From Bigelowiella natans CCMP2755 (taxonomy: Eukaryota > Protista > Cercozoa), in contig ADNK01000694.1 of the NCBI GenBank assembly GCA_000320545.1, positions 33,765 through 97,764 of the forward strand: a stretch of DNA of 64,000 bases, given 5' to 3'. The position numbers were made by a program, and so were the translations under genes. How positions within the stretch are numbered: position 1 is the first letter of the stretch; every line of letters begins with the position of its first letter. Below the pieces are notes generated by a model that saw only the letters and a list, made by a program, of their open reading frames with translations, was not told the origin of the DNA and did not search any database. This document shows, piece by piece, positions 1-64,000 of this stretch.

Positions 1-847
1 GCCCAAAAGGCAGGCAGTTTACTTTCTAGAATCGGGAAGATTACCTCGAAAGTTGGGCTCTTAGTTGGGTTTAACAAATCAGTGAAATTATCATCCACGA
101 AATCATGAATCGATCATCGGTCTCTCGATCCACCCACCATCCTGTATACCATCTTCACAATCATTTGTTGATAGAAGGACTTTCGTGATAGAATAACAGG
201 AATTGGAAGCAGTTACGGTGCGTTGCGATAAGTGCTAACTATAATTATGACCACGGATATTTGAGAGAGATACTGCTTACGACGACGACGACAATGACAA
301 CAACAAACGGCGACACTCTATGTCGATTTCTATTTGAAGGCAACAGCCTACAAGTACAGCTGATCTTCTTGTTTCGTTGCCTAGCAAATTTAATATTGAT
401 CATCTCTTATTATTATTATTTTGCGTCCTCGACTCTTTTTCCGGGCTACTGCTGCTGCTGTTGAGTTTTTCTGTTCATTTATTATTTTTATGATGCACAA
501 GGTGGAGATCGGAGTGCTGCTGGTGGTGGTGGTGGTGGTAATGGACTCAAAAGTAGTCTCTTAGCAGAGGTGATATTATTTATCTTATGATAAGAAGAAA
601 CCCATGAATGAAATGTTGTATCACTATGGCTATGGAGCTTCGTTCTGATTTGTTAAATGATTATTTCCTGGTGGTGCACAGAAAACTATGCCTGAGGACG
701 AAAAGAAAAAGCGCATTGGGGTTAGTTTGATAGTAGTGTACAGGAACTATGAATACTACTGGAGTTGTTACTATCTTTATACTCTCTTCAGTGATCATAG
801 TGATACTTTCAATATATTAGCCATCGGCAATAATTTCTAATCGCTAT

Positions 848-890
<43 letters not shown>

Positions 891-918
891 AATTTCTGAT
901 CGCTATCTCTTCTCTCTC

Positions 919-960
<42 letters not shown>

Positions 961-2230
961 AATAATTTCTGAGCGCGATCTCTTCTCTCTTCCCCCCCCC
1001 CCCCCCTCTCTCTCTCTCTCTCTCTTTCTCTCTTCGGCGGTGGTATGATTATCGATGACGGTACGCTGTTTCCGTTAAACGTAGAGTGTACGGGAATTCT
1101 TCCCTAATTTTAGCAAAGACTACGCGATCGACTTATTACGATCATTCCAATGGGTAATAGGAAGTGAAATGGAGAGAATATTTAGGAAATAAATGTACAA
1201 AGATCGATAGATAATGATAATTATGATGCTGTTTAGCAGTATTCTAGGAGAACTGAGAAGAAGAACATTTCAGTGCATGTGCTTGCTCCCGTAGATATAA
1301 TTATTTTTATTTGGAATGGTCGTTAGGACGTTGAAGCGGCATTGAGTATGGCTACGACTGAGCTGCTGCCAAGCTACTTAAGAGTAAGTAGCATCAAGTA
1401 AATAGACATGACAGAAACCAGAAATAAAATCTGAATAATGTGCAAATTTGTTCTCATTCGCCTTTCCATTGTCATTGTATGCTTCCATTTGCAATTATTA
1501 TTCTTCATAAAGTATTCAACATAGTAGTTATATTGAGTTTCCTGCACTGAGCTAGACATGACAAGCATCCGTCCCAATCCATAGCAGCAGCAGCAGCATA
1601 TCTTTTTGTCTTTCGTATCATTATCACGATAATGATTATCATTGCAAAATCATCCATATCCCATTCCAACGTTAAACTTCAACTCACACATTTATCAATT
1701 ATTCTCTTCAGCATTGCGATCCCTCCACGTATATTCACAATCCTGATGACTTCTTACAACCTCCTCCTTCTCAATTTGGCGACATGATGCAGCGAAGTGG
1801 CAATGGTAGTCGTTGGACATCTCATAAAACATGCATGACTAATAGTAATATTCAGCATAACATACCAGTACAAACAATTCAGATACCAAGGCTACCGATG
1901 ATTATCGTTCGGCGATGATGAGCATACAGGGTACATGCTATTATATGCTGTTTGATCATCATTGGTGTGTTAGTTGCGAGGAAATTGTGGGGGTGGTGAT
2001 GTCTGTCTACGATGATAGCATTTGAGTTGGTCAAGTTTATACTCCTCTCTCTCTTGTAATGGAAGGTACTGCAATTAAGCCTAAGTGTACACCAGAGGGA
2101 TTTATAGGACCAATGCCAGTAATAAGAACACCCTTACTATATTTCATTTCTATTACTGCTGCTGCTGCTGCTGCCCTCAAGTTTTGCTGTTGCTTACTGA
2201 GTGCTCTTGCTGTTTCTGCTGTATGCTAAT

Positions 2231-2262
<32 letters not shown>

Positions 2263-2847
2263 TTGTTGTTGTTGTCGGATGACGATGGTTGTAATATCTA
2301 AGCATCAAATGGCATAATCACCAAACCAGCCATAACTACAACTGGGTATTGATGATGGTGAGAAGGAGGGGGGGGAATGTTGTGATGTTGTGATCACAAA
2401 GATGATGATAACAATGGTGATAATAAGTGGTTGGTGATGACAATAATAGCAGCCAATTGAAATCGATCAAAAGGAAGAGGAGATTCGAATTGGTGGTTAT
2501 AATTATATACGTTGACATACATGCCATAACAATACAAAACCACATGTATAGTAGTAGTAGTAGTAGTAGTAGTAGTATCCACAACAACTTACAAGTACTA
2601 TGCCACCTATTATCATTATTATTATTTATTTTTATTATTTATTATTGGCGACTACGTAATTCCTTTTCCCACATAAGAGTATGGCATGCTGCTGTTGCGG
2701 CACGACCGAATTCGAACATCATCGCTACTATTTAGCATCATCTTCTTCTTGTGTATGTATGTGTGTACATGTAGTTAATCGTTTATCGATCGAGTCAACA
2801 GTGTCATATTTTGATAATTCATCCCTCTATTTTGTCATTAGTATACT

Positions 2848-2894
<47 letters not shown>

Positions 2895-3013
2895 TTCTCT
2901 GGTTCTGATACCACACCTGAGTCTGATATATAAACATACATTCATATATGTATTTATATGATGTAACATTGTCACTAGTAATAACTCGTGCTGCTCCCTT
3001 CCTCCCTCTAATG

Positions 3014-3050
<37 letters not shown>

Positions 3051-3456
3051 GCGGCTGCTACTACAGAAAACATCCGAGAAATTTGTCCCCATTTCTCTGT
3101 TGATTACGCCTATAAGGTAGTAGTAGTAGTGGTGGTGGTGGTGGTGGTGACTACTCAAAGGTGTATATTCGCACCACTATCTTCTTTTTACGAAAATTCA
3201 ACGTACCCCAACGATGAAGTGATGAAACTGGGTTAGATTGAATTGCAATCGTAGTTCTCAACAACTGAAGGATCAAGATAAAAAGCAGCATTATTGTGAA
3301 TTTCTTTCTTTCAATGAGTCATTTATTCCCACTTGCATCTCTCTTTTGGGGGTCCTTCTCACTTCGTTTGTTCGTGATCATCATCTTGTGTGTATTAAAA
3401 GTTACTTGAAGCTCATCGTTGGGATGGCAGTGCTGCTGTTTCAGCTTATTACTCCG

Positions 3457-3487
<31 letters not shown>

Positions 3488-3804
3488 AAGTTAGTCAGTG
3501 ATAACACAACACGTAAGAAGTATTACTAGAGTCACCAGTGTTGTCATACAACGAATCACTCGGCATTATTCTTTATCTCACAAAATGGAGCAGTTTCTAC
3601 ACATTGAGCAGCGTTTAGGATAGCCTCGGTTCTAACCCCATATTATGATCGTCATTATCATCTTATTCAACATCAAATCCCCCCCTTAAAGAATCCATTC
3701 CTGAAATACTCAAGGGTGTTGATCCAGGAACCTATGTGCGGTAATTGATTATGACGAAGATGTCTCCATCATAGTATTAGATGACGACGACAACAATGGA
3801 CGAC

Positions 3805-3837
<33 letters not shown>

Positions 3838-4137
3838 TACTAATTCTGATGTATTTAAATAAATTATTTCGTTTAATCCTGGTTGTCTTCTTCTCAGAGC
3901 AAAGTCAAAAGGGAATCAAAAGCAGTCTTCGAAAGAAGAGGTGCGTGTCTAATAAATGATAGAGGGGATGCGCTAACTCCATTACAGTTTTAATTGGCAC
4001 TCCACGCCCCTAACAAACACAATCATCCTAATTGTGCTTGTAAGTAATCGCCAACCATATAGGTAGAAGGAAAATTAAGACACAAAAAGAAGAAGGAAGA
4101 AGATGATGAGCATATCGATGGTCAGGAACTGCTCTAG
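1..4137 (+). CDS. 3' part of a multi-exon gene of unknown function (starts left of the window)
   Basis: Chain of short AG|exon|GT blocks between microsatellite introns, e.g. IAIPSTYIHNPDDFLQPPPSQFGDMMQRSG (~1713), ENIREICPHFSVDYAYK (~3068), AHRWDGSAAVSAYYS (~3413), and a last exon VEGKLRHKKKKEEDDEHIDGQELL* ending at TAG 4135-4137. No recognised domain. Confidence 0.5.
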
Positions 4138-4139
4138 AT

Positions 4140-5280
4140 GTAGCACTCATCATCATGATACATAACTGACACATATCCAATGCATGTGGATATTTATCAG
4201 CGAAGCGTGTCGCTTACATTATGTGGTACGATACGATGCATGCAAGCTAGCATTGTACGAGTGTACATGCAGTAGGCGCGTATATATGCATGCGCGGTAA
4301 CTAATGTGCACAGCATTGCATTGGTCCATCTAGCAAGCTATGTGAGTACATCTAGACATCTAGACATGTACGTTCCTAGCTCAAGACCTGCAGAAGACTG
4401 ACAGCAACTATGTTGTCAACAAAACTCCTGTCTCGCTGCATGCGTCATGTAGCGTGCAATGCTCATGTAGTAGCTCTAGAGCTGCACAGTGCATGTAGCT
4501 GCAGATAGTGCCACGTCTAGATGTGTGCATCTTGAACATGTCTGATGTCTGTTGCGCATGCAAGCTAGCAAGGCTAGAAGGACGGAGTTTGCCTGCTAGC
4601 TAGCCTGCCATATGCGCTCATCCAGCTAGCTGGTTATTCTCTTATCAACCTTCACCCAACTAGCCAAGAGCATTGGGCAGCATGCTAGCTACTAGTCATT
4701 GGCTAGCTAGCAGCATGGCAGCATGGCAGCATGGCCTGCCCATGCTGTCATGCACGCAACGACGGCTAGCTACATCTAGCCATCCTGCGCAAGTTTTGAA
4801 CGATGGATGGCACAATCATTGACGACATGCACCATGCATCTAGACAGGCATCTAATGCAAGCACAGCAGATGCGCATGTGCATTGCAAAACTTGCAACGA
4901 ACCATCCGCGCTCAGAAATTCAATCCACGTGCATGCATGCCATTCATGTACGTGCTGGCATGCTTGTGTCTCATGAACGCTACACATCGATCTTGTCAGA
5001 TTGCGACGTTGACCCTCCATGGCAATGGCAACAGTGACCATGTCCATTTCTTGTCGTCCTCACTTTGAGATATGAACTAAAGTGGAAATTCAGCTTTAGA
5101 CGACCCGCGTTGATCTTCACTTGTGCAACTCAAATACTTGTGTTGTTGCGGCAACACTTCCTGAAGAGGGGATCCACACCCCACGGGTTCACGTACAGCA
5201 CAGCACAGCATCGTATGTGTTAGTAAGGGATATGTACATGTAAACTGTGAAGTGCCCCCGACTAAAAAGAAAAGCAACAG
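4140..5280. mobile_element. Degraded repeat relic, partly TpA-depleted with many surviving CTAG
   Basis: No microsatellites; dense TGCA/CATG/GCATGC; remaining TA mostly in GCTAGC/TCTAGA; lies between two convergent gene ends. Confidence 0.55.
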
Positions 5281-5289
5281 ATTTCATTC

Positions 5290-5547
5290 GTTACCACTAT
5301 CACACTACACCAGCATGAACAGTTGAATAATACCCCAGACAAGATTAAAAAATAGTTCTTAAGGAAAACAGAGGCGTCAGAGGAACAAATACTTTCAAAG
5401 TAGTACTAGTAGTCGATACACACATCTTCAAAAACATAATCTAATACAAACTCTTTATCCAAAGTACCTCCCGAATCGACTATTTTCAGCTTATTATTGC
5501 CTTGAATGTCTTTCAGCTGAACATCGGTATTGCATCATTGATCCAAT

Positions 5548-5623
<76 letters not shown>

Positions 5624-5706
5624 TGTGTGTGAGTGTGTTTGCGCAGCATAGGCCTAAGCCTTTCCTTGTCTCTCGTTTACATGTTATTCTGAGAGAAGTT
5701 GGACTG

Positions 5707-5737
<31 letters not shown>

Positions 5738-6931
5738 ATTACTGTTCTAAATTGATGAAGATCTAAATAATGATCCTACCGTCATCCCTTCAGGAAGCTC
5801 CGCCTCAATGTCAACATTACAGGAACCTACAAATTGTGATATCTCGTCGTGTACTTATTGCTTACACACACCAGTTGATGTTGTGCATTATAACGGCTGG
5901 TCAGTAACAAAGCACCATCAGCACAGCCTACCTTTGTCATCCGAAACAATCTTTCCTAATGAGAAGCGCTTACTCTTTCCCTGTTCATGCCACAGAGGAG
6001 AGAGAGAACATCATCATCGACAACAACAATCAGAAGAAATAAAGAGCTTACGCGAAAGAAGAATACAACAGGAGAGAAGTAGAGGATGAAGTGGCCATTC
6101 ATTTTGGATGTATGTAGGGCTATGAAGGAGAAATGAAGAGATGTAAAGTATTCTGCTGTTTACGACCTCTTTTGAGTGGAAATCAAGCATAAAAGTAGTA
6201 GATGATGATGACGACGAGGGCTGCTGCTTTGCTGGTTGCAAACCCTTTAGTTGACCCTTGATTGTCACTTTGTAAGGCCTAAATAAGTAGTTGATGAATC
6301 ATCATTAATACTCCACTAATAAATCAATCACCGCTATTATCCTAATCATAATCATCACTCACAATATGGCTCGAGATTGCTTACCCAAGGGTGAAAGTGT
6401 GAACTATCTTCAATTGCTGCTTACCCAAGGGTGAAAGTGTGAACTATCTTCAAGCGCCCTGCAACCACGCCGGCTGCTGGTGATGATCCACTCTCCGTAG
6501 TAGTAGAAGAAGAAGAACCACCAAAAGTGCGGACGATGCACAATGCAGCACTATCTGAAGGCCCATCCTTATTGAAACATAGTCAAGTTACGGTTGTATC
6601 TATTAATTTGATCTCGGTAGTAGAGCTCTAGCTAAATTTCGCACTCCTATCATCGCTACTATTCAATATTTGATATTCTTCTTCTTGTTCTGAAATACAC
6701 CACTTACTTACTTACTTTGGGTGGCTCCTTCTTCTTCCTTTTAGGACTTTTGTCAATGTTATGTGCTTTGAGAGCCTTGGTCGCCTTGTCAATGTCCAAC
6801 AGCAATACTTCAGGTTCCATCCCATTTTTCATCATTTCGGCGTAGTAGCTCTGAAACTCATTTAATGAGATCTTCTTGTCATTATCATGATCAGCCTTAG
6901 ATAGAAGCACCTTCACCTGTAGTAACAGTAA

Positions 6932-6963
<32 letters not shown>

Positions 6964-7619
6964 ACGACAATAACAGCAACAGTATAGCATCATGAATATG
7001 TTTGTGATTCTTTCGCAAGCTGTTTTCCTATTCTCGAGCATGCCGTTGTGATTTAGTAGCTATTGCAAGGACATAATAAATTTAAGAGGTCGTTACTTAC
7101 TTACTTACTACCTGGCGATCAACCTCAGCCTCGAGTTTCTTGTTGTCATTCAAACTGTCGGTGGCTCCTCCTACTCCGGAGATGGCTACCCGCAATACCT
7201 TGAGCAGGTTGAGAGAGAGGTGTGAGGTAATAAGGAGGAGGAGAGGCGGAGGAGGAGGAGGAGGAGGAGAAGGAGGGGAGGAAAGCTAAGTAGTACAGTA
7301 GTAGTAGTAGTAGTAGTAGTAGTAGCAGTAGTTAATCGGGTTATAAGCTCGTTATGATGCAAGTCTGAAGAACGTGTGATCAAAGCACAAAAGGAGTTGT
7401 CACTTATTGAGCAGCACCTTCTTTGCCTCGTTCACTGTTACGAAGCCATCTCCATTCTGATCAAAGTCTGCGAGGAGGAGGAGAACACATTCGCGTAAAC
7501 AACGATTGCCAATAAAAGGAACAAGATAGCGTAAAACACGATGTAACAAATTAGTTGGTGGGTATCTGACAGTAGAAAAAGTCCTCGATCGCACGTTCAA
7601 ATGCGCCCTTGGATGACAT
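5290..7619 (-). CDS. EF-hand protein, probably extended by a degenerate Cu/Zn-SOD-like domain
   Basis: ATG 7619 MSSKGAFERAIEDFFY|YFDQNGDGFVTVNEAKK|VLRVAISG...EVDRQ|VKVLLSKADHDNDKKISLNEFQSYY gives two canonical EF loops. Further minus-strand exons to ~5290 read AALCIVRTF..VVAGRLKIV, YKVTIKGQLKGLQP, RFSLGKIVSDDKG|SCNVDIE. The EF part is solid; the 3' end is uncertain. Confidence 0.65.
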
Positions 7620-8118
7620 ATCTTGTGCGTCGTCGTTTCTGGGGTGGTTCTGTGTTCACGAAGAAGGGTTGTGTTCACGTGGACCTAGGACAGGTTGAGG
7701 GAAAAAACGACGTGTGATATTATTAATGGTAGTAGCATTTTTTAGAGGGAGGATGATCCATTACCTATTATTAAATATTATTTTCAAGTGAGAAGAGTTT
7801 TAGTTCAACAGTTTGTTGTTGGCCATGTCCAGATGTCTCGCAGGTGGGTTGTGAGGAGGGAGGGAGAGCAAGAAAAAAGGAGTTTAGTCGGTAAGCCTCC
7901 GAAAAGGACGGAAGAAGTGAGATATAACGAAAATGCCCTTTATTGTATTCAAAATATAACATAAATCAGTCTATTAACAATAAAATCACCGTCATTCACC
8001 ATTAGTTGAATAACAGAGCAGTGAGGAGAAAGTTCTGAACATTTTCGGCTGCGACTACTTCTCCTTCGAACTGCTCACCAGACGGATGGAGGGAGGGAAG
8101 GAGGGAGGGAGAGAGAGA

Positions 8119-8155
<37 letters not shown>

Positions 8156-8156
8156 C

Positions 8157-10119
8157 ATGGTGGACGCGTACACATTCCTCAAGGCTGGTATTCAGACTAC
8201 TGACTATCTGGGTCAGGAACGACGACGGAAGTATTTACTCAATTGCATTGGGGAATGCTTCAAGTGTGGTTCTTCTGAAGTAGTTCTTCAAACTTTTGAT
8301 GATGCTATTGCAAGCCTCATCGTAGAGTATGATTACTTGACGTCATGGACCTTGGTAGTTTTATAATGTAGATCTACCATTAAGAACGAATGATAAGCTA
8401 TAAGGAATAGTCACAATTATCCTCGGAGCTTTGTGGCTAACTACACTAAAAAACCCTGTTATTTTTCTTTTCTTTATTGTTGATTCTATGCTGAATGAAT
8501 TATTTTGCTTGTTGTTGATTATATTAACACGACACAAGAGCACGGCTGAAAAGAGCTTAAGACGAATTTTTAGGAGGCTCAAGCACACTGTTGCTACAGA
8601 GCCCATCACTAGTACTAGTACTGCTGCTATTACCAACACAACAGTACATGATGATGATAATGAGGAGGAGGGGGAGGATAAAATGGAAGAAGCGGGAGAA
8701 GAAAAAGAGGTCTGTTCGGTACTTACTTTTGGACCGCCCGGAAATGGTTGTCTATTAATGATGAGATAAAATGATGAGTGTGATAACGGTGATGATGATG
8801 ATGATGATGATTACGAGCGACATATATGAAGGAATGAAGGAAGAAAGGTATTATTATACACTATTATTAATCTTGTTTTTAGGCAAGACGTACTCTTATT
8901 ATACACTATTATTAATCTTGTTTTTAGGCAAGACGTACTCTCCGAAACTGATCGCTGAGGAAATGAAAATAGAGCTTGTAAGAGCGTCAATGCCCGAGCT
9001 ATATGCTGGCTTAAGCATTGAGGAAAACTTACAGAAGGTAATCTCATTATTATTATATTTTTGTTACTATTACATCGACGTCCTCATCGTCGTAGCAGAT
9101 TGATAAGTTGAATTTCTTTTGCTTAGATTTTCAGCATTGCAGAAGCAAAGGCTCCTTGTGTTCTGCTGATAGATGAGATGTACAGTGATACACCATGTGG
9201 GAGAACGAATCTTCAGCATCATCATAAGGGGGGAGGAGTAGTAGTTGACTACTATTTGGAATTTCTTCGTAAGATTGAGAATGAGAAGCTGCCAATCATC
9301 GTAGTAGCGTCTTCCAACATGCCAGCATCATGCCCAGCCAGGTCATACCCCGTTCTTGTAGAGAGTACTAGTAGTACTAGTCACTTGCTGCCAGCTACTT
9401 GTCATGATAGAATTTAAGATGATAATGATACGACATGAAGGCAACTTGGGGCACCTAATTGTTTATGTCTCTCAGATTTGTCCAGGCACATAACGAGCGG
9501 CTATTCTTTCCTTTTCCCGACTTGGATAGACGACGGCAGTATTTCGAGTCAAAATTCTTCATGCTTAATGATAATGACTCAAAATATGTAGTAAGCAGAG
9601 GGGAGCGAGATCAGGCGATAAGTAAGGTCAGAATTACAGTAGCGACGAAGAACCACCACCACCACCACCACCACTAAGATCTACTACTACTACATATCAT
9701 ATCATATCATATCATCATGTGGTGGTTGGTTCTGTTGTTGAATGTAGGTATTAGATAAGCTACTTTCTGTTTCTGAAATGTTCGATTTTGCTCGTATTGG
9801 AAACATGGACCACTACGCTCGAGTACGATTCATAAAGAACTACATAATTGCTGCTGAAGAAAGTACTCTAAGCTCACAACAAGAACGTGTTCAGGCGATG
9901 GAGAAATCCATCCTTGAATCCATAGAGGAGCATCTAACTGTTCATGGTGAGAAACGGCGACTGAGATTTCATGTGATCGAGACATGCTGTCTTGCTGAGT
10001 TCTTTTACGGAGCCACTTCCTTTCTCTCGGCAGATTTTCAACTCAATGCAATTTCAAATGTGTTACGGAAGGCATTCAATGACTACAAAATGTCAGTTGT
10101 TCAAAACAACAAAAACTAG
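8157..10119 (+). CDS. Divergent AAA+ ATPase (true start may lie further upstream, ~7830-8020)
   Basis: Walker A FGPPGNG|KT split by an intron (~8731-8940), IFSIAEAKAPCVLLIDE Walker B (~9130-9177), sensor-1-like IIVVASSN, RLFFPFPDLDRR, stop at 10119. Confidence 0.8.
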
Positions 10120-11036
10120 CAGCAGTCTTCCTACGAACTTCAGGAGGTAGACTAGCAACTAGCAGCAGTCTTCCTACGAACTTCAGGAATAGGTCGACTA
10201 GCGATATGTGATTATTATTGTGTTAACCAGCAGCAGCGTCATGAAGCATCGTACCCGCGGTGTGTGTTGACAGCTTGTTGCAGATATTATTCTGAAGCTG
10301 CTGCTGACTTACTGCAAACAATTGTGCAGTTGCGTATAGGCTGCCGCACATCTAGATGTACTGCATTGTAATCATTGTAAATGGTACTAATATAAGTGTC
10401 ATACAGACACGAAATCATCATATATGGGAGTTGTGCGATGCTAATGCTCCTACGATGCCGTTCTAGCATTGCTGCATATATATTACTCATACCTAGCGCA
10501 AGGAGGCTTTATCTCGTAACATTGTGCTAACTATACATACTACTACTACTACTACGCTATAGCAGTAGTCGGGATAATATATATATGCAATTGGTTACCT
10601 GCTAGCACGCACTATAAAGACGAAAAATAGCTCATTATTTATAGACTTACGTATGATCGTACCACGACACATCTATTTAAAGACAAAATATTGTTTTATG
10701 TTTGTATGTGTATCGTCAGCACATGCAGATTAACTACTGACACATAACTGCTAATATAGCTTGTAAATCATACGATGCATGTGTGTGTTTGACGGAACTC
10801 AAGATTTATGCACGACTGTTCAACCCTCGCAACATTGTTCCACGATAGGTGATAGAAAGCTGCTAACTTAAGTCGATCAGTCTTTCGAGGAGTTAAGTCT
10901 TAATGCCGAATAAGTCTTTCAGGCTGCTACGATTAGACCTATCAGACAAGCTAGCAAGAGCAATTTTAATGAAAGAAGCGCATAAGACTACTAAACAAGA
11001 ATATCAAGTTGTCACCGGATTCGTGTCATCTCTGGT

Positions 11037-12401
11037 CTATATTGGAACTGGGTAATGTAGTTCTTTATACTCAACATCAAGAGACGGCGTATGACTCCCT
11101 ACAAAGCAATTTAGCGTCAGATACATCCAAAGGATGGTGATGATGAGGAGGATAATGATACAACTTTGAGTAAGAAATACAAGGAGGCATACAAAGAAGG
11201 CAAAGGAACTTCTACAGTGATAAAAACGGCTATCAAGTATTAATCTAGATTGTAGATGAGTAGAAGAGCCAGCAGCTTTGTATCAACTTGATAAGTAACC
11301 ATTCACACGTAATACATGTTTCCTTTTTTTTATCGATCATCAACTCAACTACTGTAGCATCCCTACCCGCGATAAAATTGCTGACATTGAAAACAGATGA
11401 ATGAAGGAGAAGGAAATAGCGTATGAGAAAGATCATGGTTTAAGTGTTGGATCATCATTTGAGTCAATATATCTTCATTGTACTTATTCATGATATCCGT
11501 ATAACAACTTCCATTTACTTTAATTTCAGCCTTCATGCTAATATCCTTCCCCCCCCCCTCTTTCTGTCTCTACCTACCTTGCTGCTGCTGCTGCAGAGTA
11601 TGTGAATGTTGAGGTCCAGGAGTAGCCGGCCTCTATAATAAACGTTGTTGTTATTGTTGATCAGTTATTGTTAATCATCATTTCAAACAATGCATGTCCC
11701 ACAGTAGTAGTATTCAAATGCCGATTTATTTACTCGTACTACTACTATTTCTTCTTCTTCTTCTACTTCTTCTACTACTACCGCATCATCATCATTTTTT
11801 TAAAGAATAGCCCTTAATCAATTTCTCTTGAGTATATATAAACGAGTGCAGACAATCAATGGAAGTGAGCCCCATTCCCTTCTTCTTCTCTACGAATCAA
11901 CCGGGATTTGCAGGGGTTAGAACAACAAGGATTTGACGATGCAGCGGAGGAACAATGGCTTCAATGTCGAATTGCTTTCGGGAGGAGGTCAACCTTTAAC
12001 AACGTATTATTAGCGATGGCACGATAAGCATTTTGTAGGAAGCTACAGATAAGGAGATACGATGAATGAGTAAGTGATAATACCCTTTCGGTTTGAGAGT
12101 AATACGAAACCTAAGAGCCTTCCTAGGATCCATATTCAAGAGCATGTACCAGCAACCACATCCTGTGGTATTAGAATGTACTAGCAATTACGATAACGTA
12201 TGATGATGATGTAAAATAATAATAATATTATTAATACTAATTATAATAATAATAATACGCAGTGTAACAAGTTGCACTTTCGATGCGATCCATGTATACG
12301 CACCACTGGGATTTTGAGAAAACATTTGAATGTTTTCTTGCAGATATTTAGGTTTGCCGTTTGTACGAAGGGCTAGCAAACAAGCAGACCTCACACACCT
12401 G

Positions 12402-12432
<31 letters not shown>

Positions 12433-12685
12433 CAGCAGTAGACATAGACATAATAAGGGAGAAAACAAGTTGAACAATGTTGGCTTTCATTCTCCTCATA
12501 TCCACTACTGTGCCATATACTACTACTACTACGACTACTACTACTACGACTACTACTACTACTACCTGACATCAACATTGATAGGGCGAGTATGCACAGG
12601 GTTGGCGCTGTAGATCGATAGTCTGTGTAATGGCATTAATCATGGATCGTGCAATGTAAGCGAGGGAAGGGGAAACAGGTAGAGA

Positions 12686-12727
<42 letters not shown>

Positions 12728-13276
12728 TAAATGTACAAACATCATTTAAGCACATGTTACTTTATCAATTATGTACTGTAGTATTTATTGAATGGTAGTA
12801 GTAGTAGGCAATGTGATTCGAATGATGTAGGGTCTTCTTCATCTTCTTCTTCTTCTTCTTTTCTTCCGCCTCCTCGTACAACAGCAGCAGCAACAACAAC
12901 AACTACTACTACCACTACCACTAATACTACCCAAAAGATGGCCGATCTTCTCTAACGTCAAAGGACATTGGAATAACAAGATACGTTGTCTTTGGATCGG
13001 TAGCATTGAATTCTAAATGTACCTACAATTGTGATGAGGACGCTGATAAAGAAGTAGAACTCCTCATCATTTATTACGATGGGACTACTAAATAGTACAA
13101 AGCCAGAAAGAAGTAGTAGCACCTCTCGATCTCGCTTGGGTAGCATATGACCAACATATTTATGTCTTGAGATGTCCTTCATATCTTCCCCGTCTACCTG
13201 AACAACGGGGAAACACCAAGTGCAATATTTAGTACTGGCAGTAGGAGTAGGAGGAGGACACATCATCTCTCTCATG

Positions 13277-13317
<41 letters not shown>

Positions 13318-13757
13318 ATATGCTGCTGCTATTGCCTTTTACACCACACATTTCCACTTTCACAAAAGGCACACATGCAGTAAGTAATAATACTGCTCAT
13401 CGAGACCTTCTTCTTGTATTGTTATTAGATGATATAATATTGGGAATGATGACAACAATTGTACTCTTTTAGTCGTTCCACTTCGAAGATACTACGTTGT
13501 AATCAATACTACCTTCACAATAAAAACCCCCATATCTCTGTATCCCTTACCGGATCCTGAGCACCCACCCACCCACCCACCCACACACACACACACACAC
13601 ACATGGTGTCAGTCATTCAATCAGTGACTCGATAGATGGTATTGCATCTGAATAGCAATGGGTAGCAGCAGCAGCAGCAGCAGTCTATAACCCCTTTTGT
13701 TTCTTGCAGCAAAGACACAGTAATCCACGTAGACCTATCGACTCGGATCTGGTACCT

Positions 13758-13788
<31 letters not shown>

Positions 13789-13897
13789 GGGGGAAGAGAG
13801 GGGGGTAGCATTTGAAACCAACATGATAAAGAGTAGAGAGATACTCACCATTTATCTCCTTTCTTTTGATATTTTGATCAAATTATGGCATGGCTCG

Positions 13898-13934
<37 letters not shown>

Positions 13935-13975
13935 GAGAAACTTTTGTGAAGAAAGAAACGGATGCTAGTACCGAA

Positions 13976-14009
<34 letters not shown>

Positions 14010-14430
14010 CACACATACACACACATGCACACATACACACATATGTTCTGAGCAGAAGGGTATCTTCTTTCTGGCCCAGGAGCCATCAATCCGCAAGTTG
14101 AACCTTGACAACAACAACAACAACAACAACCTTGTCATTATTATTATTCTTATTCTATTCTCTATTGTAGTAGCTTATTGCACAACGACGTACTATTCAC
14201 TGCTATCATCTGTAGCAGCATCCATCACTACTACTACTACTACTACTACTACCATCACCATCATTAACAACATCACCACATACGCACAAAAGAAGCAGAA
14301 TCAACGTACCAATTCGGTCTTAACTTGCAGACATCGACACTCCGAAAATATATGAGAAGATCATGAAAACTAAGCCTAAAGTATGCAAAACTTTTAGGCT
14401 CACGAAATATGTATCCCCCCCCCCCTCTCT

Positions 14431-14475
<45 letters not shown>

Positions 14476-15765
14476 AATTGCTTTTCCTAAATGCAATCTA
14501 CATTATTAGTGTATTATTAATCAAAAAGAATCTATCATCATCATCCGCTTTCCTACTACCAGAATATTCCGTCATTATCATCTTTCACGATTCCTATTTT
14601 ACATAATACTAATTTGAGGTGCTCTTTCTTTGATGGCAGCAACAACAACATCAAGCTGTAGTTGTATAAATACTAATCATACAATAATGACCAAGTTTTT
14701 TCTCTAATCCAGGATTTTCTCTCCATTCTTTCGAGTTGTCGCTCCAAGCACCCTTCCATTCAAAAGAGCCCCTGAAGTAGTCATCATCATCATCATCATC
14801 ATCATCATCAATACCGTAATCATCATTCTTCAATCGTATGTTTTCCCTTTTATTATGAATTATGTGTTACCAAGGATTTCGCAATTTAATCAATCTGTGG
14901 TTCCCCTCTGCATTGTCATTATCATTTATTGTTATCATAATATCAATTGTGAGAAGTAATATTATCAATCATTTCAGGTTATAGAATACAAGTACTACTA
15001 CTCCTACTACTGACCGATGCGTACGTCAAGAATGCTGTAAGCATGGTTCATTTGTAACCCAACCTTAGTAGGTAGGTAGGTAGGTAGTTAGGCATTCCAT
15101 CATCATAATCAATAAAGCAAACGATACTAATGAATAAGGGGGGGGGGGTAAGGGGCTTTAAAGAGGGTCAAAATATAAGGAAATGGGAATGATTGATGTA
15201 GTAGCATTGTTCAGTGTCCAAATCATATGAAAAAGAATGATGAAGTAATAGTTTTTTGCAATGAAATCCTGTAATAATTATTGACAACGTGGATGTTCAT
15301 CCTGTAAGTAGACCTCATTGTAGTACCTACCTACCTACCTACCTACCTACCTACCTTTTTGAATAGCTGTTGTTCTGCTTGTGTGTTTCCGCAGCTTGCC
15401 CCCATGAGAAATCTAGACGATAAAACAACCAATGAACCACAACGAGAATCCTTACTTATTTAATTTCAATTCATATTTGATGTGAAACAGCATATTTCTT
15501 CTTCGGCTTCATCATCATCATCATCATCTTTATCTTCCTCTTCTTCCACTTGCTCTCACTTTTTTGGTTTTGCTCTCATAATACCCTGATTGTTTGAAGG
15601 ATACCATTCGTGCAAATATAATATCTGAATCAGACTCAATTTTGTCCAAACGAACACTTTCGCATGGTGCTCCTGATTGTTGTTGATGATGGCAGCAGTC
15701 AATGTTATAGCCTTTTAATCATGATGGATGGATGGAGGTTGACGATAAATCAAACAATGGCCGAA

Positions 15766-15817
<52 letters not shown>

Positions 15818-16564
15818 AAGAAGAATGGAAGCTGAGGAGGGTGGTGGGAGAGGGATACCTGTCAGATCTGCTAAGGCCTCATGAACATGCCCACCCTTGA
15901 TGTTGGTATATGACTTGTACATCTTCGCATATCCTTAATAATAATAATAACAATAATAATCACAGTATAATATACAAAGTCATTCACTTTGTCTTCCTGA
16001 TAATCCTCTCCTTCCCCCCCCCACCTCACCTTTCTCTAACAAGCTTGGCCACAACTGATTTCGTTTCCCTCTTGCAAAAGCGATAGCGCCTTATACATTA
16101 AAACGAGTAGTGCTTGTTTGGTCAGGCAAATTGGACAAGTTTAAATTGTAAAGTAAGTATGTAAGGGTAGTAATGAATAGATTCTCTGCAATTGAAGAAT
16201 AATATCTATGAGAGAGCACATCATCATAATACCTACCCCAGGATGTTATAGGAATGTAATCATCAACAAGCACATTTTGCCATTTCCCATCCTTTTTTTA
16301 AACAACATTAACGACAGAAGAAGAAGAAGAAGAAGAAGAAGAAGAAAATACAAAGTGATAATAACAAACCACAAATTAGTACTAAAGGCCATGGACGTTG
16401 GGACAGCACTCATGGTCTTTCAATATTAACGATAACAAATATATTTCCGTTCTTATAATGCATGAACGTAATAATGTACATACATCACTACTACTACTAC
16501 TACTAGTAGTAGTAGTAGTAGTAGTACACATACAGCCATGCCACATGTTGATGATGACAAAAGT

Positions 16565-16604
<40 letters not shown>

Positions 16605-17698
16605 CCTTGCAAAACATCATCTGGTAGGCTCCTACTCGATTGTACTGCTTTGTGACCTGATGAGGAGGGAGGGAGAAAGGAAGGAAAAAATTGGGTGAAG
16701 ATCATCATCATCATCACTATCATCATCATCATCATCATCATCATCTTCTTCTTCTTCCTCTTGTTCAGCGCATATTCTATGACAACCATTAGCTGGGTAA
16801 TGAGCTCTGGCCTCTCAGCAATAACCTTTGATAGTTAAAAGTAAGATTAGTCATAATCATCATCATCATCATTATGACCTTTAATAAACTCTGCATGCAT
16901 GACGGGATAGAACACTCATATATATTCTAATTTTAGTTGTAGTAATTAGCTGCTTTGTGATTCAGATCATTACTGCTAGTGCAGAGAGAAACCAGCAATC
17001 TCCCAATTCTCCTAAAAAGGATTAATAATGTAAATGGATTACAATACAAAACCACATATTACTCTCCAACAACATAAGCAGCAGCTGCATAAAAGCAATA
17101 CAAAGAATCATGATTCTTGTGACAACTACACCTCTACTGCTATACTGCTGCTGCTGCTACTACTACTACTACTACTACTACCACCTTGTTGGAGATCAGA
17201 TGGCTGCATATCGTCCCTAATTACACACCACGTGTTGTTGTTGTTGTTGTTTCCACCACCTAAATCGATGATTTGTTCAACAACCAAATCATTAACGAAT
17301 ACCAAGCAACTTTTCCTCTTCCGTTTGTATATCTGATACTACGCCGTTATCATTGCAATTTTTCATCATCATCATCATCATCCGTTTGTATGACTAGCAT
17401 TTCATCAAGATTATAGAGAGAGTTGTCCAAAACAATGATGATGATGATAATATAAGCAGTATTAGCAAATATTATAAGAGAGATATCAATGCGGTCATAT
17501 TACACTAGAACATGAAATTCATACCCCCCCTTTGCATGGCAGAAGAACGTCCTATTTGTTCCTGAATGATATCAAGTTAAAGCAATTTGATCCTCAACGA
17601 TATGAAGTTGGCCATCACGCCTTAATAGTAGTAGTAGCAGTAGTGGTAGTGGTGGTGGTAGTAGTAGGTAAGGAGAAGAAGAAACAGGCATCATCATT

Positions 17699-17733
<35 letters not shown>

Positions 17734-18362
17734 GTAGAAATAATGATAATATATAGGATGATATATTGGATGTCTCAATGATGTATGATTTTGTTCCTGA
17801 CCGGTCTCCTCCATTCGTACTTTCTCCCATCTTGGTGATAACCCATACTGCGAGGACCTAAAGTATGAGGATGATAATGGTGATGATCAAGAAGCATGAT
17901 GTGCATATTCATTTTATTTCGAACAATCAACAAAGAGAGAACGACGAATTCACTCCGTGAGACGATGATGACTGATGACTTTCATCAGTATTATTTCAGT
18001 GATTCTATTGCCTACTCCCCTCTTCTCCTCCTGAATAATTCTATCACCTACTAGTACTACTACTACCTGGCATAAAGGCATCGTCTGTGAAACGATCCTT
18101 TGCACTACATACCGCCATCACGGTTTTCCTGGTAACGTATGTATACAACAGAGAATATTACCATCGATAACGCTATCTGCTTAAAGACACAGTACATGTT
18201 CTTATTATCATCATCATCGTCATCATCATCATCCCCATCATCATCATCATCAGTCCTTACTGTACCACGTCTGTTTTGCCTCATTCTCCTGCTGCATTTT
18301 CTTTGCTCCGCCTAACCGACTTACCTAAGAACGGTCATCATTAGTGAGGAGGAAATCATATC

Positions 18363-18396
<34 letters not shown>

Positions 18397-19033
18397 GCTG
18401 GCAGGGGGGTCACGATGATCGAAATGGTTTTGAACGCTACATACGCATTATTGTTAGTGCTTCATCAAACTGTTGTTTGATGCGTCGTCAAATATTTGCT
18501 GCAATAATTCCCAAGACGATTCTTCACCATTATTATTATTATTATTATTCCTACTACAGTGAAGGTGCTGCTAGGTAATGACCTCCCAGCCATTGCCTTT
18601 ATTCTTCGGTACTTTATATCCTCCTCCTCCTCCTCCTGTTGAAATCGTATTCCGTTTCATATCATTGCCAGTCTTTGGCTTTGGCGTGGAACAGGCACTA
18701 CCTGTCAAAGGTGGAAAAACAATAATGATAATAATGGTGAATATATGCTTCGTCCAGTCTTAGTGTATTAGTTCTATGTAATCAAGTAATCGTTGGCATT
18801 AGGGTTGTACGTACAGACGGAGTCTTTGATTTTGTTCACCAACGTACATCTTAAACACCTACCGAAAACAACGATATCTTCATAATATGAGTGCTCAAGA
18901 TTTGAGTAATACGATGCGCCACTATCATTTCATTCATTCATATTTGGAACACATACAATGATGACATCGACGTGTCATTCAAATTCTTTCATTCATCGTG
19001 GATTCTTCTTCTTGATCTTTTTCTTCAGCTTTA

Positions 19034-19068
<35 letters not shown>

Positions 19069-19972
19069 TTGTCATTCTTCTTCTCCGTCACCTCCATTGG
19101 TCCGGTTTTACTTGTTTGATAGAAGGGGTCTTTGCACTTCTTTCAGGTCCTACTGCCAGCTGATGATGATGATGATGAATGAGTAGGTGCAACAACAGAC
19201 AACATGATCGTTATATCCACATTAACCCTATTATCAACATCATTGTCATCATCCCACCAATCACTAATCACTACCACCACCATGATCATATATCAACAGT
19301 AGCGCCTCTTCCTACTACCTGAGCTTGCTTTGGACGTCTGCAAACCATACATTCTGAAAGATCCTTCCGATTACAATATGTGCACCTATGGTAATATCAC
19401 ACATCATAGCAGTAGCAGCAGCAGCCCGTTCAATACTATAAGAGGGTGGTAAATGGTGTATGTTGGTGGTTATTACCACTTGCATGACCATTTATCTGGA
19501 TTTCCAGATGATGATGTTTCTGAATTATTTATTAAAAAAAGTAGTTGACTGTTTGCAGATATTCATATGATAATGTGCTTTGTGAGGCCCATACTCTTCT
19601 CGATCTTGGGTCTTTCATTGCCGCATGCTGAACAATGGCTCGCCTCCTAGAAAGCATATATTTTATAATACGGTGATAACGATGGTGTGATGATGGTGAT
19701 GCTGATGACGATAGATGATGATCACGACAAGATGATGGACACTTAACAAAAAAATGGACGATGTAGAAAGTTGGTAGTACAAGCGGATTATTGAGAGTGC
19801 AAATTTTGCAATTCCACGTAGCTTTGAGCTCTGCGTTGTTTGGAAAGAGTTAGAAGAATGTGGTTGTATGTAGCAATACATATTACTATGTGTGATCGAT
19901 CGAGCAGCAAATATGTATGATGTGACTACCAGGATTGCTCTGTTGTTTTTCGTCAGTTTTTTTTTTACGCAT
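11037..19972 (-). CDS. Calpain-15/SOL-like cysteine protease with two N-terminal RanBP2-type zinc fingers
   Basis: ATG 19972 MRKKKTDEKQQSNP|ELKATWNCKICTLNNPL|EASHCSAC and KWSCKW|CTYCNRKDLSECMVC (RanBP2 fingers). CysPc domain: QPSDLQQG|ELGDCWFLSALAV (Cys ~16998), VLVDDYIP, QLWPSLLEK, GGHVHEALADLTG, MNHAYSIL (His ~15043), LIKLRNPW (Asn ~14877), EWKGAWSD. SOL-type tail IVPPLHRQILVVL ... HTPSLDVEYKELHYPVPI* (TAG 11037). Confidence 0.9.
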
Positions 19973-21026
19973 GTGTCCACACACGTCGCATCGTTTATTT
20001 CCTTGAATCACACATATGAATTCGTTCACTTTTAAAAAAAAAGAAGTGAGGATGAATGCTTTACTACCTGGGGAATTTTTGTAGGTACACGTTGGGCAAG
20101 ACCACTAAGTTGTTTTTTACAAATAAGAACGACGAATGGCAAGACCACTAAGTTGTTTTTACAAATAAGAACGACGAATGGTTCTAAATCGCCTATCTTT
20201 TATAGTATTAGTATATTAGCACAACCAACCTTTGAGTAGGAAGTTGAGGTCTTAAACGAATCGCCCCGCATTAGCCTGAATAAGTGGAAGAAGGAGGTGG
20301 TTACCAAACAAATGATGTCTTTCCTGTGCTTTTTGCTTAGTTTGTTAGCACCTAGGTGTGCCTTTTGGGATCGAGATCTTTGGTTTGGGGGCTCCGCACA
20401 TCTGACACGTAATACTTTGGCACCTGTAGACATCTTCTTATTAAAAAATCTCATGGTGCATCGTCACAATCAACGTACGAATTTTCGAACGTGCAGGACG
20501 TACATCCCCAATTACCTAATGGATAAGAATGTACGAAAAGATCAATCAATTTGTTCAAGCATTAGTGATTGCTAGTACTCATGCTTCTTTTAGAACCCTC
20601 AACAGAGACTCTTATTATTCTTTTGACGACGCAATCCGGAGATAGGGAAGGGCTTTCCAGGCTATCTGCTCGGCCGGATTGGTCGGATGGTGGGAGAGAG
20701 AAAGAGGGAGATGAAAGCATGCCGTTTTGTTTGGACGACAAGGAAAATTACCCTAAGAAATACGTAAAAGAATGCCATTTTGTTTGGACGACAAGGAGAA
20801 AGACTATGTTCAGATCGACTCCACCTGCACCTCGTCGTTCCTAATGGGCATGTGCACACTAAATGCAGCTTCGCATCTGGAACATGCATGTGTGTGCATC
20901 TAGACATGTGCACTGTGCACGTTTTGTCTTTCCAGCAATTTGACTTCTCGTGACGATTTGACCCAAACCGACCGACCGACCGACCACATAATTCAACTTC
21001 GTCAGAGGCATCATGCTACGAGCTGA

Positions 21027-22302
21027 ATGGCGACGACGCCCCTCCTCATAAGTCAGAAGACCTTGTTGCTCTTTGCCTGGGTTACGATGCTGCCCTCGGT
21101 ACCCTCTCTAATAAAATTGGAAATTGGTTTATAAAGGGATTTGTGATCTTCATGTTAAATCTGAGGCGACCCAAAAAACACACGGGCATGGGAGAGAAAA
21201 AGGGGGTGGGAAGCGAGTAGAAGGCGAACGATAAATTTGTCTTTTCCCTGCTTTGTAGGTAACAGAGTGTTCGAGCGCTACCTTCAACAAACCAGGCAGC
21301 CTCTCTCCATCCCAGGCTATAATAATTAAATCTCCCCTTCGATGCAAACAGAGAACTTTCTTCTTACAGAAGGATTTCAATATAATTACCCGAGACAGAA
21401 ATAGATTACCGTCGGCAGCAGGTGGATTGGGGAGCACGATTTGGAATAAATTGAATGTCTCCCTCAGGAGACAGATTTTTCAAAAGCATGAAAAAGCTTC
21501 TGTGGGATCAGATATTCGAGACTATAAGGAAGCTTTGATTCGGAAAGCAACACAGGGCAAAGGAGGATATCCGGGAGAATCTTCCATTGGTCAGAATGAC
21601 GCTATCAACAATCGCCGAGTGATTGTGGAAAACAGAGATTTTAAAAAAGAGCCAGCCTCAAGAAGAATGGTCGAGGGAAAACACGCTCAAAAGCTGGAAA
21701 GGAAGCGGAAGAGGCTTTGCGAACATGGGAGATTACCAACCCAATGCATCAAATGTGGCGGTTCAGCGATTTGCAAACATGGACGACTAAAATATTTATG
21801 TAAAGATTGTGAAGGATCGGGATTATGCGAACACGGTAGACAACGCCCCAGGTGCCACGAATGCGGAGGATCCAACCTGTGTGTCATTCATAAGAAGCAG
21901 AAAGCGCATTGCAAAATCTGTGGAGGTTCGGCCTTTTGTCACCACGGGCGACAGAGAAGCCAATGTAAAGATTGCTTTGGAACATCGATATGCCAGCATG
22001 GAAGAATCAAATATAGATGTAAGAGCTGCGGTGGACGTGGAATCTGCGCTCACGGAAGAGTTCGAAGCAAGTGCAAAGATTGCGGCGGTGGGTCCATCTG
22101 TAGACATGGACGTCAACGATCTCATTGTGGTGCTTGTGGGGGCGGCTCTGTTTGCGTGCATGAAAGAATACGGAGCAAATGTAAGGAATGTATGGGTGGA
22201 TCGATATGTGTGCATCGCAAACAGAAATTCCATTGCAACGATTGTCGGCTTGCAAGTCGTAATGTCACTTATCGAATGCGTGTTCAAAGAGCTCGCATGT
22301 AG
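21027..22302 (+). CDS. Cys/His-rich repeat protein (about ten 18-aa CxHGRxxxxCxxCGG units) with a hydrophobic N-terminal leader
   Basis: Exon 1 21027-21098 (MATTPLLISQKTLLLFAWVTMLPS), GT-AG intron, exon 2 21259-22302 in frame with the 291-aa ORF; about 371 aa in total; basic KLERKRKR just before the repeats. Confidence 0.8.
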
Positions 22303-22448
22303 CACGCTGAGAATATACTGTGTAACAAGCCGATGTAAATGAAAAGGAAAACATCGAAATCAAATATCAAACTGTACATCCTTGACCGCTGTGCTGCAAA
22401 AGCGAAAAAAAGAGATGATCTATTGAGCAACAATGACAAGCGCAATGC

Positions 22449-22720
22449 GAGACGGATGTAATGAGTATGTTAATTTTTTTCAATTGTCATCCTAATGAGC
22501 TTTGCAATGTGTAAAGACATATATATATATATATATATGTACATATATATACGATGTATGTGTATTTACATGCATGAGACGGATGTAAAGAAGTGATTTA
22601 TAGATTAAATCTTTTCAATAGTCATCCTACAATGTAGCAATGCAAAGCAGCGGCTACAGCGCTCATGTTGTGTCTGTTGGTCTCTGTCATCATCATGTGC
22701 TTCATGAATTTAAAAGAAGA
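22449..22720 (-). mobile_element. Two additional short 3'-end fragments of the same LINE, in tandem
   Basis: GAGACGGATGT...TTTTCAAT.GTCATCCT at 22449 and 22575 (the latter continues with GCAGCGGCTACAGCGCT), matching the LINE end at 22775; separated by (TA)n-derived tracts. Confidence 0.8.
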
Positions 22721-22774
22721 TGGAAGCATCTATGTCCTAGGTACATGCATGTGCACAGCGTGTGCACACATGCA

Positions 22775-24290
22775 TGAGACGGATGTGATGAAGAATCAAA
22801 TTTTTTCAATGGTCATCCTGATGTAGCTGTGCAATGCAGCGGCTACAGCGCTAATGTTGCATCTGTTGGTTTCTGCCACCACGTGCTTCATGCATTTGAA
22901 AGCGTCCTCATGCGACCGATGTTGCCGCGCACTGCGCGCAGCAGTTCTGGAGTCCTTTTCAGCCTTTGTCAGCCGGTTCGTGTCGTCGTTGCGATTCATG
23001 ATCGCGCGCATTTGATTGCGCAATCTGATTTGTTCTCGACTGTGTGTTGGACATTGCAGGAGATGATCCATGTCCTTCAGGATGCCACATGCATCGCACG
23101 CAGCATCTTTCTCCGTGCATTGTCCACGTGAGAACATGAATTTTCCAAGATTGCCGACACCACAGATGGCGCGCATCCATGATGTAGCAACACTTGGAAG
23201 TTTCAGTTTGATGCCGGTGATCGAAGATGACGGGAGGAATCCAAGATTCTTGAGATGCACAGCGCGCAATGAATCATTGGACCATTCCTCTTCGAATTCG
23301 TTGAAAGCACAGGATTTCATCACCTTGTGATGTTTTTTCAGTTCTTTTTTCAGTCTTTTTTCAGCGCCTCTGTTGTCGCCAAAACGGTGGGCAATTCGTC
23401 GTCTAACAAATCGTCAGTGATCGATTTGAGCCGACGAAACAAGGATGCTTTGTTCCACGCATTTGTGGGCACATCAATCCACGATGTGCCATCCAACATT
23501 TTTCGATTCTCAATGATGAAGCCATGACTGCTCCAATCATTTGTTCCCTCATGGATTTGAGGACCGCTGCCTGTGTCGATCCATGCGTCAGTGCGCAACC
23601 ATGATTTGGCACACTGCACTTCAGTTTGACATCGGGGTGGCAACGTGCCAGTGAGGACGTGGGGGACGTCGTTGGAGATGGATCCAGGTGATCCCAATGC
23701 ACGTTTCAGGGTTTGGGATTCCATGGAATCCATCTGTTTCATTCGCATGTTTCTTCGTGATCTCCACATTGGAGCAGCGCATCTGCTGGATGCAAGGAAC
23801 CATGATTTGCAAAATTTCAGTCTGACATTCAGCGGTGCAAGGTGTCTGGAATGACACAACCTTGACAAAAACCTTCGCTTCTTTTGCAATCTCAGGTGAG
23901 AAGCAAGAGCATGTTTTTCAAAGGTCAATTTGTTGTCGAAGATTGGTCCGAGACATCTGCCGCTGTCGACTCTTTTCACTTTGCCTTGGAGATTGAGAGA
24001 GATGTTCCAGGAGGTTTGGTGTCGGTGGGCTTCATTTCTTTTGTCAATTGTGAGGTGCCCGCTCTTGTCCCCATTGAATCGCATCCGCCATTTCATGCAC
24101 CAGTCCGTCATTTGGTTTAGGTCGGCCTGGATGTCATCTTGCATTTTCCCCCATCGGTTTGGCGAAAACAATTTGTAGGGGGTGACGTCGTCACAGTGCA
24201 TTTGGAAATCTGTGTTGGTAATTTGTTCGTAAACATCGCAATGGGTTGTGAAAACATGTGCATACACATGCACATACACCCGTCTCACAC
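22775..24290 (-). mobile_element. 5'-truncated non-LTR retrotransposon (LINE): RT C-terminal part plus CCHC zinc finger; frameshifted and hypermutated
   Basis: FQMHCDD (YxDD position), IQADLNQMTDWCMKWRMRFNGDKS, RCLGPIFDNKLTFEKH, RLKFCKS, RCAAPMW; C-terminal CDACG...DHLLQCP; frame change near 23340; stop at 22796 followed by a short 3' UTR and a degraded (TA)n tract. Confidence 0.88.
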
Positions 24291-24687
24291 ATGACATGCA
24301 CACAAATGCACACATATTACTTGACTAGCTGAGTGCATAATGCCCGCTAGAAGCAGCTACAACCGTCATTACATGCTATTGCATGCTTTTGGTGCCACAG
24401 AGTAATGTAAAGTCAATAGAATTTGTTACGCCGAGTATTGGTGGCGGAACATAGCCTAGATTACCAACCACGGAGGCTACATCAATAAAATAGACACAAC
24501 ATATATAGTGCGCTGTAGCAAGCTCTGCCACTGATGCATCCTAACAATATTTTGAGTGTTGTTCTGTAAAAAATTGACTTAGCGAAGTAATCATTTCTCT
24601 AAATGACTAAGTAGCGATTGGACATAATGGTAATATAATTTGCAAACTATGGCTGTGAAAATACCAATTGTTCTTGGACACGATTTT

Positions 24688-25794
24688 CTATTTTTTGACG
24701 ATCACGATAATATCAGACGCGATTTTTGCAGAAGGAATTAGGATGGTGTCGCCATTGTCTCCTCGCAGAACTACACGAGAAAGTTCAATCTTCTCCACAA
24801 CACCGGTTCGGCCAGCCAAAACCACCTTCTCGCCCCTCCGGACTCTGCAATGGCCACGACAGGAATCATCGTACGTATATAGGTATGTACGTTTTATAGG
24901 CTTACATAAGAATGAAAGTTTGTTTTATTAATTTTGCCATTAATTTTTATTATAGTGTAGACACCACCTTCCAAAAAGTATTAGAGTGAATCCACACAGA
25001 AGATTGTTTATTAAATCCTGACAATGAGATGGCACCAAAATTCAACGAAGAAGAATGAATGTTAATCCAGGTTGCTTACCTTTGCAGCAAATCCAATGGC
25101 AGCACCGGTCACACCCAGGCCTAGACGTATGATCATTTCACCATTTATCGTAAAAAATAAAATACATTAGCGGTACTTACCTGCAATAATCGGCGACGTG
25201 TCAATTCCCACGGTTCCGAAAATTGCCAGTACCACAGTTCCATAGGCCAAATAGTTCCTTTAGTTTATCAGGTACGTGAGTTGAGAAGAAGCTTGTAATT
25301 ATTTGACAAACATTTTCAATAATCGACCCTGCTGTGATGACAAGTTCGCTGATGTCTTCGTTTTCAACTCCTGCCATTAAGAAAGCCCGCTTGATTTTGT
25401 CTCGAAAACTCGTTTTGTTGTTATTAGTGTCTTTTGCATCGGATGAAAATGAGCGTTTCGATGTAAATCGGTCAAATTTCTCTTTTCGCAGCCTCATAGA
25501 AGAGGGCCGTTCTACGTTAACATTGGAACAAAAAAGTAGTAGAGAACAACAAGGGTTTTCAAGATGTTCGAGTGTTGTAGATTTCGATTGATATCCTACC
25601 CGTCAGAATGCTATGGAAATGCATGCACGAGTTCCCAAGAGCAGAATGTAATGAGCAAGGCTTGCTTTGAGCAAAAATCCTTCTCTGAGCAGCAAAGCAA
25701 GAGATGAATGCAACCCCACTGTCTATGTTCTTCAATAGCGTATTCGAACCGGTAATTTCCCGACAAGATAGCCTTTTCTAACCAAGTTCAACAT
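24688..25794 (-). CDS. MscS-family small-conductance mechanosensitive channel, with a possible mitochondrial presequence
   Basis: Exons give MLNLVRKGYLVGKLP|RRIFAQSK... (start tentative), ...NYLAYGTVVLAIFGTVGIDTSPIIAG|LGVTGAAIGFAAK|DLINNLLCGFTLILFGR|VRRGEKVVLAGRTGVVEKIELSRVVLRGDNGDTILIPSAKI...KK*, i.e. the TM3 G/A-rich helix plus the middle beta domain. Confidence 0.85.
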
Positions 25795-26290
25795 TCGATA
25801 TATTCACGTTTTTCGTGGTACAGAGGGCGGCGAAGGGGAGGGAAAAGTGAGAGCGACGATTCGCCGGAGCGATTGGTTGGTATCGATGTCACACACATGC
25901 GGTTCATTTCAGTGCGACATGTGTCATTACATGTCGCATCACATATCGCGCAATGATTTCGAAAAGAAATATGACTTTCTAGAATTGAGCACCATTTTTT
26001 TGAATTTAAAAAGTCGATACCGATGAATGAAATGGCCTTGCGATACAGACCTACGACAAGCGCCCTGGTGTTCTTTGATACTTGGAACTACAAGGTTTTG
26101 TCGGAAGAAGTCCATGATGGAAGTGGTCTCGTGTTGGGTCATAGCAGTATCCGAGGGCATTTTTCAGTCGAGACAACTTCATAAACAAAGCACAGACAAA
26201 AGAACAGCTTGCGTGCTTGCTTCATACACCGAGATCATCTACTATCGACCTGTAGCTTCCCCCCCTGCCAAAAGAGAGCACTAGCTCAGG

Positions 26291-27703
26291 ATGATGGCTG
26301 TGGATGAGGATGAACGCCAGAGACCTACTCGAGAGCATCTAGAGCTCCATTCTATCCGCCTCAACGATGAGCAGCTTCAGCTTGTGAGTAGAGGGGTGGT
26401 TGGTTGGAAACCATCCTTGTTGCTTACTGTTAATGCTAATTTGTAGGCTGCTGATGATGATCATGGTGGCGGCGAGATCGGCGAGATGAAGGGTGAACAT
26501 TACGAGATGGCTGACGATGGTTGTGAAGTTTTGGGGGACTTAGATGGCGAAGGAAAAGGAAAGCTCACCGAGAGGGATTACAAGGTCTGCAAGGACGCCG
26601 TAGTCCAACGTGATTGTTTCACATTATGATGTTTTCCAAGTGATGGGTTCTATGCTACTTACATACTCACCATATTCTACTATCGTCATTCCTCAGCTAT
26701 TCCATCTTCTCATTTTTGGAGTCTATGCGACCAACGTCCTAGGACAAGTAACAAATGCATCTTCGTGTAAAATTGTGTTGAAGTTCTACTAAAATTATGA
26801 CGTGTTGAGGGAGAATGGGGCGATGAAGTTCTACTAAAATTATGACGTGTTGAGGGAGAATGGGACGATGTTCGTTGAATCAGGACGCAGTGATACCTTG
26901 TGTGCCGCTTATTCAAGAAGACTTGGGGTTTAGCTCTGCAACCATCGCTCTTGTAGCATCCTTTCAAGGTTCTCAGTATACCAACATATGACTAAGTCTC
27001 TCTGGCGTGCAACTTACACCAAGGCGTCGAGCTGCTCTTATTGTAGCTAATAAGATAGCAGTCATTTTTAATGACAGGCATGATACTAACAGCAACGTAG
27101 AATCAAATAGTACATGTTTTCCTCCTGATCCACCTGTGATGCGGTGATTAAAGCTATTCCACGCCGACTACAAAGAAGAAACCGCATTATCTGCTGCTGC
27201 TATGATGATGATGATGATGATGATTGGTTTGGGTGTTCTTTTTCTGGCATGAGATAGCTGATCTTATCTTATTGAACATCTCGTCTTATGTTTATCAGAC
27301 ATGGGAATGGTATCTGGGAAACTTATTCATGGGTGGCTTATTGATGCTCTTGGTCCTCGCCGGTTGATGTTCTACACCTTCATGGCTCTCTCAATGGTAG
27401 TATTGCTGACAATATATATATACGGGGGAAAATTATCACGAGATTATGATCATGCATCATTAGTTCCTGTTCGCGTTGTCTTTCGCTTCCAACTTCGGCC
27501 TCTTCGCTTTGCTGATGGCATGCATCAGGTTTCATTGTTCTAACATGCTGCTGCTGCTGCTGTTGTTGCCGCCTTTGGCGAGGACCAGCACATAATATGA
27601 CTACTACAAATTTCATGGAAAAAATCCTGCTGATTTGTACCATTTACGATGATGATGATGATGATGATAATGATGATGATGATGATATAACTACTACTAG
27701 TAG

Positions 27704-27746
<43 letters not shown>

Positions 27747-27915
27747 GCCTACACGTAGCTACTGCGTCGCTGTTATCGGCTCATTGAGTAGTATTAGTAT
27801 TAGTAGTAGTAGTAGTAGTAGTAGAAAGTAATAGGAAGTAGTTGCTATTAGGTATCTATCGTAAATTCTTCCAATACTCGTATAATGAACCATTGACACT
27901 ACCCTCAACAACAAC

Positions 27916-27989
<74 letters not shown>

Positions 27990-28512
27990 ACAGTTTCGTA
28001 GGCTCTGCAACCGATCCTGCAGAAGTATGCATCATAGGAAATTGGTGTGCTGGCAATGCAAAGCAATTATCTAAAGGTAGAAGGGGGAGGAGAGAATATA
28101 TAAGCAATTATCTAAAGGTAGAAAGGGGAGGAGAGAATATTATGTGCAAGAAACTGCAGCCTTCCCCCCCCCCCCCCCACACACACAACGAATATACTTG
28201 GGTATGTAGACATGTATCATTGCATACCAACTGGGGCATGTTTGTGCATCATCCATACCTCCCCCATTCTCATCGTCGGCGTCGCCGTCCTCTTTGTTAT
28301 GATAATTAGGTATTTGGGTACTAGGATTGAGCTCTAAACTGTCAGGACTGCTCGCAATCGTCCTCTTCGCTGGGAGTTGTTGTTATTTGTTTGACGATCA
28401 ATAGTGTGACCCCACTCTCTCTTCTTCTTCTTCTTCTTCTTATTCATGCGTCAACTAGTTATGTAGAGAAATTCATCAATTTAAATATGTATTATGGTGA
28501 TGATGATTATTG

Positions 28513-28544
<32 letters not shown>

Positions 28545-28914
28545 GTTGTTATTGTTATTACCCCTGACAATGATGATAATGGAGGTCGTATTTATCTTAC
28601 AACTATACTTTGTTATTACAACAAGGAATGCTGCGGGTCATGACGTGGAGATGGGCACTTCGACTAGCGTTTTTCTTCCCTCTCATCGGCTGTGTAATTG
28701 GAGAGAATGTAGCAGCAGTAGCATGCAGCAGCATTAATGAATGAGCTTCCTTCTCCATACAAGAGGGAGGGGACAAGCACCAATAGAAGGCTTTAAGAAT
28801 AATACGAATAGGAGTAGTACAAAGCAGGAAGAATCCATTGCAGCAGCAGCATTCAAAAGTGCAAAAACATTGAGCATAACGGTAAGCTGGGAAATGATTC
28901 TTGTCCTATCTATC

Positions 28915-28954
<40 letters not shown>

Positions 28955-30414
28955 GCTGAATATTCCAGGCACTAACCCATTTCATAGTTAAAGACACATC
29001 ATCTGACCGAACAAGGCCAGGTTCTCTCCTCCTCCCCTGAAATCCATAGTTTGTTATCTATTCTATCTTACTCTCATGCTTCCTCCTCCTCCTCCTCCTC
29101 CCCCCCCCCTTTAACTTCTACTTAGGTCGTCCTCTCTCGCTTACAGCCTTGTTGAGTGCTGCAAAGCTGCTGTTTAAGGAGAGGTTGTTCTGGGGTGCTG
29201 CATGCGTTCATTCTGCTGCTGCTACGGTAGTAATAACTAACAAGATGCTGCTGCTTCAATAAACTCTTCTTTAAGTTAATAGGTGGTGGTGGTAGTGCCG
29301 ACATATTGTGTTATCTGCAGCCCCCATATTATCTCAGTACTGCTTGTACTACTTATTACTGCTTGTAATAGTGTAAACACTACCACCAACTCATAGGATC
29401 ATCCTTTAATAGTTGTTAGCTTCCTCCTTCCGTATTTAGCCCTCACCTTCTTGCCCTACTCCTCCTCCTCCTCTTTTCACAGATACGAAGGATGGATGTT
29501 ATTCTGGGTACCGTTTACCACGATATCACGGTATTATTAAAGCCTGATCACAGTCCTCCCTATTAAAGTAGAAACTATGATGATGATCATGATCATCATG
29601 ATCATCATGATCATCATAATGTTCTCTTTACCTGTTTATCTCTGTGAAAGCGAAGGAGGAGGAGGAGGAAGAGGAGAGTTTTTTCCCGTTATTACTCATA
29701 GTCTTATCATCATCATCTACATCCTCCTCCTATGGTGTATGAAATATTGTTATTATTAGGGTATATCCCCAGAGGATGCTGCTGCTTTAGTTGTTGCGGT
29801 ATGATGATGATGATGATCATGATCATGGTGATGGTGATGGTGATGATGATGATGATGGTGCTCTGTTTTGCGATTTACTAATGGCAAATGACGGTGATGT
29901 ATTTATGTCGCTATAATTATAAGATGAGGGAGGTGTACTTACATCTTTCTCATTGTTGTTATTGTTGTTGTTACAATAATCTCTCACAATCTGGATACTA
30001 TGATAGTTTCCGCTGGGAGTGATCCTAGGGCTACTGCTGCTGGGTACTGCTTTCCGACGACTGAAAAGAGGAGCGAAGCAACGGCTTCTTATCACCGGGT
30101 AAGGGGGGGGGGGAGGAAGGATGTAATTTTGTGCAGAGAATTCCTCTGCACATTTCATATGTAAGCAAGATGGTGTCTATGAAATAATGTACATCATGAT
30201 CATCATCATGATCATCATCATTCAATACCATCGTCGTCAGAATGTGGGGTCTCGTTGTGATTGGATGCCTAGGCTTGATGGCGGTTAGTTCTTGGGAGAG
30301 GAGGAGGGGGGAAGGAGGAGAGGAAGAAGACGAAGAAGAACAACAACCAGAACAGAAGAAGAGAGAGAAACTGACGGAAGAGGACCGGGGATGGCGGTGA
30401 AACTAGGGATGATA

Positions 30415-30450
<36 letters not shown>

Positions 30451-31362
30451 GTGATGAGACTACGAAGAAGGAGAAATAAAGAAAGAAAGAGTAAACAACC
30501 GTCTACATCATCATCCTCATCATCCTCATCATCATCATCATCATTATTATCATCGTAGTTGTTGTTTCTGTTGTTGTATGAATCGTCACGATGTATAATA
30601 CTATTGGTCATCTCCATCGTGTTGGTGGTCTTCTTCCAATCGTTGTCGTTGACAGGTTGCAGCACATAGAAGCAAAGCAAACAATAATAACCCTGATGAT
30701 ACGGCCGCTGGATTTGCAGGTGGTTTGTTTTTGGGGTGGGGGGAACATCATTAGGATATCAGAAGTAATTTAGTTATATTTTTCTTCTCGCCAGTAATTT
30801 CTGTATTCGATAGCCACCCCACCACCACCACCACCAGCAGCAGCAGCAGTAGTAGTAGTAGTAGTATCAGCAGCAGCTGAAGAGCTTGTTGTGTATTATA
30901 ATGATGAGAAACAAAGAGCCACCTACTACTCTTTCGTGTGTTTGCAGTGTATGTAGCAGCAAGGATAATTGTTTGAAATAATAATACATGTAGCACAATG
31001 TATTTGTGCTGCTGCTGCTGCTGAATGATTATGATATATGTTGGTAGGCCTTTTTGTTTTTCTCATTGGAGTCGGTGTATCTGTACCATACTACATGGTG
31101 AGAAAGATTTATTTACTTCTACTCCGTAACAACAATGACGAGAAAAAGGGAAAGAGGAGGAACTAGGGGGGGGGGAGGATAGAGAAGATGGGTCGCAACA
31201 CTGCATAAATATTATAAGAATCTCTTCAATGATGATGATGATGATAATGATGATGATGATGATGACACGTAGTAGAAGATGGATCTTAACACTGCACAAC
31301 TATCATAAGAACCTCCTCTTATTATTTTTCTTTCTTTTTGTTATTGTTTCTCTCTCTCTATC

Positions 31363-31415
<53 letters not shown>

Positions 31416-33460
31416 ATCTTCCTTTCTCAGGCAGCATATTCGTATGCAGCAGCTCATGGTGGCAAATCAATTGGTAGTAATACAATTGATTCAGTAGATT
31501 TCAAACCACCTCAACAATTTAATTTGACCTCCTCCTCCTCCTCCTCCTCATTCATCCTTTTCTAATATTTTAATCGTCAGGCCTCTCCGCAGCATTGATC
31601 GAGGCCTTTGCCTTCTGCGTGGCAGCTCTTGTGTAATTTACCTTTGTTTTCTTTCCTGTGTGTGTGTGTGTGTGTGTGTGCATATTTATGTATTATAGAC
31701 GACGGTGACTTGATTGCTGCACAGTTGTTCCCTCTTTACAATCTAACATTATATACATAGTATAACGGTAGTGTTTGCATTATTGTCTAAATACTTAAGG
31801 TATCTTATCCTTGGGGGGATAATCTCAATAAGGTAGTAGTAGTAGTGGTAGTAGTATTAGTACTGCTACATCTACGCATATGGGCTGAGTAGTAGTACCG
31901 ACAAAGATAGAACTAGATCTTTAGGTTTCGTACAACAACAACAACAACAATAACAATTTATGATGATGAATAGCAATAGCAGCATTTATTACCTCAATCA
32001 AAAGGCATCATGCATTGTCATCAATGTAAATATGTCCTCCTCCTCCTCCTCCTCATCATCATCATGCTCGTTGTGTGTTTTAGTGGTTGGTCTGTCGCCT
32101 TCTTCGTCCTTTCAGGAGTCGCCTTAACAGGGGGGTAGGAGGAGGCCACAATTAGAAGCTATAGCATTACAGTAGCAGAGCACTACTTGCCTACATACAA
32201 ATACAGCTGCTATAGTAGTAGTTGTTGTTGGTGCTGCTAATGTATTGTTGTTGTTGATCGTTGTTGTTGTAGTAGTAGTGTGTTCAGTGGAGAAAGGAGT
32301 GCTTTTCATCATCAACCACAACAACAACATTACAACCATCATTGTCGCTATGATTCATTCTCATCACCCCCATCACGACTACCTATATCGCCAACATCCC
32401 AACCTTTATTTCACCATCATTCCTAGAATTCTAACGTGGGTTTTTATGACGGCGCTGGAACGGCATGGTGGCGTTGCAGGTAGGTATTTATCACATTATG
32501 TGTGCAATCAAGGATAGTAGTAGTTGTGGTAAGAGAGGAGGTGAAGGAGGAGGATTAAGCAGCTTCTGGCAGTTTTTTGTTGAATTAAAGATCCAATACA
32601 TTAGAAGATATAGCAAAACCAACAAACATACAGTTTTATGATGATGCCTTATTATCATCGTTTTCTTGATTTCCGTTATTATCACTATCCTCTCCCTCCT
32701 ACTCCTCCTCCTTCTGGAAAAACACCACCACAACAATAACAAGGCTCTGATGAGGAAGTGGTAGTAGTAGACAATCATCACGGGGAGGAGGAGGATGAGG
32801 ACGATATGCATTACGATGGAAAAGATGGTCATGCGGCTGCAGCTTCTTCTGGTATCGTCGCAAGTGCTGATAGGAATGATTCAGTGATAGAAGAAGAGGA
32901 AGAGGAAGAAGAAGGCGGTGTTGGTGAGGCAAGAGGAGGAGGAGGAGGAGGAAGCTATCATGCGAAAAGAACTGAGAGAGAACTCAAAAATCCAAAGTAA
33001 TTTGGTGTTCATCTCCCTGCCCCTTTCTTCTTTTTCTTCTTTTACTTCCTTTTACTTATCGTCGTGGTTTCACCCCCTTCGATGCTTCTTTGCGTATAGA
33101 TTTGTAACCGTACATGTGTGTTTGTGTGTGTGTGTGTGTGTTAAACATCGTAAAGTGGTCCTACATACCACCCTCGTATTCTTCTTATTTTGTTCAATTT
33201 TTTCCTATTCCATTTCGCCTACCCTATCCTCCCACAGGCACTGTCGGTTGATTGCCCATGATGATGATAACAATGAGGAGGATGATAGCAGTGAGGGTGA
33301 GCATATGGCCGCAGCAGCTGGAGGAGGCTACTCGGTTGGTGTTCCTACCATCCCTATCGATGTTGTGAGCAACAAGCAGCATCAAGCTAATATTAATGGA
33401 GGTATGCGAAGATATTATGATGGCCAACGACGACTGGGTGAAGGCACTGAAATAGTATAG
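26291..33460 (+). CDS. Major facilitator superfamily transporter (resembles organophosphate:Pi antiporter / SLC37 type)
   Basis: MFS motif A GKLIHGWLIDALGPRR (~27316), CIIGNW, MTWRWALRLAFF, GISPEDAAALV, FPLGVILGLLLLG, GLSAALIEAF, GWSVAFFVLSGVAL; acidic tails; stop at 33460. The subfamily is an inference. Confidence 0.8.
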
Positions 33461-33479
33461 AACGGTACAACATAAGTCT

Positions 33480-34160
33480 TGCAAGCAGCCTATATGTGAT
33501 CTCGAATGCGTCACTGGCTCACACACACGCACACACACACACACGCACACATACGCAAACATACGCACATGCACTTAAAAGCCGTTCGAGTGTCTTGGGA
33601 TTTTAGTATCATTTACATGTAACATTGCGTGTTGCGAGTATGCGTGTATATCTAAAAGATCTCAGTGCTCTGAGCATGGGAAATTAGACCACCTTTGTGT
33701 TATTCTCAAGCGAACGAAACCTCTGGTGAACAAGTATGTCTAAATGTGGTGGCTATGTTTTCATCGTCGCTCATTTAACATGCAAAATACAATGAATCAT
33801 TCGAAAATGGCACTCATCTGCCACTGTGGAGCCTATAGCTTATTACGCGAACATCTCAGGACGAAGCATGGTTGTGTGCAGCAACTAGCATGTATAAGAC
33901 CTTATTGTCCATTGTTTCCAGTGTACGTCAATGACGAAGCATGCATGCAATGCCAGATTGGTGATTTACAGCAAGCTGGCGCTCGACTGGTACAGATTCA
34001 TCATTCACATGCATGCGCGCCTTTAAACGCTAACGTGCCATGTGATCATACATGCCAGACAACATGCTAGCATACTAGTAGTGTGTGTATGCAGTACTTT
34101 TGGATATGTTAATTAAATTTACTAATCAATCTCGCACATCGATCCACACATATGCATCAC
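33480..34160. mobile_element. Degraded repeat relic, partly TpA-depleted
   Basis: CATG/TGCA-rich and largely microsatellite-free patch between convergent gene ends; shares GT[A/G]CAGATTCATCA with the minus strand of ~58940. Confidence 0.4.
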
Positions 34161-34295
34161 AAATGCCAGCGAATAAGTAACGATTTGTATACAAAAGACG
34201 ACTTGTTATTAAAGCAGGTACATTAACGACTGTAGCAAATTGCAAACACCTAGCTGCTGTGAGAAAATGAATGCTCTATTCATATTCCATTTCCT

Positions 34296-34887
34296 TCATA
34301 AGCTTAATTCCAGAGGCTGTTTTATTTTTTTGAACTGAGGTGTTAATATAAGAAGAGTCACCATACAATGGAAAGGAAATGGACAAAAAGAGGCCTCTCC
34401 AGAATATCGTATACATGCGTTATGTCTTCAGTAAGTGTTGCTCTCTCGTATAGGATTTATTTGTGTTATTCAACCAGTGGTTGAAGCATGCCTCTGACTA
34501 CACACTACATAAAACGAAAGCACAATGAACCTGGAGGCATGCAAGTAAAAATAGTAGTTGAGTAACTTATTACCCTCTTCTTTTCTTCTGTCCTTTCTTC
34601 TTCCTGATTGTGGTTATTTTGGCCACTGCCTTCGCCTTGTGCTGTTTCTCCTTTCTTTGCTCTTGCTAACCTTTCTCCTCCTTTCTCGTCGGTATTTCCG
34701 ACTACTTTGTGACTTTCATTACTATTAACATTCTCGTGAGGCAGCGTCTCTGCTTTTCCTTCTTGTTCTTCTGACGATTGCATTATTTGCAGCGCATCTG
34801 CTGTTGTTGTTGTTGCTATTACTGCTGCTGTATCGGAAGAAGTAGAAGGCCTTTGCTCAATGGCACCACCACCACCATGACTATTAC

Positions 34888-34920
<33 letters not shown>

Positions 34921-35350
34921 TATTTTCATCACGGTTGTTGTCTTTTCCATGCACAGTCTTTTGACGTTTTGCTGCATCTCGTTCTATCTGCATTTGTTGT
35001 GCTGCGGCCATAGCCTCCACCATCTATTTACATCAGAAGAAGAAAAGGAAGAAGAAGAAGAAGAAGAACAACAATAAATTCTTAATGTTACATCTTTGAA
35101 ATATAATTGAAGAGTTAAGGCAATGATCAGCAATGAGTAAGAAAGTTGATGCTGTTGCGAGCACATTATCTGCAGGCTTGTTCGAGAAATACCACTTACT
35201 TATTTGCTTACGACAATATTATATATATATATATATATATATTATATCAGCAACATATGGTTGGTCATCAACAGTAAAAAGGATATTATGCTGCAAACAA
35301 CTTATATATGAATAATACACATATTGCACACAAGGAAGCTGTATACGGAA

Positions 35351-35389
<39 letters not shown>

Positions 35390-35827
35390 GCGCGCTTTCA
35401 CCACTACACCTTCTTTGCTGCATCATTCATTGCTTTTCTAATTTGAATAAGCTTTTTGTCGCTGACAGCATCGCCATCCTGATAATATTGTGTGAGTGAA
35501 TAAGTTGTTATACATGCAAAATGGCATCACATCATCATCCACCATCATCCTACATGGTGGTGATGAATGAGCCCTATCATGCAATGTTCTATCATCATGA
35601 TTTAGCCTGTTTATAGAGTGGTGAGATGTAGGCACTATTGTGTTCTTAAGTAGGTAGTGCTACTACTAGTAGAAATACCAGAATTTCCATTGCATTCATT
35701 GCAGCAGCGGCCTCTGCTGAAGCCTATCATTATTATTCGTTGTGTAATAAATATTGAATCAGATGCAGTAGTAGCACAAGTAGGAACAGCAATCAACAAC
35801 ATCATCAGGGCTACTGGCTGGGTGATG

Positions 35828-35859
<32 letters not shown>

Positions 35860-35912
35860 GATGGCAAAAACTACTCCTTTGTTCATTTCTCTGTGCATGC
35901 GTGTGTGCGGAG

Positions 35913-35955
<43 letters not shown>

Positions 35956-36190
35956 TTGTTTTATACTAATGCTGCTGCCCCAGTGATTTCGCCAGCAGCT
36001 ATTATTGCATTGGTGGCAGATCGAGCATGACCTGTATTTGTTCAAAACAACAAAGAAGAAAAAAAATGTGGAGAAGGAGGAGGAAAAAGAGGAATACGAT
36101 AAGAAAGAAGAAAATGAATAAAGAAAGAAATAGCGATGTAAGGAGGCCTACACTCAGCAGCGAGTAAGAATCGTAGTCAGTAGGTGGGAG

Positions 36191-36224
<34 letters not shown>

Positions 36225-36447
36225 CTCATAAAAGGTAGAATCAATGCAGTAGTAGCACTGGCACGAACAAAAGCCGAATAAAGAATCAATTATCTTCTTT
36301 TTCTTCTTTCACATAAGCTCTCCTCCTCCTCCTCCTCCTCCTCCTCCTCCTCCTCCTCATCCTCCTCCTCCTCACTTGCTCTCCTCTGCTGCTGATGTTG
36401 CTGCTGGGGGTCTCGATTCTGTGCAGAAGGACCAAAACTCAAATACT

Positions 36448-36483
<36 letters not shown>

Positions 36484-38393
36484 TGAAAGAGATAACCAAG
36501 TCTATGGCTACTACTACTACTACTACTACTACTACCTCCCATACTAACAATCATCATCATCATCATCATCATCATCAATATATATATTTTTGCTTTTATT
36601 CCTACGACTGTTGTCTGTTGTATCTCATCACAACCACCACCACTATCACAACAACAGCGACAACAACAACAACAACAACGATAACAACGACAACCACTAC
36701 TACTACTACTACTACTACTACCACCTAGTTTGATCATACTACCTTTTTCATTCCTTCTGGTATTACCACTGGAGGAGCAGCATCAGCAGCACCATGTAGC
36801 ACGGTATTGTCATTATTATCCACATTGTCCGTGCTATCCTCTCCTTTTTGCTCTGCTTCATCTTCTTCTTCTTCTTCTTCTTCTACTTCTTCTTTTTTAA
36901 GGTCATAAGGCACAGGAATAATTGCAAATCAACGATAACTATAATGATATATCGATGATGATGATGATGGTGATGATGATTGCACCAATGATACATCATT
37001 TAAGAATCAATTGTAGTATTAGGATCTATTTCAAATAAGTGATTTTTAGTAATAACAACCAATTGTTATCGTTGTATTATTTGTAGTAGGCCGAGAGGAA
37101 GGAGTGTCTTTACACATCGAAACACCGTTGTTGTTTTCTCCCAAATGAAGAGTAGTTGTAGTAGCAGGAAGTTCCTACCATATAATAATAATAACATAAA
37201 TAATAATAATAATAGTAATAATAATAATTAATAAAATGTAAAAGTACATGAATCATCAGCAGGTGTTAATAAATAACACACAACGGAGAATTATAACGAT
37301 GACAATGAATGAACGAATGACGACCGTGAGAAACTAATTGTATGAATAAATCAACCCCCTCCCTCCCTTCCTCCCTCCATGAAGCAAATGGTAACTCATA
37401 CTGCTACTACTGCTGCTGCTGCTGCTACTTTGAGCTTATTTCTGAGGGTCTTTGGAGATCCAACTGCGCGACAATGCTCTAAGATAGACTGTAACGCATT
37501 GTTATCAATCCTTTCACTCCGAAGCCATCGTGCAAAATCTGATAGCAGTAGTAGTAGTATATCATACTATTAGTACCAATATGTATAACCGCTATTATTA
37601 TTTCAAATAGTAACCTTTCTTGCTAACTGCTATGCATGCATGTATGCACACTTTGTCGTAAGCGAATCAGGAGGGTACTACCTTTTGCATGCACTATTTT
37701 CTGTGTTTGTGCATAATTCCTAATTTTGAGTTTGATTGGTTCTGGTAGCTGATTGCCGGCCATATTCACCAAATCGTGCAATGACTCTCCTTTCAGACCA
37801 GATCTTAGTAGTGGCAGCCAAACAATCAATCAAGCAGCAAATAGTAGGAGAAGTAGTAGTAGTAAGGACAAGATCATCAGTATCATCACCATCATTACCA
37901 TCATCCTTTCAAGTAGGATGTGTATTATATGCTCTTTTGATGTCGTAGTAGTAGTAGTAGTACCCTCTCTTTCCTTCTTCTCCAGTTACAATATGAAAGA
38001 GTTCAGATACCATTATCTGTTTGTTGGCGTTGAAGGATTTGATCATGGTGGTGGTGGTGGTGGTGGTGGTGGAAGAAGAGAATCATCGCAAGTCAACGAT
38101 TAATCACTTACGTGATATGTAAGAAGGACTAAATCACAACGAGCGAGTGAGAGAGTGATATGTTGTTATCTTTATTAATACTGCAAATATGATCATCTTG
38201 CTACTTGTTAATAAATGAAGAACGTTCGCTACAATTCAAAGTAGTAGCAGTGAAAAAGAATAGCAGTAGCACGTAACAACTTTGTTGTAATAATATGATG
38301 TATTCAAATACCAGTTGTTTCATTTTGTCAGCCTTTCCAAACCTGAATATGTATGCAAAACATACACGACGACGATGACGACGTGTGAGTAAC

Positions 38394-38459
<66 letters not shown>

Positions 38460-39097
38460 TTTATCTGTACTAATAATCCTACCCCTTTGCCAGCGATTTC
38501 TTCTTGGAAGAATGAGCTGTTGTATTTTCCCCTGCTGCTGCTGCTGCTGTTGTATCACCTGTTCCTGACTTGGTAGCACCCCCCCCCTTTATAGCAGCAC
38601 TCAATTGTTGTTTTGTGTTGTTTACGAAGAGATTCCTACTCTCTTGCTGCTGCAATGCTTTTCCCGCAGCCTTCATCTGATCAAAGTATGTAATGATATT
38701 TTAGGGTGTCCAGTAATTGAATAAGAAGAAGAGGAGGAGAAGAAAGACAGCAGCAAGTGACTAACTTAAGTGCAAGCAGCAGCACAATATGGTGTCCTCA
38801 ATTCTCGTATTAGTGTAGTAGTAGACTAGGTACTAGTAGTAGCAGTTACTTTCACATAGAGTTATTATTTCTAATGAGTCTTTGCACAAGAACGATGTTA
38901 TTACCATCAGCATATCAGCTCCTTGAAATTGTATACTACGCCTCCTGAGGAGGAGTTTGAGGAGGGTAAATTAGGTATAAATGAGGATTGTAGTGATGAC
39001 ACAATTATGATAGACGACGTGAATAATCGCTAGTGTGTCGTCATCATCCTTAACAAATGGTAACGCAAAACCCTGGTTCTGATCATACATCGCAAAG

Positions 39098-39128
<31 letters not shown>

Positions 39129-41085
39129 TTCTCCTACTACGACAAATAGTACACATAGATACACTTAAGAAGAGATGTTTTAACCATACCATACCGTGAA
39201 TCAATAGCCATGGCTTTGACTAATTCTTGAGCGGTTATCTTCTTTTCGTTCGGGGACTGATGAAGAAGAAGAAGAAGAAGAAGAACAACAACAACAACGG
39301 GTAGGAGGAGGAGGAGGAGGACGAGCAGAGTAGGGCACACATTACTTAGAGGAATCATACATACAGCAATGCTGTAAATGTACTCACCAACATATACACA
39401 TATTATTTCCCACAATTTATATACACACCAACATATATACATACTACTTGCAATTTAGACGCGGCTTTAACGTATTTGTTTCCTCAATAGAAATCATGAG
39501 GCAAACGTAGAAGCAAAGAATAAATAAGAAATATGCTGGTAGAAATAATAATAGTTTTAGAAGCTGCATACATACATATATACATACACACATACATACA
39601 GAGAAACAATGAAGAAAATAGAATATTTGATTTAGATTTTCTTTATCGTTGTTGTTCTTTTCTTTCTTTATTCAATACTACATCGTCGTCAAATGTTGGG
39701 ATTAACGATGGCTATTATTATTTATATATTTCACGCATAATACCATGTAGAACTAAATCAAGAAAGAGGAGTACCATCATGATTTAAATGATAGCGGACA
39801 ACAAATAACCAACGACAAATGAAGGAATGAATGAATGATCATCGTGACACAAATGAAGTGGTGACACCGGCCAAATCGCAAAATTATGGATGATTCATAA
39901 AATAAATGAATGAAACACCAAATGAAGCCAACAGCAATACAACAACAACATGTATATATATTAATAAGATACCAATTGAAGACAACCAAATTGATGAATT
40001 GATTGATATAGTCAAGATTATTCAAAATGCGGAAAAGTCAGGATAACTACAGACAGTATCATATGCCGCAATTCTATATAGCCTTTTTGTATGCAATATA
40101 TCTTATTTACAACTACAACTACTACTACTACTACTACTACCACTACTAATCTACTGTATTAGCTAGAGAGAGAGAGAGAGCTCACTGGTGTGCCCCATAA
40201 AATACCATGTGTGCTGCTTGCTGCTACTGCTTCAAATGCATCAACAACTTCCATTTATTATCCGAATAATGGTGTTGTTGTTGTTGTTGCTGCTGCTGCT
40301 TTGTTCTTCTCCACCTTCTCCCCCCTTCCTCCTCCTCCTCCTCATCCTCTCCATTGACATTATCATCATTATTACCATCATTCTAAATATCCGTTGTTGG
40401 AATGCGTGTTGTTGAAATTTCATTGTATTAATTGATTGTTACAGATGATGTCGGTCGATGCACACAGCGCCGATATGACGAAATTGTCCATCAAAATCAA
40501 AACGATAGCCGTGTCATGCGTAATTATCAAGATGCAATCCCCCCCCCCCCAAAAAAGAAAAATAGAGACACAAACCCCAACAATTGATGAAATTACCCAA
40601 AAAATATAAATTAAGAATAAATGAATTGCTTATCTCCAATGCTGTTGATTCTATATATGTAACAAGCTGAGTATCTGGCCTCTTCCCCCCCTTCTATTAG
40701 TTTTTGGTGGTATTACTACTATGATCTTCTATATTCATTACGATGGGAATGGTCTCTTCTTCTGGCTGCAAGGGAACCCCATACCTAATATAGGTAGGTG
40801 GTATACAGATATGTTTGTTTCGATTCTACGGTTTAGAATAGATGATTTGGTCGCAGTAGAAGCACTTTTGATGATAACAACTTTTCTCACCCCCTCTCCA
40901 GGCTTTGAGTAAAGACATCTACAACACTCAATGACTCACCCGACAAATATCTTGGTGAAGTCTTTAATGGGAACCTAATATTATTATTATGCCATATATT
41001 CCAGTTATAATAATAACAAAACATATAACAAAACATCACCTGATCCTCTCTATTCCCTGGCATCATAATCATCATAATCATCATT

Positions 41086-41118
<33 letters not shown>

Positions 41119-41403
41119 TACCTGCATTTCCTTATGTATGATGTGGCATCCCACTCTGTAATCAACTGATGATAATGAAAGAGCATAAAACAATGCATGT
41201 AGTGTCATCCAAGGAATACAAATAATGGAGAATAAGAAACATAAATCATGCATTAACAATCAACAAATTCTTTCTTTCTCAACATAGTCAGATAATCATC
41301 GTCACTAACGTCATAATCAACTCCTATAACGATAATAATACCTTTTAGTTTGGTGTATGTTCTAGCACTTTCCATCTGATCATATCATAGTCGTGTTTGC
41401 ATC

Positions 41404-41437
<34 letters not shown>

Positions 41438-41791
41438 GTGATACATTCATATTAGATGCACTTTGATGTTATATAGCTGCTGCTGCTGCTGCTAGTTTTT
41501 TTGATTGGTGCTTGTGCTATAAGGTAGTAGAACACCTTAATACTGTTTGTTAATGGTGGTATCTATCGTTCATTGTCGTCGATATTTACTACTACTACTA
41601 CTACTACTACTACTATTAGTACCATTGCCTGTGCCATTGAAATCTCTCGATTATCACTATAAACTATCTCCTAAGTAGTAGTTGGTTGCATAGCAGTAAG
41701 TAGTGGAAGAAGAAGAAGAGAATGGAATCAGTCGAGGATAAGTAGCAGTAAGTAGTGGAAGAAGAAGAAGAGAATGGAATCAGTCGAGGAT

Positions 41792-41823
<32 letters not shown>

Positions 41824-41899
41824 TTTCCATCATGATAGTACTACGACTACTAATAGTAGTATTTAGTACAAAGTCGGCAGTAGTATCATATACACACAA

Positions 41900-41939
<40 letters not shown>

Positions 41940-42863
41940 AATTTATTGCAAAGAAGTGTGGGAACTACCTCCTTCAAATCGGAACCCTCTTCAAACATCA
42001 AGAAACCATTCTTTACGCTAATATATCATCATGTGTGTTAAAGAAGATATTATTAACATCGAGAATGAAGTAGAGTTATTAATTGATAATAACAGAGTTA
42101 ACTCGGTTTGATTCGGTAGCAGTAGTGGTAGAGAGTGGTATGCTACTAGTATGTGTGTTTATCACCTATCACGTATTTGATCTGTGACGTCTTGCTCGTG
42201 CATGTGGCGAGACTGTGGTGGTGGTGGTGATGATGATGATGACGATGATGATGACAAGGATGAGGATGAGGATGAGAAGATAACATGAGAGATGAAGAAG
42301 AAGAAGAAGAAGTTGATGATAATGAATGTGATCAATATGAAGATAAGACAAGCTAGCAGCGGTAGACTGCTGCTGCTGTTACTACGAAGAGTGCTACTCC
42401 TCCAGCAATGATTAGATATTAGATAATAAAAGTGTTGTTGAGGATAAAGTTTCTTCAAACTGAACGTGAATCTACTGCTTACAAATCGTTTGGCAGCTCC
42501 TTCTATCACAAATTCAGCCATTGCAGAGAGTATCCCTCCCTTTAGCATATTGCCCTAGGAGGAATAATACCAAAATGATGATGATGATGATGAACAACTT
42601 CATCAATCAGCCAAGTGTTTTCCTTCTCCTTCTTCTTCTTCTTCTTCTTCTTCTTCTTCTATTGCTGTTTTCTCTCTCTCCTCCCTCCCTCCCCCCCCCC
42701 CCTCTAGTCAGCAACATGATATAAAAATTGAATAAGTACACATATTGGAAAGCACTATCCGTGCTTCATTCTACATTTATTTATTGATTGATTAATAATA
42801 CCGCATGAATGGAGACTATCAATTGGCCTTTTTTGAGATGGCCTTCCATTATTCTATAACTCC

Positions 42864-42926
<63 letters not shown>

Positions 42927-43469
42927 CATCAACGATAATGATTTAAAGTCAATTGTAAGGAGCCAATTCCTAGCTGCTTTGAATGTAGTAGGAAGAACAC
43001 ATTGCATTCCAGTACGGGGGTATGAATGATGAGTGTCTTAACGCTCAAACGGATTATCTCCTCCTTCTCTTCCCCTCCTCCTCCTCCTCCTCCTCCTCCT
43101 CCTCCTCCTCCTACAACTCGCTTCAAATGACTCACTTGATCTCATTCGTGTGTTGTTTCACACTGGTTTTCCCATCACCCTCATCACTGTTTCCAGCCTA
43201 TTTACAGGTATTGATGCTCGATTGATGATCACAAAGGGGTATGTTTGTCAAAACATTATTGCATATATTCCGTGTGTAGGTGGGTCGTCGTTCAAAGTGC
43301 TTCTTCTTCTTCTTCTTCTTCTTCTTCTTCTTCTACTTCTCGGTTGGTTGCATCTTGCTACTACTACTACTACTACTACTAGCACCTCATTAGACGAATA
43401 TTGACTTCTTCTTTCATGCATGCTACTGAGATCTTTTGCAGGTATTTCACATGCCCCAATCCTTAAAAT

Positions 43470-43504
<35 letters not shown>

Positions 43505-44285
43505 ATTATTACAATAATAGGAACGAAGAAGAATAATAATAAGAAGAAACGATGTTTCATCAGATCTTGTCATTATTATTGTGAGCAAGTACTCACTGTT
43601 GTTTGTCTCAATATCAGTTGAAGTGTGGTTATGAGATGCACTTGCAGTGGTAGTAGAGAAAGTGTAGTTACAGAACTACTACTACTACTACTACTAGTAG
43701 TAGTTGTAGTGTAGTAGTAGCAATAGTGTAATAGTTGTAGTAGTAGTAATAGTACCGTCTTTTTGAAGTGGTGGCTCCCCAGAGCTCCACTCGCATAGGT
43801 GTCCGAATAGTGGAATCCAACACGGCAAAGTGTGTAGTATAATTCCACCCTAAGTGGTAATAGTAGTATAAGTGGTGGTAGTAGTTGTAGTGGTAGAGGT
43901 AAGAAGTAGTAGTTGTAGGATGATGATGATGATGATGATGAGGATGAAGATAAAAGTAGCCATAAGTACCCCAAAATGAAGTAATCTCCCCCCTTCCCTC
44001 CCCTCCCCTCCCCTCCCTCTTTTACTCTCTCTGTGTATGCGTGTTGCTGTATGAACAGTTAGAAATAATTGAAGATAAAGCATTGGTGACTCCCACTATC
44101 TTTCACCTATCCTATCATCATTATCATCCTATCATCATCATCATCATTATCACTCATCAAGTACTTGCTCCGATGTCTTTCTTCACGCTGATGGCTGGTG
44201 TTTCAACAGCAGGATTTCCAGGGAAAAACATCTGAGCAGGTGGATGGTGAGTTTATTTCTACATCGCCTTGTGCTGATACTAACT

Positions 44286-44324
<39 letters not shown>

Positions 44325-44935
44325 TTAGGCACCTTAGCTTTGACTTTCTCCCTGAAACCAACTTTAACATTCTTTGCCGACACGATTGTGAAAATCAGCA
44401 TCTATTATTATTATTATTATTATTATTATTATCATCGATATTACAGAACAACAAATAGGTGAGTGAGTGAATCAAGCAATCCATCGATCAATCAGTCAAT
44501 GATCATCTGTATTATAACCACGTATGTATTTATCATTCATTTTTGTAATTTTGTAGGAATTAAGTGATGACCGTGTGTGTGCGGTTTCTTTTTAGAATAT
44601 TCTGAATGTTGAGGCTCTCGATATCCTTTTCCTCGAAGCCATTGTTCGCATAATGGATTTCCCTTTAGCAATATCAGAAATTAGTATATGTATTGTATGT
44701 ATGTGTGTATGTGTGTATGTGTGCATGCAGCATATATGAAAATTCACGATTTTCTGATGATACAAAGAGAAAACGTTGTTTTTCTTCTCGTGGTTTTTAA
44801 TATTTCAAGTGACTTAACTGCCTTCATCAACATTTGAACAACTTCTCACTCGGTCACTTATCATCATCATCATCGTGGTTATGATCGCTATCACCACCAT
44901 CATCATCATCATTATTGTCAGTAGCAGCAGCAGAG

Positions 44936-44972
<37 letters not shown>

Positions 44973-45129
44973 TCATCTTCGTCGTTATCGTCAGTAGCGA
45001 CATACTCAATGATATAATTGCTTTGTATTGCTGTCCGTATCTTCTCCAACCCCTGATTATATTACATGATAATACCAAAACAGAACCATCACATCATCAT
45101 CATCATCATCGTCGTCGTCATTACCATCA

Positions 45130-45165
<36 letters not shown>

Positions 45166-45320
45166 CAGCAGCAATTGTTAGTCGATAATAATACCTTATG
45201 GCCAATATTGTTGTTGGAAATATCAAGCTCTTTCATGCCGCATCCTATCGATTTGAGAGCCGAGCATAGTGCCTGATGAGCATAGCAGCAATTAGGATAT
45301 CACCACCAACTATAGAAACA

Positions 45321-45352
<32 letters not shown>

Positions 45353-45429
45353 CCTGAAGGCCAGAATAATCTTCCTTATCACATACTTGACACTCGCTAA
45401 TGTTCAGTATCTCCAAAACACCTAATGTA

Positions 45430-45468
<39 letters not shown>

Positions 45469-45754
45469 TGACCAGTCTATAACGACTCTTCAAATAATAA
45501 AATAATTTTTCTTCTTCTTATTGCTATGATCGTGGTGGATTCTCATGATCACGATACCATTTCCATCCACAAGTGTGGATACGCATTTCGTTCCATCTGG
45601 GCCAAAGAATAGGCCTTGAAGATACAACTCCTTCAACGATATAAAGTTCTTGAGACCTGTTGATATTGTAGTGTGTGATATATAAGACAATCAAGTTTGG
45701 TAGTAAAATAACCTTGTAAGTAACACTAGCTGTGCAAAGTGACGACACGTTTAA

Positions 45755-45811
<57 letters not shown>

Positions 45812-46065
45812 TAGTAGTACCAGTTGTGAGAAGTCTTGTCCCAGATAAACCAAAGCTATTGAATGATAGGTCCAACATAACGAGCCCTTTTTGACGTTGC
45901 TGCAGAAGGTAATAGGTAGCATAGTAGTAATAGCTCATTCAGAATTCAAGAATAATGCTTATTACCTAGCATGCTAGTAGCAGCAGCAGTGTATTAATAG
46001 TAGTATTGGTAGTAGTAGTTCTAGTATTGTGCGTGGTGTTGAAGGAGGAAGAGCATAGTGTGCTG

Positions 46066-46099
<34 letters not shown>

Positions 46100-46530
46100 G
46101 GCATAGTATTACCTGAATGAGCTGATAGACATTGAACACTTTGGATTCATCATAACCCTAATAGTAATAATATGGTTTTGTACGCAGTGAGTAGACATAC
46201 ATTTTTACATGCTATTCACTTATATTCTACTACTGCTGCTACTACTTCTATTTCTACTACTACTACTACTACTACTACTACTATGGTATGACCTGATATG
46301 AAAGGTCTATGGAGTTGAGAGAATCCCCATCTCGGCTAAGGTGCAAACACGTATAATGTCTTATATCATGGTGTAAACATCAGACATTTACCACTACCAC
46401 CACCACCACATATGCTAATCAACACTACTACTACTTCTAGTACTCTCTACCTTCTTCTATTGGATTGATTTCTTTCACTAGAGAGCGGACTGCTTTGTCC
46501 GTTAGGTGCTGATGGCATTCTCCGTAACAA
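34296..46530 (-). CDS. Large multi-exon gene (or genes) with an RNI-like leucine-rich-repeat block at ~44550-46530; the rest is unassigned
   Basis: LRR exons LNSIDLSYQ, GLVMLDLSFNSFGLSGTRLL, LKELYLQGLFFGPDGTKCV, VLEILNISECQV, MKELDISNNNIG; many further AG/GT-bounded exons down to the low-complexity exon 34570-35023. Start and end are approximate, and it may be joined to the kinase gene. Confidence 0.6.
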
Positions 46531-46699
46531 TTTAGGGTTGTTCATAGAAAAACCGTTGGCCCCGCCGATAGACGTCTATTCAGTGCGTATTATTGTTAAT
46601 TTGCAGTTATGTCAAGTATGAAGTAACGAGCAGGTGAATAAATCACGGTTACTATATCTGCAACGATGATGATAAGTTGGCTACTTAGGTAGTAAGATC

Positions 46700-47136
46700 A
46701 CACCGCTCTTATCCGACGAGGCATGCTTCCTCCCCCCGGTCTGCTTTTGCTGTCAACCCCCTCATATAGAGACATAGAGGACATGTGGTGTGCAGGGTCG
46801 GCATGAGTAACCCGCCTGGATGATAATGATGATGATAATGATGATGATGATGATGATAATAATGATGATGACAATGATAATGATAATGATGATGATAATG
46901 ATGATGATGGTGATGATGATAACTACTCTACGATGTATCTGTATCTATTTCATTCTCATTATTATCCACGGATTCTCTCTCTTTCTCTCTGTCCTCTATC
47001 TGTCCTCCTTTACCACCACCACTAGAACCACCTTTCATATTTCCGCTTATCTCCGTATATTATTTTTCCTTTGGCTTTTTCAGTAGGTGTGCGTGTGTTA
47101 CGGTAGACATTGATTCCTGTTTATTTATGTACATGT

Positions 47137-47214
<78 letters not shown>

Positions 47215-47491
47215 TTATACACATCTTATTCCGTGTGAAACGCACCGTAATTCATATGTAACATCTTTCAAGAATAACATCATCCGAATGATAATCAGAT
47301 ATTTTTACATTAATATACATTACATACTACTCTTATGTATCTGACCATGAAGGAAATTTTTAAGTCGTTTTGTGACTGAATAGACTCCTGCATCTATGAG
47401 GCCTAATGACATACATACGTGCGCTATAATTCTGCATACGAGTCATCAAGTTGTGGTAGTAGCCTTGGACGAGTGTGATTTGCATTTGGGT

Positions 47492-47524
<33 letters not shown>

Positions 47525-47822
47525 GCAATGATGGTAATGATGGTGATGATGATGGTTAGTGCCAGTGATAAAAAACAGAATGACGATGATGACTAAAAAT
47601 ACTCTCCATCCACCAGTAAACAGCAGAACAACCCATTGTTATCATTCATTCATTCATTATTACTCATTAGATGTGCTTTGGCCTCAGTGTCGGTAGATGC
47701 CAGCTGTTGATAAAATAACGGTCAAGTTAGCGAAGATGATGACGATAATGATAATGATAATGACCATCAGAGTAATGAGAGATATGATGTTATCAACAAT
47801 AAATGCCAAGTTCCAAATATGA

Positions 47823-47857
<35 letters not shown>

Positions 47858-48189
47858 ACAGTTTACTACTCACATTGAGGGCCACATGCACCCATCTACA
47901 CATACTCTCGGTGTTTGAAAAGTATCGTAATTTCTTTTTCAATCCTATGAATAACGAAGAATCATCCATTGTAAGAGCAGAATGACGACGAAAGAATCGC
48001 ACTCCAACGATTTAACCCCCCCACATTCTCACTACAAAGTCATCATAAAAGTGTGACGATAGCGAATGAGCACGAGCGTAAAGATGTTGTTGATAGACCT
48101 CCAACATAGGATGATGATGGGCTGTTATTATCATTACTACGACATGGTGATGCCACATGATGTTGATCATCAAACTCCTCCTCCTCATC

Positions 48190-48221
<32 letters not shown>

Positions 48222-48352
48222 CTACTACTACTACTACTACTACCAGCAAACATGCCAGTTACTATCTTGACAACTGCTATTCCCATTGCTCGTAGAGATT
48301 TTAGAGCTTGCCAACAAAGCTGTCTAAATATATTCCATCTAGTACACACACA

Positions 48353-48396
<44 letters not shown>

Positions 48397-49500
48397 AAGA
48401 GGAAGAGGAGGAGGAGGAGGAGGAGGAGGAGGAGGAGGAGGAGGATATGTACGATTATTTGCAGTACCCAATGACGACATCATTTCTTGGAAGGAAGAGG
48501 GGAATGAACATGAGGCTCATGATGGGTGCTTATACCGTGTAATAACCGCATATAATTCGAATCATTCATATATCATTCTTGCATAATATATGCGACAAAA
48601 TAGTAGTAGTAGTAGTAGTAGTAGTAGTTGTACCCGTTAAGTCGTATCTTCCTTCTACTTTGTCCAGATCCCACACGTTGATGATGATCTAACAACTCCG
48701 TCTCCACTTCAAATACCATTCTTTGCAGCTCTGTTTTGACATCTTGCTTTATGGAAAAATGAGGGGCATCTACAGGGCCAGACGCCTAACAGAAGAGGAA
48801 TCATTTACTTTTACATTAGGAATGATAATGATGCTAATCTTGAATTTTGACCCAAAATGAATGTGTAGTGGTGTATCGATGATTCTCTTCCATAACTCTA
48901 TTTCTTACTTTTCTGTCAAAGCACCGCTTGAAATCGATTTGCAATAGAGTACTATCGTCCTTTACCTATGATAAGAGTAGTGGTGGTGATGATGATGAAG
49001 AAGAAGAGAGGCTCTACTCACTCTTCTATCCTCTACCACTTAAATCACGGTTATCACAGAACAAACATGAAATGTGGAGTGCCAAGGATTATTATTCCGA
49101 TTTAGTATTAGTGCCGCTAATAATGCTACTAATAATAACAATAAACAAATAATAATGATTAGTGGGGGGAGGATAAATGACCATAAAATTATCGAAATGC
49201 CGATCACGACAACCAAGGACGTAACACGCCACGTATGATCCTAATAGCAAGCAATAATAATGATAATAAGAATAATAGTTAGAGGAGGAGGAAAATGAAG
49301 AACAGTAACATCAGAAGAATGAAAATAGTTATATGAGTTGTCCAACGACGTGTGTGCATTGATTGCATGTTCAATCCGTGATAGTAATGACCACTACAAC
49401 CTACCAGCTGCGGATGAAATAAAGTTTATCTGCTTCTCCTTTGGCAAGCCTCTCAGGACCTTTCATAAACAAGACTCAACTCACCGACCATTTGTGAGAA

Positions 49501-49553
<53 letters not shown>

Positions 49554-50592
49554 GTGTGTGTGTGTGTGTGTGTCCGTATTAAGTTGTACAACAGGAAGCA
49601 ACCTGCACTAACACCATCAATCATCATCATCTTCATCGTCATCATGATCATGCATCAACCTCTGCACTCCATTCTTCCAAAGTGACGGCATTCTTGTTTT
49701 CATTGTTGGTAAGCACAATAGCCGTGTGAGTTAGCAGCAGCAACAAGATAGCAATAGTATAGAGTAATAGGAATAGTTGTAGCAGCAGTCTCACTATGTA
49801 GATTTGATCCTTGATGGATTTATAGAACATTTATTCAGACGACAACTTCGCAATGAGAACAACGATGAGTGGTAGTAGTAGTGATGGTGATGATGATGGT
49901 GATGACGTTGGTGGTGATGGTGAGCATAATGGCTGAGTACTAGTGCATGTAATGTACCTGGATGAATTCCATCACACCTACACCAGGAGCCATTGGCTGA
50001 CACTTAAATGTGTAAACTGTGGGACAAAAGATGCCGTATAATGGCCTGATGATGATCATCAATGTACATAGAAGAAGAAGAATAATAATAATAAGAGGAG
50101 GAAGATGGTGAAGGGGAAGAACAGTACCACCTTTTCTTCATTTATTCATTCGTTCATTCATTCATTTATAGTGGAAATCATTAGGGCTAGCGATGAGAGA
50201 AATTCGATAAGATTTTGTTATTGTTGTTCTTTTTATTATTACTATTATTATTATGATTATTATTATTATAATGATTGTTATCAGTATCATCATACGTTCT
50301 TTGTGCCCATATCCAGTTGAAGACACCGAACGAATGCACAACGCACATATCGGACCTAATAATAATAATAAGAAGAAGAAGAAGAAAACAAATAGTGGGT
50401 TTGTGTACTATTTCCAACAATACACCACAATTTCTCAACTACTGCTTCTGCAGCAATCCACTCAAGTGTTTATATTGTGTTGTGGTTTATCATTACTTTC
50501 TCCAATATCAACAAGTCATACAAAAAAAAAGTTCCTTCTCCTCCTCCTCCTCCTCGCCGTGTTGTCATTGATGTATCACAATAGATAAACGT

Positions 50593-50625
<33 letters not shown>

Positions 50626-51394
50626 AAAGTAGTAGCTGCAGGAACGACCAAGGCAGCAAAAATGCCGTGAAGTAAAAAAACCTCAGCAGCACTATTACAG
50701 TTTAAACTAATAAACGTTGTTACTTGGTTGATGTGATATAGAGAATCAATCATATATATCTCAAAAAGATAAACATCAAATCAGTGCAATAGCAATAACA
50801 ACAACAACAACAACCTGATGTCATCTGGTTTGTACATGAGCGGATGAGAGAACGATTCCAGCCCTTCTAAGTTGCAATATAGCAACGAAGGAGCATTGCC
50901 TGAGCTGAATTTCTTCTTCACTTTAACCTAATATTGGTGACACGGTGAGGCAAGTACTTAATAAAGTATGTTGTTTCTTCACCCGAAGAGAAGAGGCGAG
51001 TGAGGAGGAGGAGGAATGCTTGGAAGAACATTTGAATGCGTTGTTGTGTTTGTGTGTTAGTATGTGTAGCATCCTGGGTAGTTCAAACTAATGTAGTGAA
51101 ACTGTTGTATATCAGCATGTGTATCTATCTATCTATTTATCTATTTGCACCACCACAAACTAAATGCACAATCATATGCCTCCTCCCTCCTACATTTGAT
51201 TTTCATCTATGTCTCAAAGTGTTTCAGGCCTTCAACAACAACAACAACTACTACTACTACTACTACTACTTCTCCTACTATTTCACCAGCAGCACCTTGC
51301 ATACTTCCCATTGTGGCCAGATGGGGCAGAAAAAACTAGAGAAAATATTAGGAGCACTTATAATGGTCCACTCCATCCTATCCTTCTCCTTCCT

Positions 51395-51425
<31 letters not shown>

Positions 51426-51641
51426 CTACTACATGTTTTGGACTTTTGTTGTCATCGTTATTCTATGAGCATCAACACCTACCTCATTTGCTCGAATATG
51501 TAGTCCTCTTCGCACTCATCCCTTAGTTTCCGTACAAAAAAACTACATACAGCACATGTGTTGAAGAAAGTGCCATTTCATCGTGTGAGGAGAAGGAACT
51601 TTGTTTAATTGTTCGTGTGTCTTTTGTTTTAAAGCGCATGG

Positions 51642-51676
<35 letters not shown>

Positions 51677-52363
51677 CGCTAATAAATAAATCCTCTGCCT
51701 TAATCCTGCTTCCTTTCTTCTTCTTTTCTTCGTTGGTAAATAAACACGCTACTTATAATGATGATATGAAAGATATTTTTGATGTTGTTATTACTCATAG
51801 GAGTTGGTGACACCCGTATTCTGGTGGTCCTGCACAAGAACCTATGTACGATGTCGTAATAGTAGTAGTAGTAGTAGTTGTTGTTGTTGTTGTTGCAGGA
51901 GTAATAGCAACAACAATGCGGCAAACAACACAAAATCAGCACCATATATCTATCGGAAGGAGGGTCCATTATTATTAATGATGATGCTGATGATGATGGT
52001 GATGATGAGGATTGGGTGAGAAAATGGATGGATGGATGGATGGATGGATGAATGGATGACGAATCAGGATGATGATAATGATACACAAGGCATTTGTTAA
52101 CTAACAAAAGAGGGCAGTATTATGTATGTATGTATGTATGTATGTATGTATATATGCGTGTATATATGTTGTTTATATGTGTATAGCTGTGTACCCTGCC
52201 ATGTAACATCTCGAAATCTGCCAATCTAAGCCACCATCCTAACCGGTGCAGCCTACGTGACGTTAGCAGCCTCCTGTGGGGAGTAAGTACTCTATTTAAC
52301 TCCATTCTTGCCTCTGCCTCTGCCTCTTCTTCTTGTTCTGGTTTCTTCTTCTTTATTTGGACG

Positions 52364-52397
<34 letters not shown>

Positions 52398-52512
52398 TAT
52401 CGATTACTAGTGCTGCTTGGTATTATTATTAATGGGTACCTTCTCACAGCATCCTTCACCGACCTCAGGGTTACTAGCCATGGCAAAAGCAATTCCATCT
52501 CCTCCTGAAGGG

Positions 52513-52553
<41 letters not shown>

Positions 52554-53814
52554 TAGAGCATAATTAAGATGATGACCGTCATCATTACTTATGGTGGACG
52601 CTAGTCTCAAAGCTAGTAAATCGATCGATGAAGAAAGAATGAATGAATGACCAAAGAGAGTTCCATGATGTCTTCAGCAGAAAGAGTATCCATTGCCACC
52701 TTTGTGTGTGGTGTGTGTGTGTGTGTGTGTGACACCATCATGCCAACAAATAATAGTAATAATGATATCAAAAAGTGATCATATAGGAGAGGAAAATGAG
52801 AATGAAAAGACATAGAAATAGTATGATCACCATCATCATCATCGTCATCATACCTTGGAATAGAACTGACACCCTCCCAATCCTCTCTCTGAGAGCGAAG
52901 CTGCTGATGAAGCCTTTTGTGCATCTGCTTTCAAAACTATCAAGAACAACAAGTAGTAGAACAACATCATGATGCTGATAATTATCACAGACTAGTGGGC
53001 AGTAGTAGAGTAGTACTAGGATCATTAACAGTATGGTTGTTGTCTTTGGTGTTTGTTGTTATGTGATTACTACCATTTTTTCCAGGTGGGTCTGGCTCTC
53101 GTTTCTGATTGCAATAAAGACGAATAAACGTAGTAAGAACGACACGATGGTGCCAATATCATCAGACTTTGACCCAACGATAAACAACTACAAGACAAAT
53201 AGAAATAATGATGATAATCATGATAATAATAATAATGACCCTGAATGACAACCATTTTCGTGATCAGTATCATCACTCAATCAGTACTCCTTATTGTACT
53301 ACGCATCTCAATGAATAATAGTAGTAGAATCTCTCACCTCCAAAAAAACCTCCACATTACTGGGATGAGCATAGCATATGGCAAATGCAAACTTAATTTG
53401 CACAATTCCTAAGAAGATAGTGAAAATGACTCATCATCATCATCATCATCATCATCGTGGTAACCACCACCACCACCAGCATCATCACACCAGCAAATAG
53501 AGCTGTAGCAGCAGCAGTAGCAAGATGAAGTTAAAGAGCTGCCAAGTGTACTAAGAATGAAGGGCTACTGTTGTTGTTGCTCTTATTCTTCTTCTTCTTC
53601 TTCTTCTTCTTCTTCTTCTTGTTCTTCTATATCCATATTACAAGCGTTGGTCATCCTCCTCCTCCTGCTCCCCTCTCTCCATCTCTTTTTAACTGCTACT
53701 ACTACCATTGCTCTTTTATCTCCCTCCCTCCCTCCCTCCCTCTCTTGGGTTGTACTACATGTACCAAATTATGGCGGCCTCTTGCCTCCAATATTTACCC
53801 ATTCATTCACGACG

Positions 53815-53862
<48 letters not shown>

Positions 53863-54150
53863 GAAGCACACACACAACGACATTACTACTACGTGTCAGA
53901 TAGAAAACACCTGTTTTTTGCTCCTGCACCGAGATCAACTGACCCTCCCACCCATGTGGCTCTTAATATAAATAAAAAAAAAGAAGAAGAAGAAGAAGAA
54001 GAAGAAGAAATATTATCACTACTCGATAAAGACATATTTATCCTATTCTTTATATTAAAATCTAATATCATCATAATCATCATCAGCCGGTGTTGTCACC
54101 AGTAGGAATACCGATGGTATATTATATATACTGTTCCTAATGAGTGTATG

Positions 54151-54191
<41 letters not shown>

Positions 54192-54369
54192 ATTATCGTC
54201 ATTAGTATTTGCTCAGCACTTAAAGAAGCAACTGGAGAATCTCCCGCTGTTTCCATAGGATCATCTTGAAACTAAGTATAGTAGTAGAAGTAATAGTATT
54301 CAAATTATCAATCATTCTCTTCATATCTTATTCATAGTCTGAGAGATACTACATCACCATCTATTGATC

Positions 54370-54411
<42 letters not shown>

Positions 54412-56306
54412 TCTATAACAATAACAACAACCTGTAGCTCTTTGGAATCCAATACCCCCACAGAGATAGAAGGAGTCAATTCAGGGAAAGGTAAAAAGTC
54501 AACTAATGCCTCCTGCAAATAAGAATTGATCTATCAAAGCAAGATAATAAGGATACACTACGTATGAGTTGTATGTATGTTGTCATACATGTGAATATGT
54601 ATGTTTGTAGGTGAAAGGAGGAGGCTATGTTGTGGTTGCTGTGCAGAAACGCCTATGATACAGCTCAATGTCTCGAAAGACTACGCTGACAGTAGTAGTA
54701 GTAGCAGCAGCAGTAGTAGTTGTTGTAGCACCTCGTCTTGCTGCAAATCGCTTCCCTGGTGATTGATTGATGATGATCAATTTGATATCGAACAAAGAGG
54801 AAATGTCAATCAGTTATGACTACAGAAAGTATATCACTATATGGGGAGCAAGTACACCGTCATCATCCTCACTATTTTTTGTCATCACCACCACCACCAC
54901 ACCATCAACGCTATCATCTATCATGTGTACGTTGTATGTATCAACTAAAGGCATGATCATCTATCATGTGTACGTTGTATGTATCAACTAAAGGCATGAT
55001 CATCTTGCCATTTTGCTGTATTACATTTCCTCCTCCCCCTCCTCCTCCCCCTCCTCCTCCCCCTCCAGGAGCAACTGGTTCATGATGGGAAGTGTTTGTG
55101 CTACTGTCACCACCAGCTCTACGTTTCTTGTAATTCCTGATTTGGTGATGAGGACCGAAGATGGTGAGGAATGAAGTTGACTTGATCATCTATATATAGA
55201 TGATCACTAGCAACACATATATTCATACTGTCATCACAGTAAAAATTCGAAGATCAAAGACAGCATGGAGTCCACTATCCATCATATATAAGTTTTTCCG
55301 ATAAGTTCAACGACAGAATGGAGTCCACTATCCATCATGTGCAAGTATTCCCTCCATTACTCAATGATCTCAGCGAAAGGAGATATTAAGACGCTGTCGT
55401 ATGCCAAAGTCTTAAACTCATCCCACCGCACATGTCCTATTATACCGTGGTAAGTTTTATATCAGAACCACACGTATTTACCTCAATGCTGCACAGTAAA
55501 CGGTTGTCACAGGTATGATGATGGAATACATTCAAGGCAGATACTACATGATATTTTTAAGATGCGCGCACACAAGCAAGAGAAACAACAAATACATAAA
55601 ATGTACGAAAGAGAAAGATGATTGTGGCTATTAAAGTAAGTAGTAGATAGTTAGATACTACAACCATCTTTGTTGATATCGAGTTTCCTCCACAATATCT
55701 CAGGGTGGTTTATCAAACTGTGTTACATTAAGAGCAAGAATGAGCCATCAGACCGACGAAACCATCCCACATCGAAGAACCCATTTTTTCTCACAACATA
55801 CAACATGTATTATTATTATTATTATTACTCTTATGTGGAAAATAGAAAATGGAAGCAATAGCAGTCATATGTTTAGGTATGTGTGCTGCCTCCTGCTTCC
55901 GTTGGACACAGAGTTGGTGATTGTATCCGAGTCAACACTATACATCATACCCCTCCACCCTCTCACTTCGGCTTCATTAACACAAATACCACCTTGACGC
56001 GTGTTTCTTGATCTGCTCGAGAATATCTTCATCGAATTGGCATATTCTTTGGGCATCTTCCATGAACAAGTCCACACGCAGACGCTGCATATTTCGCACC
56101 GAGTTGACCTTGTATAACATCAGCAGGATTAGTGAAAGTTAAGCATACCCTCTTTAGTCGATTATTTTAGTTGATTATATTAAACGTAAATATTTAGTGA
56201 ATGCAATCTACAGTTTGGAAAGTTGTAGTTGACAATCGATTTACCTCCAAGGAGCCTTTGGTTGAAAAGTAATCCCATATCCTCTTGATATCCTTTGATT
56301 TAAGTA

Positions 56307-56337
<31 letters not shown>

Positions 56338-56634
56338 GTTATACAGTACACCCACTCAACTTCTCAATTATAGTGTGAGGAAATTAATAATGATAAGATG
56401 ATTGCTGTAACACTGTCAAATTAGCCGTGCTTATACCGCCTCTGAGGCCTCTACGCCTTTGTGAAGAAGAATAAGCTGAAATTTTTTATCATAAAATTAT
56501 TATGGTCAAGTTCTCCGTGGCAGGCTACAAATAATAATCCTGTAACTCTCAAATACTGAGTCATTATACGCGTCCTAGTGGAAGCATACCTTCAAATAAT
56601 CCTCCTCTCTGTTTCTTGACGATGAGTTTCCCAT
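46700..56634 (-). CDS. Phosphatidylinositol 3/4-kinase-family protein with an N-myristoylation motif and an EF-hand
   Basis: ATG 56634 MGNSSS; LWRKLDINKDG...WDEF EF-hand (~55350-55720); kinase exons KKFSSGNAP...LMYKPDDIR|SDMCVVHSFGVFNWIW, GVMEFIQ, NFISSAAG|SYVACYVLGCRDRHFDNFM (~49190-49240), LLQIDFK (~48930), FRQLCWQALKSLR, TKRLKNFLH (~47350). The 3' end is approximate. Confidence 0.85.
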
Positions 56635-56849
56635 TTCGCCTTACACAGGCACACCAAACGACAGTGTCGTTTTGGTTTGGTAGGCTTCGCGATGGATGTT
56701 GCGATAGAACTGCTTGATACTACGTCACTTCAAGAATATTATTATCAGCAGAGCCCCACACACGTAAAAACCCCTGTGTGCATGTATGTAGCTGCAGAAT
56801 GGTGTTGACTATCCTTATCCACCCTCGTCTCTCCCTGAATAGCAGATGG

Positions 56850-59660
56850 CGGAGAATAGGGAAATTTTCCTGTCAAAACGTTGTCGCTCAGTATGAAATG
56901 TCACCCAAACTTAAAGATGTCATCCGTTGGGTGATTCTCCCCATGTTTGGTGAAGAGACATGCAAATGACACGCTTTGGCTGAGCAAGGGTGAGACCAGA
57001 TCGGCGGCCACGAGGATCAAGTTCAGTCATTCACTCTTGCAACGTTCATTGAAATGCAGTTTGTCATCATGTTTTGTTCATTGTTCACACTGTTGAGTGC
57101 AATGCGGCAATCAGCGCACATTCAGTGATGCAGAGTTCGTGCAACCTCACGTGCAACCACTCACCTTCTTTTTTTTCCTTCTTCGCTTCTTCTTCGTTCA
57201 CTTGTTCAGGTGCAGAAGTGGCGGCGGCGGACGACGTGCCAGTCGAGGAACGTCAAGTCTTCTTGCTTGACTCTCGCTGAAAAGGCGCTGGAGTGAAAAC
57301 ATGCACCTCGTGTTTCGGTTTCTTCGTGGTGAGATCACAGCTCACGTGTTCACTGACACGATGAACACAGAGTTGGGCACCCCTCAGGAGGGCATGAAAC
57401 AGGTGGAAAACGACTTGCAAGCAGCTCCATTTGACGTGACCAAGTTCAAGTTCAGGGCGTGTGAGGTGAAAGACAGATCAGCAGCAGGAGGATTCACTTG
57501 GGCCACTCCGAAAATGGCGAAGACACTGCAGATTTCAGAGGAATGGGACTTCGAACATCTGCACAAAGTCAATCCTGGGAGAGGCGAGCCATTGCAAAAA
57601 TCGGCAAGAAGCTGGGTCAAAATGCATCGCAGACTGATGGTTTGGCCAGGAGACGGGCCAGAACTGACTTGTGAAGAAGTGTGGAAGGAGCATTCGGATT
57701 TCATGGAGGCGCTCATGCTGGCATGGAAGAAGGGTGAGAACAACGAACAACATGCGTGCACGTGTGCAGTGTGAGTGTGCGTGTGTGTGCAATTCGTGAC
57801 AATCATCACATTGAAAATTTTCATTTGTGTGTGCTTGTTGGAAGTGGAGAACCAGGTGTGGATGACGTGGAGATGAAGGGTCTTCCTGGCACGATTGTGA
57901 CTCCTCACGCTCACACTTGGGTCAATCACATGGGGGAGCAATGTGGAAGAAGTGCTGCTCATTCCAACCATTTTTTGGAGAATCCTGGACCAATTGAATC
58001 AAACGTGGATTCTGATGACTCATCTGATGAGGTTCAGGAGCTGACAGCTTGCTCAGGCGGGCTGAAATTTGCTGGGACAGACGCACTTGAACGGAAAAAT
58101 TTGGCGTTTTTTCACAGTCATTTTCAGACATTGGCAGGCGAAGTGATCATGTCACACCAGACGCCAGGTTCCAAGAGCTCAGGAATCTCATCAATCCACA
58201 CAAAAGTGGCAGCTCCAGCAGACACAAACATTGGTGCGAGTGGTGCGGCAAAGGACACGTTGGAAAAAAAATTTTGCGCAGCGCACACATGGAACACGCA
58301 TCAGCTCGAATGTGCCCAAGCACCGCAGACAGCATTGCAATTGTCACGCATGATGCACTTCAATTGCATTTTGGCAACGTCACATGTGACACCTGATGGC
58401 TTCAATGTCAATGCATTGCAATGATTTTTCCATGCATGTCCCATGCGCTTGCTGCTGGTGCAGGCTCATTTTGACGTGCGTCGACGTGTCCTTCTTTGTT
58501 GGCTGAGCAACACGGCACGCAGACTGACAGGATTTCATTGTTTCCACCTGACTTCAGGGGTTCGCGCATGTGTTTGTTGTGGTTGATGCTGATTGACAGC
58601 ACGCGTTGAACTTGCATCCGAACACATGCTTGCAATGGACACAGCAACGTGCACTGTGCACATTCGTGCATTGCATCACACGTCCATCACGTGCAAGTTG
58701 GGGGCAGGCAAGCCAGCGCATCGTAACACAGCTGGCGACGTGCGCTGGACGCGTGCTGATCGCATCGACGGCATGCTGGCATGTGACGTCTGCTCAGTCC
58801 AGAACAATGACGCCGACCGAGCAACAATGTGCAATGAGCGTGCTGCGTGTGCTGCACAGTGTGAGGCTGCTTGCCCAGATCAGCACAAAGTTGGGCGGGA
58901 AAAAATGAATGTCGAGATTCTGGATGCCGCGATGAATTGTTGATGAATCTGCACGTGCGCTTGGCTGCAATGCTAGAATGGCACGCGCTCCAAGTCTGCA
59001 TCGCACAGGGAGCCCTGTCAATGGCACTCGAAACGTCATCAGTTCGAACAACGAGCTTGAGGTGGAAAGTCGAGACGGACTAGCTAGCTAGCCCCCGGCT
59101 AGCCGGCCTGTCTCGACTCACTTTTTCAGTCGTGCGTCATCTCAATGTTGCGATGACGCAGCGAGTAGTGTTGTGGACCTTCGATGCAAGCTCACATTTC
59201 ATTGTCTAGTTGTGTCAACACGCATGCAAGCAATGCAACTCCGCCACAATGCACAGCATGCACATGGCTTCTGGAACAATTCCTGGCTTTCGTGCAATTT
59301 TGTTTTTTGTTTCCCAAAAATTGTCATCATCTACATGCTGATGCTTGGCAACTAGCTAGCCGATAGCCGTGAGCGCACGTGTGATCGTTGATCGACATTG
59401 GAATCGAAGAGTGCCAAAACACATGCAAGCAATGACATGGGAGGCATTTCAATTTGTGTTCATTTCACATGATGCAGCGCGTGCACATGCAGCATGTACA
59501 CGCATGCACGCATGCACATGACACGTGTGATTGATTTGCATGGCATGCATGGCTAGCTATAGCTGTGCGAGCTAGCGAGCATGCACGCATCGCCCTGCCT
59601 ACATTAGATTAAAACATCAACCACACAATGCTACATCGGTGCATGTAAATGCGTTGCAGC
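56850..59660. pseudogene. TpA-free hypermutated element or pseudogene of unknown identity (plus-strand coding remnants with intron-like segments)
   Basis: No TA dinucleotide between 56914 and 58723 (manual scan). ORFs 57301-57774 and 57756-58424 contain no Tyr. Polypyrimidine+CAG at ~57160-57209; in-frame TGA stops. Confidence 0.6.
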
Positions 59661-59881
59661 GGTTTGCAGAATTTTTCCAAAGCGAATAGTAGGTGCTACA
59701 GAGTTACTTGGCAATAGTTACGTCATCTGCATGAGGAATATTTTGCATCATCATGCGCATGATAGCCACCCTTATGATCATGGAGATATTCTTGGCGTGA
59801 GGACGGAATTGAAGGCAATGTTAAGATGATATGATTGGCAATGCGATCTATTTATTGCTGATACATAATACTTGAAGCTCT

Positions 59882-60748
59882 TTACTTTTTAGCCTTAAGT
59901 TCCTTCACCTTCTTCGCGATGATTTTGTTTTTCTTAGCCTTCAGTGTTTTAACAACGAAGCGATCGAAATCTGTAAGCTCTTTTCTCTTATTTTGGTTTG
60001 CAATCTTCTGTCCCCAAGTAGTTTTAGCAAACTGTTCATCAATGCCAGCTTCCGTCCAAGCTTTGTAGAGCAAGCTGGATCGGAGGCTGAGGAAGGGCAG
60101 AAAAAATATTGTATGAAGTAGGAAGTTGTGTATCGTGCGGTGTAGCGAGGCAATATAATTAGAGTATAGTGTGGCAGCAATTGAATGCACACGCACGCCA
60201 TAATAAAACAGATTCATCAGATTCTTTTGTTTTTATCAATGAAGCCAGACTCACCGCTTCATGATGGGAAGCTTGATATCCGTGAATGCAAGGCGACGAA
60301 AGTTGATAAGCTTACGTTCAACTGATGGCCCGTCAATTAGGCACTGCGTAGGACGAGAGTGGATTAATGTTTTGAAATTAAAGGAAGATTTTAAATGGGG
60401 TCGTATCAGTGTTCACTTAATCACAAGGGTTAATATCAAATCCCCTGTAATGTAAAGTTTCAAATTTCGTCCCTGTCAATGAGGATTGCAATTGTCTATC
60501 ATCTTCTTATAGCATCTTCATCGTATTTATATAGTATGGAAGCTATACCGTCATCGAGTCGCACATGTCTACTATAACGCCAATCTTTCCATTATCCTTG
60601 CCGTAGTTTATGCAGACAATGCGACCAATTTCTGCGAAAGACCGGCGAGAGGGCTGATAGCAATTATATACCAGATCATGAACTATTTCACCAAGCAACA
60701 TACAAATCGTGGGTAATTCCAAATGCGAAAAGGGGGTGCACCAACCAT
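59882..60748 (-). CDS. RPL14: 60S ribosomal protein L14 (eL14), 4 exons
   Basis: M|PSRRSFAEIGRIVCINYGKDNGKIGVIVDMCDSMT|CLIDGPSVERKLINFRRLAFTDIKLPIMKR|LRSSLLYKAWTEAGIDEQFAKTTWGQKIANQNKRKELTDFDRF...KK*; GT-AG introns. Confidence 0.95.
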
Positions 60749-61224
60749 TGTTCTCAGTTTGTGAGACGCCGTCGGAGATTTCTGATCGAATTAAAAATGC
60801 GCTCCGGCGAATTTCGAAAATGCCGAGAAGGACGTATACGAACCGAGATTAAGACAACAATGAATGGATGTCGGATAATATAGACATACTATATTTGCCA
60901 ATTCCGCTTAAAATTAGACAGAAAAGCGGGCATATATTGTTACATGTAAGTGAGATTTGTTGTCTTATAGTAAGTAAATGGTCAAGCTGCAAGTACTTTG
61001 GGAGCTATTTATATTTTGTATCTGCGACAATGTATTAGAAAATGAAATCTCGAAAAGTGCCAGTAGATCTACAGAGTATCGCATGTTTTCAAACGGAACT
61101 TGCTTCATTATTCATTAACGGAGGTGTGTTGATCATCTTCAACTCCTAATTGATGCAGTAGATCTAGATCTAAGTGCACGGAAATCAAGAAGCAATTTAG
61201 CCACAGTTTACTGCTTAAAAGAAA

Positions 61225-62130
61225 ATGGACTGGGCGTTCCTCCTTCAGCTGTTTAACAGCACCGTTGCACTTGTCATTGGCACAGAAGTCTTCTTCTCTG
61301 CCAGACCGTTGAAAGCAAAAGTGTTTGATAAGGGGAAATTGTTCATCATTTGGGCAACACCAAACCTTATCCTCACAACTTTTTCGTATATATTGCCTCG
61401 TTTTACCCAAGTATCACCTTTCAAATGGATCATTACCAACTCGTATATTCTCCGAACATTCGTGGCTTCATTGTCAGGGCTCTATGTGCTAGTTGCTTTA
61501 TTCGTTTTTATCACATCCCGGATTAACGGGTGGAGATCGCTATTAGTAGGATTTAACCGGAAGAAAATAAGAATAATCGTTGGTGCTGGAACGGGCACAT
61601 TCCTAGTTGTTTTTTTGGTAATGTACATTTCGGGATGGCATGATTTATTGGAAGACAAAACCAGCTGGACGAAAGACGTACTTGTGGTAATAACATATGG
61701 ATTAGTGTGCTGGTTTGATGTTAAGAGAAGGCGCAAAGGGCTGAAAGTAGGAGAATTCTTGCTTCATTTTTTGAACGCATCGATTGAGAGTGCAATCTTG
61801 ATGCCCTTCGTCGCTGTCGTCTTCGCAACAGCGTTCGTAGTTGCAATAATACTGTCGCAGGTAATGTGCTCTTATGATGTGAAAACTCTTTCCTACTTTC
61901 ACGAAAACACTTTTTGCTTTAACATACATCACCTTTGACACAACCATCATCACATAAAACTGTTTGTTATTCAGACACTGAATGTACCAACCATATGGCT
62001 GAATATCCCAATTTACTTGGGGGTTCTTTATGGGCCTTGGGCTATGGTCTATATTATAGTAAAGAGAAGATGCCTCCTTTTGGAGACGAATAAACCTAAT
62101 TTGAGCAACATTTCGGAACTACCTGGGTAA
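61225..62130 (+). CDS. Multi-pass membrane protein of unknown function, 2 exons
   Basis: Exon 61225-61860, intron GTAATG...TTCAG (61861-61974), exon TLNVPTIWLNIPIYLGVLYGPWAMVYIIVKRR...ELPG* ending at 62130; several hydrophobic helices. Confidence 0.75.
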
Positions 62131-62254
62131 GATTCAAGAACTCAGTATCCTGCGTTCGATTTTCTGATTCTCATGTTTGCTGAAAAAAGACACAATGATT
62201 TGATGCCGGAATTTAACGATTATGGTATCAATCGTTCGCACGTGCTATCACATG

Positions 62255-62385
62255 TGAGATGGATGTAATGAAGTGATTAAATCTTTTCAATGATCATCCT
62301 AATGTAGCTATGCAAAGCAGCGGCTACAGCGCTTAGGTTGCATCTTATTAGTCTCGTCTAACATGTGTTCAATGCATTTAGCAAG
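62255..62385 (-). mobile_element. Fourth 3'-end fragment of the LINE family (less mutated copy)
   Basis: TGAGATGGATGTAATGAAGTGATTAAATCTTTTCAATGATCATCCTAATGTAGCTATGCAAAGCAGCGGCTACAGCGCT aligns with the copies at 22575 and 22775. Confidence 0.85.
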
Positions 62386-62880
62386 CACATCGCGTGTACA
62401 TGTACAATGGTAGCTTCGTGCATGCATGTCTAGATGATTGTCGACTATTTCGTGCCGCGGCGCGCGTCACAACTTGTTCAAAGCGCGCGCACCGCCGTTT
62501 GAGCATGCGCATGTGTGTAGCGCGTACCACTACGCGGGCACAAGTCACGTGCGACAACAAAGGGGTTGTCGCGGATATAGAATATAGATAACGTAGATAT
62601 TAATACAGCATAGGCACGTGGGTTCCGGCGGGACTCATGGCAGCACACCGGAAGTGTGCTGCCCCACGTGCGGCGGCATTCGCGAAAGCTTCGCGAATGA
62701 TTACGCAGTGCACGATTTAATAAAAATATAATCTTTAATAAAAATAAACACAACTCTTCAAAAGGAAGCAAACGTGCCTTTCCCCCCCCCTGCCTACTTG
62801 TGCACGTAGCGCCTCGGCCTGTGAACACCTTACGCGCAACAACCTTTGGCTTCCACACACGGGAAACGATTTGACTAACA

Positions 62881-63924
62881 ATGTCACAGCAGCTAGAAGA
62901 ACAGCAGGACTTTGGCTCGCAGGCCGTGCAAGGGCACGAGCAGAAACAGGAAAGGAAGGGCGATACGGACGCTAAGGAAGGAGGAGGAACACCTCCACAG
63001 GCACCGCCGGGACCAGCACCCGGGATTAAGAAAGCAGATGCAGCAGCAGAGGCACTGGAGAACTTCTACGAGGCGGACGACGAGGACGTGGCCGCCGAAA
63101 GCAAGAAGGTCGTAATGGCATTACGAGCCTTGCGACCCAGGGCGAGCAACTACGCCAAACTGAAAGTATCGATAGAATACAAGTATCAGACACATGATGT
63201 TTGGGCAGCTATCATGCAGGACATCATGGATTACGAAGCAGACTTACCTCCAGAGTGGGCAGCTTTGTTTAGGAACGACGGGGGTCTGGGCGCCTCGCGG
63301 GGGACGACCCAGAGCACCGTCAAGCAGCAGCAGCCGGTACAGCGGAACACCCAGTTCATGTCTGTTAAAACAGCACCGGTTATGATAACGAAATACAACG
63401 GGAAAAGAGGTGAGGCAAGGAGGTGGTGGAAGAACGCTAGGAGTATACTCTGCGACTTTACCCCTAACCCCACCGAAAACGACAAGCTCAAATGGCTAGC
63501 TATAATAAAGCAAGCCATGGACCTTTACGAGACAGGCAGGACCCGGATCAGGCAGCTAGAGAAAATACACACTACAGTTAGTGGGCTACGAGACGTTGAG
63601 GCGATAATGAAGGCTTTTGTAAATGAACAGGATGCTAACTCCCTACCCCAGGCTATTAGAAAATACAGAGCAATGATGCAGCATGAGAGAGAACCTGTTA
63701 GAGACTTTGCCACGCGCTTCCAGGATATGATCGACGAACTACATGATTTTAATTACAACACAGGTGATGATCAGGCAAGGTTTGAAGAGTTCAAGTTAAA
63801 GATAAAGGAATCCACTTACGTTACGGAGAAAGGCTACACCACGATGGAGGCAGCAGTGCAGGCTATATCCCTACGCGAGCAGGAGCAGGACCGCAAGTTT
63901 ACCAGCCCTAGGTACCTGGCATAG
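62881..63924 (+). mobile_element. Retrotransposon Gag-like ORF (LTR or related class); the element continues past the window
   Basis: Intronless 347-aa ORF with KYNGKRGEARRWW and MHR-like YRAMMQHEREPVRDFATRFQDMIDEL; a possible frameshifted zinc-knuckle start (C-x-YCSR) at ~63982. Confidence 0.7.
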
Positions 63925-64000
63925 GAAACATCACGCTATAGCGCAGCGAGACTGGTACAGGACAGGGAAGGTAACCGACGTTGCGATACTGCTCACGTAA

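Follow-up and report, generated by a model that had tools for sequence, protein, structure and literature searches.

We find that four 3' ends from a single LINE superfamily within a 64,000-nucleotide stretch of the Bigelowiella natans genome (hereafter the window) differ in their content of the dinucleotide TpA, and we consider it likely that they came to differ through a TpA-specific hypermutation of DNA already described in this organism, with the shortness of a copy not being the cause. The four sequences would be the tails of one old, 5'-truncated family-A copy and of three fragments (64–142 nt) from sister subfamilies, and the differences of TA against TG or CA among them would stem from A:T>G:C changes at TpA, made in DNA, both in the source lineage of family A and in individual copies. 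The mutator behind these differences is already known, from a study published in 2026 (Mettrop et al., bioRxiv 10.64898/2026.01.13.699255). In that mutation-accumulation experiment, new TpA>TpG/CpA mutations arose in vegetatively propagated lines of B. natans at a rate of ~6e-7 per site per generation, though in some lines only, and their targets were a single-copy 186-kb giant-virus (NCLDV) insert and a virophage insert. The same authors found an excess of reverse transcriptase and endonuclease-reverse-transcriptase domains among TpA-depleted coding sequences, and proposed an ADAT2-like adenine deaminase as the enzyme.

The window is eukaryotic and microsatellite-rich, with a G+C content of about 40%, and a repeat search over its whole length returned microsatellite families only. 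A reading of the sequence alone (the sequence-only reading) had reported four copies of a LINE 3' end, and we located all four, from 64 nt to 1.48 kb in length and all on the minus strand in LINE sense (Table 1). The short copies are 74–85% identical to the long one and belong to other subfamilies. Immediately downstream of the long copy, two of them are arranged head to tail, with (TA)n-like tracts separating them, and junctions of TA/CA/TG type like the tract in Table 1 adjoin the LINE 3' end at other loci. Tail fragments also cluster near longer copies elsewhere, head-to-tail or inverted (at the ends of L031, at L019, L020, L027 and L033, and in the window at 22446–24254), and in one contig a LINE 5' end is joined to a 3' end with 12 nt in between; this clustering suggests insertion beside existing tails or into microsatellites of TA/CA type. 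At another place in the window, a 1.8-kb segment (56914–58723) has zero TpA; it is a low-copy repeat with five related genomic places at 84–92% identity.

Table 1. LINE tail copies in the window and the tract lying between two of them
Feature	Position	Strand	Description
LINE 3'-terminal fragment, subfamily other than A	22446–22512	minus	64 nt; TA at sites 1, 2 and 4; TpA o/e 0.61
(TA)n-rich tract, alternating purines/pyrimidines	22513–22574	no strand	between two tail fragments; junction or target microsatellite
LINE 3'-terminal fragment	22575–22716	minus	142 nt; ~77% identity to family A; 9 TpA, 6 in susceptible contexts
LINE family A copy, 5'-truncated, hypermutated	22775–24254	minus	1.48 kb; C-terminal part of ORF2 and 3' UTR
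LINE 3'-terminal fragment	62253–62379	minus	127 nt; 10–12 TpA; best genomic relatives 85–92% identical

The class of the element was assigned from a full-length relative, L031:445–5408, not from the two ORF pieces of the window copy, for which the sole Pfam match was a sub-threshold zinc finger. The relative is 4,964 nt long and carries an ORF1 of 480 aa and an intact ORF2 of 1,164 aa with matches to Exo_endo_phos_2 (9.6e-18) and RVT_1 (7.2e-18). By these predicted endonuclease and reverse transcriptase domains, and by the existence of 5'-truncated copies with a common 3' end, the element is a LINE (non-LTR retrotransposon) with an apurinic-type endonuclease. From read depth in independent DNA runs we estimate about 18 near-identical full-length copies, with a depth roughly a hundred times higher across the final ~165 nt. 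In the assembly, the number of family-A copies that reach a given position from the 3' end falls from 134 at position 61 to 88 at 113, 68 at 238, 45 at 432 and 34 at 626, so very short tail fragments are the commonest form of the element; Logan contigs merge identical copies, and their shares are not copy counts. RNA reads are confined to two parts of the LINE, its 5' ~800 nt and its final ~165 nt. They include a spliced joint at L031:4904–5179 (the 5' region, on the ORF1 side) that skips 274 nt with GT..AG borders on the plus strand, antisense to the LINE, and an antisense transcript of this kind could matter for recognition of the element.

Six TA differences had been reported between the short copies and the long one, and each of them is seen in at least one short copy. 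At site 1, GTAATG (fragments at 62255 and 22449) or GTAAAG (22575) stands against GTGATG in the long copy, and at site 2, TTAAAT or TTAATT in the short copies stands against TCAAAT. Site 3 reads CAATAGTC in the fragment at 22575 alone, with CAATGATC at 62255 and CAATTGTC at 22449, and site 4 reads CCTAATG at both 62255 and 22449 and CCTACAATG at 22575. The remaining two are each found once, as GCTATGC at site 5 (62255) and TTTAAAAG at site 6 (22575). When the three short copies were aligned pairwise with the long one, TA in the short copy faced TG or CA in the long copy at 3 + 4 + 8 = 15 sites and the reverse occurred at none, although the long copy has just 3 TA in the aligned stretch and so leaves little room for reverse differences; the same alignments hold 25 other transitions and 17 transversions. 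The description of the short copies as TA-rich and the 1.5-kb copy as depleted is borne out by TpA o/e values of 0.61–0.91 against 0.09, with 0.88 for the window as a whole.

The polarity TA>TG/CA that was read from these differences stands at sites 1, 2 and 4, where TA, TG and CA are all found among copies, and site 6 probably follows it; the A seen at sites 3 and 5 may be the derived state. Sites 3, 5 and 6 are G in 30 of 30 long family-A copies and are thus differences between subfamilies; site 6 is G in 84 of 88 copies genome-wide, and site 3 is G also in most short fragments. The idea that four copies give a direct read-out of the mutation therefore keeps its arrow at sites 1, 2 and 4, and probably 6, but holds only in part, since the copies come from different subfamilies, G is fixed within family A at three of the six sites and the load of the long copy is partly inherited. 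About 20 young copies, near-identical and unmutated, share with the long copy the TG/CA state of sites 1 and 2, and in a census of family-A tails (100 listed of 142 matches) the two sites together read TA/TA in 46, TG/CA in 27, mostly untouched young copies, and other combinations in 27. The long copy makes the same choice between TG and CA as its sister L027 at 12 of 13 body sites, and L027 is truncated elsewhere, so part of the load came from an already mutated source. Site 2 is CA in the window copy and TG in L027, which places that change after their split. The source lineage holds 6 TpA in its 3' 750 nt, and some 20 dinucleotide positions of the 3' 740 nt are split between TG and CA among copies.

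The direction and spectrum of the process are readable from an alignment of 30 genomic copies over 1.47 kb, with the majority states of young copies as reference and the natural copy L031:445–5408 as reference at full length. The aligned stretch has 43 TpA in a group of 17 young copies with a mutual identity of about 99%, and 3–12 in the other 13 copies; in the long window copy, 33 of the 43 reference TpA have become TG or CA, with a non-TA divergence of 2.2%. Changes of TA type outnumber all others by 36 to 4 in L009 and 39 to 7 in L012, both counted from the young majority, and by 69 to 8 in C1193 and 59 to 8 in L035. Across the hypermutated copies 871 of 954 reference TA are changed, into 452 CA, 365 TG, 12 CG and 42 other dinucleotides (window plus strand). 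At 60 of 68 sites the changed copies are divided between TG and CA, which makes TA the ancestral state, and pairwise concordance of the outcomes is 58.7%, close to the ~50% expected if they were independent. TG and CA are interleaved in 12 of 12 copies at about 45:55, with no strand runs (runs test, Stouffer Z −1.0). A census of reads counted A>G at 22–33 places and T>C at 31–41, against 8–12 for G>A or C>T. We also considered CpG decay as the source of TG and CA and rejected it: the CpG o/e of the LINE is 0.91, and CG was not seen at TA-majority sites and is elsewhere a rare double hit.

Neighboring bases matter to the mutator. The fraction of TA kept is 0.77 in CTAC, 0.44 in CTAA and 0.41 in GTAG, and at most 0.10 in the remaining contexts. 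In subfamily-B copies changed at sites 1 and 2 (for example, G000:C2862:233682 and C2966:6723), the CTAG of the anchor has also become CCAG, so CTAG is spared only relatively. The process is local and sporadic, with a load that is bimodal among copies. C1193 is saturated with changes at positions 751–1500 from the 3' end, with fewer and fewer of them up to 2250 and none at 2251–4250 (0 of 99), and is changed again at 15 of 21 places at its 5' end (4251–4964); another full-length copy has a single 220-nt cluster of changes, and in subfamily B a change at site 1 tends to go with one at site 2 (p=5e-14). In run X10, about 30% of the depth at two places in L031 (1360/1361 and 1687/1695) carries variants at TA sites that were not found in X14 and X5, for which contigs were searched and absence is not provable; these may be culture differences or ongoing mutation.

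Of the alternatives to this account, the one that survives best is a minimum copy length or repeat homology as in RIP, which the sequence-only reading had suggested: the 1.5-kb copy would have been mutated in place, and fragments of 65–145 nt would lie below the threshold and keep their ancestral TA. We regard it as unlikely. With non-TA divergence as a control for age, TA load among copies of 1–5 kb is predicted by age and not by length. Where this divergence is at most 0.3%, 0–4% of TA is lost, with two partial exceptions, and where it is at least 2%, 78–95% is lost in 12 of 12 copies, at lengths of 1.0–3.9 kb. Length is not sufficient for mutation, as there are unmutated copies of 1.1–5 kb and many full-length ones that have stayed untouched; at the short end, a 403-nt copy is mutated and a 53-nt fragment (L020:1198–1250) is changed at both sites. 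Homology is not required either, as the published hypermutable region is single-copy.

The change at site 2 after the split from L027 would suit mutation of the long copy in place, and the tails do show a contrast between short and long copies: TpA o/e is 0.78 in the 12 short fragments examined against 0.39 in the same 140 nt of old long copies, and sites 1, 2 and 4 still read TA in 29 of 33 short-fragment cases against 9 of 36 in old long copies. However, this comparison is confounded by subfamily and region. Subfamily-B copies of 445 and 465 nt keep tail TAs just as those of 115 and 172 nt do, with 8–10 TA in the last ~95 nt and a TpA-poor sequence beyond, so retention of TA belongs to the tail region and the subfamily. 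Heavily hypermutated long copies of the element also retain TA at sites 1 and 2, as in L002, which has lost 156 of 172 TA yet still has TA at both.

Counts in the fragments themselves point to at most a weak influence of length. In three censuses, which used exact-match patterns that favor young copies (one of them a 33-place degenerate pattern), listed up to 100 matches each and leave in-place changes in short fragments indistinguishable from states inherited from mutated sources, the matches listed showed TA-type changes at positions 70 and 78 of family A in 10 of 53 fragments <135 nt versus 14 of 47 longer ones (p=0.24), changes at sites 1 and 2, with the young TG/CA type excluded, in 12 of 42 short versus 15 of 31 long copies (p=0.09), and changes in subfamily B in 12 of 70 copies <175 nt versus 8 of 24 longer ones (p=0.15). 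Taken together, 17–29% of short and 30–48% of longer copies among the matches listed are changed, a trend of about twofold toward longer copies in all three that is not significant; the same listed matches place changes in 19–29% of fragments <135 nt and in 17% of those <175 nt. The evidence is thus against a sharp length threshold, which is not supported, and a graded effect of length of about twofold is possible.

The process acts on DNA and is confined to the element and about 100 nt of flank. Two segmental duplicates, L027 (C1883) and L028 (C160), carry the same truncated LINE with both flanks and differ almost only by changes of TA type, including six adjacent TG-versus-CA doublets, some of them within 480 nt outside the LINE. 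Of their point differences, 41 of 41 fall in the left 1.4 kb. The identity of the remaining 1.45 kb on the right could be an assembly effect, as the contigs stop ~200–260 nt past the shared stretch. Within 100 nt of the element we counted 2.4 susceptible TA per 100 nt beside hypermutated copies and 5.3 beside unmutated ones (p=2e-7), and more than 100 nt out, the density of susceptible TA was the same beside both.

These findings bear on a second alternative, in which LINE RNA is edited by an ADAR-like enzyme before reverse transcription and new copies are born mutated. ADAR enzymes prefer a 5' T or U. The preference seen here matches theirs, a likeness that Mettrop et al. also note, and the 12 of 13 sites common to the window copy and the differently truncated L027 indicate that mutated sources can be copied. 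However, editing of one RNA strand would give one type of change only, and TG and CA are interleaved in every copy; the differences between the duplicates arose after duplication at the DNA level and reach outside the LINE, with flanks affected; and the new mutations of Mettrop et al. arose in integrated, transcriptionally silent DNA. We therefore hold this route to be very improbable. Least probable of all, and refuted as an account of the whole process, is the reverse polarity, in which G or C is ancestral and short copies gained TA through CpA>TpA as in classical RIP: it draws on sites 3 and 5, where all long copies and the majority of short fragments carry G, so that the A of single window fragments may be derived, and it is contradicted by the mixed outcomes at 60 of 68 sites, which need a TA ancestor and with which the rare CG double hits agree, by young copies 99.9% mutually identical that hold 205 TA while divergent copies are TA-poor, and by the mutation-accumulation experiment of Mettrop et al., which shows the direction directly. 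The mixed outcomes likewise rule out the variant in which the young family gained its TA.

Hypermutation of TpA in DNA would account for the four tails as follows. As the copies show, the mutator turns TA into TG or CA by acting on either strand, with each site independent, and behaves as a switch that leaves a copy nearly untouched or nearly saturated; load follows age because almost every copy is eventually reached. It stays within the element and ~100 nt of flank, largely spares CTAC/GTAG and CTAA/TTAG, and has a weaker effect on the terminal ~95 nt than on the body of the element. That short fragments look TA-rich would then be due to their consisting of the tail region only and to their descent from subfamilies whose sources kept TA there. 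As for the enzyme, an adenine deaminase of the kind proposed in the preprint would fit, with the ADAT2-like Bn78255 as a candidate, and selection for recognition by the reverse transcriptase is possibly why the tail keeps its TAs.

A more tentative extension is that the copies record an arms race, in which a switch-like mutator, aimed at the element to within ~100 nt and reaching every copy in time, is met by a surviving source lineage that has already given up nearly all TpA in the 3' 750 nt of its coding sequence, the most abundant part, and has TpA left in the ~95-nt tail alone. Those 750 nt could then no longer be damaged, and the tail may serve recognition by the element's own reverse transcriptase while the mutator reaches it less well. 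If this were true, the weak, roughly twofold effect of length or dose would reflect guidance by homology, for example through small RNAs. We see this as a possibility on the less likely side.

The LINE changes resemble the TpA hypermutation of Mettrop et al. in being A>G/T>C at TpA only, on both strands, regional and on-or-off. The preprint covers two viral inserts and dinucleotide statistics, and our analysis adds the LINE copies, the flanking bases, the tracts, the spill-over and the question of length. Like RIP of ascomycete fungi, the process is a DNA-level hypermutation at one dinucleotide that inactivates transposons, on both strands and with slight leakage into flanks. RIP, however, makes C:G>T:A changes at CpA that create TpA and stop codons, whereas the LINE process does the opposite, destroying TpA and making no in-frame stops, and RIP requires a duplication of at least ~400 bp, whereas here a single-copy region is targeted and fragments <135 nt are changed. 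RIP is premeiotic and involves a RID-type cytosine methyltransferase; the mutations of Mettrop et al. arose in vegetative propagation. With hypermutation by the deaminases APOBEC3 (on cDNA) and ADAR (on RNA) it has in common clustered transitions, a preference for a neighboring base and retroelements as targets. The deaminases work on a single strand of a replication intermediate, leaving strand-coordinated runs, whereas the strand is here chosen site by site, in integrated DNA and after duplication.

For anyone modeling the mutator, the LINE copies set constraints: a load led by age, copies either nearly untouched or nearly saturated, a spill-over of ~100 nt, strand choice per site and the large sparing of CTAC and CTAA. 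Short copies only seem to be protected, owing to their subfamily and to the tail region, and the analogy with RIP is tempting but wrong. Hypermutated elements can still be copied. By the genetic code, TA>TG/CA cannot make an in-frame stop, and the hypermutated window copy (22796–24315, minus strand) retains ORFs of 175 and 321 aa, fitting the absence of new stops. Mutated copies thus keep long ORFs, which matters for gene annotation, as such copies may be annotated as genes. Overall, a mutator of DNA that erases TpA from foreign and mobile sequences is a rare form of genome defense.
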